Shown: positions 1 to 58,903, counted from the stretch's first letter. The stretch: DNA of 58,903 nt from a bacterium (GCA_021107795.1 JAIOSB010000009.1:1-58903); one strand, 5' to 3'. Notes: generated by a model from the sequence alone, not told the origin. Translations and numbers: made by a program.

Positions 1-77
1 AATGCACTGAATGCTTCTCTTAACTGCTCATCACTGATTCCCCAGCTAAGATTACCTACAAATAGCTTTTTTGCCAT
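1..77 (-). CDS. RRM-type RNA-binding protein, N-terminal fragment (gene runs off the left edge)
   Basis: The reverse complement has ATG at 77..75 and reads MAKKLFVGNLSWGISDEQLREAFSA. LFVGNL matches the RNP-2 hexamer of small bacterial RRM proteins. Confidence 0.7.
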   Translation of the reverse strand, partial: MAKKLFVGNLSWGISDEQLREAFSA

Positions 78-213
78 ATTGTGTAAATAATAATAATTAA
101 AATTGGCTATACCACACGGGGAGATCTATCACTCTAAGCAGTTACGTAGAACGCACTCACTCAAATAGCGTGAAGATTATAACACATACCATTCAAATAA
201 GATATAGGGTAGA

Positions 214-1032
214 ATGATGAACATGAATAACGAAATAAAAGAGTTTTTTGAAGAGAATAGTATAGAAGGAATAGTGTTTGATTTAGACAGTACATTGACA
301 GACACAAAGAGCTGGCTGTTATTTCTGTATAAGAAATTCTCAATTAGAATATCCACATATATTAATAAAAAATACAGGCTGTCAATTAATACAGAGGATT
401 TTACCCAAGCATACTATCAATCAGAATTTATAGAATACAAAATGGGGAATGTTAACTTCGTGACTAGATTCCCCAGCTCCATATCAAGAACCCTCAGCTC
501 TCTTAAACTAAATAATCTTGACGAAAAAGATATCGTTAACAAATTTACAGAACAGATTAAAGAAATCTATACCCTCTCTGCAGACCCTTTCGATGGTACA
601 CTAGAACTTTTACACACCCTCCTAGCTTTCACAAAAGTAGCAATATGTACACACTCAGGAGAAGACTGGACCAAAATTAAGATGAATTCTTTAAAATCGA
701 AGTATAAAGAACTCTATGGCAACATACCCGATATATACTCCTACTATGTTGATATAAATAAACCCAAAAACACATCAGAATGGATTAAAGCAGCCAATAC
801 AACAAATTCAACTCCAGAAAAACTAATAGCCGTGGGCGACAATTTTGATGCTGACATCCTCCCTGCAGTAGAAGCAGGATATAAATATATCATATGGCTA
901 TCATTATACAACGATGACAAGGAACAGGATATAAAGAAATTAAAAAGCCAAGGAGTAAATATTGCTGTAATCAAGCACATCAAAGAGTTAGAGAACCTCC
1001 TTACATCAAACCAACCCTTTGAAGATATTTAA
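214..1032 (+). CDS. HAD-superfamily hydrolase
   Basis: HAD motif I DLDSTLTD lies near the N-terminus and a GDNFDADI acidic motif near the C-terminus. The substrate is unknown. Confidence 0.7.
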   Translation: MMNMNNEIKEFFEENSIEGIVFDLDSTLTDTKSWLLFLYKKFSIRISTYINKKYRLSINTEDFTQAYYQSEFIEYKMGNVNFVTRFPSSISRTLSSLKLNNLDEKDIVNKFTEQIKEIYTLSADPFDGTLELLHTLLAFTKVAICTHSGEDWTKIKMNSLKSKYKELYGNIPDIYSYYVDINKPKNTSEWIKAANTTNSTPEKLIAVGDNFDADILPAVEAGYKYIIWLSLYNDDKEQDIKKLKSQGVNIAVIKHIKELENLLTSNQPFEDI

Positions 1033-2515
1033 TATCGTAATACACAAACCTCTCCTCTGGCATTAGTAAAACCATATCTACACCCAACCCCTCCACAAAC
1101 TTAGGCTCATGACTTACCATGATGACTGTACCTTCGTATTCTCGCAAAGTCTGAAGCAATATTTCTTGTGAAGAAGGATCTAGATATGTAGTAGGCTCAT
1201 CTAAAAGTAAAACATTTAGATTCTGTGAGAAAAGTTTTGCTAATGCCAATCTAGTCTTCTCACCACCTGAAAGAGTACCAACCTTTTGATAAACCATCTC
1301 TCCACTAATTAGAAACCGACCCAAAAACTTCCTCCAATACTCATTAGTCCAACCGTCAAGTGTTGATAAACTACAAACATTCTCTAAAACGGTCTTACTA
1401 TAATCCAAATTCTCATACTCCTGTGCATAGTAACCAACTAATGCACCCTTACCCCATAAATACTTACCCTTGGTTTGTTCTAACTTCCCTGCAAGTATTT
1501 TAAGTAAAGTAGTCTTACCAACTCCATTCTTACCAATTATTACAACCTTCTGACCTCTCTCTACCTCAAGATTAATATCTTCTAGTATCACATTCTCCCC
1601 ATACTTTTTAGATACTCCCTCTATAAGCAGAACCTCCCTAGAACACCTCTGTGGAGTAGGGAGAGTGATCTTCATTCTCTTACTCTTGGCCAACATTGCC
1701 TCTTTCTTTCTAATCTCTACCTTTAATTCTGCTACCTTTTCAAACCTTCTAGAAGCCCGTTTGGCCTCTTTGTAGGTCTGTCTACCCGACAATTGTTGAG
1801 CTGATTTCTCTAACCTTTTAGCAGACTTAGTAATATTGGTAATTGCACGAACCAAAGAAGCATCTTGCATAGCTTTTAACTTAAGAAACTTGTCGTAATT
1901 ACCCTTGTAAACTTCCACATTATTATTTAACTCATTTAAAAACCATATCTTGCTTAAACCACGATTCATAAGACGAAGATCATGGGACACAACTAATACT
2001 GCATTAGGATAGTTGATAAGGTATCTCATCAACCACTCTGAAGATGGAATATCAAGAAAGTTTGTAGGCTCATCTAATATTAAAATATCCGGTCTCCTCA
2101 AAAGTATCCTTATTAACTCCACCTTAATCTTCTGTCCTCCAGAAAGTTCTCCAAGTACACTCTCACAATCTTTATCATTCATATTAAGATTGTTAAGAAA
2201 CTTACTAATCTCCCACTGCTCAACATCAAGTCCCTGATCAAGTATTAAATATTCTGCAATAGTTAGGGAGGAATTCTCATACTTAAACCCTATCTCCTTA
2301 TGTATCTCTTGAGAAAGATATGAATACGATCCTTTCATACTAATCTCCCCACTATCCTTCTCTACCTTTCCTACAATCGCTTTAAGAAGAGTAGACTTCC
2401 CCGCACCATTCACTCCTACTACTCCAACCTTTTCTCCTCTTCCTAAGAAAAGAGATATATCCTTCAATATTGTTTTACCTCCTACTTCGTAAGAAAGGTT
2501 TTTAATTTGTAACAT
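1001..2515 (-). CDS. ABC-F family ATPase (tandem ABC domains, no membrane domain)
   Basis: Two Walker A loops (GVNGAGKST, GKNGVGKTT), two signature motifs (LSGGQK, LSGGEK), two Walker B motifs (ILILDEPTN, LLLDEPTT) and a basic inter-domain linker. Confidence 0.9.
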   Translation of the reverse strand: MLQIKNLSYEVGGKTILKDISLFLGRGEKVGVVGVNGAGKSTLLKAIVGKVEKDSGEISMKGSYSYLSQEIHKEIGFKYENSSLTIAEYLILDQGLDVEQWEISKFLNNLNMNDKDCESVLGELSGGQKIKVELIRILLRRPDILILDEPTNFLDIPSSEWLMRYLINYPNAVLVVSHDLRLMNRGLSKIWFLNELNNNVEVYKGNYDKFLKLKAMQDASLVRAITNITKSAKRLEKSAQQLSGRQTYKEAKRASRRFEKVAELKVEIRKKEAMLAKSKRMKITLPTPQRCSREVLLIEGVSKKYGENVILEDINLEVERGQKVVIIGKNGVGKTTLLKILAGKLEQTKGKYLWGKGALVGYYAQEYENLDYSKTVLENVCSLSTLDGWTNEYWRKFLGRFLISGEMVYQKVGTLSGGEKTRLALAKLFSQNLNVLLLDEPTTYLDPSSQEILLQTLREYEGTVIMVSHEPKFVEGLGVDMVLLMPEERFVYYDIKYLQRVGLM

Positions 2516-2590
2516 AGCAACCTATTATATCTCTTGATACAATTAAGAGAAAGCTATATATTGTATCAATAACTTTTGTAACTCTTCTCC

Positions 2591-3604
2591 ATGACCAATT
2601 ACCACGGATCACTTTGCTTAATGTCTTGCAACTCAGGATTGGAATTCTCTAAGAAGCTCTTAAAAGAGGTTAATAAAATAACAGGAAAGAAATTACACTT
2701 ACTTAAAACAGAAGAGATAATATTTGCAAACAGGGAAATCAAAAGCATACTTAACGAAAGCATTCGAGGCAAAGATGTCTTCATCGTCCAAGACATGGAA
2801 AATCACTATGATGGGAAAAGTGTAGATGAAAATCTTAGGGCTTTATACACAATGATTGGAGCCTGTAGAAGATGTGATGCCAACTACATTACAGCAGTAA
2901 TCCCATCCTTCCCCTATGCAAGGCAAGACAAGCAAAGTGGAAGAGAAGATATAACGGCAGCAAGAATAGCGTGGGAATTGGAGGGAGAGTTAGGTGCAGA
3001 CCATATAATAACCATGGATTTACACAATACAGCAATACAAGGATTTTTTAGATCAGCACAAATTGAAAACCTAAGAGGTAGTCAAGTACTACTTCCATAT
3101 GTGGCAAAGCAAATCCAAAGCCCTGAGAATACTGTATTCATTCCCACAGATCTTGGTGGTGCTAAAAGTGCTAATTACTACGCACGGAAGTTAGGTACTC
3201 AAGTAGCTTTTACATACAAAACTAGAAATTACTCCAAAGCAAATACCGTAGCAGATATTGAAATAATGGGAGATGTGAAGGATAAGGCTGTATACATAAT
3301 AGATGATATGATTGATACTGGAGGGACTTTTTGCAAAGCATTGGAGGTCGCAAAAGAGAATGGAGCAAAGGACGTCATAGGAATAACTACTTTTGCATTA
3401 CTTCATGGGAATGCAATGAAGAAACTTGAGAAATTGCATAGTAAAGGGATGCTAAACAAAATAATTTGTACTGATGCTACATATGTACCCAAAGACCTTC
3501 TTAAAAAACATAAATGGATAGAGGTCATATCTGTAACAGAGTATTTCGCAGAAATAATACATAGACTTAATACCAGACAATCAATCGGAGAACTCCTAGA
3601 CTAA
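2591..3604 (+). CDS. prs: ribose-phosphate pyrophosphokinase
   Basis: FPYARQDKQ and the PRPP-binding loop YIIDDMIDTGGT, with overall Prs-like layout. Confidence 0.9.
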   Translation: MTNYHGSLCLMSCNSGLEFSKKLLKEVNKITGKKLHLLKTEEIIFANREIKSILNESIRGKDVFIVQDMENHYDGKSVDENLRALYTMIGACRRCDANYITAVIPSFPYARQDKQSGREDITAARIAWELEGELGADHIITMDLHNTAIQGFFRSAQIENLRGSQVLLPYVAKQIQSPENTVFIPTDLGGAKSANYYARKLGTQVAFTYKTRNYSKANTVADIEIMGDVKDKAVYIIDDMIDTGGTFCKALEVAKENGAKDVIGITTFALLHGNAMKKLEKLHSKGMLNKIICTDATYVPKDLLKKHKWIEVISVTEYFAEIIHRLNTRQSIGELLD

Positions 3605-3644
3605 GATATTCTGGCAATTAGTTAATCCATGGTAAAATACCCCC

Positions 3645-4913
3645 ATGCTAACCACTTTCTACATCAAAACATACGGTTGTGCTATGAACATAGCGGATAG
3701 TAATACCATTCGTAATCTACTCACATCATACTCCCTACAAGAAAGCAGTGATTGGAAAAGCGCAGATCTCATCATACTTCTCACATGCAGTATTAGACAA
3801 CAAGCAGAAGACAAAGTAGCAGGGTGGGGGATAAAAGCAAATGAAGAGATATTTGAAGATAAGATTGTCATATTAACTGGATGTATGGCACAAAGATACA
3901 ACAGAAGCTCCAACTCAACCATAGATAAATATGAGAAACTCTTACAAAAAAGATTCCCTTGGATTACACACCTCATCAATATTAAAGATATAAATCAACT
4001 ACCAAAGATTTTAGGAATTGATAATAACGATTTGATTGAGAATCCAAATATTAACTTTGACAGAAATAATAAATACCAAGGACTCTTTTCGATATCTCAT
4101 GGCTGTAACAACTTCTGCTCATACTGCATTGTTCCATATACAAGAGGTAAGCTATTCCATATCCCAAAGGAAGAAATACTTAAAGATATAAAGGATTTCA
4201 TATCCAATGGAGGGAAACTAGTCACTCTACTTGGTCAAAATGTAAACAGTTGGGAAGATGACGGTGATAATATTGTAGACCTACTGAAAGAAATTTCAAA
4301 CATCAAAGGAAAGTTCTGGATTAATTTCATCTCTTCACATCCAAAAGATTTCTCAGATGAATTGATAGAGTTAATTACAACAAATGAAAAACTTCTTAAA
4401 CACTGCCATATTGCAGCACAGTCAGGCTCAAACAGAATCCTTAGATTGATGAACAGAGGATATACCAAGGATAGATTTCTAAACATTTGTAAAAAGATTA
4501 AGACCTCATGCCCTGACTTTAGAATTACAACTGATGTAATCGTGGGGTTCCCTTCAGAAACAGAAGACGATTTTAATGATTCCATATCCTTAATCAAAGA
4601 ATGTAGAGTTGAGATGGTCTATATTGGGAAGTTTTCACCAAGAGAGAGTAGTGTAGCATATGATATGAACGATGATGTAGAGTTTAATGTCAAAAAGGAT
4701 AGAGAGGAAGTTATTAGAAAGTTAGTAAACAAGGTTAGAGAAAAGAAGCATAAAGAATGGATAGGTAAGGCGCTCCCTGTATTAGTAATTAGTAAGAACA
4801 AGGGTATTACATACTACAACCATGAAGTTTTGTTAGAAAAAGAATATAAAGAGGGGAGTATACAAAATATTAAGATTATTGGATACAGCAGAAGTGGATT
4901 AGTAGGAATCTAA
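3645..4913 (+). CDS. MiaB/RimO-family radical-SAM methylthiotransferase
   Basis: An N-terminal UPF0004-like region (YIKTYGCAMN), a radical-SAM cluster motif CNNFCSYCIVPYTRG and a TRAM-like C-terminal region. Confidence 0.85.
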   Translation: MLTTFYIKTYGCAMNIADSNTIRNLLTSYSLQESSDWKSADLIILLTCSIRQQAEDKVAGWGIKANEEIFEDKIVILTGCMAQRYNRSSNSTIDKYEKLLQKRFPWITHLINIKDINQLPKILGIDNNDLIENPNINFDRNNKYQGLFSISHGCNNFCSYCIVPYTRGKLFHIPKEEILKDIKDFISNGGKLVTLLGQNVNSWEDDGDNIVDLLKEISNIKGKFWINFISSHPKDFSDELIELITTNEKLLKHCHIAAQSGSNRILRLMNRGYTKDRFLNICKKIKTSCPDFRITTDVIVGFPSETEDDFNDSISLIKECRVEMVYIGKFSPRESSVAYDMNDDVEFNVKKDREEVIRKLVNKVREKKHKEWIGKALPVLVISKNKGITYYNHEVLLEKEYKEGSIQNIKIIGYSRSGLVGI

Positions 4914-5308
4914 GTGTATATTCTAGATTCAAGGACACCTACTAAACTAATTTTTCTGTTATACACCACATTATATCCATAGGCTTCTATTAAATGCGAA
5001 GACTCCAGCAACTCTCCATTTCTGTCAAAGACAAAACGTTTAATAAAATGTCTTTCTTCATCTACAGTCTCAAACATCGTATACACCATACCACCATACA
5101 CAAGATTACACTTATCGATATCGAAATGATAATATTTATCATTTATCATCTCCTCATCCAAAACTTCTTCATACCAAGACTGGGAACCACGAAAAGGATA
5201 CTCCTCTTCTATACGTTCAACTATTTGCTGAATAAACTCGGCGTTTTGAGTCTTTTCATTTAACAGTTGTTTCTCTTGTAAGGCTAACATAATCCGACAT
5301 TTTATCAT
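4910..5308 (-). CDS. hypothetical protein
   Basis: A 132-aa ORF fills the gap between the MiaB-like gene and def. No motif was recognised. It overlaps the convergent MiaB-like stop by 4 nt. Confidence 0.45.
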   Translation of the reverse strand: MIKCRIMLALQEKQLLNEKTQNAEFIQQIVERIEEEYPFRGSQSWYEEVLDEEMINDKYYHFDIDKCNLVYGGMVYTMFETVDEERHFIKRFVFDRNGELLESSHLIEAYGYNVVYNRKISLVGVLESRIYT

Positions 5309-5337
5309 TTCTCCAACATTTTTGATATAATCTCCAT

Positions 5338-5826
5338 ATGAAGCAATTAAAAATCCTTACAATAGAAGATCCAAAAGAAGAGGAAGTTTTAAGAACTCCC
5401 TCAATAAAAGTTACCCCCGAAGAACTTAAAACGGAAGAATTCCAAAAGTTTCTAGACAACCTCTTACACACCGCACTCACAAGCGAGGAGCAAGTAGGTA
5501 TACAATCAGGAGGGATATCAGCTCCACAGGTAGGAGTAAATAAGAAAGTTATATACATCCTCGATTACGACACTAACGAATTTGAACTCCTAATAAATCC
5601 TCAAATACAAAATATTGGAACAAAAACAAATATAGATATGGAGGGGTGTTTAAGTATCCCTAATGTTGAAGGAAATGTTGAGAGATACAGTAAGATAAAG
5701 GTGAAATATATGAACAAAGATGGGAATACAGTAAAAAGAAGATTTAACAACATTAACGCTAGGGTAGTACAACATGAAAACGACCACCTTGAAGGGATTC
5801 TCTTTATCGACAAAACAGTAGACTAG
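5338..5826 (+). CDS. def: peptide deformylase
   Basis: The three deformylase motifs are present: GISAPQVG, EGCLS and QHENDHLEG. Confidence 0.95.
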   Translation: MKQLKILTIEDPKEEEVLRTPSIKVTPEELKTEEFQKFLDNLLHTALTSEEQVGIQSGGISAPQVGVNKKVIYILDYDTNEFELLINPQIQNIGTKTNIDMEGCLSIPNVEGNVERYSKIKVKYMNKDGNTVKRRFNNINARVVQHENDHLEGILFIDKTVD

Positions 5827-5880
5827 AAATTTCTCTCAACAATCTATACAATGATGTTAGTAATATTATTATCTTTTTAA

Positions 5881-7038
5881 ATGAAAAAAATTCTCTTTAC
5901 ACTTCTAATAATCTTTTTAATCCCAAGCACACTGTTTGCTCAAGACGATATCTCCGTTGACGACATACTTGGAGATACAGATAATGTAGATGTTGATCAA
6001 GTAGAACAAGATGAGGAAGAAAGAATAGAAGAAATTGAAAACGAATTAAATATATTAATACCTGAGTATACAGACAACCCAAGCCATATCGTTACATTTG
6101 TAGACCCTTCAGAAGACAAAGTTGGTGTTGAACTAGATATTGATGAAGAGGGCTTCAAGAATATAGAGAGTCCATACGCACTCCCATCGCTGGGTATTGG
6201 TGAACATCATCTTAAGTTTAGATTTGTTGACTCTCTTGGATCTACTAAACTACTTGAATATGACACCCTTATCATTCCAAGACCTCCAATTGTAAAAGCT
6301 CCTACATTTGAAGATAGTGTACTCACCATCTCTGGTACAGGATTTGCAAATAGTGAAGTGATAGTAACACTCTCTGTTCATGCATCAAACTTTGTAGAAA
6401 TCGCAGAGACAGATTCTGAGGGTAATTGGAGCTTATCTATAGATCTAGAATCCGCAGTAGATGGAATATACACAGTATTTGCATATACTAGGAAAGACGG
6501 CTATGCTAGCAATCCAAGTGAAAGTGCTGTTCTCTCATATGGTGATACTAATGGGACATCACTCTCTGGAAGTGATAATCGAGAAGACATTTTCTTTTCC
6601 TTCAACAACATCACCTTTGATAATATTCCGACTATTCTAAGCCAAAACACAGATCTAATAATAACCCTCGTTGGATTCCTACTCCTTGGCTCTACTATTT
6701 CTGCTATTCTAATCACACTACTTAAAAAGAGAGGCGAGGGAGAAGTCAACAAGGCATTCTCTAAGAAAATAAGTCGTACTAGTACCCCAACAGAAGAGAA
6801 AACTCTTTTAGAGGTATTCTCTGAGAAACCAACAAAGAAAGAGAAAAAAAAGGAAGTATTAATAAAAAAGAAAGAGAAGAAGAAGTCTACAAAGAAAGGA
6901 ATTACAATATCTAAGAAAGACTTTCTTAAAAACTTCAAGAAGTTTGACCCTGATACAGAGAAAGGTAGAGTAAACAAAGGCCCTAGCAAGAAAGATAAGA
7001 AGGAGATTGTAATATCACTCACATCCAAGAAACCTTAG
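5881..7038 (+). CDS. secreted/membrane-anchored surface protein with Ig-like region and Lys-rich cytoplasmic tail
   Basis: Signal peptide MKKILFTLLIIFLIPSTLFAQ, an acidic stretch and beta-rich modules (SEGNWSLSIDL). One TM segment (LIITLVGFLLLGSTISAILITLL) is followed by a tail of roughly 100 aa rich in K/E. Confidence 0.6.
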   Translation: MKKILFTLLIIFLIPSTLFAQDDISVDDILGDTDNVDVDQVEQDEEERIEEIENELNILIPEYTDNPSHIVTFVDPSEDKVGVELDIDEEGFKNIESPYALPSLGIGEHHLKFRFVDSLGSTKLLEYDTLIIPRPPIVKAPTFEDSVLTISGTGFANSEVIVTLSVHASNFVEIAETDSEGNWSLSIDLESAVDGIYTVFAYTRKDGYASNPSESAVLSYGDTNGTSLSGSDNREDIFFSFNNITFDNIPTILSQNTDLIITLVGFLLLGSTISAILITLLKKRGEGEVNKAFSKKISRTSTPTEEKTLLEVFSEKPTKKEKKKEVLIKKKEKKKSTKKGITISKKDFLKNFKKFDPDTEKGRVNKGPSKKDKKEIVISLTSKKP

Positions 7039-7119
7039 CCAAGATGGTGGAACTGGCAGACACGCTACGTTCAGAGCGTAGTCCAGTAATGGGTGGGGGT
7101 TCAACTCCCCCTCTTGGCA
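7038..7119 (+). tRNA. tRNA-Leu (anticodon CAG)
   Basis: Hand-folded cloverleaf: acceptor GCCAAGA/TCTTGGC, anticodon stem CTACG/CGTAG with loop TTCAGAG, long variable arm, T-arm GGGGG-TTCAACT-CCCCC. No encoded CCA. Confidence 0.9.
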
Positions 7120-7123
7120 GATT

Positions 7124-8899
7124 CTATCTCACAAATTCCCAATTATGCACACTCCTATATACATCTTCCAATCTAACTACATTTTCAAATTCAATACCTT
7201 GTAATTGATCACTTACCAAATAGAGATATGATGGTCTATACAAAAAGACTGCAGGAACATCATCTACTAAGTATTTTTGAAATAGGGCATAATCTTCCTT
7301 TCGATCCTCCTGGTCTAACTGCTTCCTAGCCTCCTCAAGAAGAATATCTACACGACTATATTCATATCCAGACAGATTTAGATTTGGATATTCCTTCTGT
7401 AAAGAATGCCACAGATTATACTGATCCGGGTCAATACTAACCTCTATTTCATACATTAAAACTTCAAAGTTTCTAGTAGCAAGAATCTCCTTTGTCAATT
7501 GCGAATATGTAAAAGGTTCAAGATTAATGATAACCCCCTCACTATCCAACAACTCTTTTAGAGTATTCATCAACACTGCATTTGTCTCATTATCTAAATA
7601 ACTAATTGCTAGAGTTAATAATTTCCCATCCTCCGTTTGAAAATATCCATTCTGTGCATTTGGTGTATATCCTGCACTCTTTAAGCTAGCAGCAGCTTTT
7701 TCAGGATCATAGGTAGGATAATCAGGGAGAGAAGAATAAGCCCAGTTCTCCGAACAGATTGGTCCAGAAATCACATGACCAAATATTCCCGTCTCACTTA
7801 ACAATGTCTCCTTATCTACAAGATAACTAATTCCTTTCCTAAGTGCTTCATTCTGGAATTTGTCTTTCCTTAAATTAAAAAACAAAACCCTCTCCCTATA
7901 TGGCAAATCTATAACATGAGAAATATAAGAGGGGTATTCTTTCGTGAACTCTGACTCACTATTGTAAGATAAAACAATACCATCAAGAACACCATTCCTA
8001 AAGGCTGCTTCTAACTTAGACACATCTGAATATATCCTAATTACCATATCAGAAATCCTTAGTCGATGATTATAATACGCAGACGATTCTAAATAAACAA
8101 TATTAGGTTCACTCCTATGTATCTTGTACGGACCAGAACCTATTGGATTTCTTGAAAAGATATTAAAGGGCATATCAGAAAATTTCACATTTTCTAAGAT
8201 ATGCTTTGGAACAATATATACAGAGACAATCTCGGGGAAAGTAGCATTTGTCTGAGGCAGTACAAACTTAATTGTATCTTCATCCACAATCTCCACTTCT
8301 ACATCAACCAGTGCTGAACCAACAGTATCATATCCATGATCTGAAGAAAGTTTCTTTGCTGTTTCAAATGTAAAAAGAATATCATCGATAGTTAGTGATT
8401 CACCATCACTCCAAGTATGATTTAGTGATATATCAAATTGATATATCTTCCCATCTTTACTAACCTCCCAAGAAGTAGCAATTCCAGGAGTCATCTCCCC
8501 ATCCATATCTATATATATTAGTTTTTCAAATACTAATTCTTGAATAGCTTTATCTACATCATTTTGATTACTAAAGAGAGGATTAAATGTCGATATAGCG
8601 CCAACACGCCCCTCAACATACTGTGCGTATTTCTTAGAAGTAATACTCTTTGCAAATGTTTCACTCCTTAAAAAGGTGAATAAACCGAAACCTATTAACG
8701 CAAAAACGATAATGATACTTAATGGAGAAGTAGCTTTTACAAAACTACTAAGATTGTCTGGATAATTCCAAAGGAAATCTCTCATTGAAAATCTCTGAGA
8801 TTTATTTGTACCACCCATGTCAGACCTAGGGGAAATCTTTGTGAATGCCTCCCTCATAGTCACAACCTTTTTGGATACTATCTTCTTTGATTTTGACAT
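7124..8899 (-). CDS. ABC-transporter family-5 (peptide/nickel type) substrate-binding protein, membrane anchored
   Basis: A 591-aa protein with an N-terminal TM anchor (LSIIIVFALIGFGLFTF). Its length and sequence character are typical of SBP_bac_5 proteins (GSGPYK, WSDGE motifs). Confidence 0.75.
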   Translation of the reverse strand: MSKSKKIVSKKVVTMREAFTKISPRSDMGGTNKSQRFSMRDFLWNYPDNLSSFVKATSPLSIIIVFALIGFGLFTFLRSETFAKSITSKKYAQYVEGRVGAISTFNPLFSNQNDVDKAIQELVFEKLIYIDMDGEMTPGIATSWEVSKDGKIYQFDISLNHTWSDGESLTIDDILFTFETAKKLSSDHGYDTVGSALVDVEVEIVDEDTIKFVLPQTNATFPEIVSVYIVPKHILENVKFSDMPFNIFSRNPIGSGPYKIHRSEPNIVYLESSAYYNHRLRISDMVIRIYSDVSKLEAAFRNGVLDGIVLSYNSESEFTKEYPSYISHVIDLPYRERVLFFNLRKDKFQNEALRKGISYLVDKETLLSETGIFGHVISGPICSENWAYSSLPDYPTYDPEKAAASLKSAGYTPNAQNGYFQTEDGKLLTLAISYLDNETNAVLMNTLKELLDSEGVIINLEPFTYSQLTKEILATRNFEVLMYEIEVSIDPDQYNLWHSLQKEYPNLNLSGYEYSRVDILLEEARKQLDQEDRKEDYALFQKYLVDDVPAVFLYRPSYLYLVSDQLQGIEFENVVRLEDVYRSVHNWEFVR

Positions 8900-8901
8900 A
8901 T

Positions 8902-9132
8902 TTACTCTCCTAATTTAAGTAGGGTGAGAGATAGTACTATCAACATAATCACCAATATGACAGTGAAGTAGTACAAGAATTTCTCTAACCCTCTCTTCGT
9001 TCTAAAGACCTCACCACCTCCCCCAAACATCTTCCCTAAACCTTCCGCTCTGTTTTGGAGTAGTACACTAACAACTAGTAGTATAGAGACCACTATTTGA
9101 ACAATTAGTAGAGTATTGTAAATATTATTCAT
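8902..9132 (-). CDS. secG: preprotein translocase subunit SecG
   Basis: A 76-aa protein with two TM segments and the central Gly-rich loop LLQNRAEGLGKMFGGGG. Confidence 0.8.
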   Translation of the reverse strand: MNNIYNTLLIVQIVVSILLVVSVLLQNRAEGLGKMFGGGGEVFRTKRGLEKFLYYFTVILVIMLIVLSLTLLKLGE

Positions 9133-9151
9133 ATGCTCATTATACTACACC

Positions 9152-9559
9152 TTAAACACTTTTTCCTAGAGTAAAGAAGATTGTACTAAGAAACGAACTA
9201 AATGTAGAAATTATAAGGATTGTAATCATTGGTATAACTTCAAATCCATTGATTTGTAAGAAGTCCAGATTAATACCTTCAAATGTTACAGTATTGATGA
9301 AAAAACCTGTCATAAAAATTTCAAGCAAAAAGAATATTCCTACTAACAATAATGATGACAACAAGAAATAGGTAATAAAGTTTACTTTGATAGTAAGGAA
9401 ATCCAAGAATGGCTTTGTAATCATTACCCCCATACTTAATATTATTAGGGTAGCACAATAGTACAAGACTATTTCAGGCATAACAATTCCCTGAAAAAGT
9501 ATGGTTGTAAAGAAGAAAACAAGCAATAGAAGCAACAAATTGTATATAGATTCCTTCAT
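9152..9559 (-). CDS. small integral membrane protein (about 4 TM segments)
   Basis: A highly hydrophobic 135-aa ORF with no enzymatic motif. Confidence 0.5.
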   Translation of the reverse strand: MKESIYNLLLLLLVFFFTTILFQGIVMPEIVLYYCATLIILSMGVMITKPFLDFLTIKVNFITYFLLSSLLLVGIFFLLEIFMTGFFINTVTFEGINLDFLQINGFEVIPMITILIISTFSSFLSTIFFTLGKSV

Positions 9560-9652
9560 ATAGGCAGTATAAAAGGTTAAATAGTTCTACTACATCTTAA
9601 TACATCTAAATTCGGTTGTAAAACTCATACCTATCCCATATACTGTAATAAT

Positions 9653-11074
9653 ATGACTGCCCAAAAGTTTTGTAAAACAAAGATAGTAGCTACCATTGGT
9701 CCATCAAGTTGGGATAAGGATGTTCTCAAGCAAATGATTGAAGCGGGAGTTGATGTCGCAAGAGTTAATACTTCGTTCGCTGATTTTGATGAATTAGAGA
9801 AAGTTCTGAAGACAATACGAAGTATTTCACCAAGGATTTCACTCTTGATGGATACAAAAGGCAGCAAGATACGAGTGACTGGATTTGAAACACAAAAGAT
9901 CCTTAAAAAGGACCAAGTTCTTACTCTCATTCCTTCTTCCAAAGACTTAACTAGTGATAACGAAATACAGATTACCTACGATAAGCTACATGAGGATATT
10001 ACTAGAAATACTGTAATTTTGCTTGATGATGGGAATATAGAACTAAAAGTTGAAGATATCGTTGGGGCTGATGTTGTATGTGTTGTTCAAAATAATTCGA
10101 TACTACATCCCAACAAAACAGTTAATATCCCAAATTGTTTTCTTAATTTCCCTCTTCTTACAGAGAAAGATCAACAAGACATTCAATCTGCTGTAACACT
10201 TGGTTATGATTTTGTAGCACTTTCATTTGTACAAAACAGTGAAGTGATAAAACTCACAAGAGAATTGCTTGGGGATAGTGGTATTAATATAATATCCAAG
10301 ATTGAGAATCAGGCAGGGATTGATAATTTCGATGATATCTTAAAATATTCAGATGTCATTATGATAGCTCGGGGGGACCTTGGAGTAGAAATACCCTATG
10401 AGCAAATTCCAATCATTCAGAAACAACTGATCTATAGATGTAGGGCTGTTGGAAAGCCTGTAATTGTTGCTACACAAATGTTGGAGAGTATGAGGCATAA
10501 TATTAGGGCAACCAGAGCAGAGGTAAGTGATGTAGCTAACAGTGTAATAGATGGAGCCGATGCTGTAATGCTTTCTGCAGAGACTTCTACAGGAGATCAT
10601 CCTATAAAAAGTGTAACCACTATGAATACCATAGCTCTCTCTGTTGAGAATATTCTCTCTCCACAGGTTGTATATGGTAGAACTGATGCTTCTGAGAATA
10701 CAGATGAACTATGTAAAAGTGTTTTCAGTCTTACCCAGTCTCTTGATCTAAAGGCTGTCTTAGTCATCTCACATAGTGGAAAGAGTGTTCAATCTCTTTC
10801 AAGACATAGATTGTCAATTCCAATATATGAGGTTACAGACGATGCAAAGCGAGTTAGAGAAGATAATATCCTTCGTGGAGTTAAATGTTACTACTCTCCA
10901 TCCTTATCTAAAGATCGAGATGAGAGCTTACAAAAAGCGACTGAGGTTGTATTTTCATATGGGGAGTTGGATTTTGACGACAAAATTGCTATTATTAGCG
11001 GTAGTTCTATTAAAAACAAAAGTACGAACTCAATATTAGAGATAGCTACCGTTGGAGATTTACTCGGTAAATAG
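9653..11074 (+). CDS. pyk: pyruvate kinase
   Basis: KTKIVATIGPSS at the N-terminus, MIARGDLGVEIP, and VATQMLESM followed by TRAEVSDVANSV. Confidence 0.95.
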   Translation: MTAQKFCKTKIVATIGPSSWDKDVLKQMIEAGVDVARVNTSFADFDELEKVLKTIRSISPRISLLMDTKGSKIRVTGFETQKILKKDQVLTLIPSSKDLTSDNEIQITYDKLHEDITRNTVILLDDGNIELKVEDIVGADVVCVVQNNSILHPNKTVNIPNCFLNFPLLTEKDQQDIQSAVTLGYDFVALSFVQNSEVIKLTRELLGDSGINIISKIENQAGIDNFDDILKYSDVIMIARGDLGVEIPYEQIPIIQKQLIYRCRAVGKPVIVATQMLESMRHNIRATRAEVSDVANSVIDGADAVMLSAETSTGDHPIKSVTTMNTIALSVENILSPQVVYGRTDASENTDELCKSVFSLTQSLDLKAVLVISHSGKSVQSLSRHRLSIPIYEVTDDAKRVREDNILRGVKCYYSPSLSKDRDESLQKATEVVFSYGELDFDDKIAIISGSSIKNKSTNSILEIATVGDLLGK

Positions 11075-11078
11075 TATT

Positions 11079-11154
11079 GGTGACGTAGCCAAGTTGGTTA
11101 AGGCCGTGGTCTGCAAAACCACTATCATGGGTTCGAATCCCATCGTCACCTCCA
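11079..11154 (+). tRNA. tRNA-Cys (anticodon GCA), CCA encoded
   Basis: Acceptor GGTGACG/CGTCACC, anticodon stem GTGGT/ACCAC with loop CTGCAAA, T-arm ATGGG-TTCGAAT-CCCAT, then TCCA. Confidence 0.9.
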
Positions 11155-11217
11155 AAATAAGCCCCATACTACTTTGTTGATAATCCTTCAAGAATACATT
11201 AAAATACATCACTCCAA

Positions 11218-11301
11218 GCCGGGGTGGTGGAACTGGCAGACACGCGGGACTTAAAATCCCGTTCTAGAAATAGAGTGGGGGTTCAAGTCCCCCTCCCGGC
11301 A
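11218..11301 (+). tRNA. tRNA-Leu (anticodon UAA)
   Basis: Acceptor GCCGGGG/TCCCGGC (one G-U pair), anticodon stem CGGGA/TCCCG with loop CTTAAAA, long variable arm, T-arm GGGGG-TTCAAGT-CCCCC. Confidence 0.9.
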
Positions 11302-11305
11302 TTTC

Positions 11306-11557
11306 TTAAGACACATCGCCAAACATATCAAGATCATTGTTACCACACTTGGGACAAACATTGAGTGGTTTTGTACCTTCATAAACAAAACCACACTTCA
11401 AACACTTCCACCTTAACCATCTATCCCCTAAATCTTCAGGAATAGGATTATTATCTTCATATTCCTTACCTGCCATCACAACATTGGTACTTTGCACTTG
11501 TTGTACAACCTTTTTAGTAGGAACAACCGTGCTATTATCCTTTTTGACATCTTCCAT
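11306..11557 (-). CDS. small zinc-ribbon (rubredoxin-like) protein
   Basis: Two CxxC knuckles, WKCLKCGFVYEG and VCPKCGN, in an 83-aa ORF. Confidence 0.6.
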   Translation of the reverse strand: MEDVKKDNSTVVPTKKVVQQVQSTNVVMAGKEYEDNNPIPEDLGDRWLRWKCLKCGFVYEGTKPLNVCPKCGNNDLDMFGDVS

Positions 11558-11582
11558 CTCTTAATATTTATAATTTAAACAT

Positions 11583-12179
11583 TCACTCCTCACAAACAAC
11601 ACCCTTCTTCTTTAGAAAACTAGCTATTAAATCAAATGTCTCATCCTCTGTTTGATTAGAGCTATCAACCACCAAATCATTGTATATGCCTTGATTACTA
11701 TAATCTATTTCATACAATTCTTTATACCTTTTTCTATCCAACTTCCACCTCTTTATCAAATCCTTTCTGATTCGTTTCTTTCTAAGGAAACTTTTCAGCG
11801 GATTAAATATCTTCTCCTTTTTAAAAACCCTATTCACTCTCACATCCAAAGAAGCTGTAATCCATATTTTCGCACTACATTGGATAGCCTCTACAGTAGC
11901 AATACCAGCAAAAACCTTACTCTCTATCAACACATTCCCTCTCTTTGCTAATTCTCTCAAGAGCTCATCTACTCTCATATCAATCTCTCTTACCGTACTC
12001 TCCTCAACCTGGTTGTAAAAAGCCTCCAAACTATCATACCCTTGAGATTGAGCCTCCTTTCTAAAATACTCACCCCCATACACCCTTTCAATATTGAGAT
12101 ATTTTGCAAGACGAGTAGAAATGACTGAAGAACCACTACCTCCTGGGCCACCAACAACTACAACCATTTGGTCATTCAT
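11583..12179 (-). CDS. P-loop nucleotide kinase, archaeal-type cytidylate kinase-like
   Basis: P-loop VVGGPGGSGSS lies directly after the ATG chosen at 12179. The ORF extends to 12242, but that extension would overlap ftsW. Overall the protein resembles the small AAA/CMP kinase family. Confidence 0.65.
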   Translation of the reverse strand: MNDQMVVVVGGPGGSGSSVISTRLAKYLNIERVYGGEYFRKEAQSQGYDSLEAFYNQVEESTVREIDMRVDELLRELAKRGNVLIESKVFAGIATVEAIQCSAKIWITASLDVRVNRVFKKEKIFNPLKSFLRKKRIRKDLIKRWKLDRKRYKELYEIDYSNQGIYNDLVVDSSNQTEDETFDLIASFLKKKGVVCEE

Positions 12180-12206
12180 ATAGGAATATTGTATATTAGA
12201 GCAAGT

Positions 12207-13412
12207 ATGATGTCTAGAAAACGGAAAACGAAAAAGAACCACAAACGGAAGAGGCTCAACGCTGGGGATAAAGTTATTCTAACTATCTCTACACTAATGG
12301 TCGTATTTGGTGCAATGATGATCTTTGATGCAAGCATGTATGTAGCAGACCAGATATTCTTTGATAAGTTCCACTTTCTCATACTACACCTACAGTGGTT
12401 GGTAATAGGGGTTGGATTAGCTACACTTATCTACTTCTGGGACTATCACAAACTACTCAAAATCTCTGCCCCAGCATTAGTGATAACGATAGCATTGCTA
12501 CTACTCGTACTAATTGCAGGAGAAGAGATCAATGGATCAAAAAGATGGTTTGTTTTAGGAGGATTAGGTACAATACAACCTGCGGAATTCGCTAAGATAG
12601 CAGTGATCCTCTATCTATCCTCTTGGCTATCCAAACAAAAATATAACTACAAGAGTATTAAATCCGCATACAAAGATGGTTTCGGTAAATACTTACTAAG
12701 CTTCATTGCAATTGTAGGAGCTCCTGCACTGTTAATTATCTTAGAGCCAGACTTAGGAACTACAATGATTATCTGTATCACTTCCTTCCTAATGTTTCTC
12801 ATATCTGGAGAAGATCGTATACACACAGCAGGAACTCTCATCTCTACACTATTAATAGGACTGCCACTCACAACACTAGCAATCACTATTGCACCATACC
12901 GGTTAGAAAGATTCAAAACTTACTTAACCTTACTCTTCACAGGAGAAATATCTGATCCCCGCGGAAGTGGATATCAAATACAACAAATACTCATCGGCAT
13001 TGGAAGTGGTGGTTTCTTTGGGAAAGGCTTTGGACAATCTAGACAAAGATTTGGATACCTAGTTGAAAACACTGCTTTTACAGATTCTACATTTGCAATA
13101 TTACTAGAAGAGCTAGGATTTCTAGGCGGAAGTATACTAGTATTTGCATGGATTGTATTCTTTCTTAGAGGTTTCAAGATAGCACAGAATGCTCCTGACA
13201 AAGAAGGCCGACTCCTAGCAATGGGCATTGTAATTTGGCTTACTGTACAAGCATTTCTTAACATGGGTGCAAATGTTGGATTAATCCCTCTCACAGGAAT
13301 ACCACTACCATTCTTTACATATGGAGGCTCAAGTACACTTGTAACTTTAGTCGGAATTGCTATACTTCTTAATATATCAAGATTCACAAAAAACAATGGG
13401 AAGAAACAATAG
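12207..13412 (+). CDS. ftsW: SEDS-family peptidoglycan glycosyltransferase FtsW
   Basis: A polytopic membrane protein with SEDS motifs (EPDLGT, GYQIQQ, PLTGIPLPFFTYGGSS) directly upstream of murG. ATG at 12207 is preferred over the upstream TTG at 12168. Confidence 0.9.
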   Translation: MMSRKRKTKKNHKRKRLNAGDKVILTISTLMVVFGAMMIFDASMYVADQIFFDKFHFLILHLQWLVIGVGLATLIYFWDYHKLLKISAPALVITIALLLLVLIAGEEINGSKRWFVLGGLGTIQPAEFAKIAVILYLSSWLSKQKYNYKSIKSAYKDGFGKYLLSFIAIVGAPALLIILEPDLGTTMIICITSFLMFLISGEDRIHTAGTLISTLLIGLPLTTLAITIAPYRLERFKTYLTLLFTGEISDPRGSGYQIQQILIGIGSGGFFGKGFGQSRQRFGYLVENTAFTDSTFAILLEELGFLGGSILVFAWIVFFLRGFKIAQNAPDKEGRLLAMGIVIWLTVQAFLNMGANVGLIPLTGIPLPFFTYGGSSTLVTLVGIAILLNISRFTKNNGKKQ

Positions 13413-14553
13413 GAAGATATTAATAACAGGAGGTGGAAGTGGAGGACATGTCTCTGTCGCCTCTGCACTAATTGATGGTATTAGAGAAAAATATCCAGAA
13501 AGCTATAAACATCTCACTTACATAGGAGGAGATCTCGCTATGATAGGAGAACAGTATGGACAATCTATAGAGCAAAAGCTCTTCAAAGATGCAGACTTCA
13601 AATGTTACTACATTAGAGCTGGGAAACTACAAAGAAGTTTCTCCTTCTCTTCTCTCAAACTATGCTTACGAACAATACTCGGTTTTAAAGATGCTTTTAA
13701 GCTTATCAAAGATATTAAACCAGACCTCATCTTCTCCTCTGGCGGATTTGTGAGTGTTCCAGTTTGTATAGCAGGATGGTTACAATCTATACCAATCTAC
13801 CTACACGAACAAACAGCTGCAGTAGGCTTAGCCAATCAAATTGTAGGGAAATTCGCTAAAAAGATATTTATCACTTTCAATTCCTCTAAACAATATTTTA
13901 ATAACAAGAATGTAATTCAAACTGGCAATGTAGTAAGAACCTCAATACTTAACAAAAAAGGAGAGGGAAAGAATGTAGAAAAGATTAAGAATATGAAAGA
14001 TGGTAAATTGTCAATTATATACATTTCCGGTGGAGGACTTGGTTCACACAAACTTAACACATATATATTAGAAAACTTAGACCTTTTACTAAGAGATTAC
14101 AATGTAATTTTACAAATGGGAGACAACCAAGTTTTTAAAGACTATGATTTTGCAACAAAGATTCAGAGTCAATTAAATTCAAACCTTCAAGACAGATTCC
14201 TTCCAGTCAAATACTTCAACGAAAAAGAAATGGGGTTTGTTTTCCACAACATAGATCTCTATATCGGTAGAGCAGGTGCCAATACTGTCTACGAGATCGG
14301 AGTATTACAAATCCCTTCCATCTTTATCCCAATCCCATGGGTTACACATGATGAGCAAACAAAAAACGCACAAACTTTAGCGAGCCTTGGCTTATCTGAA
14401 ATTCTACCCGAAAAGGATCTTAGCTCTATCAACATCTCTGTATATATCAAAGACTTCTTAAGTCGAGAATTAGGAGTTAACAAAAAGAAAATAGCGATTC
14501 TTTTTCCTACAACAGCCCTAGAACAAATTCTTTCACATATCTTTGTATTATGA
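13396..14553 (+). CDS. murG: undecaprenyldiphospho-muramoylpentapeptide beta-N-acetylglucosaminyltransferase
   Basis: The N-terminal ITGGGSGGHV loop and a GT28 layout. ATG at 13396 overlaps the ftsW end. Confidence 0.9.
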   Translation: MGRNNRKILITGGGSGGHVSVASALIDGIREKYPESYKHLTYIGGDLAMIGEQYGQSIEQKLFKDADFKCYYIRAGKLQRSFSFSSLKLCLRTILGFKDAFKLIKDIKPDLIFSSGGFVSVPVCIAGWLQSIPIYLHEQTAAVGLANQIVGKFAKKIFITFNSSKQYFNNKNVIQTGNVVRTSILNKKGEGKNVEKIKNMKDGKLSIIYISGGGLGSHKLNTYILENLDLLLRDYNVILQMGDNQVFKDYDFATKIQSQLNSNLQDRFLPVKYFNEKEMGFVFHNIDLYIGRAGANTVYEIGVLQIPSIFIPIPWVTHDEQTKNAQTLASLGLSEILPEKDLSSINISVYIKDFLSRELGVNKKKIAILFPTTALEQILSHIFVL

Positions 14554-15587
14554 AAAAGTTTAAAAACAAATCACTAAGGACACTCAACACCTTCATGGTA
14601 GATGTATCTGTAGACCAATATATTGAGGTGGATACTATTAAAGACCTTACAGAAATATATGACCAAGGAATCTTCAATAAGAAATTCCTCATTCTTGGAG
14701 GTGGTTCCAACACTCTCTTTGTTAACAATTTTCAAGGCAGTGTAATTCACCCAAATATTCTGGGAAAAGAAATTATAAGTGAAGACAAAGAAACAGTAAC
14801 CATAAAGGTTAGAGCAGGGGAGAGTTGGGAAGACATTGTAGAATGGTCAGTAGAACGAAATTACCTTGGACTCCAAAATTTAGCTAATATTCCTGGTGAT
14901 TGTGGTGCAGCTCCAGTACAAAATATTGGAGCATATGGTGTAGAGATTAAAGATTTCCTAATCTCAATTGAATACTTTGATATGAAAACTGGAGAAGTAA
15001 AGAATATTTCAAACAAGGATTGTGAATTCGGATATAGAGATAGCATCTTTAAACACAAGCTTAAAGATAGTGCTCTCATTCTCTCACTCACCCTTTCTCT
15101 TAGAAAATGGAAGCGTGACCTTGAAGTACCCGAGAACTTTTTAGTATATAAAGGTATAACAGATCGATTAGAAAAGAGTTGTGAAAAACCATACACCATA
15201 AAGAAAGTATTTAACGTAGTATGTGAGATTAGAAATGAGAAATTACCAAAAGTAGGAGAGTATGGATCTTGTGGAAGTACATTTGCTAACCCAACTATCC
15301 AGAAAGAGAAATATCAAGAACTACTTGTCAATTCCCCCAATCTTCCAAGTTACAGTACCGACAAAGAAAATGTTGTAAAAATCCCTGCAGCATATATTTT
15401 GGATAAATTGGGTTGGAAAAACAAAAGAGTAGGGAAGTGTGGAACTTGGATAAAGCATCCTCTCATAGTTACCAACTATGATAATGCAACTGGAAAAGAA
15501 CTCTATGATCTAATTCGCACTATTCAAAAAGAGTTCTTTGATAATACAGGTATCAACTTAAATACTGAAATTAATATAATTTTTTAA
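14550..15587 (+). CDS. murB: UDP-N-acetylenolpyruvoylglucosamine reductase
   Basis: FAD-binding ILGGGSNTLF, GAAPVQNIGAYG and a C-terminal MurB domain. ATGA overlap with murG. Confidence 0.9.
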   Translation: MKKFKNKSLRTLNTFMVDVSVDQYIEVDTIKDLTEIYDQGIFNKKFLILGGGSNTLFVNNFQGSVIHPNILGKEIISEDKETVTIKVRAGESWEDIVEWSVERNYLGLQNLANIPGDCGAAPVQNIGAYGVEIKDFLISIEYFDMKTGEVKNISNKDCEFGYRDSIFKHKLKDSALILSLTLSLRKWKRDLEVPENFLVYKGITDRLEKSCEKPYTIKKVFNVVCEIRNEKLPKVGEYGSCGSTFANPTIQKEKYQELLVNSPNLPSYSTDKENVVKIPAAYILDKLGWKNKRVGKCGTWIKHPLIVTNYDNATGKELYDLIRTIQKEFFDNTGINLNTEINIIF

Positions 15588-15596
15588 TATAATAAT

Positions 15597-16889
15597 ATGG
15601 CAAACTTAATAGTTAGAGGTGGGAAGAAACTTAGTGGACAAATCACGCCTGCTGGAAATAAAAATGCGGTATTACCAATTCTTTGTGCAACCCTCCTTAC
15701 CAATGAGACTGTCACTATTAGAAATATTCCTGAATTACTTGATGTGACTCAACTCATCGATCTAATGATATCTCTTGGTTCTGATATTAATTGGAACAAG
15801 GAGGAAAAGGTTGTTACGGTAAATAATTCAAATTTAAGAAAAGATTTAGGTGATAAAGGATTCCCTTTAGGAATGAGGGGAGCTATCCTCCTACTAGGTC
15901 CGTTAGCTAACAGAATGGATCATATTGAAATAAAGACAAATATAGGTGGTTGCGCACTTGGTATTAGAGAATTAGATCCACATATTGATGTCCTCAAGGC
16001 TTTGGGTGCAAATGTTACAACGAAAGAGCACCTTACTGTTGACACTACAAACGGTCTTACAGGAGGAACTATTTGGACCGACTATATGTCAGTTACAACT
16101 ACTGAGAACTTCATCATGGCAGCATCTATGGCTCATGGGACTAGTACACTAACCAACGCTGCCTCTGAACCACATGTCCAAGATCTTTGCAATTTTCTTG
16201 TTCAAATGGGAGCTAATATTGAAAATATTGGTTCATGTAAGATAATAGTGCACGGTGTAGAAGAACTCCATGGTACAGACTTTACAATATCATCTGATCA
16301 TCATGAGATAACTACACTTCTAGCACTAGGAGCAATGACAGGTGGAGAAGTAAGAGTTACCAACGCTATACCAAATCACTTTCCTTTAATAAACAAAGTC
16401 TTTAAGAAACTGGGAGTAGATATTGAATATGAAGAAGATACTGCAATCGTAAGAGAGAATCAAACACTGGAGATACTCTCTCCATATACAAAGAATATGC
16501 TACCTAAGATAGAGGCTGCACCATGGCCATACTTCCCTGCTGATTTACTCCCTTTGATGGTAGCATTGGGAGTGAAAGCAGATGGTTCTATCATGTTCTG
16601 GAATAAATTGTATGAAGGAGGTTTCCTATGGATACCTGAACTTGTAAAGTTTGGTGCACAAGCGATAATGTGTGATCCACATAGAATTATCGTATATGGA
16701 AACAAACCCCTTAAGGCCGCTAATGTAAATGCTCCAGATATCATCAGATCAACGGTAGCTCTACTTATGTTGGCTTTGACAATAGATGGAGAGAGTAGAA
16801 TAAATAATGCTGATTCTATCAATAGGGCACATCCAAACTTCATTGAAAACTTAAACACATTAGGTGCAGATATTGAGTGGGTAGAGTAG
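15597..16889 (+). CDS. murA: UDP-N-acetylglucosamine 1-carboxyvinyltransferase
   Basis: LSGQITPAGNKNAVLPILCA at the N-terminus and an EPSP/MurA-type two-domain length. Confidence 0.9.
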   Translation: MANLIVRGGKKLSGQITPAGNKNAVLPILCATLLTNETVTIRNIPELLDVTQLIDLMISLGSDINWNKEEKVVTVNNSNLRKDLGDKGFPLGMRGAILLLGPLANRMDHIEIKTNIGGCALGIRELDPHIDVLKALGANVTTKEHLTVDTTNGLTGGTIWTDYMSVTTTENFIMAASMAHGTSTLTNAASEPHVQDLCNFLVQMGANIENIGSCKIIVHGVEELHGTDFTISSDHHEITTLLALGAMTGGEVRVTNAIPNHFPLINKVFKKLGVDIEYEEDTAIVRENQTLEILSPYTKNMLPKIEAAPWPYFPADLLPLMVALGVKADGSIMFWNKLYEGGFLWIPELVKFGAQAIMCDPHRIIVYGNKPLKAANVNAPDIIRSTVALLMLALTIDGESRINNADSINRAHPNFIENLNTLGADIEWVE

Positions 16890-16890
16890 G

Positions 16891-18234
16891 TTACTCAACA
16901 ATATTGTACAAACCAATACTATGACTAGCTTTTAAAAGCACTGCAGACTCTCTTTGACCTCTTGTAAGACTCCCTACCACCTCTTTAGCTTCTTGCCAAT
17001 TCTTCAATCTCTTGCCTACACCAAACTGATCAAAAGAATCTCCAATATAGAAAACCTTATTAAAATTCTTTGAATTTACTAATTCACCAATCAACCTATG
17101 CTGCTCATCAGACACCTCTCCTAACTCCTTCATATCACCAAGGATTACAATTCTTTCATACTTCTCCCCATCAAATATCTCGTCAAAGGTATCTATTGCC
17201 ATCCTCATAGAAGTAGGATTTGCATTGTAAGCATCATTTACAACAGTAACACCCTTACCAAACTCCCTCACCTCAAACCTTCCACTAAACCCCTTGTATG
17301 AAGAAAGTGCTGGTATAGACCTCTCAACCTCTATTCCCAATAAATTAGCCAAGGCAATGGCAGCTAGAGCGTTGTACGCCATCTCTTTACCATACACTCC
17401 AATAGTACACTCATACTCCTTCTCCATATATACAAATACAAATGTAGTACCACTTCTAGAAACCTTAGAATCTATCAATCTAAAATCCTTCCCACCATAT
17501 CCGTATGTAAGAAACTGGTAAGAATAATCATTCTCAATCCCTTGTAACCACTCATCATCACTATTTAACACCAAAGGTTTACCAGTACGATGTAAATAAT
17601 CTGCCAAATCCTTCTTAGTCTTAAATACATTCTCAATACCTCCCACATTCTCTGCATGTACATACCCAATATTTAATATCACACCCAAATCAGGCGCTAA
17701 GGCTCTACATGCCCACCCAATCTCTCCCAATCTATCCATTCCCAACTCTAAAACAATATATTCATGCCCATCATACTCTGAAAGAATCTTGGCATTCCCC
17801 CACAAGGTGTTAAGATTTGTATCTGTACTAAGTACACTACCTTTCTCCCCAAGTATTGTAACCAACATATCTCGAGTAGTTGTTTTACCAGTACTACCCG
17901 TAATTGCAACAATGGGGGCTGATATATCTGAAAAAAGGATATTTACAATCTTTTCTAGACCTTCTTCTATAGAATCTACAACTATTATTGGCTTCCCCAG
18001 ATCACAAACACTACCTACATGCTCACTATCACACATTGAAACTACTGCACCACCCTCAAATGCTTGAGTAATGTAATCATGTCCATCGAAATTCTCTCCC
18101 TTAAGTGGGAAAAATATCTCCCCCCCCTCTATACTTCTAGTATCATAGTTAACTCCAGTAATTTCAACATCCTCAAAGTTAATAATTTCAAATTCTGGTA
18201 ACTTCTCTTTAATTTCTGACAGTCTAATATTCAT
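16891..18234 (-). CDS. murF: UDP-N-acetylmuramoyl-tripeptide--D-alanyl-D-alanine ligase
   Basis: Mur ligase P-loop ITGSTGKTTT and DAYNANP. Length and layout fit MurF. Confidence 0.85.
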   Translation of the reverse strand: MNIRLSEIKEKLPEFEIINFEDVEITGVNYDTRSIEGGEIFFPLKGENFDGHDYITQAFEGGAVVSMCDSEHVGSVCDLGKPIIVVDSIEEGLEKIVNILFSDISAPIVAITGSTGKTTTRDMLVTILGEKGSVLSTDTNLNTLWGNAKILSEYDGHEYIVLELGMDRLGEIGWACRALAPDLGVILNIGYVHAENVGGIENVFKTKKDLADYLHRTGKPLVLNSDDEWLQGIENDYSYQFLTYGYGGKDFRLIDSKVSRSGTTFVFVYMEKEYECTIGVYGKEMAYNALAAIALANLLGIEVERSIPALSSYKGFSGRFEVREFGKGVTVVNDAYNANPTSMRMAIDTFDEIFDGEKYERIVILGDMKELGEVSDEQHRLIGELVNSKNFNKVFYIGDSFDQFGVGKRLKNWQEAKEVVGSLTRGQRESAVLLKASHSIGLYNIVE

Positions 18235-18372
18235 ACAAATAAATCTTTGTAATTTAGATAACTCATATTACCATATATTTAATAATAGAGACTACAAGTC
18301 AAGATGACCTCTTGTAACAATCCCAGTTTAACAACAGTTTTGTAATAATACATAGCTTGTAGTATTTCTCAC

Positions 18373-18402
18373 TTGACCACCCACAGTATTTAGTTGTATA
18401 TT
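18373..18402 (+). promoter_or_regulatory. candidate sigma-70-type promoter of the mraZ operon
   Basis: TTGACC (18373..18378), an 18-nt spacer, then TATATT (18397..18402), 47 nt upstream of the mraZ ATG. Confidence 0.5.
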
Positions 18403-18428
18403 AGTGGCAGGAAGTGGCGAGAAGTGGT
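18403..18428 (+). promoter_or_regulatory. MraZ operator: three direct AGTGG(C/T) boxes at exact 10-nt spacing
   Basis: AGTGGC at 18403 and 18413 and AGTGGT at 18423, immediately downstream of the -10 element. MraZ is known to bind arrays of short direct repeats at its own promoter. Confidence 0.7.
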
Positions 18429-18448
18429 GAAAGATGATATAGTGAACT

Positions 18449-18892
18449 ATGCTAATAGGAGAATACACAAGTAAAATAGGAGAAAAGAAGAGGGTATCAC
18501 TTCCAAGTAAGTTCAAGGAAGAACTAGGTAACAACCTAATTCTTACAAGAGGTTACGAAGATGCGCTAATTATTGTAAACAAGAAATTGTGGGAAACAAT
18601 AGCATCAGAGGTTATAAATGGCTCTTTTATAGATAAAAATATCCGAGATACAAGTAGATTCTTAGTCGGTGGAGCAAAAGAGATAGAACTAGACTCTCAA
18701 GGCCGTTTTGTAATACCACAATCCCTTTTTACCCATGCAGACCTACAAGATGAGATCATCTTTGTAGGACTAGTCAATTGGGTAGAGGTGTGGGACAAAG
18801 GAAAATGGAAAGAGAGAATAGAGTATTTGAAAGAGAATAGCGATCAAATTGCACAAGAGATAAGTAAAATGAACAACAACACTGATGACTAA
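18449..18892 (+). CDS. mraZ: transcriptional regulator MraZ
   Basis: A duplicated SpoVT/AbrB-like half (KKRVSLPSKFKEEL, QGRFVIPQSL), first gene of the dcw operon. Confidence 0.9.
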   Translation: MLIGEYTSKIGEKKRVSLPSKFKEELGNNLILTRGYEDALIIVNKKLWETIASEVINGSFIDKNIRDTSRFLVGGAKEIELDSQGRFVIPQSLFTHADLQDEIIFVGLVNWVEVWDKGKWKERIEYLKENSDQIAQEISKMNNNTDD

Positions 18893-19769
18893 AATCCACA
18901 TCCCTGTACTTCTAGAGGAGTGTCTTGAATCTTTGAGTATAAAAGCTGAAGGTTTTTATATTGACTGTACCCTTGGAGATGGAGGCCATAGCTATAAGAT
19001 GCTGTCCCGACTTTCATCTCAAGGGTTACTCTTAAGTATCGACCAAGATCAACATGCCATTGATTTTGTAAAGAACTTCTACGAGATACCCAGCAATTGG
19101 GTACTCGTAAACAGTAATTTCTCAAAGATATCACAAATACTCATTGATAACGATATCACTAGAGCACTAGACGGGATACTAATGGACCTTGGTCTTTCAT
19201 CAAGGCAATTAGAAAGCTCTCATGATAGAGGATTTAGCTATCAAGCAGACAACGAACCATTAGATATGAGAATGGACGAAAAACTGGGAGTTACTGCACT
19301 TGATATGCTCAGAGCCTCAAGCGAGAAAGAACTTACAAAGCTTTTCGCAGTATATGGTGAAGAGCGTTTTGCAAGATCAATTGCAAGAAAGATTAAGAAC
19401 AATATCTCAAGGATAAATACAGTTGGAGATCTTACAGGACTTATCTATGGGGCGGTTCCGGCAGCACCAAACCACAAAAACCCAACGCGCAGGGTTTTTC
19501 AAGCTCTGCGTATTGCGGTTAATGATGAACTTTATAGCCTTGAACAAGGCTTAGATAAGTCCTTTGAGATCTTAGCAGCAAATGGGAGGCTCTCAGTAAT
19601 ATCCTTCCATTCTTTGGAAGATCGCATTGTCAAGAATTTCTTTGACAAGCAAGTTAAAAAAGACAGAGGAGAGCTACTCTTTAAAAAAGTAGTTGTACCA
19701 AACCAAGAAGAAATGGATAGAAATCCTAGAGCGTCGTCAGCGAAATTAAGAACTATTATAAAAATTTAA
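18885..19769 (+). CDS. rsmH: 16S rRNA (cytosine1402-N4)-methyltransferase
   Basis: HIPVLLEE followed by DCTLGDGGHS, and the C-terminal NPRASSAKLR. Confidence 0.95.
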   Translation: MTKIHIPVLLEECLESLSIKAEGFYIDCTLGDGGHSYKMLSRLSSQGLLLSIDQDQHAIDFVKNFYEIPSNWVLVNSNFSKISQILIDNDITRALDGILMDLGLSSRQLESSHDRGFSYQADNEPLDMRMDEKLGVTALDMLRASSEKELTKLFAVYGEERFARSIARKIKNNISRINTVGDLTGLIYGAVPAAPNHKNPTRRVFQALRIAVNDELYSLEQGLDKSFEILAANGRLSVISFHSLEDRIVKNFFDKQVKKDRGELLFKKVVVPNQEEMDRNPRASSAKLRTIIKI

Positions 19770-19788
19770 TATATTTACTACCTAACTA

Positions 19789-20079
19789 GTGAAAAATATA
19801 AATATAACACAAAAAATCTCTTTAGTAACAATATTCCTATTTTTTGTTGCCCAACTCATTGTGAACTCAAATCTTAGCCCACTAGGAACACAGCTACAAA
19901 CTCTAAACAGTGAAAAGGAATATCTTGTTGAGGTTAATAATAATATCAACGAACAATTAGCTAAACTAAACTCTATTGTTGTAATCAAAGAGCTTGCACA
20001 AAAGCAACTTAATCTTGATAAAGCCTCTGCTCAATCTACTCTTTACATTCAAGTCGAAAACGTATTGGCTGAAAGGTAA
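19789..20079 (+). CDS. ftsL: cell-division protein FtsL-like (septum formation initiator type)
   Basis: A 96-aa bitopic protein with a GTG start, one TM segment then a coiled-coil, in the conserved position between rsmH and ftsI. Confidence 0.65.
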   Translation: MKNINITQKISLVTIFLFFVAQLIVNSNLSPLGTQLQTLNSEKEYLVEVNNNINEQLAKLNSIVVIKELAQKQLNLDKASAQSTLYIQVENVLAER

Positions 20080-20081
20080 AT

Positions 20082-21893
20082 ATGAGTAATCTCAACCATT
20101 TACACTCTAAAAAAAGGTCTCCTAAGAAAAAAATCTCTAAATCAGGATACAATTTTGTTATCTTTTGTGTCCTCTCTTTTGGTGTATTAATACTTCTCCA
20201 GGCTTTTCGGTGGCAGATTATCAAAGGAGATGACTTTGTTGCAATGGCAGCTCGACAATATTCAAATACACAAGAGGAGTTACCTCAGAGAGGTATGATA
20301 CTCGCCATTGACAATACAATCCTTGCAGTAGATGAACCAATATGGAATGTATATGCAAGTTTAAGCTCTGATCTCACCGAAAGAGAAGAGTTCTTTTCTA
20401 ATAAATCCGAGTTTGTAGCCGAAGTCTCTACAATTCTTAGCTTAACAATCCAGGAGGTCGACTCTAAGCTTACACAAGATTTTAGATATGTTAAATTACT
20501 GGACGGAGTCTCCAATGAAAAGAAAAGCGCATTACAATCCGTTGATGTCTTTAATATCCCTACACTTGGACTATATTTCGAAAAAGATATAAAAAGGACA
20601 TACCCCAACAACTCTTTGGCAAGCCATGTCCTTGGCTTCATTGGAAAGACTTCAGAAGGAGAGTATCTAGGACAATATGGTATTGAAGGATACTATTTCT
20701 CAGACATTGAAGGGCAAGCTGGACATTTCACAGGAGAAAAGGATTCTAGTGGCAATGTGATTCTTAATGCAGAATATGACCCACTACAAGCTAGGTCTGG
20801 GAAAACCTTTAGATTAACAATAGATCCCAATATACAGCTCAAAGTGGAAGAAGCTCTTGAGAAGGGAGTCAAGGACACTCAGTCTAAAAGTGGCACTGTA
20901 ATAGTGATGAACCCAAAAACCGGAGCGATAATCTCTATGGCAAATTTCCCCAACTACAATCCAAACGAATATTGGTTAACTCAGGAGCCTTGGATATACA
21001 AGAATCTTGCGGTTTCTGATGTTTATGAATATGGATCAGTTCACAAACCAATTACAGTATCAATCGCCATTGAGTCCGGCATCCCAAAAGATTATACTTG
21101 CGAAGATTCAACTGGTTCACTAGATTTATTTGAGGCTACTGGATATGCAGATTTAAAAGGCAGAAAGATTTATACATGGAACAAACGTGCAGGTGGTCTT
21201 CAAGACTTCTCTCAAATGTTTGTCAATTCCAATAATCCTTGTATCGCTAAAACTGCATTAGAAATTGATTTTGAATATTACTACACTAAAATGAAAGAGT
21301 TTGGTATTGGAACTTCCATAAACATTGGATTACAAGAAGAGTCCACTAGCTATCTCAAACCGTTTGATTCATGGACAAAACTAGATCTCATCACAGCCTC
21401 TTATGGACAGGGAATCTCTGCTACTCCCCTACAAGTGATTTCTGCTATTGCTACTGTAGCAAATGATGGGATTAGAATGCAACCATACATTGTAGATGCA
21501 ATGATTGAAGGGGACGACCTTGAAGTTACAATCCCACAAATCCTTTCCCAGCCCATTTCTAAAGACACCGCAAATGCTACAGCTTTAATGATGCAAGCCG
21601 TGGTACAGAATGGTGGTATACCAGATTATGAAGCAAAACGCGTAAAAGATTATGAGATATCTGCAAAAACAGGTACTGCACAAGTCATCAAGGAGGGGGT
21701 CGTAGGATATCAAGAGGATAAAACTAACACCACCTATATTGGCTTCTCACCAAGTATTAATCCAAAAATGATCATGCTTGTAAGATTATCTGAGCCTCAA
21801 ACTTCAGAGTATGCTGCACTCACAGTAGTCCCTGTATGGAACGATATTTTCCTAGATATTGTAGATGACCTAGAAATTCAGAAAGAAAATTGA
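20082..21893 (+). CDS. ftsI: class B penicillin-binding protein / peptidoglycan D,D-transpeptidase FtsI
   Basis: An N-terminal TM anchor and the transpeptidase triad SVHK (SxxK), SNN (SxN) and KTGT. Confidence 0.9.
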   Translation: MSNLNHLHSKKRSPKKKISKSGYNFVIFCVLSFGVLILLQAFRWQIIKGDDFVAMAARQYSNTQEELPQRGMILAIDNTILAVDEPIWNVYASLSSDLTEREEFFSNKSEFVAEVSTILSLTIQEVDSKLTQDFRYVKLLDGVSNEKKSALQSVDVFNIPTLGLYFEKDIKRTYPNNSLASHVLGFIGKTSEGEYLGQYGIEGYYFSDIEGQAGHFTGEKDSSGNVILNAEYDPLQARSGKTFRLTIDPNIQLKVEEALEKGVKDTQSKSGTVIVMNPKTGAIISMANFPNYNPNEYWLTQEPWIYKNLAVSDVYEYGSVHKPITVSIAIESGIPKDYTCEDSTGSLDLFEATGYADLKGRKIYTWNKRAGGLQDFSQMFVNSNNPCIAKTALEIDFEYYYTKMKEFGIGTSINIGLQEESTSYLKPFDSWTKLDLITASYGQGISATPLQVISAIATVANDGIRMQPYIVDAMIEGDDLEVTIPQILSQPISKDTANATALMMQAVVQNGGIPDYEAKRVKDYEISAKTGTAQVIKEGVVGYQEDKTNTTYIGFSPSINPKMIMLVRLSEPQTSEYAALTVVPVWNDIFLDIVDDLEIQKEN

Positions 21894-21913
21894 GATAATG
21901 ATGTACTAACTTA

Positions 21914-22954
21914 ATGGAACGAGCAATGATAGAAGTATTAAAAGATAGTCTTAACGGTTTCTTCTTAAGTACATTTGTCTCTATAGTATTTGCCCCTATT
22001 GTAATATCTCTTCTCTATAAATTTAATCAAGTTAGCGGAATCAAGAAAACCCGCTTAGCCGAAGGGAAAGGTACAAACGCTCTCTTTATGCGAATTATGA
22101 ATACACAGAAAACAAATGGCACCCCTAATATGGGAGGTGTAATAGTTTGGATTTTAGTACCCATATTAACATATCTTCTAGTAGATATAACTCCTGTCAT
22201 CGAAGTTCTCCTTATTGGTTTTGCTCTTTTTGGATTTTGGGGGTTTATAGATGTCGCTATCTTTACAAACAGTTTTAAAAACAAACCCAAGGTAAGAATC
22301 TTCCAAGAGACTTTCTGGTGGAGATTCGGCAAACTTTTCGTCGTAACACTTCTTAACATCTTTATCCTATTTCTTTTATTTAATACTGGAGAGTTTGATT
22401 CTCTTTCATTCTTCAATGTTATTTCTCTGTCTATCTCACCACTCCTTATTATCCTACTCGGTTTAGTAGGTCAATTTGCAGTGTATTCTGCTGAAATATC
22501 TGACGGTTTAGATGGATTAATGATAGGTATCTTTGCAATTGTTAACGTCGCTTTCATTGTTTTGTTGCTCCTCCAAGGGCTGTACACTTACATCCCTATA
22601 CTAACAATTGTTCTTGGAGTAGTCATTGTCGATTTGTACTTCAATATTCCCCCTGCCAGATTCTGGAATGGAGGTCCTAGTGCAATTCCTCTAGGTTTTC
22701 TCTTCTTCTTTATCGCTTTAACCACAAACAATCTAATCCCATATTTACTAATTACTGGTATGACCTGGATCATTATGCTCTCAAGTATGATTCAATTAGT
22801 CAGTTTGAAATTTTTTAAGAAACGAGTTTTCAAGATTGCTCCTCTTCATCATCATTTTCAAGCTCTAGGTTGGCCACAGTACAAGATTGTAATGAGGTTT
22901 TGGCTATTTACAGCTTTCGCTAGTATAGTGGGGATCTACTTGGGATTGTTCTAA
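21914..22954 (+). CDS. mraY: phospho-N-acetylmuramoyl-pentapeptide transferase
   Basis: A polytopic membrane protein with TPNMGGV, SDGLDGL and PLHHHF motifs. Confidence 0.9.
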   Translation: MERAMIEVLKDSLNGFFLSTFVSIVFAPIVISLLYKFNQVSGIKKTRLAEGKGTNALFMRIMNTQKTNGTPNMGGVIVWILVPILTYLLVDITPVIEVLLIGFALFGFWGFIDVAIFTNSFKNKPKVRIFQETFWWRFGKLFVVTLLNIFILFLLFNTGEFDSLSFFNVISLSISPLLIILLGLVGQFAVYSAEISDGLDGLMIGIFAIVNVAFIVLLLLQGLYTYIPILTIVLGVVIVDLYFNIPPARFWNGGPSAIPLGFLFFFIALTTNNLIPYLLITGMTWIIMLSSMIQLVSLKFFKKRVFKIAPLHHHFQALGWPQYKIVMRFWLFTAFASIVGIYLGLF

Positions 22955-22957
22955 GAA

Positions 22958-23623
22958 TTACTCACACACTACAACTTCACCATTTTCACCTACAAAGGCA
23001 TCTCCAATATTGTAGACTTTACCCTCAAATATGCAGATATCGGCCATATATACTTCCATGTCCTCCGCCTTGTAATATATCTTTGATATATGAACATCTG
23101 TATCGATTAAAAAGACATTAGAAACCATACACTCCTTACCATAGCTACCTGCCAAGAGATTTGTAGAAGTCGTTAGATATATTTCTGAGTCAGAAAACAT
23201 ATAGTAACCAATCTGTGGAGGAAGTTCCCCATCCTTATTACACATACTCAACCTTTCTACCACAACCCTTAACCCCTCTTGGGTACTGGTTACCTCACTA
23301 AATCTTACACTCACGAAAGGAGATTGGACATCTAAGAAATTTAGAAACTTGGAGGAGAACTTCAAACCGTCATTGATATATTCAGAAACTTCTAAGGTAT
23401 TGTCCTCTCCAGCCTCTGGCTCACAAACAACCACCCCTTTTTCATTGCAGTAACAGTTAGGTTCGCCTGATATAGTTTGACCTACACCATACTCCCCATC
23501 ACCATATACACATTTTTTTAATCCCAACTGATCTTTTACAGTAACTGCAAACATTGTTAGTGCAGTAATTAGTAGGCACATGGTAAACAGTACTAACCAG
23601 TTAGGACTCCATTTACGATTCAT
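22958..23623 (-). CDS. hypothetical Cys-containing exported/anchored protein
   Basis: An N-terminal hydrophobic anchor (NWLVLFTMCLLITALTMFAV). A Cys motif is repeated near both ends (NEKGVVVCE and ENGEVVVCE). Confidence 0.5.
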   Translation of the reverse strand: MNRKWSPNWLVLFTMCLLITALTMFAVTVKDQLGLKKCVYGDGEYGVGQTISGEPNCYCNEKGVVVCEPEAGEDNTLEVSEYINDGLKFSSKFLNFLDVQSPFVSVRFSEVTSTQEGLRVVVERLSMCNKDGELPPQIGYYMFSDSEIYLTTSTNLLAGSYGKECMVSNVFLIDTDVHISKIYYKAEDMEVYMADICIFEGKVYNIGDAFVGENGEVVVCE

Positions 23624-23711
23624 AACGAGTTATTCTACCACATTACAAGTACAATGTTGTACACTCCACACTATAGCGTAATTAACTTCTAAAATATGAT
23701 ACAATCTCTCT

Positions 23712-24593
23712 ATGCATGATTCTCACATACATTTAGCACGAAATCCTCTTAAAGATAATTGGAAAAGAGATACTCAAGATTTCATAAATAATGGTGGGAA
23801 AAAGATTCTTACACAAGGTTCCGATGTAGAGGATTTCAACGACACCTTCCAAGTGGCACAAAAGATTAACCAGAGATTTGGGGATATAGTGGATATAGCT
23901 CTTGGTATTCATCCTACAGTTTTCCAAAGAAACTTCGACAAAAACAACTACGAGGACATTTTTAGTGGTAGTAAGAAGTTACTAACTCGTTTTGTAGAGA
24001 TATTTGGGCAAGAAAAAGACAAATTAAGTGCAGTAGGGGAGACAGGGTTAGACTACTTTGAGATGTATAATGCGGAATTAGAACAAAAGCAGATAGAAGC
24101 ATTAAAACAAGTACAGAAAGAAAGTTTTAAAGTACATATACAACTCGCTAAAAAGAATAACCTACCTCTTAGTATTCATGCAAGAGAACTCTCTGGAGAA
24201 ATAAATTGCATTGTCGATGCCCTAGAACTTGTAGCTAAAAATGGGAATGGATTAGTAAATGGGAGTTTCCATAGTTACACAGGTGAACTCCCCCCTGTAT
24301 CTGACATATTAGATCTTGGATTCTGTATAGGGTTTAATGCAATCATTACCTATCCCAATGGAGAAAATGTAAGACAAATATTAAAGAAAACTCCCAATGA
24401 CAGAATCCTATTCGAAACAGACGGACCATTTCTCACCGTACAAAGTGTTAGGAAAAACAAAAAGGCATTGATTAGGTATGGAAGATCTGCACAGGTCAAA
24501 GAGATCCTCGAAGTCGCTGCAGGAATAAAAAACATTTCTCCCCAAAAACTTGAAGATATTGCCGATGAGAATTATGAAAGAGTCTTTGGTTAA
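23712..24593 (+). CDS. TatD-family metal-dependent hydrolase
   Basis: N-terminal HDSHIHL, an internal GETGLDY, then SIHAR and ETDGPF. Confidence 0.85.
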   Translation: MHDSHIHLARNPLKDNWKRDTQDFINNGGKKILTQGSDVEDFNDTFQVAQKINQRFGDIVDIALGIHPTVFQRNFDKNNYEDIFSGSKKLLTRFVEIFGQEKDKLSAVGETGLDYFEMYNAELEQKQIEALKQVQKESFKVHIQLAKKNNLPLSIHARELSGEINCIVDALELVAKNGNGLVNGSFHSYTGELPPVSDILDLGFCIGFNAIITYPNGENVRQILKKTPNDRILFETDGPFLTVQSVRKNKKALIRYGRSAQVKEILEVAAGIKNISPQKLEDIADENYERVFG

Positions 24594-25279
24594 TTCTTTT
24601 TTGATACAACAACCACCCATTCTCCATGAGGAGTCTGCTCTAAACCATCTTCTCTTAAAGAAGACATTACCTCTGACACATTCCCAAAGTACGCTTTCTC
24701 TCTCTTTTTACTAATATCTCGAATAGCAGTTACTAGAGTGTCACAATCTAAATCTTGAATCAGCTTCAATAATTTAAACAATCTGTTGGGTGACTCATAT
24801 ATAACTAGTGTGTTTTCTAAACCAAAAAAGTGTGACAGAAGTTTTTCTCTTTTTCCCTTCGACTTAGGCAAGAACCCTAAGAATGTAAATCTGTCCGTAG
24901 GCAAACCACTTACTGATACTGCACTCGTCAATGCACTAGGTCCAGGTATAGATACTACATTGTAACCCTTCACTCTCAAATCTCTTACCAATTTATACCC
25001 TGGGTCTGAAATCAATGGAGTACCGCAATCGGATACCAAAGCTAAGTCTAAACCCATTTCTAATTTCTCCACAATCTTCTCAATCATCTTTGTATGATTT
25101 TGATCTCTATATGATATTAATTGAGTATCAATATTGTATTCGTTAAGAAGCTTTTTTGTTTCTCTAGTGTCCTCAGCAAGTATAAAGACTACTTCCTTAA
25201 GAGTTTCAATAGCCCTCAATGTAATATCTTTTAAATTACCAATTGGAGTAGCTACAACATACAGTTTACCTTTATCCAT
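24590..25279 (-). CDS. rsmI: 16S rRNA (cytidine1402-2'-O)-methyltransferase
   Basis: LYVVATPIGNLKDITLRA followed by AEDTRETKKLL, typical of the tetrapyrrole-methylase-fold RsmI. Confidence 0.9.
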   Translation of the reverse strand: MDKGKLYVVATPIGNLKDITLRAIETLKEVVFILAEDTRETKKLLNEYNIDTQLISYRDQNHTKMIEKIVEKLEMGLDLALVSDCGTPLISDPGYKLVRDLRVKGYNVVSIPGPSALTSAVSVSGLPTDRFTFLGFLPKSKGKREKLLSHFFGLENTLVIYESPNRLFKLLKLIQDLDCDTLVTAIRDISKKREKAYFGNVSEVMSSLREDGLEQTPHGEWVVVVSKKN

Positions 25280-25952
25280 TCTCTATCACCTCAATTACTT
25301 TATCTACCCCCATTATACCCCTTCCTGCATCTTCTACAGAAAATCCACCAATATTTACCCTTCTTAACTCAACTGCTGTAGCATAATTGCCCAACTTCTC
25401 ACCAATATCATTTACCAAAGTACGAATATATGTACCAGTAGAACAGAGTATCCCTAACTTTAATTTAGGATATTCATATTCCAATATCTTACACTCATAT
25501 ATTTCAATTTCCTTTGGCAAAAGTGTAAACTCTTTTCCTTCTCTAGCTAATTCATAGGCTTTCCTCCCCTTAATCTTCTTTGCCGAGTAGTGGGGAGGTG
25601 TTTGTAATATCCTTCCTAAGAACTCTCTTTCTACTACTTTTTCGATATCCTCTTTGGTAGGGATATCTCCATCCACACTTTTCTCTACTACTTCTCCCAT
25701 AATATCTTGAGTATCTGTCTTGAAACCAAACTGCGCTTCAACCACATACCTTTTCTTAAGAGTATGAAACCTTTCCATTAGCTTAGTAGCCTCCCTACCT
25801 ATCATCACAATTAGAAGCCCTGTAGCAAACGGATCAAGTGTTCCAGCATGTCCAATTTTAGTACCTTTTACTAAATCTTTTTTCAACCTTCTAATTACAT
25901 CGTAAGATGTAATTCCCTTCTCCTTGTCTATTAGCATGATTCCGTTTATCAT
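25272..25952 (-). CDS. truB: tRNA pseudouridine(55) synthase
   Basis: GITSYDVI followed by the catalytic HAGTLDPFATGLL. The short form lacks a PUA domain. Confidence 0.9.
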   Translation of the reverse strand: MINGIMLIDKEKGITSYDVIRRLKKDLVKGTKIGHAGTLDPFATGLLIVMIGREATKLMERFHTLKKRYVVEAQFGFKTDTQDIMGEVVEKSVDGDIPTKEDIEKVVEREFLGRILQTPPHYSAKKIKGRKAYELAREGKEFTLLPKEIEIYECKILEYEYPKLKLGILCSTGTYIRTLVNDIGEKLGNYATAVELRRVNIGGFSVEDAGRGIMGVDKVIEVIENG

Positions 25953-25986
25953 ATATCAATCACTAAATTATACACAATTATCGCAC

Positions 25987-26451
25987 ATGCCAAATGGTTT
26001 AGCATTAGCAATATCAATTTTAATACTAGCCTTAGTCATCTCATATGTCATAAGCATGTTACTGAGTTTCTTTCTCTCGACTACACCAACTCCTAGGAAA
26101 GAGCTTAGACCTCTTGCAAAAAAGATGAAACTTAAGAAAGGAGATGTCTTCGCAGATTTGGGATGTGGAGATGGTAGAGTAGTATTTGAAGTAGCAAAAA
26201 GATACAAAGATGTGAAATGTATAGGGTATGAGATCTCCCCAATACACCTCATGCTCGCCAACCTCTCTAAAACACTTCTTTACCCATTTACCAAGCGAGT
26301 AGTAATATATCCAGAGGATTTTACAAAAGCAGACTTAAGAGACATTACCGTTGTATACACCAATTGGGGAAGAAATATTAGTAAAAACCAAAAAGAATTC
26401 TTGAAAAGGATTAAAAAAGAAAAAAGGATTAGGATAGTGAGTGCAGAGTAA
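25987..26451 (+). CDS. membrane-anchored class I SAM-dependent methyltransferase
   Basis: A TM segment followed by SAM motif I, FADLGCGDGRV. ATG at 25987 is chosen. The ORF is open from the TTG at 25924, which would overlap truB. Confidence 0.65.
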   Translation: MPNGLALAISILILALVISYVISMLLSFFLSTTPTPRKELRPLAKKMKLKKGDVFADLGCGDGRVVFEVAKRYKDVKCIGYEISPIHLMLANLSKTLLYPFTKRVVIYPEDFTKADLRDITVVYTNWGRNISKNQKEFLKRIKKEKRIRIVSAE

Positions 26452-26491
26452 TCATATTTCAAATCCATATCATAGTGTAATATAATGAGGT

Positions 26492-27697
26492 ATGAACGAA
26501 CCATTAGCATCTAAATACAGACCAAAGAATTTCGATAACTTTGTAGGACAACAACACCTCATTGGGACAAAAGCTCCAATTCGTCAATTCTTAGAACTAG
26601 GACGTATCCCATCCATGATATTCTGGGGACCACCCGGCACAGGAAAAACGACATTAGCTTACATCATTTCCCAAAACCTCTACTACGATTTCTACAAACT
26701 TCAAGCAGTAAGCAGTGGTAAAGACAAATTGAGAAAGATAATAGCGAAAGCACTTGCCAATCAGCAATACAACAAAAAAACAATACTCTTTTTAGATGAA
26801 ATACACAGATGGAATAAAGCACAACAAGATGCATTACTACCATATGTGGAAAAAGGCACAATCATTCTCATTGGAGCTACAACTGAAAACCCATCTTTTA
26901 CTGTAATCTCTGCATTACTCTCTAGAACAAAAGTCTTTGTATTCAACCAACACACAGAGGAAGACATTTTTAATTTACTCAAACGAATATCAAAAGAAGA
27001 ATACCCTGAGATTACAATCACAAAGAAGATATTACAAACAATGGCAAATCTTTCGAATGGAGATATAAGATCTGCATTAAACATCCTTGAAATGGCTACA
27101 ACACTAGCTCTCGCAGAACAGGAAAAAGACAAAAAAGCAAAGGTTACAGAAAAAATCCTCTCCAACACCATTCAAAAGCCAATCTACTACGACAAGAATG
27201 GAGAGGAACATTACAACACCATCTCCGCAATACACAAATCTATGAGATCCTCTGACCCGAATGCAGCAATGTATTGGGTAGGAAGAATGCTACAGGCAGG
27301 AGAAGATCCACTCTATGTCGCTCGTAGACTTCTCCGATTTGCAAGTGAAGATATTGGAAACGCAGACCCACAAGCAGTCATACTTGCTAATACTGTATAT
27401 GAGACCTGTCAAAAACTAGGTATGCCTGAGTGTGGAGTAGCACTCTTACAACTAGCAACATATTTAGCGAAAGCACCAAAAGACAACAGTTCATACAAGG
27501 CAGAGCATAAAATCAAACAAGATATCGAACAATATGGGAATTTGCCAGTACCACTACATATACGAAATGCACCTACAAAGCTAATGAAAAATATTGGATA
27601 TGGGAAAGGATATCAATACGACCATGATTTGCCCGATAAAAAATCAGACCAACAATGTTTACCAGACAAACTAAAAAATCGTAAGTACATCACCTAA
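26492..27697 (+). CDS. rarA: replication-associated recombination protein A (AAA+ ATPase)
   Basis: LASKYRPKNFDNFVGQQHL, Walker A GPPGTGKTT, Walker B LFLDEIHRWNK, and the MgsA C-terminal region (AMYWVGRML, GEDPLYVARRL). Confidence 0.9.
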   Translation: MNEPLASKYRPKNFDNFVGQQHLIGTKAPIRQFLELGRIPSMIFWGPPGTGKTTLAYIISQNLYYDFYKLQAVSSGKDKLRKIIAKALANQQYNKKTILFLDEIHRWNKAQQDALLPYVEKGTIILIGATTENPSFTVISALLSRTKVFVFNQHTEEDIFNLLKRISKEEYPEITITKKILQTMANLSNGDIRSALNILEMATTLALAEQEKDKKAKVTEKILSNTIQKPIYYDKNGEEHYNTISAIHKSMRSSDPNAAMYWVGRMLQAGEDPLYVARRLLRFASEDIGNADPQAVILANTVYETCQKLGMPECGVALLQLATYLAKAPKDNSSYKAEHKIKQDIEQYGNLPVPLHIRNAPTKLMKNIGYGKGYQYDHDLPDKKSDQQCLPDKLKNRKYIT

Positions 27698-27720
27698 CTA
27701 ATATGATATAATTTTGTCAT

Positions 27721-28962
27721 ATGGCTAATACAACAGTAAGAACAGACAAAGAAATTATCGAAAGAATCTTAACCAAAGCGGTTGAGCAAATTCTCCCTGA
27801 TAAAGAAAGTCTTGAGAAAAAGCTCTACTCTGGAGAGCGTCTCAATATCTACCAAGGCTTTGACCCTACAGCACCTACACTCCATGTAGGACATACTGTC
27901 ACAATGAGAAAACTAGAAGACTTTAGAAAACTCGGACACAATGTAATCTTTCTAATTGGAGACTTCACAGCTAGAATAGGGGATCCATCAGACAAGAAGA
28001 GTGCCAGAGATTCTGCAAGAAAAATTCTAACAAAGAAAGACATTGATAAAAACCTAAAAGAATATACCAACCAAGCCTCCTCCATTATCGACATCAAAAA
28101 CAAGGAGAATCCTGTACAAGTCATGTACAACAGTACCTGGTTAGAGCCTCTAAACTTTGCAGATATCATAAAACTAGCTTCAGAGTTTACAGTTCAACAA
28201 CTACTAAAGCGAAGTATGTTTCAGAAGAGAATAGAAGAGAAGAAACCGATATTCCTAAATGAATTCCTCTACCCAATGATGCAAGGATATGATTCTGTCA
28301 TGATGGACATAGACGTTGAACTGGGAGGGAACGATCAACTCTTTAATATGCTTGCAGGTAGAGATATGGTTAAAAACCACCTAGACAAAGAAAAAATTGT
28401 AGTAACCGGAAAACTTCTAACTACAGCACAAGGAGACAAGATGGGTAAAAGTGAAGGGAATATGATAGAACTTAATAATAGTGCGCAAGAGATGTATGGC
28501 AGAGTTATGGCCTTTACTGACGACCAAATTGTGGAAGGGTTTGAATTACTAACCAGTGCAACAATGAGCGAGGTAGAAAAAATAGAGAAACGGTTAACTG
28601 CAAACGAAAACCCTATGCTCCTCAAGAAAGAGTTGGCACTCCAATTAACAACCGAACTTAAAAGTCCCAAAGAAGCTAAAGCAGCACAAGAATATTTTGA
28701 AACAGTCTTTCAAAAGAAATCTTCTGACACAGAACTTACTGAGATATTAGTTACTAATAAACACTATCCTCTCACAGAGCTAATTGTCGAACTGGACTTA
28801 GCCCCAAGTAAATCTCAAGCGAGAAGACTCGTAGAACAGGGTGCTGTCAAAATTGATGACTCTACAGTGAACGATTGGCAAACAACAATGTCTCTCACTC
28901 AGCCCATCATACTCAAGGTAGGTAAGAAACTTCTCAAAGTAATTCACACACCACAAATCTAA
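27721..28962 (+). CDS. tyrS: tyrosine--tRNA ligase
   Basis: YQGFDPTAPTLHVGH (HIGH), KMGKS (KMSKS) and a C-terminal S4-like domain (SKSQARRLVEQGAVKID). Confidence 0.9.
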   Translation: MANTTVRTDKEIIERILTKAVEQILPDKESLEKKLYSGERLNIYQGFDPTAPTLHVGHTVTMRKLEDFRKLGHNVIFLIGDFTARIGDPSDKKSARDSARKILTKKDIDKNLKEYTNQASSIIDIKNKENPVQVMYNSTWLEPLNFADIIKLASEFTVQQLLKRSMFQKRIEEKKPIFLNEFLYPMMQGYDSVMMDIDVELGGNDQLFNMLAGRDMVKNHLDKEKIVVTGKLLTTAQGDKMGKSEGNMIELNNSAQEMYGRVMAFTDDQIVEGFELLTSATMSEVEKIEKRLTANENPMLLKKELALQLTTELKSPKEAKAAQEYFETVFQKKSSDTELTEILVTNKHYPLTELIVELDLAPSKSQARRLVEQGAVKIDDSTVNDWQTTMSLTQPIILKVGKKLLKVIHTPQI

Positions 28963-28983
28963 GGGGGAGATTTTTAAGTTTAA

Positions 28984-29002
28984 TCCCCTAAGGGGATTCT
29001 TT
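28984..29002 (+). terminator. short hairpin plus T-rich tail after tyrS (weak intrinsic terminator candidate)
   Basis: TCCCC-TAA-GGGGA followed by TTCTTT. An upstream GGGGA (28964..28968) could pair alternatively with the TCCCC arm. Confidence 0.3.
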
Positions 29003-29005
29003 AAT

Positions 29006-30448
29006 ATGGAAAACACAAAAATAGGGAACAAATTAAAAAGCAGCTGCCCAAAAGAATTCCAGAACATCATGGATATTTCTCTCAAACTTGCACAGAAACT
29101 CTACACAACCACACAAAGACCTACTGGAGACAGATATTTGAATCATTGCATAGATACCGCACTCAGGCTACAAGAACAACATTTTGACTATGCGACAGTA
29201 ATTACAGGATTACTTCACCATATTGAAATGACTGATACCAACATTGAATATATTAACAAGAATATTTCTGAAGAAGTCTCTCACTTACTACAAACCTACA
29301 AAGAAATAGAAGGTGAAATAAAAAACCTAGACGCTTCATATTTGCTTATCACAAGATACATCCTTAGCAAAACTAAAGACCTGAGACCAGTACTAGTCCA
29401 CATAGCAAATGCACAATCAAACAGCCATATTCTCTCCTCCGTCAAAGCAGACAAGAAAAGCAAAGATATCATTCTTCGTAATTTCCATATCCATGGGACC
29501 TTAGCAAAATATCTAGGATTTGGAGACAAGGAGAAAGATATCATGGAAGAATGCTTTAGAATTACTCAGCCGGAAGAATATGATTACATAACAAGACTTT
29601 ACGAAAAAGAAAATATCTCAAAAAAGACCCTTCAATCCTATAATTCCTACCTTCAAAAGCTTTTGAATAAATATAACCATGAAATTGAAATAACCTCAAG
29701 AATAAAGAGCAAGTACAGTACGTATCTTAAATCAAAGAAATATATAGCTGAGGGAGTTCTCAATCCAATCGCTCATATTGATGACCTCATTGGCTTTCGT
29801 ATTCTTACTAAAGACAGCAATACCTGCTACAAAATCCTCAATACAATCTGGGAACAAGGTAAAGTAATTTCAAAGGAATTTGATGACTATATCGCAAATC
29901 CCAAACCTAATGGATATAAAGCAATGCAAGGCCCTGTAGTTTTTCCAGAAATAGCAGAGTTGCGAGTTGAGATCCAAATTCTTTCCAAAGATATGTATGT
30001 CTACAATACATATGGTCCGGCCTCCCATCTTGCATATAAAGAAAGTAAGAGGAAATATGCAAAAGCCTCTAACACATATGACTGGGTCGAAGAGATTCAC
30101 CACAATATTGAAAAGAACAAAGAAAAGTCTAATACAAAATTCTCCATACCCATCACCGTGAATATTTTCCCTGATCAAGTATACCCACTAACCCCACAAG
30201 GTAAAATCATGACCATGAGTCAGGGAGACACTATCACTGATTTCGCATACCTACTACATACAGAAGTAGGAAACAGTATGATCGCTGCAAAGATAAACTC
30301 TAAAGACTCTAGTCTTGACTCACTACTCCAAACAGGAGATGTTGTGGAAATAATTACACAAAAAGGGAAAACCCACCCAAAACCAGAATTACTAGGATAC
30401 GCTAACTCAAAACACGCGAAAATCAAAATTAGTCGCGCTATCAAATAG
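29006..30448 (+). CDS. RelA/SpoT-homologue (HD-like + nucleotidyltransferase + TGS domains)
   Basis: An HD-like region (RYLNHCIDTALRL, LLHH), a RelA_SpoT core (IDDLIGFRILT, KPNGYKAMQ, VEIQILS, ASHLAYK) and a TGS domain (VYPLTPQGKIMTMSQGDTITDFAY). Confidence 0.8.
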   Translation: MENTKIGNKLKSSCPKEFQNIMDISLKLAQKLYTTTQRPTGDRYLNHCIDTALRLQEQHFDYATVITGLLHHIEMTDTNIEYINKNISEEVSHLLQTYKEIEGEIKNLDASYLLITRYILSKTKDLRPVLVHIANAQSNSHILSSVKADKKSKDIILRNFHIHGTLAKYLGFGDKEKDIMEECFRITQPEEYDYITRLYEKENISKKTLQSYNSYLQKLLNKYNHEIEITSRIKSKYSTYLKSKKYIAEGVLNPIAHIDDLIGFRILTKDSNTCYKILNTIWEQGKVISKEFDDYIANPKPNGYKAMQGPVVFPEIAELRVEIQILSKDMYVYNTYGPASHLAYKESKRKYAKASNTYDWVEEIHHNIEKNKEKSNTKFSIPITVNIFPDQVYPLTPQGKIMTMSQGDTITDFAYLLHTEVGNSMIAAKINSKDSSLDSLLQTGDVVEIITQKGKTHPKPELLGYANSKHAKIKISRAIK

Positions 30449-30475
30449 CTACTAAATATTGTACAATGACTAACC

Positions 30476-30586
30476 ATGAAAAAGAAAACACGAGAAATTC
30501 TTAAAAAACTTTTAAATCTACTCATTGCAATAGTATTGATTGGTGGAATGGCAATTCCCGTAATTCTTAACCTCAGCAATCTCTAA
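30476..30586 (+). CDS. possible 36-aa single-pass membrane peptide, coupled to recG
   Basis: ATG at 30476 gives MKKKTREILKKLLNLLIAIVLIGGMAIPVILNLSNL. Its TAA overlaps the recG ATG (TAATG). It falls below the ORF-track length cut-off. Confidence 0.3.
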   Translation: MKKKTREILKKLLNLLIAIVLIGGMAIPVILNLSNL

Positions 30587-32598
30587 TGCGGATATCAGCA
30601 AGAAGCAAGATTACCTCACTCAATGGTGTAGGTGAGAAAGTGCAATCAAATTTCAAGTCTTTAGACATCTCAAATATTGGAGATCTCATTAGATTTATAC
30701 CTTTCAAATATCGTGACACTACAGATATTTCAGATATCAAGACTTTTAAAGAAATTGGTGAGGGAACCTTTCTTGCACAAATTGTAAATGCAAAGAATGT
30801 TTTTACTAGATATGGAAAGAACTTCACCAAAGTACAAGTGAAAGACAGTGAAAACAAATTAAATCTAACCTTCTTTAGTCAACCATATCTTTCCAAAACA
30901 TTTCAACCTAAAGGCTGGTATATCTTTGATGGGAAAACAACAACCAAAGGTAAAAGTAAAAACATATACAACCCTAAATATGAGAAGTATTCAGGAGATA
31001 TCAGTATGCAAATCACACTCGGGAAAATATTTGGAACATATCACGAAACGAAAGGCGTCACCTCAAGACAAATAAGGAAATTACTACTTCAACTCAAAGA
31101 TGATATCCCCAGACTATGCAAAGAATACTTACCCAAAACCATCTTAGAAGAGGAGAAACTAATAAATATTGGAGAAGCTCTAGCCCAAATACACTTCCCT
31201 GATAGCACCCAATCATTACAATTAGCAAGAGAAAGACTTGGTTTTGACGAAATGCTGAGAATTGCAATAAAGATTGAAAAGCAAATCGAGGAACAATCCA
31301 GAAAAACATCTCTCGCCATTAAGATTAATAAAACTTTACAAAACAAATTCTTAAAAAGTCTTCCTTACAAATTAACTAATGATCAACAAGTATGTATCAC
31401 AGAAATATTTGACGATATTGTACAAACCCACCCTATGAACCGCCTACTCAATGGAGATGTCGGAAGTGGAAAAACAGTTGTAGCAGCATCCGCTATCCTC
31501 CAAACCCTCAATTGCGGATATTCTGCCATTCTACTAGCACCCACCACGGTACTCGCAAAACAACACTTCGAAACACTCACTCAACTCCTCAAACCATTCA
31601 AGATAGATGTTGAACTCTGCATTTCAACAAAGAAAACAATTTCAGATTCTAACAACAAACTAATAGTAGGAACACACGCAATACTCTTCCAAAAGGATTT
31701 ACCAAAAAATCTTAATTTGATAATTGTTGACGAACAACACCGATTTGGAGTAAGACAAAGAGAACAACTCCTCAACATTAAAGAAAATACACCACACTAC
31801 CTTACAATGACTGCAACCCCAATTCCTCGCAGTCTTACAGAAGTTGTCTTTGGAAGTACTCAGGTATCTACAATAAAGGAAATGCCAAAAAACAGGATAG
31901 ATATAAAGACTAAGTATGTCCCAATTAAAAAACGTGTCGATTGCTTCAAATGGGTTGATACAAAAATAAAGGATAAGAGCTCATCGGAGCAAGCTTTCGT
32001 AATCTACCCTCTAATTGAAGACAATGACACTAATATTCGATCTGTCAAAACACAATATGAGAAGCTAACTAATTCCCACTTTAAAGATGTCAAGGTAGCA
32101 CTACTGCATGGCAAAATGAAAGATAAGGATAAAAACAAAATACTTACCGACTTCAAAAAGAAGAAGTTCGACATTCTAATCTCTACATCAGTGATTGAAG
32201 TTGGGATAGATATTCCAACTGCCACCATCATTGTAATCGAGAATGCTGAACGATTCGGCCTAGCACAACTACACCAACTCCGTGGACGAGTAGGGAGGGG
32301 GGATTTACAATCATACTGCTTTGTCATCCCAAGTGAGAATATAGACGAAAGAGAAAAAGCCTTAGAACGACTCAAATACTTCACAACTCACAAATCAGGA
32401 TTTGACGTTGCACAATATGACCTATCACAAAGAGGCCCAGGGGAAGTCTACGGAGTAGTACAATCTGGAATCCCAAGATTTAAAATTGCAGATTTAAGTG
32501 ACATCAAACTCCTCACAAAAGCAAGACAAGTTGCAAGAAAACTTCTTTTAGAAGATAATTCTACATTAGATAAAATTTCAAACAAGCTTTTTAAGTGA
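30586..32598 (+). CDS. recG: ATP-dependent DNA helicase RecG
   Basis: A wedge/OB N-terminal region, helicase motif I GDVGSGKT, motif II DEQHRFGV, and QLHQLRGRVGRG. Confidence 0.95.
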   Translation: MRISARSKITSLNGVGEKVQSNFKSLDISNIGDLIRFIPFKYRDTTDISDIKTFKEIGEGTFLAQIVNAKNVFTRYGKNFTKVQVKDSENKLNLTFFSQPYLSKTFQPKGWYIFDGKTTTKGKSKNIYNPKYEKYSGDISMQITLGKIFGTYHETKGVTSRQIRKLLLQLKDDIPRLCKEYLPKTILEEEKLINIGEALAQIHFPDSTQSLQLARERLGFDEMLRIAIKIEKQIEEQSRKTSLAIKINKTLQNKFLKSLPYKLTNDQQVCITEIFDDIVQTHPMNRLLNGDVGSGKTVVAASAILQTLNCGYSAILLAPTTVLAKQHFETLTQLLKPFKIDVELCISTKKTISDSNNKLIVGTHAILFQKDLPKNLNLIIVDEQHRFGVRQREQLLNIKENTPHYLTMTATPIPRSLTEVVFGSTQVSTIKEMPKNRIDIKTKYVPIKKRVDCFKWVDTKIKDKSSSEQAFVIYPLIEDNDTNIRSVKTQYEKLTNSHFKDVKVALLHGKMKDKDKNKILTDFKKKKFDILISTSVIEVGIDIPTATIIVIENAERFGLAQLHQLRGRVGRGDLQSYCFVIPSENIDEREKALERLKYFTTHKSGFDVAQYDLSQRGPGEVYGVVQSGIPRFKIADLSDIKLLTKARQVARKLLLEDNSTLDKISNKLFK

Positions 32599-33053
32599 AA
32601 ATCCATGTAGTTTTAGATAACCTAAGATCCGCATTTAATGTAGGAAGCATATTCAGAAGCTCTGACGGTGCAGGAAGTGTCGAAAAGATATATCTTTGTG
32701 GAATGACTACAGACACAGACAATCCCAAACTTGAAAAAACTGCACTAGGAGCCATTGATATGGTTAACTCCGAACACTACGATACAACTCTCGAAGCAAT
32801 AGAAGAGATTCAAGAACAAAATATCCCCATATATGCCATAGAATTGACACCAAACGCAATAAACTTTCAAGACTTTAAATACCCAGAGGAATTCGCCATT
32901 ATCTTCGGACATGAGAAAAGCGGAATATCCAAAAATATTTTAAATCTTTGTAATGACACTCTCTACATTCCAATGCGTGGTACAAAAAAATCTCTCAATG
33001 TTGCCAACACTGCCAGCATCATCCTCTACCAAGCTACTCAAGATACAAAGTAG
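32595..33053 (+). CDS. SpoU/TrmH-family RNA 2'-O-methyltransferase
   Basis: The three SPOUT motifs: NVGSIFRS, IIFGHEKSGIS and SLNVANTASIILY. GTGA overlap with recG. Confidence 0.85.
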   Translation: MKIHVVLDNLRSAFNVGSIFRSSDGAGSVEKIYLCGMTTDTDNPKLEKTALGAIDMVNSEHYDTTLEAIEEIQEQNIPIYAIELTPNAINFQDFKYPEEFAIIFGHEKSGISKNILNLCNDTLYIPMRGTKKSLNVANTASIILYQATQDTK

Positions 33054-33091
33054 GACTAGAAGAAATCACGATAAACTAGTATAATTAGCAC

Positions 33092-33826
33092 ATGAGTTTA
33101 AGACAGACATCATCAAAAAAATTAAGAAAGAACAAAAACAAATGGAAGGTCGACTCTTGGGAAGAGTATGAAGAAAGAGAAGACACATTCCTAAAAGAAC
33201 GGTTACAAAGCAAAGAACCAACCATTCCAGGGAAAGTCAGAATTACTGGTGGTAGCGCTAAAAACATCATGATCCAAATACCCAAGACCACTAGACCCCT
33301 TACAGACAGAATGAAAGTCCGAATATTTGACATCCTCAGTAAAGATATTGCAGGAAAAACAATCCTTGACCTTTACGCTGGAACAGGATCATTCGCATTG
33401 GAAGCTCTCTCCAGAGGAGCAAAACATGCAGTCCTAGTTGACGCTGCAAAGAATGCTTACCACATATTAGAATCTAATGTATCAATCTGCGGATTCCTAG
33501 CAGAAACTGAAATTGTAAAATCCAAAGTTGACGAATTTCTTTACAAAGCTGTCAAATCTGAACAAAAGTTTGACATCATCTTCATGGATCCTCCATACAA
33601 ACTCCTCAACACAAAAAGACTTTACAAAATGCAAAATACAATTAACCTAGCCTCACAACTCCTTCCAATCAAAAACAAAAGATTTAAAGGAGTAGTAATA
33701 TTGAAACACCCAAGACGATATCCATTAGAAAGATTAAAACTTGATATCATTGAAAAATTTGAATCCTACGAACTCGGTCTCAATTCAATTACGATATTCA
33801 TTGTAAAAACACCTAAAAAAGTCTAA
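33092..33826 (+). CDS. rsmD: 16S rRNA (guanine966-N2)-methyltransferase RsmD-like with basic N-terminal extension
   Basis: RITGGSAK followed by RPLTDRMKVRIFDIL, DLYAGTGSFALEALSRGA and FMDPPY. A Lys-rich leader of about 48 aa precedes the conserved start. Confidence 0.8.
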   Translation: MSLRQTSSKKLRKNKNKWKVDSWEEYEEREDTFLKERLQSKEPTIPGKVRITGGSAKNIMIQIPKTTRPLTDRMKVRIFDILSKDIAGKTILDLYAGTGSFALEALSRGAKHAVLVDAAKNAYHILESNVSICGFLAETEIVKSKVDEFLYKAVKSEQKFDIIFMDPPYKLLNTKRLYKMQNTINLASQLLPIKNKRFKGVVILKHPRRYPLERLKLDIIEKFESYELGLNSITIFIVKTPKKV

Positions 33827-33952
33827 AATACAAAGTAATGTATAAAACATCTGGAATTTTAAAAGAAAAGATTACTAAAGTAGTATTTACAACACACAAA
33901 TAATGTTGATTTTTGTTTCCCCATTCACCATATAAGTTTTGACCTTTTGTTT

Positions 33953-35713
33953 ATGAAAAAAGATGATATTTCCAATTTAGAAAGAATAAGGCACAGTGCC
34001 TCTCATGTTCTTGCACAAGCTGTACTCACCCTTTACCCTGATACAAAGCTTGGCATCGGTCCAGCAATAGATGACGGATTTTACTACGATTTTGAATTCA
34101 GCTCTCCTCTTGAAGAAGAAGATCTTAAAAAAATTGAGAAAGAGATGAAGAAGATAAGGAAAAGAAACTTACCCTTTAATCAAATCTTCATGTCCAGAGA
34201 AGAAGCTATCGAATACCTCAAAGCAATAGATCAAACTTACAAACTCGAGCTTCTTGAGGATATTGAAGATAAAGAACTTAGCTTTTACACAACTGGAGAC
34301 AAAGACTTCATAGATCTCTGTAGAGGCCCACATATTGAAAGTACAAAAGGAATAGGATTTCTGAAACTACTTAAAACCGCAGGTGCATACTGGAGAGGAG
34401 ACGAGAAGAATAAAATGTTGACTAGAATATACGGCACCACCTTTGAAACCAAAGACGAACTCACAAAACACCTTCACAACCTAGAAGAAGCCAAAAAAAG
34501 AAACCATAGGGTACTCGGCAAACAACTCAAACTCTTCGCACTAATCCCCGAAATTGGACAAGGACTACCTGTATGGTTACCAAGAGGTTACAAAATAAGA
34601 CACATATTAGAAAAGTACATGATTAAACTTGAAGAAGATGCTGGATATGTCCATATCCTTACCCCACACATTCACAAGAAGATCCTTTTCGAGAAATCTG
34701 GACATCTCAAGTTTTACAAAGATTCAATGTACCCCCCAATAAAGATTGATGATGAAGAATTCTACCTCAAGCCCATGAACTGTCCAGCAGCAATGATGGT
34801 TTACAACCTTGAACCAAAAAGCTACCGAGAATTACCTCTTAAAATGGGAGAATTGGGTACGGTATATCGATACGAAAAATCTGGAGAGTTACACGGCCTA
34901 CAAAGAGTAAGAGGTTTTACTCAAAATGATGCTCATATCTTCTGTACACCGGACCAACTAAACGATGTCCTAAACGAAACTATGGATCTACTTGACCAAT
35001 TCTACAAAGACATAGGTTTTGACAAGTATAAATTTGTACTCTCACTCTCAGACAAAGAAGATAAATCTGAAAAGTACTCTGGAGACCCTGCAAAATGGGA
35101 ACTGGCAGAAAACGCATTAAGAGATGTATTACAAAAAAGGAAAGTCGAGTTCGAAGAAATTCCTGGAGACGCAGCTTTCTACGGTCCAAAAATCGATATC
35201 CTCGCAGTAAATGTGTTTGGTAAAGAAGACGCAATCTCCACTATCCAACTAGATTTCAACCTCCCAGAGAAGTTTGATATCACATACATTGACTCAGAAG
35301 GTAAAGAGCAAGAACCTTTTGTGATACACAGAGCTCTAATTGGCTCTTTCGAAAGATTCTTTGCGTTTTTAATCGAACATCACGGTGGAGACTTCCCACT
35401 CTGGCTTGCACCAGATCAAGCACTAATCATCCCTATCTCTGAGAACCACACAGACTATGCACATGAAGTATTTGACTTACTCAAAACATCAAATATTCGA
35501 GTAAAAATTGATGACAGGAATAAGAGTATGCAATCGAGAATAAGGGATGCCGAGAAAATGAAAATACCATACATCGCAATAGTGGGGGACAAGGAAATTG
35601 AAACCAATACTGTATCCGTAAGATCACGACTCAACAAAGAGTTAGGCCTAATGAAAAACCAAGAATTCATAGACTACCTTAGAGAAGAGATTAGGAATAA
35701 AGGTAATAAATAA
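33953..35713 (+). CDS. thrS: threonine--tRNA ligase (no N-terminal TGS domain)
   Basis: Starts in the second additional domain (RHSASHVLAQAV), followed by the class II core (FRYE-like YRYEKSGELHGLQRVRGFTQNDAHIF) and the anticodon-binding domain. ATG at 33953 is chosen. The ORF is open from the TTG at 33947. Confidence 0.9.
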   Translation: MKKDDISNLERIRHSASHVLAQAVLTLYPDTKLGIGPAIDDGFYYDFEFSSPLEEEDLKKIEKEMKKIRKRNLPFNQIFMSREEAIEYLKAIDQTYKLELLEDIEDKELSFYTTGDKDFIDLCRGPHIESTKGIGFLKLLKTAGAYWRGDEKNKMLTRIYGTTFETKDELTKHLHNLEEAKKRNHRVLGKQLKLFALIPEIGQGLPVWLPRGYKIRHILEKYMIKLEEDAGYVHILTPHIHKKILFEKSGHLKFYKDSMYPPIKIDDEEFYLKPMNCPAAMMVYNLEPKSYRELPLKMGELGTVYRYEKSGELHGLQRVRGFTQNDAHIFCTPDQLNDVLNETMDLLDQFYKDIGFDKYKFVLSLSDKEDKSEKYSGDPAKWELAENALRDVLQKRKVEFEEIPGDAAFYGPKIDILAVNVFGKEDAISTIQLDFNLPEKFDITYIDSEGKEQEPFVIHRALIGSFERFFAFLIEHHGGDFPLWLAPDQALIIPISENHTDYAHEVFDLLKTSNIRVKIDDRNKSMQSRIRDAEKMKIPYIAIVGDKEIETNTVSVRSRLNKELGLMKNQEFIDYLREEIRNKGNK

Positions 35714-35734
35714 ATTAACACAATAATTTAATTA

Positions 35735-36286
35735 ATGGCGTATTACAAAACATATACGAAGAAGAAAGATTTTGGCCCTCGAAAGAACGAATGGATAAAA
35801 GCTCCAACAGTCCAAGTTATCACAGACGACGGGGACAACTTAGGTGAAATGAAAATCAAAGATGCACTCGTTAAAGCCCAAGAACTAGAACTAGATCTTG
35901 TAGAAGTCGGAGCAAAAGCGAAACCTCCTGTATGCAAAATTATGGATTACTCAAAATATCTCTATCAACAAAAGAAAAAGCAAAGAGCAAACAAAGTAAG
36001 TAGTAAACAAAAAGATATGAAAGAATTCAAATTTAGTCCTGTAATTGACATAGGAGACATCAACACCAGAGTTAGACGAGCACTCGACTATTTAGAAAAA
36101 GGCCATCCTGTTCGCATCACAATGTTCAGAAAAGGTCGACAATCAAGCGAACAAGCCAAACAAGTATTCAATGAAATATTGACTAATTTTACTGAATATA
36201 GTAGCATTGAAGCCGATCCTAAACGAGAAGGACGCAATATGTTTATCACATTTTATAAAAAGAATGGCAAGACAAAAAACAAATAA
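35735..36286 (+). CDS. infC: translation initiation factor IF-3
   Basis: LDLVEVGAKAKPPVCKIMDYSKY and an IF3 C-terminal domain, in the conserved infC-rpmI-rplT order. Confidence 0.9.
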   Translation: MAYYKTYTKKKDFGPRKNEWIKAPTVQVITDDGDNLGEMKIKDALVKAQELELDLVEVGAKAKPPVCKIMDYSKYLYQQKKKQRANKVSSKQKDMKEFKFSPVIDIGDINTRVRRALDYLEKGHPVRITMFRKGRQSSEQAKQVFNEILTNFTEYSSIEADPKREGRNMFITFYKKNGKTKNK

Positions 36287-36479
36287 AACAGCAGTAAAGA
36301 GATTTAAGCTATCTAACCCTAAAGGCAAGAAGAAGGGTAAACTTATGTATAAACAAAGTCACCAGAACCACTTGAAAACAAAGAGATCTCGAAGATCAAA
36401 GAGAAGACAATCTAACAAACGTATTGTCTCTCCTGCAAATGAAAAGAATATGTATAGAAAAATTGTAAATTTGAAATAA
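36264..36479 (+). CDS. rpmI: 50S ribosomal protein L35
   Basis: MARQKTNKTAVKRFKLS from the ATG at 36264, overlapping the infC end. The upstream part of the 36207 ORF is not L35-like. Confidence 0.85.
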   Translation: MARQKTNKTAVKRFKLSNPKGKKKGKLMYKQSHQNHLKTKRSRRSKRRQSNKRIVSPANEKNMYRKIVNLK

Positions 36480-36485
36480 TAAAAA

Positions 36486-36824
36486 ATGAGAGTAAAAACA
36501 GGAAAAGTAACAAAACGAAGACATAAAAAAATCCTAAAGGCTACCAAAGGATACAGAATGACCAAAAACAATCTTTACAAGGTAGCACACGAAGCATACA
36601 TGCATGCTGGGCAATATGCATACAACGATAGGAAGAAAAGAGCAGGACAGATGAGAAAACTCTGGATTACAAAAATTAATGCTGCCTGTAAAAATAATGA
36701 TATGAAATACAGTCACTTTATCAACAAACTTTCTACAAAGAATATTGAACTAAACAGAAAAGTACTAGCTGATATTGCCATGAACAATCCTGAAGTATTC
36801 ACCTTTATCATCAAAAGCTTGTAG
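36486..36824 (+). CDS. rplT: 50S ribosomal protein L20
   Basis: MRVKTGKVTKRRHKKILKATKGY is the characteristic L20 N-terminus. Confidence 0.95.
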   Translation: MRVKTGKVTKRRHKKILKATKGYRMTKNNLYKVAHEAYMHAGQYAYNDRKKRAGQMRKLWITKINAACKNNDMKYSHFINKLSTKNIELNRKVLADIAMNNPEVFTFIIKSL

Positions 36825-36847
36825 AGTTCCTACTGTAATTTTCGAAA

Positions 36848-36871
36848 GGACTCTACAAAGAGTCTTTTTTT
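36848..36871 (+). terminator. intrinsic terminator after rplT
   Basis: GGACTCT-ACAA-AGAGTC hairpin followed by TTTTTTT. Confidence 0.7.
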
Positions 36872-36901
36872 GTCTATAATAAATAAATAATTCAAAAAGA
36901 A

Positions 36902-37927
36902 ATGAATATGCCCAGCCTTTCAAAATTAGAATCTAAGATACTCAAAGATTTAAAGTCTTTAGATACAACCAAACTGAAAAAGAAATACCTCTCGAAAGAA
37001 GGTCTTCTCACAAAGGAATTTGCTAATATCAAAAACGTCCCTAATGACCAAAAATCTGAATTTGGGAAAAGAATAAACAAATTAAAAGCCCTCATTAACA
37101 AAGAACTAGACAACTCTAAAACAAAAGCTAAGATAAAGAGATCCCCTAGAATAGACCCTACAGCACCATTTGATTGCAATACACACAATGATAAGAAACC
37201 TCACATATTAGATCTAGAAGGCTCCTCTCACATACTAATGCAAGAAGTAAACCGATTTAATGAGATATTTACATCCATGGGATTTGATATAGTAGAATGC
37301 AGACAAGTAGATGATGACTACCATATGTTTGAAAGCCTCAACTTTCCTAAAGGACATCCTGCAAGAGATATGTATGACACATTCTGGACAGAAGACGGAT
37401 TTGTGTTACCAGCACACACCTCCACCATGCAAAACAGAATACTACGAAACAAGAAACCACCAATACGTACAGTAATACCCGGTAGAGTTTACAGAAATGA
37501 AGCTACAGATGCAGGACACGAGCACACCCTCTATCAATGTGAAGGGATATATGTAGACAAAGACATTTCAGTTGCCAATATGATTGCTACAATCACAGAA
37601 TTCTTAGAAACATACTTAGAAAGCAAATTAGAAGTTAAAATTCAACCTGCATACTTCCCCTTCACAGAACCAGATTGTGAATTTACAATTAGCTGTCCAT
37701 TCTGTAGCAAAAAAGGGTGCTCAACTTGTGGATACTCAGGTTGGATAGAATTGATGGGTTGTGGAATAATACACCCCAATGTCTTGAAATCAGCTAATCT
37801 AGATTCAAACGAATACTCTGGCTTTGCGTGGGGATTTGGAGTAGATAGACTCACAATGATAAAAAACAATATCCCAGAAATTAGACACCTAAGAGCTGGA
37901 AGTCTTAAATTCTTAAGAGAGTATTAA
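36902..37927 (+). CDS. pheS: phenylalanine--tRNA ligase alpha subunit
   Basis: An N-terminal coiled-coil, GHPARDMYDTF, the class II motifs (RNE and YFPFTEP) and GFAWGFGVDRL. Confidence 0.95.
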   Translation: MNMPSLSKLESKILKDLKSLDTTKLKKKYLSKEGLLTKEFANIKNVPNDQKSEFGKRINKLKALINKELDNSKTKAKIKRSPRIDPTAPFDCNTHNDKKPHILDLEGSSHILMQEVNRFNEIFTSMGFDIVECRQVDDDYHMFESLNFPKGHPARDMYDTFWTEDGFVLPAHTSTMQNRILRNKKPPIRTVIPGRVYRNEATDAGHEHTLYQCEGIYVDKDISVANMIATITEFLETYLESKLEVKIQPAYFPFTEPDCEFTISCPFCSKKGCSTCGYSGWIELMGCGIIHPNVLKSANLDSNEYSGFAWGFGVDRLTMIKNNIPEIRHLRAGSLKFLREY

Positions 37928-37928
37928 T

Positions 37929-40418
37929 ATGAAATTACCACTAAACCTTGCCAAGGAATTTACAAAATTACCAGCAAATGTAAAAACAACTGTAGAAATA
38001 CTCGCAAGTAGAGTAGGAGAAGTTGAATCTTACTCCGACATCTCAAAGAAATATGAGAATATTGTCATTGCTGTCATTAAAGAAAAACAAGACCATCCAG
38101 ATGCAGACAAATTAGCCATATACAAAATCTCAACAGGGAAAGGAGAAGAGATTCAAGTTGTAGCGGGAGACAAAACACTAGAGATTAACGACAAGGTTGC
38201 ATACATTAAACCAAAAGGTATAGTACCAAGTACATACAATACAGACAAACCATTTACCATATCCACCATTGAAATGAGAGGAATCACATCACACGGTATG
38301 ATGTGCTCTGAAAAAGAACTAAATATTGGATCAAACCATAAAACTGTACTAAAACTTGCTCCTAGTGCTCCTGTAGGTGAAGACTTTGCTACTTACTACG
38401 AACTTAACGACACGGTAGTTGACATAGAGAACAAAGCCCTAACCAATAGAGGTGATCTCTTTGGAATAATAGGTCTTGCAAGAGAACTCTCAGGCACTCA
38501 AGGAATACCATTTATCAGCCCAGATTGGTACTTAGAACCACAAATTAACCTAGAGCCAGCTGAAACATGTTTAAACTTTGATGTAGACAACCAAGCCGAA
38601 CCTCTTTGTTCAAGATACTGTGCAATTGCAATAAGCAATATCCAAGTCAAAGATTCTCCAATATGGCTTAAATCTGCACTTCTCAAATCAGACATTAAAC
38701 CAATTAACAACATTGTAGATATTACCAATTACCTAATGATTCTAACTGGACAACCAATACACGCTTTTGACTTCGACAAAGTGGTTAAACATGATACTAA
38801 GCAAGCTGATATGGGACACATAGTAATCAGAACAGCTATAGCAGGAGAGAGTATTCATGCCTTAGATGGTAATATATACGAACTAAATGACAGGAACCTT
38901 GTCATCGCAAACTCCCAACACCCAATTGGCATAGCTGGAATAATAGGTGGAGTAGATACACAAATAGATAAGAATACAAAAAATATAATCCTCGAATCTG
39001 CTAACTTCGATAGATATAACCTAAGACGCTCATCTATGGAACTAGGGATAATCACAGAGGCCTCTACACGCTACACTAGATCACAAAGCCCTTACCATTG
39101 CCTACCCGTACTATCACATGCCACAGAATTGATAACAGAGCTCTGTAATGGGCAAATATCAAGCACTTTAGTAGACTCTTACCCCCTAAAAGAAGAAATC
39201 AATCAAATTAGTATAGATATTAACAAACTTAATACCAAATTAGGCTTTAATCTTAATCAAGAGGAACTAATTAAACTTTTAGAAAACATTGAGTACAAAC
39301 ATACTAGTTCAAAAAACAAATACATTACATTTCAAATACCACTATTTAGACAAGATATAGAAATTGAAGAAGATGTATACGAAGATGTAGCCAGAATATA
39401 TGGATATGAGAAAATCACTCCCGTATTACCAGAAAAAACAATAACCGCGACATCACTCCCAAAGATGACAAGCCTCAAAAGCAATATTCGGGATATACTG
39501 TCAAATTCAGGATGCAACGAACTCCTTACTTACAACTTTGTAAGCATGGACTTACTTAAAAAGGCAAATCAAGATCCAAATATCTGTCTAAAGCTAAGAA
39601 ACCCACTTTCCAAAGACCTAGAACTCATGAGACCATCTGTATTAGCATCTCTACTTGATAAAACCCTTCTCAATACTCAAGAAGGAATTAATACCTTTGG
39701 AATCTACGAACTCGGACTCTCCCATCAAAAGGATAATTTAGATAAGGAAGAATTACCACTTGAACAATGGAAGCTAAGCTTTGTATTCTCGGACAACACC
39801 AACACACTAAGTGGCAACCCTTTCTTCCAATCCAAAAGATATTTAGAAAAGGTCCTTCATAAGGTAAATATTCAAAACCTTAGCTATGAACTAGCTACAG
39901 ATATTGATTACAATTCAACTCCAATATGGGTTAAGACACTACTAAATTCTTTTGAAAGTAATAGTAGTGCAATAGTATCAACAGTAGTAGGTAAAACAAA
40001 AGTAATACTGGGTATAGTAGGAGAGATTAATAATGAAGTTAAACACAATCTCTCACTCAATGACTTTACCTGTGCTTTTGAAATCAACCTTGAATCTGTA
40101 CTACAAGCCCAATTGAGTACAAATAAATATCTCGAAAGTTCTAAATTTCCATACATTACACAAGATATTTGTTTTGTTACTCCTACCAAAGTAACATATG
40201 CCGAACTCCTTTTACTTGTGAAGAAAACAATCAAGAAAAAGAATATACAAAGCAATATTGAATGTATAGATATTTACAGGAAAGAGGGTAGTGATACTAG
40301 AAACATTACACTTAGAATATCAATCACAAATACAACTAAAACACTCCAAGACAAGGATTACCAAATGATAAGGGAGAAGATTAAGAAGAAAGTAACACAG
40401 ATAGATATCAGTATGTAA
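37929..40418 (+). CDS. pheT: phenylalanine--tRNA ligase beta subunit
   Basis: An 829-aa protein directly after pheS with a tRNA-binding OB region (HPDADKL, VVAGD), B3/4 and B5 regions and a C-terminal anticodon-binding-like domain. Confidence 0.9.
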   Translation: MKLPLNLAKEFTKLPANVKTTVEILASRVGEVESYSDISKKYENIVIAVIKEKQDHPDADKLAIYKISTGKGEEIQVVAGDKTLEINDKVAYIKPKGIVPSTYNTDKPFTISTIEMRGITSHGMMCSEKELNIGSNHKTVLKLAPSAPVGEDFATYYELNDTVVDIENKALTNRGDLFGIIGLARELSGTQGIPFISPDWYLEPQINLEPAETCLNFDVDNQAEPLCSRYCAIAISNIQVKDSPIWLKSALLKSDIKPINNIVDITNYLMILTGQPIHAFDFDKVVKHDTKQADMGHIVIRTAIAGESIHALDGNIYELNDRNLVIANSQHPIGIAGIIGGVDTQIDKNTKNIILESANFDRYNLRRSSMELGIITEASTRYTRSQSPYHCLPVLSHATELITELCNGQISSTLVDSYPLKEEINQISIDINKLNTKLGFNLNQEELIKLLENIEYKHTSSKNKYITFQIPLFRQDIEIEEDVYEDVARIYGYEKITPVLPEKTITATSLPKMTSLKSNIRDILSNSGCNELLTYNFVSMDLLKKANQDPNICLKLRNPLSKDLELMRPSVLASLLDKTLLNTQEGINTFGIYELGLSHQKDNLDKEELPLEQWKLSFVFSDNTNTLSGNPFFQSKRYLEKVLHKVNIQNLSYELATDIDYNSTPIWVKTLLNSFESNSSAIVSTVVGKTKVILGIVGEINNEVKHNLSLNDFTCAFEINLESVLQAQLSTNKYLESSKFPYITQDICFVTPTKVTYAELLLLVKKTIKKKNIQSNIECIDIYRKEGSDTRNITLRISITNTTKTLQDKDYQMIREKIKKKVTQIDISM

Positions 40419-43362
40419 CTGTAGAAACAGCACTATCATAAGCAGTACCACTAATAATAGCTCTTGCTTGAATAGTATAATCCCCATTCCCTCCAGCACT
40501 ATCTGCCCATGTAGCTACCCAATTCCCTCCACTCTCAACTGCACCAAGTGTAGTGGAATAACCACCTCCGACCTTGTTAATAAAAAATTGGACAGAAGAA
40601 GGTACACCAACAACACTAGCTTCTAAATCAACCGGAAATACAATATTAACACCATCCGTAGGAGACACCAATGTAACAGGAGATGAACTTACAACAACAG
40701 TAAAAACTACAGAATTACCTGCAACCTTATCCAAGTTATCCTTCACTGCTACTGTCACAGTATGATTCCCCAATACCATATCTGATGGTATATCATAAGT
40801 AACAGAATATGTATCATCCTCATTTATCGATGCACCAACAATAGGATTACCATCTATACTCACACTAAACTCTGCAACACTCTCAAGAACTCTAACACTC
40901 CCAGAAATAACAAGACTACTACTCTGAGCAGCCTCCTGTCCTGATGTAGGAGATACAATCTCAATCATAGGAGCATTATCTGGACCCAGTGGTAATGGAC
41001 ACTCTGCACTATCAGGCATAGAAATTAGATAGTTACCATCCTCAATACCCAACAAAAACTTATCATACGTACTCTGCTGATATGAATTAGCCAACTTATT
41101 ATTAATAACCACATAATCCTTTCCAAGCTCATACTTCTTAGCAGCCTCTACATTCTCAGCCACCAAACCATTAGACTCACACACATACACAATCTCTCTT
41201 TTATCTCCAGACGGTCCATGACCCTGGATATAAATATTCGATTCCTTTGGACAATCAACACCCTTTTGAACAACTCTCCCCGTATCAGTACAAACAGTAG
41301 TAGAAAAAATCCCAGACGGTCTACTATATAATGAAACTGGATACTCATCAGCAACTCTCTGCATAAAAGAATGTGCAATCGGAAGTGGAACATTAGAACT
41401 CCAACCACCTGGCATCTCTTCATTATTATTATTCCCTGCCCAAATACCTACTACAAGATTCTTGTGATATATCACAGTCAATAAATCCTTAGGCCCATTA
41501 GTTGTACCAGTCTTAAAACAAACCTTCTTACCCTGCACTCGATAAGAAGCTCCCGCTCTATCACCATGCCCTCCTAGATCACAAAGTATGTAGTTTAGTG
41601 CATAAATCTCTTTCTCATCAAAAACTCTCTGTGTAACTGGAGACTCCTTCTCATACAAAACCTCTCCTTTTGATGTCTCAACCTTAAGGAATGGCTCTGT
41701 CTCCGCCTTTACACCCTCATTAGCAAATACTCCAAACGCTGCAGTATGTTCAAGCAATTTCATCTCTCCAGAACCCAGTGCAAGACTCAAGCCATAGTCA
41801 GCCTTATCACTCAAAGTTGTAACTCCCAATTTCTCGACAGTGTTAATAAAGTTCTCAATACCAGCTACTTGCAAAGTATAAACAGTTGGAAGATTTCTTG
41901 ACTTACCCAAAGCTTCCCTTACTGTCATAAGACCCATGTACTTCTTGTCCCAGTTCACAGGCTTATAACCACCAAAGGACATCTTAATATCTGGAGCCAA
42001 TGCCCAAGGACCAGAACCCTGTGTAAACGCAGTTAAATATGTATAAGGCTTCGCTGAAGACCCTACCTGTCTAAGACTAGTTGCAATATTCACATTCCCA
42101 TCTACACGAGGATCTTCCTGATTCCAATAATCTACAGATCCCACCATTGCTATAACTTCCCCATTATTAGGATCCAGTACCACCATCGAACCATTATGAA
42201 CATTATATCTACCCCCCTTTGCAATACCCTCAGAAATTTCCTCTTCAGCGATCTCTTGAATATTGTAATCTAGTGTCGTGATAACTCTTAATCCTCCCTT
42301 TGCTACACGATCAGCACCATACTCTTCTTCTAAAAGACTTTTTACATAAAAGACAAAGTGCGGGGCTTTAATATCAATCTTCTTAGATGTATAAACCAAC
42401 TCTTCAGCCTTAGCAGCCTCTATTTCTTCTTCGGTCACACCAGTTAAATCAGAATACTTCAACATCTGATCTAGTACAAAATCTTGCCTTGACTCTGCCA
42501 ACTCTGGATTTGTACCAAACAAAGGAGAATAGATACTAGAGTTCGTAATTATCCCAGCAAGCAATGCGCTCTCAGCCAAAGAAAGCTCACTTACATCCTT
42601 ACCAAAATATATATTTGCTGCTGTTTGATATCCATAATTAACACCACCAAGAGGAACCTCATTCATATACATCTGCAATATCTCATCCTTTGATAAAGTT
42701 TGCTCAACCTGCATAGTAATCAACACTTCCTTAATCTTCCTTGAATATGTTTTTTCATAGGCTTCTTCACCAAGAACATCAAAAAGAATTGTATTTTTTA
42801 CCAATTGCTGAGTTAGTGTACTCGCTCCACGAACAAGCTCCCCAGATGTAATATTCTGGAAAAAAGCCATGGCAATACCAGCATAATCAACCCCTTTGTG
42901 TTGATAAAATTCTACATCTTCTGCAGCAAGCAACGCCCATTTAGTATGACTTGGAATATCTTCGACAGGAACAAATTCTCTATTCTGATCACCATACACT
43001 GTATAAAGCAACTTCTCATTCCTATCATAAATCTGAGTACTCTGATCTGAGTTCCTCGCCACTAATTGATCTGGAGCAGGGAGAGAATCTCTCAAATTCT
43101 TTAGATATATACCTACAACTAATACAGCAATACAACCAATGAAAAAGCCAACGCCTGCTAATATATATATAAACTTCTTAAACTGTGCAACATCTATTCC
43201 TAAGAATCCTTTCTTTCCCACCTTCCTCTTTGTTCTACCAGATTTCTTACCACTCATTCTCTTAAACCTATCCATCTTACTTACTCCAACATACTTTCTA
43301 CCCTTTACTTTCCTTGGTTTTCTCTTTTTACTTTTTGATAGCATAGCTATACTGTATTTCAT
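40408..43362 (-). CDS. class A penicillin-binding protein (PBP1A type) with C-terminal Ig-like extension
   Basis: A basic N-terminal tail and TM segment. GT51 motifs AEDVEFYQHKGVD and RKIKE. Transpeptidase motifs SSAK, SRN and KTGT, plus about 186 extra beta-rich C-terminal residues. ATG at 43362 is chosen. The ORF is open to the TTG at 43422. Confidence 0.9.
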   Translation of the reverse strand: MKYSIAMLSKSKKRKPRKVKGRKYVGVSKMDRFKRMSGKKSGRTKRKVGKKGFLGIDVAQFKKFIYILAGVGFFIGCIAVLVVGIYLKNLRDSLPAPDQLVARNSDQSTQIYDRNEKLLYTVYGDQNREFVPVEDIPSHTKWALLAAEDVEFYQHKGVDYAGIAMAFFQNITSGELVRGASTLTQQLVKNTILFDVLGEEAYEKTYSRKIKEVLITMQVEQTLSKDEILQMYMNEVPLGGVNYGYQTAANIYFGKDVSELSLAESALLAGIITNSSIYSPLFGTNPELAESRQDFVLDQMLKYSDLTGVTEEEIEAAKAEELVYTSKKIDIKAPHFVFYVKSLLEEEYGADRVAKGGLRVITTLDYNIQEIAEEEISEGIAKGGRYNVHNGSMVVLDPNNGEVIAMVGSVDYWNQEDPRVDGNVNIATSLRQVGSSAKPYTYLTAFTQGSGPWALAPDIKMSFGGYKPVNWDKKYMGLMTVREALGKSRNLPTVYTLQVAGIENFINTVEKLGVTTLSDKADYGLSLALGSGEMKLLEHTAAFGVFANEGVKAETEPFLKVETSKGEVLYEKESPVTQRVFDEKEIYALNYILCDLGGHGDRAGASYRVQGKKVCFKTGTTNGPKDLLTVIYHKNLVVGIWAGNNNNEEMPGGWSSNVPLPIAHSFMQRVADEYPVSLYSRPSGIFSTTVCTDTGRVVQKGVDCPKESNIYIQGHGPSGDKREIVYVCESNGLVAENVEAAKKYELGKDYVVINNKLANSYQQSTYDKFLLGIEDGNYLISMPDSAECPLPLGPDNAPMIEIVSPTSGQEAAQSSSLVISGSVRVLESVAEFSVSIDGNPIVGASINEDDTYSVTYDIPSDMVLGNHTVTVAVKDNLDKVAGNSVVFTVVVSSSPVTLVSPTDGVNIVFPVDLEASVVGVPSSVQFFINKVGGGYSTTLGAVESGGNWVATWADSAGGNGDYTIQARAIISGTAYDSAVSTVTY

Positions 43363-43458
43363 AGTTCGTATTCTTTTAATATTACACCAATATAATATAA
43401 TGGATTTATAAGAAAATCTCAATAAAAGGAATTTTGATGTATGATATAATTCAATATT

Positions 43459-44754
43459 ATGAAAAACACTAAACTAACAACGGCTCCATACAAGGGAACT
43501 AGAGACACATATCCCAAAGACATGATGATAAGGAATTACATCTTCGATACTTGGAGTAGGGTGGCTAAAAGATTTGGATATGAGGAATATGACACTCCTC
43601 TAATTGAATCTGCACAACTCTATAGAGCAAAATCTGGAGAAGAATTAAGCAATCAACTTTACAACTTTACAGACAAAGGTGGCAGGGAGATTTCTCTCAG
43701 ACCAGAAATGACTCCTTCACTTGCTCGAATGGTAGCTGCTAAAAAGAACGAATTACAATTACCCCTTAGATGGTTTAATATTGGCAAATTCTACAGATAT
43801 GAAAAACCACAAAGAGGTAGGCGAAGAGAATTCTTCCAACTCAATATCGATATCCTTGGTATAAGCACTATTGATGCTGAATTGGAGATAATACAATATG
43901 TAATGGAGGTAATGAGTGAATTTAATGCTCCTAAAGATACTTTTGAGTTAAGGATTAATAATAGATATTTACTAGATTACCTTTTTACCGAAATACTTGA
44001 GCTTTCTGAAGAATTAGTACCCCAACTTGCCAGAGCTATTGATAACTTCTCTAAAATGGAACTTAGTGATTTTAAAGAATATCTCATTGAGATAGGGCTG
44101 GATAATGAACAGGTCGAAAAAGTCCTAGACTTCCTAAGCTGGGATCTTTCCATGTTAGAAACTCTCAAAGGGAAATCAGATGGCGCTGATCAGTTACTCG
44201 AGCTGTTTGAGAAAGCAAAGAATTTAGATATTACAAATATAGTCTTTAGCCCATCAATAATGAGAGGTCTTGACTACTACACAGGTACAGTCATTGAAAT
44301 GTTTGATATTGGTGGTGACAAAAACCCAAGAGCTATGTTCGGCGGTGGTAGATATGATGACTTACTTGCCATCTTTGGAGAAGAGAAACTCCCTGCATTT
44401 GGATTAGGGTGGGGAGATATTATTATGACTGACTACCTTAGCACCTACAACCTTCTACCTGATACCAAAAGTAATACCAAGGTATATGTAACACTAATGA
44501 ATGAATCTCTTCTCAGTGAAAGTGCAAAACTTACACAAGAATTACGGAAAAGTGATATTAATACACTAATGTGTCTAGAACCAATCAAACTTAACAAACA
44601 ACTCCAGCAAAGCAATAGAAAAGGTATAAGATGGGTGATTTTTATAGGAGAAGATGAAATTAAACAAAACAAAGTTCAGCTTAAAAACATGAATAGTGGA
44701 GAAAGCTTCTTAATTACAGTATCCGAGTCTATACAAAAGATTAAAGAAATTTAA
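43459..44754 (+). CDS. hisS: histidine--tRNA ligase
   Basis: KGTRDTYP followed by YRYEKPQRGRRREFFQ, and GGGRYDDL, with a class IIa anticodon-binding C-terminal domain. Confidence 0.9.
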   Translation: MKNTKLTTAPYKGTRDTYPKDMMIRNYIFDTWSRVAKRFGYEEYDTPLIESAQLYRAKSGEELSNQLYNFTDKGGREISLRPEMTPSLARMVAAKKNELQLPLRWFNIGKFYRYEKPQRGRRREFFQLNIDILGISTIDAELEIIQYVMEVMSEFNAPKDTFELRINNRYLLDYLFTEILELSEELVPQLARAIDNFSKMELSDFKEYLIEIGLDNEQVEKVLDFLSWDLSMLETLKGKSDGADQLLELFEKAKNLDITNIVFSPSIMRGLDYYTGTVIEMFDIGGDKNPRAMFGGGRYDDLLAIFGEEKLPAFGLGWGDIIMTDYLSTYNLLPDTKSNTKVYVTLMNESLLSESAKLTQELRKSDINTLMCLEPIKLNKQLQQSNRKGIRWVIFIGEDEIKQNKVQLKNMNSGESFLITVSESIQKIKEI

Positions 44755-44810
44755 TAAAATACTCCTTAGAGTTATTTATTAACCCGCTAAAGATAAACAA
44801 AAAGCGAGTA

Positions 44811-45458
44811 TTGGTTGTAAACATTGAAACAACAAATACTGCTCAACGTTTTCTCGAAAAAGAAAACCTTTGGCGAATTACCCCTCAAAATCTCACAAAT
44901 GCAACACAGATTGTTAATAATCGGTATGTAGATTTGCTTTGTATAGATACAGATAATACAAACAAACAGCTCCTTGATTTTCTTAAACACCTAAAAAATA
45001 AACGCCTTAGAACAAAGATCTTAGCTATTATTCCCAATAATACAAATCTCAAACATATTCTCCTTAGCTACGGTTGTGATGATTATTTACAAAAGCCCTA
45101 TAATCCAGAGGACTTAGTCCTTCGGTGTAAAAACTTAATCCATTGTATTCCTACTCAATATGAAATTATATATGAGTACAACTTCTTGCGATACGAGAAA
45201 AAGATGGATAGGGTTATGTATAATGATATTTACATTCCCCTAACTCCTACGGAGATTAGTTTAACAAAACTCCTAATCAAGAGAAAATTTATATCAAAAG
45301 AAGAGATTATTCATTACATAGAATCTAAGGATGGGAAAAGACATACAGAACAATATATTGTAGTAATAGTACATAGAATAAGAGAAAAGATTAGATTGTG
45401 TACAGGGAGAGAATTAATTGATAATAAATATGGAGGAGGGTATAGGCTTAAATATTAA
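44811..45458 (+). CDS. OmpR-family winged-helix regulator with atypical receiver-like N-domain (orphan)
   Basis: A C-terminal Trans_reg_C pattern (LTPTEISLTKLLI, VVIVHRIREKI, YGGGYRLK). The N-domain keeps DLLCID and DDYLQKPY but lacks the N-terminal acidic DD pair. TTG start. Confidence 0.7.
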   Translation: MVVNIETTNTAQRFLEKENLWRITPQNLTNATQIVNNRYVDLLCIDTDNTNKQLLDFLKHLKNKRLRTKILAIIPNNTNLKHILLSYGCDDYLQKPYNPEDLVLRCKNLIHCIPTQYEIIYEYNFLRYEKKMDRVMYNDIYIPLTPTEISLTKLLIKRKFISKEEIIHYIESKDGKRHTEQYIVVIVHRIREKIRLCTGRELIDNKYGGGYRLKY

Positions 45459-45476
45459 CAATTCGTTTCATTATAT

Positions 45477-48065
45477 CTAGACTTTCTTCTTCCACTCAAT
45501 AATCTTCCCCAAAGCTTCCATAGGAGTCATATTATCCACATCTAACTGCTGCATATCCCTCTCAACCTCACTCTCTTTAGCAGTAAAAAGAGGATACTGA
45601 AATACCGTCTTATCAACCTTCTTCTTACTCATCAATATCTCAGAATCTTTCAACTCACTCTCTCTACTAAACATCTTCTCCTGTTCAAAACCTTCTAATA
45701 TTTCATTTGCCCTATTCACAACCTTCTCAGGTAATCCTGCCATCTTAGCTACATAAATACCATAACTACGATCAGTACCACCCTCAACAATCTTCCTAAG
45801 GAATATAACAGTACCTGCATCAAGATCCTCTTCAACAAGCACATTGAAGTTTTTAATCCTATCCGGGACTCTTTCTGAAAGCTTCAAGAGTTCATGATAA
45901 TGGGTAGCAAAAAGTGTACGAGCCTTAATATCCGTAACTAAGTACTCCGCTAAAGCCCAAGCAATACTCACACCATCGTAAGTACTAGTACCCCTTCCGA
46001 CTTCATCAAGTACAACCAAACTATACTTAGTTGCATTGTTCACAATATTTGCAGCCTCGTCCATCTCTACCATAAAAGTACTCCTACCACGACCAAGATC
46101 ATCACTAGCACCAACCCTAGTAAATATCCTATCCACGATTGATATTGATGCACTAGAGGCAGGTACAAAACAACCTATCTGAGCAAGCAAAACTATAGTA
46201 GCAACCTGTCTAATATAGGTAGACTTACCAGACATATTAGGACCTGTTAGTATACACATATTATTCTCCCTAAAATCCAAGGTTGTATCATTGGAAATAA
46301 AGTCATCCTCAAGCAAATTCTCTACAATTGGGTGCCTTCCATCTTGGATATCAACTATGCCCTCCTTTTCACCCAAATCATAGATCATAGGTTTAACATA
46401 ATCCGAGGTAATAGCAAGATTAGCAAAACCAGAAAGAGCATCTAACCTGGCCACTCTTTTCCCTATCTCTTGGAGCTTACTAAGCTTAGAGACAAAACCA
46501 TCTCTAAATTCACAAAACAATTTATACTCCAACTCTGAGAGCTTCTCCTCTGCGTTGAGGATAATATCCTCCTTTTCCTTTAATCCCTCGGTAATATATC
46601 TCTCACTATTAACCAATGTCTGCTTTCTAATATATCGCTCTGGAACTTTCTCCTGATGAGTCTTTGTTACCTCAATGTAATATCCAAAAACCCTATTAAA
46701 ACCAATCTTAAGGGAGGTAATTCCAGTCTTTTTCTTCTCTTCTTCCACAAATTTCTTTAACCACCCCTTACTACTACCCGAAAGCTCCCTTAATTCATCA
46801 ACCTTCTCGTTATACCCATCTTTAATTACACCTCCCTCTGTTATCAAAACAGGTGGATTATCAGCAATGGCAGTATCAATACTTCTAACTATTTCTTTAA
46901 TAAGACTAATATGAGGAATATACTTATCTTTTAATATTGTGTTCACCCTTAATATTGCATCCAACGAGGTTTGTAGTGCATTAAAATCTCTAGCATTAAC
47001 TCTACCCAAGCCAATTTTACCAATAATCCTTTCTATATCACTCACAGAGGAGAGCTCCTCCCTTACACTACTTAGCAACTCCCTATCCTTTACAAACCTT
47101 TCCACAACATCCAACCTATCATTAATACTCTTCTTTTCAATCAACGGATTAAGAATCCAGTGATACAACAACCTACCACCCATCCTGGTTTTCGTATTAT
47201 CAACAACCGAAAGTAATGATCCCTTTACACTCCCAGAATAGGAATTCGCAACTAATTCTAAGTTCTTAATTGTAGGCTTATCCAAAATCATCTTTCCATT
47301 GATATTTACCTCTCTTGGTTTCTCAATATGGGTCGGATTACACAATTGCGTATCCTCAATATATTTAAGTATCATACCTACAGAAACTAATTGAGCATTC
47401 TTACTAAGCCCCAAAGACTCAAGACTTTTTACCTTGTAAAACTGAGTTGCAATCTCCTTGGCAAATTCCATATTCCTTAATCCTTTATCAACAAACTGCA
47501 CAGGGATATTTCCAAACTCCAATCCGTTGCTCCCATCAATCAAAAGAACCTCAACTGGATCGTACGAAGAAAGTACTGCATCAATATTTTCAGCACTGAA
47601 AGGCAATTGCATCACTAAAAGCTCTCCCGTAGACATATCACACAGTGAAACCCCTAGGGAATTCTTTTCTCTAAAGAATGCAGCCAAGTAAGAATTCTTC
47701 AAATCATTCGCTTGTTCTCCGTCCAGAGTCCCAGGAGTTACAACCCTTGTTACCCCCCTCTTTACAATACCCTTCGCAAGTTTAGGGTCCTCAAGCTGAT
47801 CTACTACTACTACACAATATCCCGCATTAATTAGTTTAGGCAAATACTGATCAATTGCTTTTTGAGGAAATCCTGCAAGTGGAGTAGGATTACTCTTTTT
47901 ATCTCTTGCAGTAAGTGTAATGTTGAGTACCTTAGAAGCAGTCTTAGCATCATCTCCAAAAGTTTCAAAGAAATCTCCCATTCTAAACAGTACAATCTTA
48001 TCTGGATATTGCTTCTTGAACTTCATATACTGCTCCATCATAGGAGTTTGTTTAATGCTAGACAT
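45477..48065 (-). CDS. mutS: DNA mismatch repair protein MutS
   Basis: PMMEQYMKFKKQYPDKIVLFRMGDFFETF, Walker A TGPNMSGKST, then DEVGRGTSTYDG and FATHYHEL. Confidence 0.95.
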   Translation of the reverse strand: MSSIKQTPMMEQYMKFKKQYPDKIVLFRMGDFFETFGDDAKTASKVLNITLTARDKKSNPTPLAGFPQKAIDQYLPKLINAGYCVVVVDQLEDPKLAKGIVKRGVTRVVTPGTLDGEQANDLKNSYLAAFFREKNSLGVSLCDMSTGELLVMQLPFSAENIDAVLSSYDPVEVLLIDGSNGLEFGNIPVQFVDKGLRNMEFAKEIATQFYKVKSLESLGLSKNAQLVSVGMILKYIEDTQLCNPTHIEKPREVNINGKMILDKPTIKNLELVANSYSGSVKGSLLSVVDNTKTRMGGRLLYHWILNPLIEKKSINDRLDVVERFVKDRELLSSVREELSSVSDIERIIGKIGLGRVNARDFNALQTSLDAILRVNTILKDKYIPHISLIKEIVRSIDTAIADNPPVLITEGGVIKDGYNEKVDELRELSGSSKGWLKKFVEEEKKKTGITSLKIGFNRVFGYYIEVTKTHQEKVPERYIRKQTLVNSERYITEGLKEKEDIILNAEEKLSELEYKLFCEFRDGFVSKLSKLQEIGKRVARLDALSGFANLAITSDYVKPMIYDLGEKEGIVDIQDGRHPIVENLLEDDFISNDTTLDFRENNMCILTGPNMSGKSTYIRQVATIVLLAQIGCFVPASSASISIVDRIFTRVGASDDLGRGRSTFMVEMDEAANIVNNATKYSLVVLDEVGRGTSTYDGVSIAWALAEYLVTDIKARTLFATHYHELLKLSERVPDRIKNFNVLVEEDLDAGTVIFLRKIVEGGTDRSYGIYVAKMAGLPEKVVNRANEILEGFEQEKMFSRESELKDSEILMSKKKVDKTVFQYPLFTAKESEVERDMQQLDVDNMTPMEALGKIIEWKKKV

Positions 48066-48092
48066 AGTTCTGGATTATATCATAGAAGAAAG

Positions 48093-50663
48093 CTACTTAC
48101 CCATAACTAGCTTCGCTTCTTCTTTCGCTACAAGCTTACGAGCATCCTTAACAATTTCAGGGTTTACACTAACTCCATATACTCCATTTTTGACACACTC
48201 ACTGACAAGTTGTTTATCTTTCTCACAAACTACCATAACTAGAGCCTTAAATGGCTTCAGAATATCAATCACATTATTAACCATCTTAAGCATACTGTTT
48301 GTAGAAAGAGAATACTTAGCCTTAATATCATCTATCCCTAAACCTTGCATCTGCCTCGCAAGTCTTGGCATATTAAGTATGACTCCATCTATCTTAGCTT
48401 CTACAATATCATCCACCAATATGATTTCAGCAGGATTATCAATGACAGCATACACTTTGAAAGTAGAACTTCTTCGAAGACCAACACTCGACAGGTTTTT
48501 CTTAAAGACTTTCATAAGATCTCCACTCATAGGGGCGTGTACTGCAAGACTCACATTACGCTTCTTGTAAACATCCCTTACCCTTTTCACAATCTTTAGA
48601 GTTCGCTTCAACAAATCACCATTAGCAACATAGTGCTTTAACCCAAACTGATCGTCAGATATATCAGACGACTCCATCGACTTCCCTCTAGTTATACCTC
48701 TAAACTCTCCAACTGTACTAGAACCAATACTTACTATAACCTCATTGCCTTGAGAAAGTTCTACATACTCACAAATCTTTTCTGCAATTAATTTCGCATA
48801 CTCCACAAATTTCTTATCTTCAACATACGCTAGAAGATGTCTACCCTGTTCAATCATTATCCTATCCATATCCACAAACACCATACCATGAGAATTCCCA
48901 ACATACTTCTTGATATCATCTAACTTAAGGACGGGTTGTATAAATACCTTGGTAGCACTAGGCGCGAGAGAAGTATCAACTGGAATACCACCTTCTAACA
49001 TTCGCTCTTCACTCTTTGCTTCTTTTTTCTTCTTCTTGCCTGAAAGATCAATACCTGAAAGATTCTCCTTACTGTAAGCTGTCACTACTGGATGGACTTT
49101 TTCATCTTTAAACCCTTTGGTAATATTGGAATCAGTTTCTTTGTACACACTCCCTACATTACCATCAACACGAACCAAATCTCCCTGTTTAAGGATACTT
49201 GATGCATTAACTGCACCAACAACAGCAGGAATCCTAAACTCCCGACAGATAATGGCAATATCACTAGTCAAGCCACCAGAGTCTGTAATAACTGCACCAG
49301 CACTAAGTATCATGGATTCCATTTCATATGCGTAGGATTTAATAACAAGGACATCATTCTTAGTAACCGCTACATCTTTTCTTCCATCTTCTATAATCAG
49401 GACCTTACCAGTCACAGTACCAAAGCTAGCACCTATACCAGAAAGTAAGAAGTCATCTCTTGTTTGAACTCGAGTTTCTGTCTCATTATTCTCCTTGTTT
49501 ACACTCTTTGCGATATTAATTAATTTCTCTACATTTCCATCATACTCATGCTTTTGTTTTCTTACCAATTTCTTAGCACCATCTAAAGCCTTCTCTTCTA
49601 TACTATCTACATCCCTGTATCTGCTTACTAAAGAACTAACTACCTCACCCAGAGTATCCCTATCCTCTCTAACCACAACTACCTCTGGTTCTGCAAACAT
49701 TTCACTCAATGATTTACTCTGTAATACCCAAATCCTACCTCCAGCCTGTACCCACTCTAAACTCTGATGCTCCCTCGACTTATTCTCAACCACCAACGCT
49801 ATCTTAGACACCTCTTGCAAATATTTCTCCTCCACCTTCTGCCTATGACTCCAAGCTTGAGATATGGAAATCTTCTCTACACTGCTCTTCTTCTTACCAA
49901 CACCAACCGTTCTAATCCTCATCCATTCTTGTGGAGATATATGCTTTTCAATCGTAGACAAATCTTTCTTGTTGAGCACATATGTATCTGGAGTAATCTC
50001 ACCAGTAGCAATGACATCCCCAAGTCCATATACTGCTTCTACACTCACTCTCGTCTTGTCTTGAGTAATCGGATCTACTGTAAACACTACTCCAGACACT
50101 TCAGCTTGTACCATTCTCTGTACAACAACAGCGAGTTTAACTGCTGAAAGATCAACTCCCTTTCTTGCACAGTACATTACAACATCATCTGTGAACATCG
50201 ATGCGTAGATATTTTTCACTGCATCAACCAATTGATCCATATGTCTAACATTTAATTCCGTAGAGAACACTCCACTAAAAGACACCTCTGGATTGGAAGG
50301 AAACACTACTGAGGATCTAACAGATACCCATGCATCTGTAAATCCGGATATTCTAGTGTATGCAGTTTGTACTTGATCTAAAAGTTCTTCTTTGAACTTT
50401 GTCTTAAATATACTCTTCTCAACTTCTTCATTCTCAGGATTTCTCCCTTTGTGTGTTAGCTTCTCTACATCCCTATCCAAACCTTCAAACACCATATCTT
50501 TAAAAACAGTAGGGGAGATGACAAAAAACTCAGGTACTGGTATATCCATATCCTTGAGTTTAAACAAGCTTAATCCTTTTCTACCTACAGAACTCTCTCT
50601 TAAGTTCTTTGCATGAAAATCTTCCCAGAAGTACACCAAGTTTTTTGTTTGTGATTTACTCAT
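48093..50663 (-). CDS. PEP-synthase / pyruvate,water dikinase-like protein with non-canonical swivel domain (Asp in place of phospho-His)
   Basis: An intact-looking N-terminal ATP-grasp PPDK_N region (VRSS, SFSGVFST, SGVVFTVDP, GLGD). The swivel motif reads GGLTSDIAIICREFRIPAVVG. The C-terminal domain is only loosely like the PEP-utilizer TIM barrel. Confidence 0.8.
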   Translation of the reverse strand: MSKSQTKNLVYFWEDFHAKNLRESSVGRKGLSLFKLKDMDIPVPEFFVISPTVFKDMVFEGLDRDVEKLTHKGRNPENEEVEKSIFKTKFKEELLDQVQTAYTRISGFTDAWVSVRSSVVFPSNPEVSFSGVFSTELNVRHMDQLVDAVKNIYASMFTDDVVMYCARKGVDLSAVKLAVVVQRMVQAEVSGVVFTVDPITQDKTRVSVEAVYGLGDVIATGEITPDTYVLNKKDLSTIEKHISPQEWMRIRTVGVGKKKSSVEKISISQAWSHRQKVEEKYLQEVSKIALVVENKSREHQSLEWVQAGGRIWVLQSKSLSEMFAEPEVVVVREDRDTLGEVVSSLVSRYRDVDSIEEKALDGAKKLVRKQKHEYDGNVEKLINIAKSVNKENNETETRVQTRDDFLLSGIGASFGTVTGKVLIIEDGRKDVAVTKNDVLVIKSYAYEMESMILSAGAVITDSGGLTSDIAIICREFRIPAVVGAVNASSILKQGDLVRVDGNVGSVYKETDSNITKGFKDEKVHPVVTAYSKENLSGIDLSGKKKKKEAKSEERMLEGGIPVDTSLAPSATKVFIQPVLKLDDIKKYVGNSHGMVFVDMDRIMIEQGRHLLAYVEDKKFVEYAKLIAEKICEYVELSQGNEVIVSIGSSTVGEFRGITRGKSMESSDISDDQFGLKHYVANGDLLKRTLKIVKRVRDVYKKRNVSLAVHAPMSGDLMKVFKKNLSSVGLRRSSTFKVYAVIDNPAEIILVDDIVEAKIDGVILNMPRLARQMQGLGIDDIKAKYSLSTNSMLKMVNNVIDILKPFKALVMVVCEKDKQLVSECVKNGVYGVSVNPEIVKDARKLVAKEEAKLVMGK

Positions 50664-50734
50664 CCAAAGCTAGACAGTTAAATTAACTAGGACAAAGTGT
50701 TAATAGATATTAGCGCTTAATATTTAAAGATGCA

Positions 50735-50759
50735 AGTAAAAGGGGAGTATATACTCCCC
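50735..50759 (-). terminator. intrinsic terminator downstream of the 50789..51745 gene
   Basis: A perfect palindrome, GGGGAGTATATACTCCCC (50742..50759), followed on the minus strand by TTTTAC. Confidence 0.6.
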
Positions 50760-50788
50760 AATTACAACTAATCTTTAACAGCTAAAGA

Positions 50789-51745
50789 TTACCTTCTCTT
50801 CGAAAAAGCATATACAGAACTACCACTAAATACGAAAATAGCGGCTACTCCGAAAATCAACATTAAAGTTCTTACCAATCTAATATCTAACTCTCCTGCA
50901 GCCTGCGGAATTGTATCACCAGTACCTGCCACAACCCTTCCACTATCCTCTGTATACTGATCTGCTACAGCATCTCCATTTATACGACCATCCACTGCAT
51001 ACTCAACTCTCACCTTTTCATCTAGCAAAGTTACATTGCCAGCTGCATCAGAAATACTTACACTAAAAACATTCTTCCCAGCATCAAGTACAATATCTAA
51101 AATCTCAAAGTATCCTTCTCCATCTGCAAGTGAAAGATATACCTCTACACCTCTCTTAATTTCTACTGTAGCGTTTGGTTCTACACTACCAGTCATTCTG
51201 AAAGATTCTTTGTTAGTTTCTCCACCATAGATAAGTTCTACTTCATCACTACTAGGAGATGTCTTGTCTACAACTGCAACAAACTCTGCACTTCTTACAC
51301 TAATCTTCCTAATTGGAAAACCTTTCAATCCTGCAACAGATATTGCAAATTCTCCCTCATCATCAGTTGTATATATATATTCAAACACGCCATCCTCAAC
51401 CTTGACCTCATCAATCTTCTCATCATTTACAAATATTGCAACAGAATCATATTCTGGAGCTTCTCCTTTTACCATTATCTCCCCTTTATTAGTCACTTCT
51501 GTAACATATTCCCATGATGGGGTAACAAAAGTCTCCTCAAATATTGGATCTGCTCTAAATTGAATGAATGAATAAATACCGAAAGCAACAAGCAATACAC
51601 CCAGACCAATGAAGATTGTACCAACAATCCTAGAAGCCTTATCATTACCATTTACACTCTTGAGTTGGACTTTCTCCTTCATACTCTTCCTAACTTCTCT
51701 CTTTGAACTATTCTTACCTTTCTTGATAGATTTCTTTTTAGCCAT
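50789..51745 (-). CDS. surface protein with N-terminal anchor, Ig-like modules and C-terminal sorting-signal-like tail (candidate sortase substrate)
   Basis: A basic N-terminus and TM segment, then beta-rich repeats (EGEFAISVAG, NVFSVSISDAAGN). The C-terminus reads IPQAAG, a spacer, the hydrophobic LMLIFGVAAIFVFSGSSVYAF, then SKRR. It is divergent from the sortase gene. Confidence 0.6.
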   Translation of the reverse strand: MAKKKSIKKGKNSSKREVRKSMKEKVQLKSVNGNDKASRIVGTIFIGLGVLLVAFGIYSFIQFRADPIFEETFVTPSWEYVTEVTNKGEIMVKGEAPEYDSVAIFVNDEKIDEVKVEDGVFEYIYTTDDEGEFAISVAGLKGFPIRKISVRSAEFVAVVDKTSPSSDEVELIYGGETNKESFRMTGSVEPNATVEIKRGVEVYLSLADGEGYFEILDIVLDAGKNVFSVSISDAAGNVTLLDEKVRVEYAVDGRINGDAVADQYTEDSGRVVAGTGDTIPQAAGELDIRLVRTLMLIFGVAAIFVFSGSSVYAFSKRR

Positions 51746-51837
51746 CTAACCTATAATTTAATTTATATATCTCTCTAGAATAATTCATTTTACAAAACAG
51801 TTCAAGTCTTTTCGAATAATTGATAGAATATCCTACT

Positions 51838-52530
51838 ATGACAAAATCAATTTACAAATATCTCATAACAGTTTTTCTTCTGCTACTTCTTTTCGTACCA
51901 ATATCGTACTTTCTAATCCTCCCCAATTACAATATTCTCATCGGTACATTTAAGCGAGTAGATTTGAAGAGATACACATACGATATCTGCTTCTCACTCC
52001 TCACAACTGTCGCACCTACTAAGGAACAAATACTCGGTACATCACAAATATTGGTAGAGGATGTAAGTATTGAAGAATACCTAGGAGAGGTAGAGGATAT
52101 AGATCCGATACTGGAAAAATTGAATACAAAGCTTGAGATAGAATCGATAGGTGTAAAGGGGAATATCTTCCAAGGTAGTGATTCAAATACCTTAGAGAAA
52201 GGTTTCTGGCATTTTCCACTTTCTAAATATCCCGGACAGAAGGGGAATGTGGTAGTAATCTCACATAGGTATTTACATATACCTCCTGCAAAAAACACTT
52301 TCTTTAATCTGGATAAGGTAAGAAAAGGAGACAGTCTTTTTTTCACACAAGAGGGTAATAGCTACAATTACATCGTATCTGAGGTTAAGATTGTAGAAAA
52401 GAATGATATTTCTGTAATTCAAGATAGCTCGGACTACAGAGTTACCCTAATTACATGTACACCTCTATGGACTTCACACCAAAGGCTTGTTGTGATTGGG
52501 AAACTGGACAAATTGTACCAAAAAACGTAG
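51838..52530 (+). CDS. sortase-family transpeptidase
   Basis: An N-terminal TM segment, catalytic His in VVVISHRY, catalytic Cys in VTLITCTP and a conserved Arg in HQRLVVIG. ATG at 51838 is chosen. The ORF is open from the TTG at 51820. Confidence 0.8.
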   Translation: MTKSIYKYLITVFLLLLLFVPISYFLILPNYNILIGTFKRVDLKRYTYDICFSLLTTVAPTKEQILGTSQILVEDVSIEEYLGEVEDIDPILEKLNTKLEIESIGVKGNIFQGSDSNTLEKGFWHFPLSKYPGQKGNVVVISHRYLHIPPAKNTFFNLDKVRKGDSLFFTQEGNSYNYIVSEVKIVEKNDISVIQDSSDYRVTLITCTPLWTSHQRLVVIGKLDKLYQKT

Positions 52531-52561
52531 AATTCATAGTCTAAGTTCATTATTAACAAAT

Positions 52562-53608
52562 ATGTCAGATATGTACACAAGAGAAGACAAGGGTAAGGAT
52601 ACAGTAATTCTTACAATCACTATGCCAAGAGATGATTTTGATAAGTCATACAATGCACTTCTTAAAGATCAGACTAAGGATAGTAGTGTTAAAGGTTTTA
52701 GAAAAGGTAAGGTTCCTACAGATTTACTCGAGCCTTCCATAAAGCCTATGCTTCAATTTGAAGTTTTCGAGAAGTTGGCTCCAATGTTCATAAATACTGC
52801 AATTCAAAAAGAAAAGATAGAGCTAATTGCACCTCCTAAATATTCAGAGTTACCAAAGTTTGATAACAAGGATGATTTAGAATTTAAGGTAGAGGTTACG
52901 ATAATGCCTGAGTTTAAGTTGGGTAATATGAAAAAGATTAAAGTAGAGAAAGAGGATGTAAAGATAGAGCAAAAGGATGTAGATCAAGCAATTAAGGAGT
53001 TAAAGACTAATAATGAGACTAAGGCTAAGACCATAAATGATGCTTGGGCCAAGGAGATTGCTAAGAAGTTAAACTTAGAAGATATTAAGAGTTTAGATAA
53101 TCTCAAGAAGGAGATAGAGAAGATTCTCACTACACAGAAAAATCATATGTTGATGCAAACATATCAGGAGAATGCACTTAAGCAGGCTGTTAATCTTTCA
53201 GAGATTGTAATACCTCAAGCCGCGATCGAGTTTGAAGCTAAAGAAAGAGAGAGGGCTTTTGAGCAAGATATGGAGGGTAGGGGAGTTAAGACCGATGACT
53301 TTATCAAACAGAGTGGTATTGATATTAAACAGATGAGAGAGGCTTGGCTTAAGGATGCAAAGGATGCACTTGAGAGTGATATGTTTTTGACTTTGTATGC
53401 AAAGACTAAGGATATTAAAGTAAAGAAGGAAGATATCGATAAGAAGATTGAGATGATTAAGAAGAGTCAACCTAATGCTGATCAATCCATATTTGAGAAT
53501 GAGCAGTGGTTGGAATATATAGAGAGGGTAGAGAGGAAAGAGAAAGCTTTTAGAGAGTTCATTGAGGTTGCTCTTGGTAAAGATTTTTTAAATATGGAGG
53601 AGAAATAG
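52562..53608 (+). CDS. tig: trigger factor (short form, no recognisable PPIase domain)
   Basis: The ribosome-binding signature GFRKGKVP in the N-domain, directly upstream of clpP as in many bacteria. ATG at 52562 is chosen. Confidence 0.8.
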
Positions 53609-53610
53609 GA

Positions 53611-54189
53611 ATGTTAATACCTACAGTAATTGAAAAGAGTAGAGATGGAGACAGAGCTTATGATATTTATTCTAGATTACTTAAGGATAGGATTATATTC
53701 GTAGGTGGTACTATCAATGATCAGTTAGCTAATATCGTAATAGCACAGTTGTTGTTTTTAGAGAAAGAGAATGAGAAGGAGGATATCCAAATGTTTATTA
53801 ATTCCCCTGGTGGTCATATTCATTCTGGTTTAGCAATTCTTGATACTATGAATTACGTTAAGTGTGAAATTTCTACTATCGCAGTTGGTATGGCTGCATC
53901 TATGGCTTCCATACTTCTTACATCGGGTACAAAGGGTAAGCGCTTTTCACTTCCTAATAGTAAGATTCTCATTCATCAGCCTTTGGGTGGAGTAGAGGGG
54001 CAGGCTTCTGATATAGCGATAGAGGCAGAGGAGATTCTTAAGCTGAAGAGTACATTAAATAGGATATTGGCTAAGAGTACAGGGCAGAAGGTTGCACAGG
54101 TTGAGAAGGATGTAGATAGGGATAAGTATTTTACGGCAAAGGAAGCAATGGCTTATGGTTTGATAGACAAGGTTGTTAGAAAGAGATAG
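53611..54189 (+). CDS. clpP: ATP-dependent Clp protease proteolytic subunit
   Basis: [16 protein letters not shown], catalytic Ser in GMAASMAS and His in ILIHQPLGG. Preceded by a GGAGG Shine-Dalgarno sequence. Confidence 0.95.
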
Positions 54190-54203
54190 AATATTTTGTT
54201 TAG

Positions 54204-54280
54204 GGGCGATTAGCTCAGCTGGCTAGAGCATCACATTGACATTGTGGAGGTCACAGGTTCGAGTCCCGTATCGCCCACCA
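54204..54280 (+). tRNA. tRNA-Val (anticodon GAC), CCA encoded
   Basis: Acceptor GGGCGAT/ATCGCCC, D-arm GCTC-AGCTGGCTA-GAGC, anticodon stem TCACA/TGTGG with loop TTGACAT, T-arm ACAGG-TTCGAGT-CCCGT (one A-C mismatch), then ACCA. Confidence 0.85.
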
Positions 54281-54319
54281 CAGGGATTCTTTTAACATTT
54301 ATTTTTATAGTTATCAAAT

Positions 54320-56044
54320 ATGAAAGAAGTATTATGTCCTCATTGTCAGAGAGGGTTAGTATTGGATAGTGATGATTTGAATCTTGAGGTGATAAGATGT
54401 CCCGCTTGTGGAGAATTCTTTCTTTTGTCGGAAGCAGAAGAAGGAGAGGATGGGGATGATCTGTTGTTGATAAACATTGAGACGAAACATAACCAAGATG
54501 GATCAGTGAAGGCAAGAAGTGGTTATAAAGCCAATATAGGTAGTAAATCACTTAATCGTGTCATAAAGATTTCTGCGGATAGTAAATATGAATTATCAGA
54601 AAAGATAAGAGAAAAAGCATATGACCTTAAAGAACAAGCGAAAGCGGAAAAATCGTCTCTAGGGATTGAAGAGCAAATGACAATGTTACAAGAAATCTTG
54701 AAAGATGGAATCACGAAGAAGATAGATTTCAAATGGGAAGATGGAAAGAGGGAAGATGCATTTGGAAAGAAGAAGCCTACATTTCAAAAGTCTAAGCCAA
54801 AAAGAGGGGATGTCTACCGTTCCCTTGGTTTCCTTAAAGCTGTTTTTAAGAAATATGCTGCTAAAAAGGATTTAGAATACGCACAAAAACTCAAAGAGCT
54901 TACTGCTGAATGGAAGAAAGAAAAACTCTCTTATGAAAAATCTTTAAATCAATGGGTTAAGGAGAACGAGGTCTTTGAGGAAGAGAAAAAGGAATTTAAT
55001 AAAAAGATAGATAAAAAAATAGAAAAACAAAAAATAGGAGAAAAGGTAATCATTGAAGAATACTTTAGGAATATTCTTACTGAATCAGAATATCCGTCAT
55101 CTTTCTCTAAAAAATTTGATTTGGGATATAATGAAGAAGAAAAGATGTTGGTTGTTGAATATACCTTACCAGAATATGAAACCATTCCTAAATATCAAAG
55201 GGAGGACTATATTAGGAAAACAGGGGAAAGGAAAAAAGTCCCTCTATCAGAATCAGCAAGAGAAAGATTGTATAACAATATCCTTTATTCAATTCCTCTA
55301 AGAACGCTGCATGAGATTTTTGTAAATGATAAATATGAAAATGTTGAGAGTGCTGTGTTTAATGGATGGGTAGACACTCTTGATAAGGCTAAAGGTAAGA
55401 GGAAGATAATATGTATTCTTACTGTACATGCTAAGAAGGAAGACTTCTTAGACATAGCTCTTGAGAAGGTTGAACCTAAGGCTTGTTTCAAAGGTTTGAA
55501 AGGTGTAGGGAGTAGTAAATTGAGTAGTCTTGCACCAGTAGCTCCGATATTAAAACTAGATAAAGAGGATAGAAGATTCATAAAGGCAGAAGAAGTTTTA
55601 AATGATGTTGATATATCTATGAATATTGCGGCAATGGATTGGGAAGATTTTGAACATTTGGTTAGAGAAGTGTTTGAACAAGAGTTTGCTCAGTCAGGGA
55701 TGGAAGTTAAAGTTACACAATCCAGTAGAGATCTTGGAGTTGATGCAATTGCCTTTGATCCAGATCCATTCAGAGGGGGGAAGATAATCATACAGGCGAA
55801 GAGATATACAAATACTGTTAAGGTAGAGTCTGTAAGGGCTTTGTATGGGATTATGCAAGATGAGGGTGCAATGAAGGGGATTATCGTTACGACGTCGGAT
55901 TATGGTCCAGATGCCTATAAGTTTGCTCAAGGAAAACCAATTACACTAATAAACGGGAATAACCTATTGTCTATGCTTGAAAAATATGGTCATAGGGCAA
56001 GGATAGACCTTAAAGAAGCTAAAAAGCTATTACTGGAGGAGTAG
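54320..56044 (+). CDS. Zn-ribbon / coiled-coil / Mrr-type (PD-(D/E)xK) restriction-endonuclease-domain protein
   Basis: N-terminal CPHCQ and CPACG knuckles and a long Lys/Glu-rich coiled-coil. The C-terminal Mrr_cat pattern reads WEDFEHLVREVFE, then DLGVDAIAF, IIIQAKRY and GIIVTTSDYGPDAYKFA. Confidence 0.75.
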   Translation: MKEVLCPHCQRGLVLDSDDLNLEVIRCPACGEFFLLSEAEEGEDGDDLLLINIETKHNQDGSVKARSGYKANIGSKSLNRVIKISADSKYELSEKIREKAYDLKEQAKAEKSSLGIEEQMTMLQEILKDGITKKIDFKWEDGKREDAFGKKKPTFQKSKPKRGDVYRSLGFLKAVFKKYAAKKDLEYAQKLKELTAEWKKEKLSYEKSLNQWVKENEVFEEEKKEFNKKIDKKIEKQKIGEKVIIEEYFRNILTESEYPSSFSKKFDLGYNEEEKMLVVEYTLPEYETIPKYQREDYIRKTGERKKVPLSESARERLYNNILYSIPLRTLHEIFVNDKYENVESAVFNGWVDTLDKAKGKRKIICILTVHAKKEDFLDIALEKVEPKACFKGLKGVGSSKLSSLAPVAPILKLDKEDRRFIKAEEVLNDVDISMNIAAMDWEDFEHLVREVFEQEFAQSGMEVKVTQSSRDLGVDAIAFDPDPFRGGKIIIQAKRYTNTVKVESVRALYGIMQDEGAMKGIIVTTSDYGPDAYKFAQGKPITLINGNNLLSMLEKYGHRARIDLKEAKKLLLEE

Positions 56045-56174
56045 TCCTGCTCGTCATTGAAATGAATGATGTCTTCTGGTTTTATAAGTTTGTTTTCCTC
56101 TCTTGTATTACAGAAGAAAGCCAAAGAAATATATGCTTAATTTCAAATTAGCATTATTAACTGTATTGGGTTTT

Positions 56175-56206
56175 TAAGTTCCATGCTACTCAGTATCGCC
56201 CACCAC
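56175..56206 (+). repeat. direct repeat R1: pseudo-3'-end of tRNA-Val
   Basis: TAAGTTCCATGCTACTCAGTATCGCCCACCAC. The 12 nt TATCGCCCACCA equal the last 12 nt of the tRNA-Val gene. Confidence 0.85.
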
Positions 56207-56234
56207 TTCCTCCTATAATTTGGTATAATTACTC

Positions 56235-56837
56235 ATGAAAATATTTTTCATCAGACATGGAGAAACAGATAAAAATGTCGGGAGGAATTTACACGAGAAG
56301 GGAGATAGCGAAACTTTAAATCAAACGGGTGTAGAGCAAATAGAAAAAACTGCGGAAATATTAAGAAATGCAAAGATATCTGTAATATTTTGTTCCAAAG
56401 AAACACGAGCACAAAAAAGTTCCGAAATACTTTCCAATATTCTTGAATGTCCAACTATACAAATAGATGGCTTTGAGGAAAGAAACTGGGGTGTTTATTC
56501 AAATAGGCCTTGGAGTGATGTAAAGGAAGTACTTGACCCTCTTACTCTTGAAGAGAGATATACCTATGTTCCTCCAGAGGGTGAATCATGGGAGATTTTT
56601 GAGAAGAGACTTATAGAAGCATTAACAGAATCTATAAAGAAAGGGGATGATGAGAATATTGGTATTGTAACGCATGGAGGCGCTATTAGAGCCTTAATTC
56701 CCTACCTATTAGGAGTTTCTAAGGAGGAAAGTTTTAAGTATGATCCCGCGAATGCGTCAATTACTGAATTTGATTACGATGGAAAGATTTTTACGAGACA
56801 AAGGATAGATGATACTTCTCATCTATTAAATAAATAG
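56235..56837 (+). CDS. histidine phosphatase (phosphoglycerate-mutase-like) family protein
   Basis: N-terminal FIRHGET (RHG catalytic motif), a downstream SKETRAQKS, and VTHGGAIRAL containing the second catalytic His. Confidence 0.85.
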   Translation: MKIFFIRHGETDKNVGRNLHEKGDSETLNQTGVEQIEKTAEILRNAKISVIFCSKETRAQKSSEILSNILECPTIQIDGFEERNWGVYSNRPWSDVKEVLDPLTLEERYTYVPPEGESWEIFEKRLIEALTESIKKGDDENIGIVTHGGAIRALIPYLLGVSKEESFKYDPANASITEFDYDGKIFTRQRIDDTSHLLNK

Positions 56838-56857
56838 ATACGAGATAACTCTATTTC

Positions 56858-56889
56858 TAAGTTCCGTGCTATTTAATATCGCCCACTAT
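56858..56889 (+). repeat. direct repeat R2: pseudo-3'-end of tRNA-Val
   Basis: TAAGTTCCGTGCTATTTAATATCGCCCACTAT. It differs from R4 at 2 positions. Confidence 0.85.
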
Positions 56890-56908
56890 TTTCTGATATA
56901 ATTATGTA

Positions 56909-57379
56909 ATGATAACAAAGGACTTTTCTAATTTCGCGGACTCCCTAATTTTCCAACTCCCTTTTGATATTTCTAATTTAGAATTAGACCATTTCGGATA
57001 TCAATGCTCATCCGCAGAAAATTATGATAGCTTTAAGGTTGAATCTCAACAGATTGGTAATATGATTTCGGAAGAGATTGTTAGTGGGAGAAGAGTTTCT
57101 ATATTTAGATTTAAAGACAGGTTCAAGTACAAAAGTTTTGATATCCTAGGGTTTGAATTAGTAGAACCCAAAATAGGACAAGTTTGTGAATCAGAGTTAG
57201 ATCATTTAGAATTTGTGATTCCTGTATCTTTCGATGAGTATCTAATGACACATGAAAATGCTAACTGGGATATATCTGCTATGGAGAGAGAAGATTTCCC
57301 TAAGATAGTCTTGAAGTTGAATCATGATAAAAGTATTAAATTTCATACAAAGAATATCTTTGAGGAAATACCTGATTAG
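56909..57379 (+). CDS. small VOC/YecM-like (glyoxalase-fold) protein, tentative
   Basis: A 156-aa ORF with LDHFGYQC and LDHLEFVI, spaced like the paired metal-ligand strands of VOC-fold proteins. This is a weak, motif-only call. Confidence 0.45.
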   Translation: MITKDFSNFADSLIFQLPFDISNLELDHFGYQCSSAENYDSFKVESQQIGNMISEEIVSGRRVSIFRFKDRFKYKSFDILGFELVEPKIGQVCESELDHLEFVIPVSFDEYLMTHENANWDISAMEREDFPKIVLKLNHDKSIKFHTKNIFEEIPD

Positions 57380-57407
57380 ATATTTAATACAAGAGAGAAA
57401 CTATTTC

Positions 57408-57439
57408 TAAGTTCCATGCTCTCAAGTATCGCCCACCAT
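57408..57439 (+). repeat. direct repeat R3: pseudo-3'-end of tRNA-Val
   Basis: TAAGTTCCATGCTCTCAAGTATCGCCCACCAT. It shares the left flank ACTATTTC with R2. Confidence 0.85.
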
Positions 57440-57522
57440 TTTGAAAATTTAAGCGGAAATTGGGGCTGTGCTGCAAAGAATTATCCATACATCAGGATTC
57501 TATCCTCCATTGAAGATAGGAC

Positions 57523-58506
57523 TTAACTAGAAACATTCAGTTTCGGGGTAATACCCATCATATGTAGAAGCCCAGGTTGTCTCCCCAGAGATGCAGCCCT
57601 AGGGTCCACCCACTTTTCAAAATAGTCTTTAAGAAGGACTCTTTGGGCTATTCTACAACGTGGCTCCACTATTGTGGCCGTACCGTCTTCTTTAATATCC
57701 GTGCCAAGCATAATATGGCCAGCACGATATTTCATACCACCAATTATTACAAATCCACCATCTTCACAAACAGCTTGTGCTCTTGAAAAAATATCAGGCC
57801 ATTCCGACTGGGGAACAATTCTTGTATATCTAGCACCATAGTTGGGCGCCAAAAACTCAGTTTTCGAAATGAGCTGTGGGGCTAAGGTCTTCAGAGCGTC
57901 GGGAAGTCCAACAAAATACATTGCATCATTCCAGGCAACATATTTGGCAGTGTAACCCCTTATATCTGTGAAGGTCTTCCCTTCAAGTGCGATATGAATA
58001 TCAGCAATGGTAATATCTGGAACTTTAGACGTATTTAAATACTCGCACATCTTTATAGCAGTAGCTATAGTTGCCAGTCCACAGCAGTTGTCAGAATCAA
58101 GAGTTCTAGGGTGTCTTAGGTACTCCTCCGGATCCAATTGAAACGTAAGAATTTTCCTAGTATTTTCACCCCATAATTTTGTAAAAAACTCTAGATCTCC
58201 CATTAATTCAATCCGCTCAGAAAGTGACAATTCCCATACATCAGGCGTTTCAGATGGAGTTACTGTTTCAGTTGGGGTGGGGGTTGGAGCATCTGGTGTC
58301 TCAGTTGGAGTCACTGGTGTCTCGGTTGGAGTCACTGGTGTCTCGGTTGGAGTCAGAGTTGATGGAATTGTAGAAGTAGGAGGTAAGCCCTCACCGACGA
58401 GTGATTTGCGTACGCAGCCAGCTGCGATTGCACTAGCAGCTAATATACCTACGTTGATAGCATCTCGCCTTGATAACCCTCCAGATTCAGTCTTAGATTC
58501 AGTCAT
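57523..58506 (-). CDS. exported lipoprotein-like protein with Pro/Thr linker and Cys-peptidase-like domain
   Basis: ATG at 58506 gives MTESKTESGGLSRRDAINVGILAASAIAAGC (twin-Arg-like n-region plus a lipobox-like AAGC). Then come three TPTETPV units and a globular domain with DNCCGLATIA and AGHIML (possible Cys/His dyad). It is visibly richer in G+C than its neighbours. The ORF is open to the TTG at 58542. Confidence 0.6.
   Translation of the reverse strand: MTESKTESGGLSRRDAINVGILAASAIAAGCVRKSLVGEGLPPTSTIPSTLTPTETPVTPTETPVTPTETPDAPTPTPTETVTPSETPDVWELSLSERIELMGDLEFFTKLWGENTRKILTFQLDPEEYLRHPRTLDSDNCCGLATIATAIKMCEYLNTSKVPDITIADIHIALEGKTFTDIRGYTAKYVAWNDAMYFVGLPDALKTLAPQLISKTEFLAPNYGARYTRIVPQSEWPDIFSRAQAVCEDGGFVIIGGMKYRAGHIMLGTDIKEDGTATIVEPRCRIAQRVLLKDYFEKWVDPRAASLGRQPGLLHMMGITPKLNVSS
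58295..58357. repeat. 3 x 21-nt tandem repeat inside the lipoprotein-like gene
   Basis: GGTGTCTC(A/G)GTTGGAGTCACT twice, then a third unit ending AGA. It encodes (TPTETPV)3 on the minus strand. Confidence 0.9.
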
Positions 58507-58626
58507 GGAAGGATAATAACCTATAACAATGATATCCGTCAAGCAAAACTAGTAGTATATTCCCAACTACTAATTCAACAAATCTAAAAGACATTTAGAA
58601 ATCTAAGAGAAATGTCATTCTCTTCT

Positions 58627-58658
58627 TAAGTTCCATGCTATTTAATATCGCCCACCAT
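58627..58658 (+). repeat. direct repeat R4: pseudo-3'-end of tRNA-Val
   Basis: TAAGTTCCATGCTATTTAATATCGCCCACCAT. Confidence 0.85.
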
Positions 58659-58704
58659 TCTCTCCATATATTGCCATCCACACAATATAGCCATATACTA
58701 CAAG

Positions 58705-58903
58705 ATGTCAAATCCTAGTGTAATGTCTGAAAAAGAACCTATCAACAACGAACTTAATTGTATCGTGAACGAAGAAAGAGCAATAGAAGTTATTCAACTT
58801 GCACTCGCCGAATATAACAATCCCGAAAGTAAATTCTTCAAAGACAAAAATCAGCCAGAAGAAAGTTACATAAACTTTCTAATAGAAAAAGACGTAAATG
58901 ACA
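58705..58903 (+). CDS. hypothetical protein, N-terminal fragment running off the right edge
   Basis: ATG at 58705, open to the window end: MSNPSVMSEKEPINNELNCIVNEERAIEVIQLALAEYNNPESKFFKDKNQPEESYINFLIEKDVND. No motif was recognised. Confidence 0.4.
   Translation, partial: MSNPSVMSEKEPINNELNCIVNEERAIEVIQLALAEYNNPESKFFKDKNQPEESYINFLIEKDVND

Follow-up and report, generated by a model that had tools for sequence, protein, structure and literature searches.

It has been established for SCC elements that cassettes without a recombinase gene are moved by the large serine recombinase (LSR) of a neighbouring unit (10.1101/2023.03.17.533233). Composite islands of the SCC/SCCmec type in staphylococci (psiSCC, ACME, COMER), associated with Ccr, are LSR-based, like the tRNA-Val system described here. 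Furthermore, both systems occupy the 3' end of a single conserved housekeeping gene, are composed of tandem units between direct att repeats, include many units without a recombinase and carry cargo rich in defence and resistance functions. Differences concern the target, which is rlmH for SCC and the discriminator/CCA end of tRNA-Val here, and the units, which span 3–60 kb in SCC, whereas single-gene units of 0.4–1.9 kb, up to nine or more in a row, were observed here. Moreover, the tRNA-Val system features one-armed cassette sites and Patescibacteria hosts, and its mobilisation is a process that we infer, whereas that of SCC has been shown experimentally. The composite-island organization is represented by five units without a recombinase in the sequence studied and by the related locus L032, in which an LSR-bearing unit is followed by three recombinase-less units; the target is tRNA-Val and not rlmH. 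An earlier note on this DNA knew of no described system with such an architecture. As recombinase-less cassettes in SCC composite islands behave in a similar way, the logic of the system has some precedent.

Integrons and CALINs (attC clusters that lack an integron integrase) resemble the tRNA-Val system in their single-ORF arrays at one chromosomal platform, presumed entry at the platform-proximal end, shared and reordered cassettes, the existence of arrays without an integrase, and cargo such as GNAT, APH, NUDIX and defence proteins. In contrast to integrons, the tRNA-Val system possesses a serine recombinase, double-stranded protein-arm sites without a hairpin, a tRNA gene end in place of attI, and cassettes on either strand, often with their own promoter. 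Phage LSR systems (phiC31, Bxb1, A118/LI, TP901-1) share with it the domain architecture of the enzyme, the two-armed attP of ~58 bp and, apparently, an outer conserved motif at the zinc-ribbon footprint. However, LSRs do not usually target a tRNA 3' end. Phage LSR systems produce a single insertion flanked by two hybrid sites and are not known to form chains of one-armed sites. Tycheposons are characterized by tRNA integration and by partial tRNA-end repeats in a hypervariable island (10.1101/2020.12.28.424599). Like tycheposon/Islander elements, the present system uses a tRNA gene as its site, with repeated integrations pushing older material outward. However, those elements are multi-kb, mostly encode their own tyrosine integrase and often a replication module, whereas single-gene units without a recombinase (0.55–1.9 kb in the sequence studied, with no integrase) were found here. 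Furthermore, their repeats are true displaced tRNA fragments, whereas here only the CCA onwards would be exchanged and each unit keeps a conserved non-tRNA arm.

Patescibacteria (Candidate Phyla Radiation) possess very small genomes with few known types of mobile elements, and to our knowledge the gain and loss of their accessory genes is little understood. The window, i.e., the whole stretch of DNA that was analysed (58,903 nucleotides, 58.9 kb), originates from a Dojkabacteria/Patescibacteria bacterium with a tiny genome. Its repeats probably represent recombination sites of an LSR family that targets the tRNA-Val 3' end, on a platform driven in trans (rough probability 0.7). The following features were identified:

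54204..54280, plus strand: tRNA-Val(GAC) with encoded CCA (ARAGORN; Rfam 63 bits)
54281..56164, plus strand: cassette 1, 574-aa protein with a C-terminal Mrr-type restriction endonuclease domain (ORF 54320-56044; Pfam Mrr_cat 8e-33)
56165..56207, plus strand: R1, attR-type site with P arm TTAAGTTCCATGC, 12-nt spacer and core CCC-AC-CAC (nhmmer E=2.5e-12; L001 9931-9973)
56208..56847, plus strand: cassette 2, histidine phosphatase (ORF 56235-56837; Pfam His_Phos_1 2e-39)
56848..56890, plus strand: R2, CTAAGTTCCGTGC ... CCC-AC-TAT, core C>T (nhmmer E=3.3e-11)
56891..57397, plus strand: cassette 3, YecM-family (VOC-fold) protein (ORF 56909-57379; Pfam YecM 2e-16)
57398..57440, plus strand: R3, breakpoint of the presence/absence polymorphism relative to L009/L012 (E=1.4e-12)
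57441..58616, minus strand: cassette 4, 339-aa protein, 327 aa from the first ATG (ORF 57523-58542)
58617..58660, plus strand: R4, exact match to the all-copy consensus (E=2.3e-13)
58661..58903, plus strand: start of cassette 5 (ORF from 58705, 325 aa on parent contig L001)

The four same-strand copies of a 32-mer that the earlier note had placed downstream of tRNA-Val(GAC) were all recovered (56175, 56858, 57408 and 58627, plus strand), with no match in 100 shuffles, and no further copy was found in the rest of the window or in an extra 8 kb. The 12 nt said to be shared with the tRNA end were likewise borne out: the tRNA end, R1, R3 and R4 all carry TATCGCCCACCA, from which R2 differs by one C>T. 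In contrast, the proposed resemblance of the left part to the T-loop (GTTC.A) is at chance level, the best alignment of the repeat motif to the T-loop region requiring a 4-bp shift and yielding just 7/13 matches (shuffle p ~0.18). Instead of a decayed T-loop, the left part probably represents a recombinase-arm motif. Only 12–13 nt are common to the tRNA end and the repeats, and identity with the tRNA is mostly confined to the element side of the presumed crossover. A degenerate fifth copy may follow the 325-aa ORF on parent contig L001, at a score below significance.

Each interval carries one ORF, as had been described before: Mrr_cat, His_Phos_1 and YecM domains, the 339-aa protein and the partial ORF were confirmed, and the window units comprise 0.55–1.9 kb with a single gene each. 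The G+C-richer gene opposite to the array corresponds to cassette 4 (0.41–0.44 vs. 0.31–0.38). Its product has a hydrophobic segment at the N-terminus as well as a TPTETPV repeat linker; neither this protein nor that of cassette 5 had a Pfam match. One long ORF per interval was also observed in loci L007, L010, L011, L017 and L018.

For three of the four window copies, the start codon is located 20–50 nt downstream of the repeat. TATAAT-like hexamers occur upstream of the cassette 2 gene, directly past the core, and 14 of 23 junctions with a forward next ORF have -10-like hexamers behind the core. These positions are compatible with a promoter, terminator or tRNA-like RNA-processing signal duplicated before genes. 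However, the -10 element is located beyond the conserved block, as part of the cassette, cassettes are read in either direction, the rest of the 59-kb window contains no copy of the repeat, which is restricted to tRNA-Val loci, homology blocks and indels stop at the repeat, and neither an Rfam match to the repeat nor a significant fold was obtained. An expression signal of this kind is very improbable and was set aside in view of the tRNA-Val restriction and the boundary-exact indels.

Single-ORF cassettes of 0.4–1.9 kb, each bounded by a site, the CALIN-like recombinase-less array and the typical cargo classes would also fit a true integron, in which a tyrosine integrase recombines attC sites folded as single strands. 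Against this, DNA folding of the four window repeats revealed no hairpins beyond shuffled controls on either strand (z -1.1 to +0.7), Phage_integrase had no match in the window, in L001, L024 and L026 or in any array scanned, and no tyrosine recombinase was encountered in any array or flank scanned. The enzyme associated with the arrays is a serine recombinase. A true integron is disfavoured, as no IntI-type gene was found in the arrays and flanks scanned and no attC hairpin in the window repeats, and it is considered extremely improbable.

The search for recombinase domains covered the called genes at window positions ~4,500–58,903 and in the next 8 kb of the contig (~63 kb in total). The 325-aa ORF completed the fifth unit on extension of the contig, and no recombinase was found in the next 8 kb. 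In agreement with the absence of an integrase or transposase reported earlier, no recombinase domain was detected by Pfam among the called genes of these ~63 kb, so that activity of such an enzyme in the source genome is presumptive. The corresponding architecture (Resolvase, Recombinase, zinc-ribbon) is present in relatives only. In these, the reservation that such arrays might lack a recombinase in every genome was removed, since an LSR of ~600 aa adjoins tRNA-Val in seven loci, represented by the 601-aa ORF of L028 (Resolvase PF00239 3e-30, Recombinase PF07508 1e-21, Zn_ribbon_recom PF13408). Homologues of the latter (56–91% identity) always adjoin tRNA-Val, either at the clpP-tig site of the window or at tRNA-Val(TAC). 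The autonomous elements of 8–12.5 kb comprise the LSR gene, a conserved partner gene of ~135 aa and a two-armed attP, and the conserved repeat lies at their far end in each of the four loci whose length reaches that far.

The attP reconstructed from L028 consists of TTAAGTTCCATGC, 12 nt, CCC-AC-CAT, 12 nt and GCCTGTAACTTAG, and represents a two-armed pseudo-palindrome of ~58 bp. It is symmetric about CCCA-CCAT, with 16/30 complementary positions compared to at most 10 at other centres, and the P' arm matches at 10/13 positions at the mirrored distance. This P' arm is conserved in all five recombinase loci examined (L028, L030, L032, L033, L034) and rises above background at no cassette junction; likewise, no second arm was found at R1. 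The window repeats correspond to the P-arm half of attP, namely the left arm TTAAGTTCCATGC (-17 to -29) and the core. Since the cassette repeats keep the left arm and core alone, they are classified as attR-type sites. A logo of 47 copies showed conservation from -30 to -17 and of the core, with background beyond +5, and in some copies the core is degenerate (with GC in place of AC) or missing, which points to decay. For phiC31, the footprint of the zinc-ribbon domain on attP has been located at +/-17–27, where the conserved block (-30 to -17) falls; in attB, the LSR motif lies 5 bp nearer to the centre than in attP. Canonical LSRs need two-armed sites, and hybrid sites are not recombined without a directionality factor; action on one-armed sites would therefore be unusual.

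The repeat recurs in MAGs of Dojkabacteria and other Patescibacteria and in metagenomes. In the 19 loci obtained from collection scans, the repeat was located downstream of tRNA-Val(GAC) or tRNA-Val(TAC), in the orientation of the tRNA, wherever the tRNA was included, and no copies scattered away from tRNA-Val were seen among the public matches whose locus includes the tRNA. The genome-wide dispersal that the earlier note had named as evidence against its reading was thus not seen among the loci with a visible tRNA. Arrays hold up to nine copies, with one ORF of either strand per interval and cassettes of 0.4–1.9 kb. According to Pfam, the cargo is accessory, defence- or resistance-like and includes restriction/defence proteins, NUDIX hydrolases, enzymes of the Erm, APH and GNAT types and numerous proteins without assignment.

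Relatives differ in gene order, contrary to another outcome that would have spoken against capture at the repeats. The MAG JAIORF01 (L009/L012), a close relative, shows 84% nucleotide identity to the window in the tig-clpP flank, and its tRNA-Val is immediately followed by the sequence found downstream of R3 in the window; the Mrr, histidine phosphatase and YecM cassettes are therefore exactly missing, with breakpoints at the repeat. Cassette 4 is common to both, all 44 nt of R4 are identical, and the cassette 5 protein is 97% identical. In L006 and L015, the gene past the final repeat is shared but the cassettes between that repeat and the tRNA differ. L038 shares both flanks (tRNA-Val, UDG) around ~6.5 kb of unrelated sequence, and L037 has no repeat at all. 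Overall, changes cluster at the tRNA-proximal end of arrays. Five samples of the window's species have the same arrangement, i.e., there is no within-species polymorphism among them. These comparisons suggest that cassettes move; circular cassette junctions, which the earlier note had proposed as a check, and an excised attP did not turn up in the one collection scanned.

The same polymorphism could arise if the sites were made by an LSR and cassettes are now gained and lost by RecA-dependent or slipped recombination at the ~45-bp repeats, e.g., after DNA uptake, with no part played by site-specific recombination. The repeats are direct, 33–45 bp long and often >85% identical, presence/absence at direct repeats can also result from homologous or slipped deletion, a deletion from the tRNA end to R3 would yield the L009 structure, and the window's contig has no recombinase in the ~63 kb examined. 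However, changes cluster at the tRNA end, where the 12–13 nt shared with the repeats are short for homologous exchange. Furthermore, the zinc-ribbon-footprint block is kept selectively instead of the whole repeat, which favours protein recognition. Homologous recombination at pre-existing sites is considered quite unlikely as the main process.

Units are also shared between arrays, the homology extending from one repeat to the next. Unit 1 of L017 matches unit 6 of L018, and unit 3 of L011 matches unit 1 of L023 (83%). The stretch from R2 through R3 in the window is 71% identical over 592 bp to the YecM cassette of L032, and the neighbours differ. L017 8264-8817 and L023 1859-2412 share 95.7% identity, whereas other shared genes are ~70% identical. 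These data bear on the possibility that each unit is the remnant of an LSR element that integrated at tRNA-Val and lost all but the distal cargo gene and site, leaving immobile cassettes. Full-length elements that integrate in front of existing arrays do exist (L032), several repeat copies are degenerate, and genes of single cassettes recur in recombinase elements, namely DndB/SLFN (L020, L032) and Mrr, a homologue of which lies inside the recombinase-bearing element of L030. Yet arrays of 7–9 units would need as many independent integrations, each with a subsequent deletion that stops precisely at the core of the preceding unit. Moreover, 47 copies show a near-invariant left arm and flanks at background, one and the same unit is found at different ranks from array to array with no homology beyond the bounding repeats, and the 95.7% identity mentioned above contrasts with the divergence of the remaining shared genes. 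Immobile remnants are thus unlikely to account for the arrays.

A cassette platform of SCC-like and integron-like type, with an LSR acting in trans, is proposed as the best reading of the available sequences. LSR elements would integrate at the discriminator/CCA boundary of tRNA-Val, where the 3' part of the tRNA gene would serve as the B arm of the chromosomal attachment site, and the crossover dinucleotide AC would correspond to A73/C74 of the tRNA (54277-54278). Integration would leave a distal hybrid site composed of the left (P) arm and the core. The window array is a chain of five single-gene units, each ending in a one-armed site of this kind (P arm plus CCCACCA). Each unit starts right past the core of the one before and, if the gene is forward, usually brings a -10-like promoter of its own. 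Growth and remodelling may proceed through site-specific recombination of the B arm at the tRNA end with P-arm sites, with new units entering beside the tRNA and blocks of units leaving as circles that re-enter in another order or in another genome. The recombinase would be supplied in trans, e.g., by an LSR element at the other tRNA-Val locus or by a passing one. The integron-like serial capture in trans suggested by the earlier note thus gains support from the polymorphism, the lack of dispersal and the LSR, the movement itself being deduced from comparisons.

More tentatively, the tRNA-Val LSR may recombine the B arm with P-arm-only sites, as a serine-recombinase counterpart of the integron; this stronger version is possible but doubtful. 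Since substrates and products would be of the same two kinds, the reaction would be reversible and iterative without a directionality factor, so that single-gene cassettes could be taken up, removed in blocks and reordered at a tRNA gene. LSRs are prized as genome-engineering tools for their strict directionality, and action on one-armed sites would, if true, extend known LSR logic and constitute a second, independent route to the integron strategy. Moreover, the locus looks like a dedicated, widely shared platform, a hypervariable tRNA-Val slot of single-gene modules each tagged with a conserved recombinase site, which may explain accessory gene swapping in Patescibacteria. Under the stronger version, Dojkabacteria and perhaps other Patescibacteria would use it as a general platform for gene exchange. 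The short, defined sites (the tRNA-Val end, and a ~33-nt P arm plus core), the compact LSR and its 135-aa partner make the system directly testable. Among solved structures, those closest to the LSR belong to a serine integrase (9iu2) and to the TP901-1 integrase.

Downstream of the tRNA-Val gene of the window, four copies (R1 to R4) of a 32-nt repeat were located on the plus strand, and none of 100 shuffles contained a match. The intervals bounded by these copies, designated units or cassettes, each hold one long ORF. The features of the region are:

54204-54280, plus strand, tRNA-Val(GAC), Rfam score 63 bits
cassette 1 ORF, Mrr_cat protein, 574 aa
56175, plus strand, repeat R1
cassette 2 ORF, His_Phos_1 protein, 200 aa
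56858, plus strand, repeat R2
cassette 3 ORF, YecM protein, 156 aa
57408, plus strand, repeat R3
57523-58542, minus strand, cassette 4 ORF, 339 aa, no Pfam match, higher G+C
58627, plus strand, repeat R4
from 58705, cassette 5 ORF, partial in the window, 325 aa on the parent contig L001

The positions and common orientation of the repeats, as well as the single, functionally unrelated ORF per interval, were described in the earlier note and were recovered here, the ORFs as Mrr_cat, His_Phos_1, YecM, a minus-strand ORF lacking a Pfam match and a partial ORF. The same applies to the identity of 12 nt of the repeat with the tRNA end: the 12-mer TATCGCCCACCA is confined to the latter and the four repeats, with one C>T exchange in R2. 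For the left block of the repeat, TAAGTTCCRTGCT, no further exact or one-mismatch copy was found in the 58.9-kb window, and two additional matches with two mismatches each are within chance expectation. Genes around the array represent ordinary housekeeping functions. The trigger factor has homologues named as candidate division WS6 / Candidatus Dojkabacteria, and the organism was assigned to this group accordingly. The claim that no integrase or transposase is in view agrees with the absence of recombinase domains from the genes called between window positions ~4,500 and 58,903 and in the 8 kb downstream, with contig ends of ~12.9 kb and ~6.9 kb lying outside this search. Five samples of the species showed an identical arrangement. 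On L001 (window position = L001 position + 46234), a sequence resembling a decayed fifth repeat follows the 325-aa ORF at ~13465-13497, as judged by eye and with a 1-nt indel; nhmmer gave no hit there at E<10, and it is no more than a possible fifth repeat.

The 339-aa cassette protein contains a hydrophobic segment at the N terminus and a linker of tandem TPTETPV repeats (window 58240-58350). It has no family match and shows 75% identity to its version in the related MAG JAIORF01, versus 92% for the DNA. Moreover, the T stem of the tRNA-Val gene (T arm at window 54252-54268) apparently contains an A51-C63 mismatch (ACAGG/CCCGT, by eye), and L009, L028 and L032 have an identical sequence here; the gene still obtained good scores in ARAGORN and Rfam.

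Relaxed repeat patterns yielded 18 loci in single scans of species-representative genomes and of metagenomes, and a scan of viral contigs added one, L028. Wherever a locus extends far enough to include a tRNA, the repeats are located downstream of tRNA-Val(GAC) or tRNA-Val(TAC), always in the orientation of the tRNA, and the tRNA-Val(GAC) loci usually adjoin clpP-tig, like the window. The repeat is a feature common to tRNA-Val loci of Patescibacteria, a result that counts against the alternative of an expression signal. Regarding the latter explanation, 14 of 23 junctions with a forward next ORF have -10-like hexamers after the core, versus none of 11 with a reverse one, and the promoter is therefore assigned to the cassette rather than to the repeat.

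In a search with a profile built from the repeat copies, nine repeats, the highest number, were recorded for the array of L017 and six or seven for that of L018, with a spacing of 0.4-1.2 kb in the profiled arrays and one ORF per interval on either strand. The short contigs L011, L019 and L021 have ends inside a repeat, as expected of assemblers where a population contains more than one version of a junction. The cargo is diverse and comprises genes for Mrr, DndB+Schlafen, an Erm-type rRNA adenine methyltransferase, an APH-type kinase, GNAT, five NUDIX proteins, GDSL and serine hydrolases, an amidohydrolase and an LD-carboxypeptidase. Furthermore, AAA_18 kinases, nucleoside deoxyribosyltransferase-like proteins, ASCH and numerous products without a family were observed. 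No recombinase was found inside any array. In L018 (5024-5039, minus strand), the unit next to the tRNA ends in a tRNA-end copy, GTATCGCCCACCATTA, that lacks a recognisable left arm. In the single-cassette locus L020 (73-105 and 2447-2480; DndB+Schlafen, 737 aa) the direct repeat reaches 14 nt past the core (TTCCTCATTTCTTG) at both sides, which is unique among the junctions.

Recombinase genes were identified in related elements. L028 (12.97 kb), the sole match in the viral collection, has a terminal tRNA-Val(GAC), from which a full repeat is 12.5 kb distant. The gene adjoining its tRNA encodes a 601-aa large serine recombinase comprising Resolvase, Recombinase and zinc-ribbon domains, whose nearest solved relatives are serine integrases. 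The element also encodes an FtsK/SpoIIIE protein, a small-terminase-like protein and an Eco57I-type restriction-modification enzyme. Homologues of the recombinase (56-91% identity), checked in the contigs L030/L031, L032, L033, L034, L035 and L036, all adjoin tRNA-Val, five of these loci corresponding to the clpP-tig-sortase locus of the window and one (L036) to tRNA-Val(TAC)/tRNA-Leu(GAG). The recombinase association raised as a check in the earlier note exists, with the gene abutting tRNA-Val in L028 and in every homologue contig examined. In L030, one repeat ends a 10.5-kb element containing an Mrr gene; in L032, a recombinase element of ~8 kb is followed by three recombinase-less units including YecM and NUDIX. 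Decay of successive full-length elements, each leaving a repeat behind, is a less likely rival explanation.

The end of the recombinase ORF overlaps the 3' end of tRNA-Val in antisense; ~30 nt run into the tRNA gene (L028 12871-12900; L030 and L032 11765-11794), so that the last ~10 codons are chromosomal and would change upon excision. Just upstream of the recombinase gene, a conserved ORF of ~135 aa without a Pfam family (37-73% identity among six) represents a candidate directionality factor or regulator. Moreover, an inverted arm motif, TTAAGTTCCATG, precedes the start codon of the recombinase by 20-30 nt in four loci and could be an autoregulatory binding site. The positions are:

L028 10670-11077, ~135-aa ORF
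L030 9567-9968, ~135-aa ORF
L032 9565-9975, ~135-aa ORF
L034 9556-9966, ~135-aa ORF
L035 287-700, ~135-aa ORF
L036 802-1212, ~135-aa ORF
L028 11077-11092, inverted arm motif
L030 9968-9983, inverted arm motif
L032 9972-9985, inverted arm motif
L033 458-471, inverted arm motif

A search of viral contigs for an excised attP or element returned L028 alone, in integrated form, and recombinase-bearing relatives sought in the window's own samples were not obtained, P0002 and P0004 originating from other samples. Two further segments of L028 are located on the minus strand. At 200-365, a G+C-rich segment of ~120 nt separates the full repeat from a second, degenerate one. This segment is preceded by a TATAAT box, contains no ORF, folds better than shuffled sequences (z = -2.55) and matches nothing in Rfam, and it may represent a cassette bearing a small RNA. 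Within the recombinase-bearing element, a LOOT RNA (RF03000) was detected at 10473-10601 (56.5 bits versus a gathering score of 46.4).

The two-armed site attP was reconstructed by joining the far-end repeat of L028 to the post-tRNA sequence of this locus, giving TTAAGTTCCATGC, 12 nt, CCCACCAT, 12 nt and GCCTGTAACTTAG. Of 13 positions in the second arm, 10 agree with the reverse complement of the first, and this arm is kept at equal distance in each of the five recombinase-bearing loci checked. The best symmetry centre, CCCA|CCAT, shows 16 of 30 complementary positions (other centres, 10 or fewer), from which we infer that the central dinucleotide corresponds to tRNA A73/C74. With a crossover at this position, only the encoded CCA and downstream sequence would be replaced on integration. 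A second (P') arm above background was not found at any cassette junction, the window's five among them (8/13 or fewer).

A logo of 47 distinct copies is near-invariant from -30 to -17, moderately conserved from -11 to -5, conserved in the core CCC|AC|CA and at background from +6 on. The position of the outer block is that of the zinc-ribbon-domain footprint on attP (+/-17-27) in the phiC31 integrase structure. The recombinase domain contacts +/-4-15 with the same spacing in attP and attB, a possible reason for the inner identity to the acceptor strand of the tRNA. The earlier interpretation of the left part as a decayed T-loop was not supported: when the motif was slid along the tRNA, the best match was 7/13 at a 4-bp shift (shuffle p ~0.18). 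Beyond the usual serine recombinase footprint of ~+/-30, two A residues are present for either ORF direction, at -44 and -38 relative to the inferred crossover. The A at -44 is near-invariant (1.85 bits over 47 copies) and is often part of a TTAAR/CTAAR word echoing the start of the arm motif; in the window it lies ~15 nt left of the repeat (e.g., 56842, 57392, 58611), R2 having G at -44.

The best-supported reading takes the repeats for attR-type sites of a serine recombinase that targets tRNA-Val, and the array for the result of site-specific events that recurred at the tRNA end. In the proposed working model, conservation is confined to left arms, namely B in the tRNA and P in each repeat; an exchange between the tRNA end and any downstream repeat is thus formally a B x P reaction, whose products would again be one B-type and one P-type site. 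Cassette blocks could exit as circles and re-enter at the tRNA in a new order or in another genome, the recombinase being supplied from an element elsewhere, e.g., at the tRNA-Val(TAC) locus. For unit 1, the predicted circle junction joins P arm and core to the post-tRNA sequence, ...TTAAGTTCCATGCTACTCAGTATCGCCCAC|CACAGGGATTCTTTTAAC. This mode would differ from that of phage integrases, which act strictly on two-armed sites and in one direction, and, by analogy, would be close to Ccr recombinases acting on recombinase-less SCC cassettes.

SCC composite islands and integrons/CALINs are closest in logic to the tRNA-Val array, which shares elements of tRNA-island accretion with tycheposon islands. 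A true integron was considered as an alternative, but the array is not one, having neither a tyrosine integrase nor an attC fold, since the repeats do not fold as single strands. In an Rfam search of the window the tRNA was the sole match, the repeats belonging to no RNA family. Unlike classical tRNA islands, the units are single genes without an integrase. No paper describing a serine-recombinase single-gene cassette array was found, which does not prove that none exists.

Evidence for repeated site-specific events was also provided by relatives. JAIORF01 (L009; sequence also in L012) shows 84% identity to the window's contig over a 5-kb PPDK-sortase-tig-clpP flank, and its tRNA-Val is joined directly to the window's post-R3 sequence, so that exactly the Mrr, His-phosphatase and YecM units, cassettes 1-3, are missing, with the breakpoint at R3. 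Polymorphism at repeat boundaries, for which the earlier note had proposed a test, was observed. The two units common to both (L001 11288-13994 versus L009 1-2803) show 92-98% identity, above the housekeeping flank, which suggests that the island was exchanged more recently than the core genome.

Furthermore, the YecM unit of the window (R2 through R3) has 71% identity to the L032 YecM unit, which has other neighbours, and unit 1 of L017, between the tRNA end and the first repeat, is the counterpart of unit 6 of L018, which has a repeat on either side. An Erm-like unit ranks third in L011 and first in L023 (83% identity), and a 554-bp unit of L017 and L023 is 95.7% identical from the repeat onward, other shared genes of these contigs being ~70% identical. 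L006 and L015 have the gene after the last repeat in common and differ in the units between it and the tRNA. Homologous exchange between repeats is a less likely rival explanation for such rearrangements. Judged from these comparisons, the cassette is the unit of change at tRNA-Val loci.

L038 has both flanks (tRNA-Val; UDG gene) in common with the window's contig, ~6.5 kb between them being unrelated, and its recognisable repeats are two tRNA-proximal copies only. In the close relative L037, no repeat follows tRNA-Val. Here, tRNA-Val(GAC) is split from clpP by two extra ORFs and is followed by a DUF6512 gene and tRNA-Val(CAC), the sites of this region being:

L037 4543-4619
L037 5199-5275
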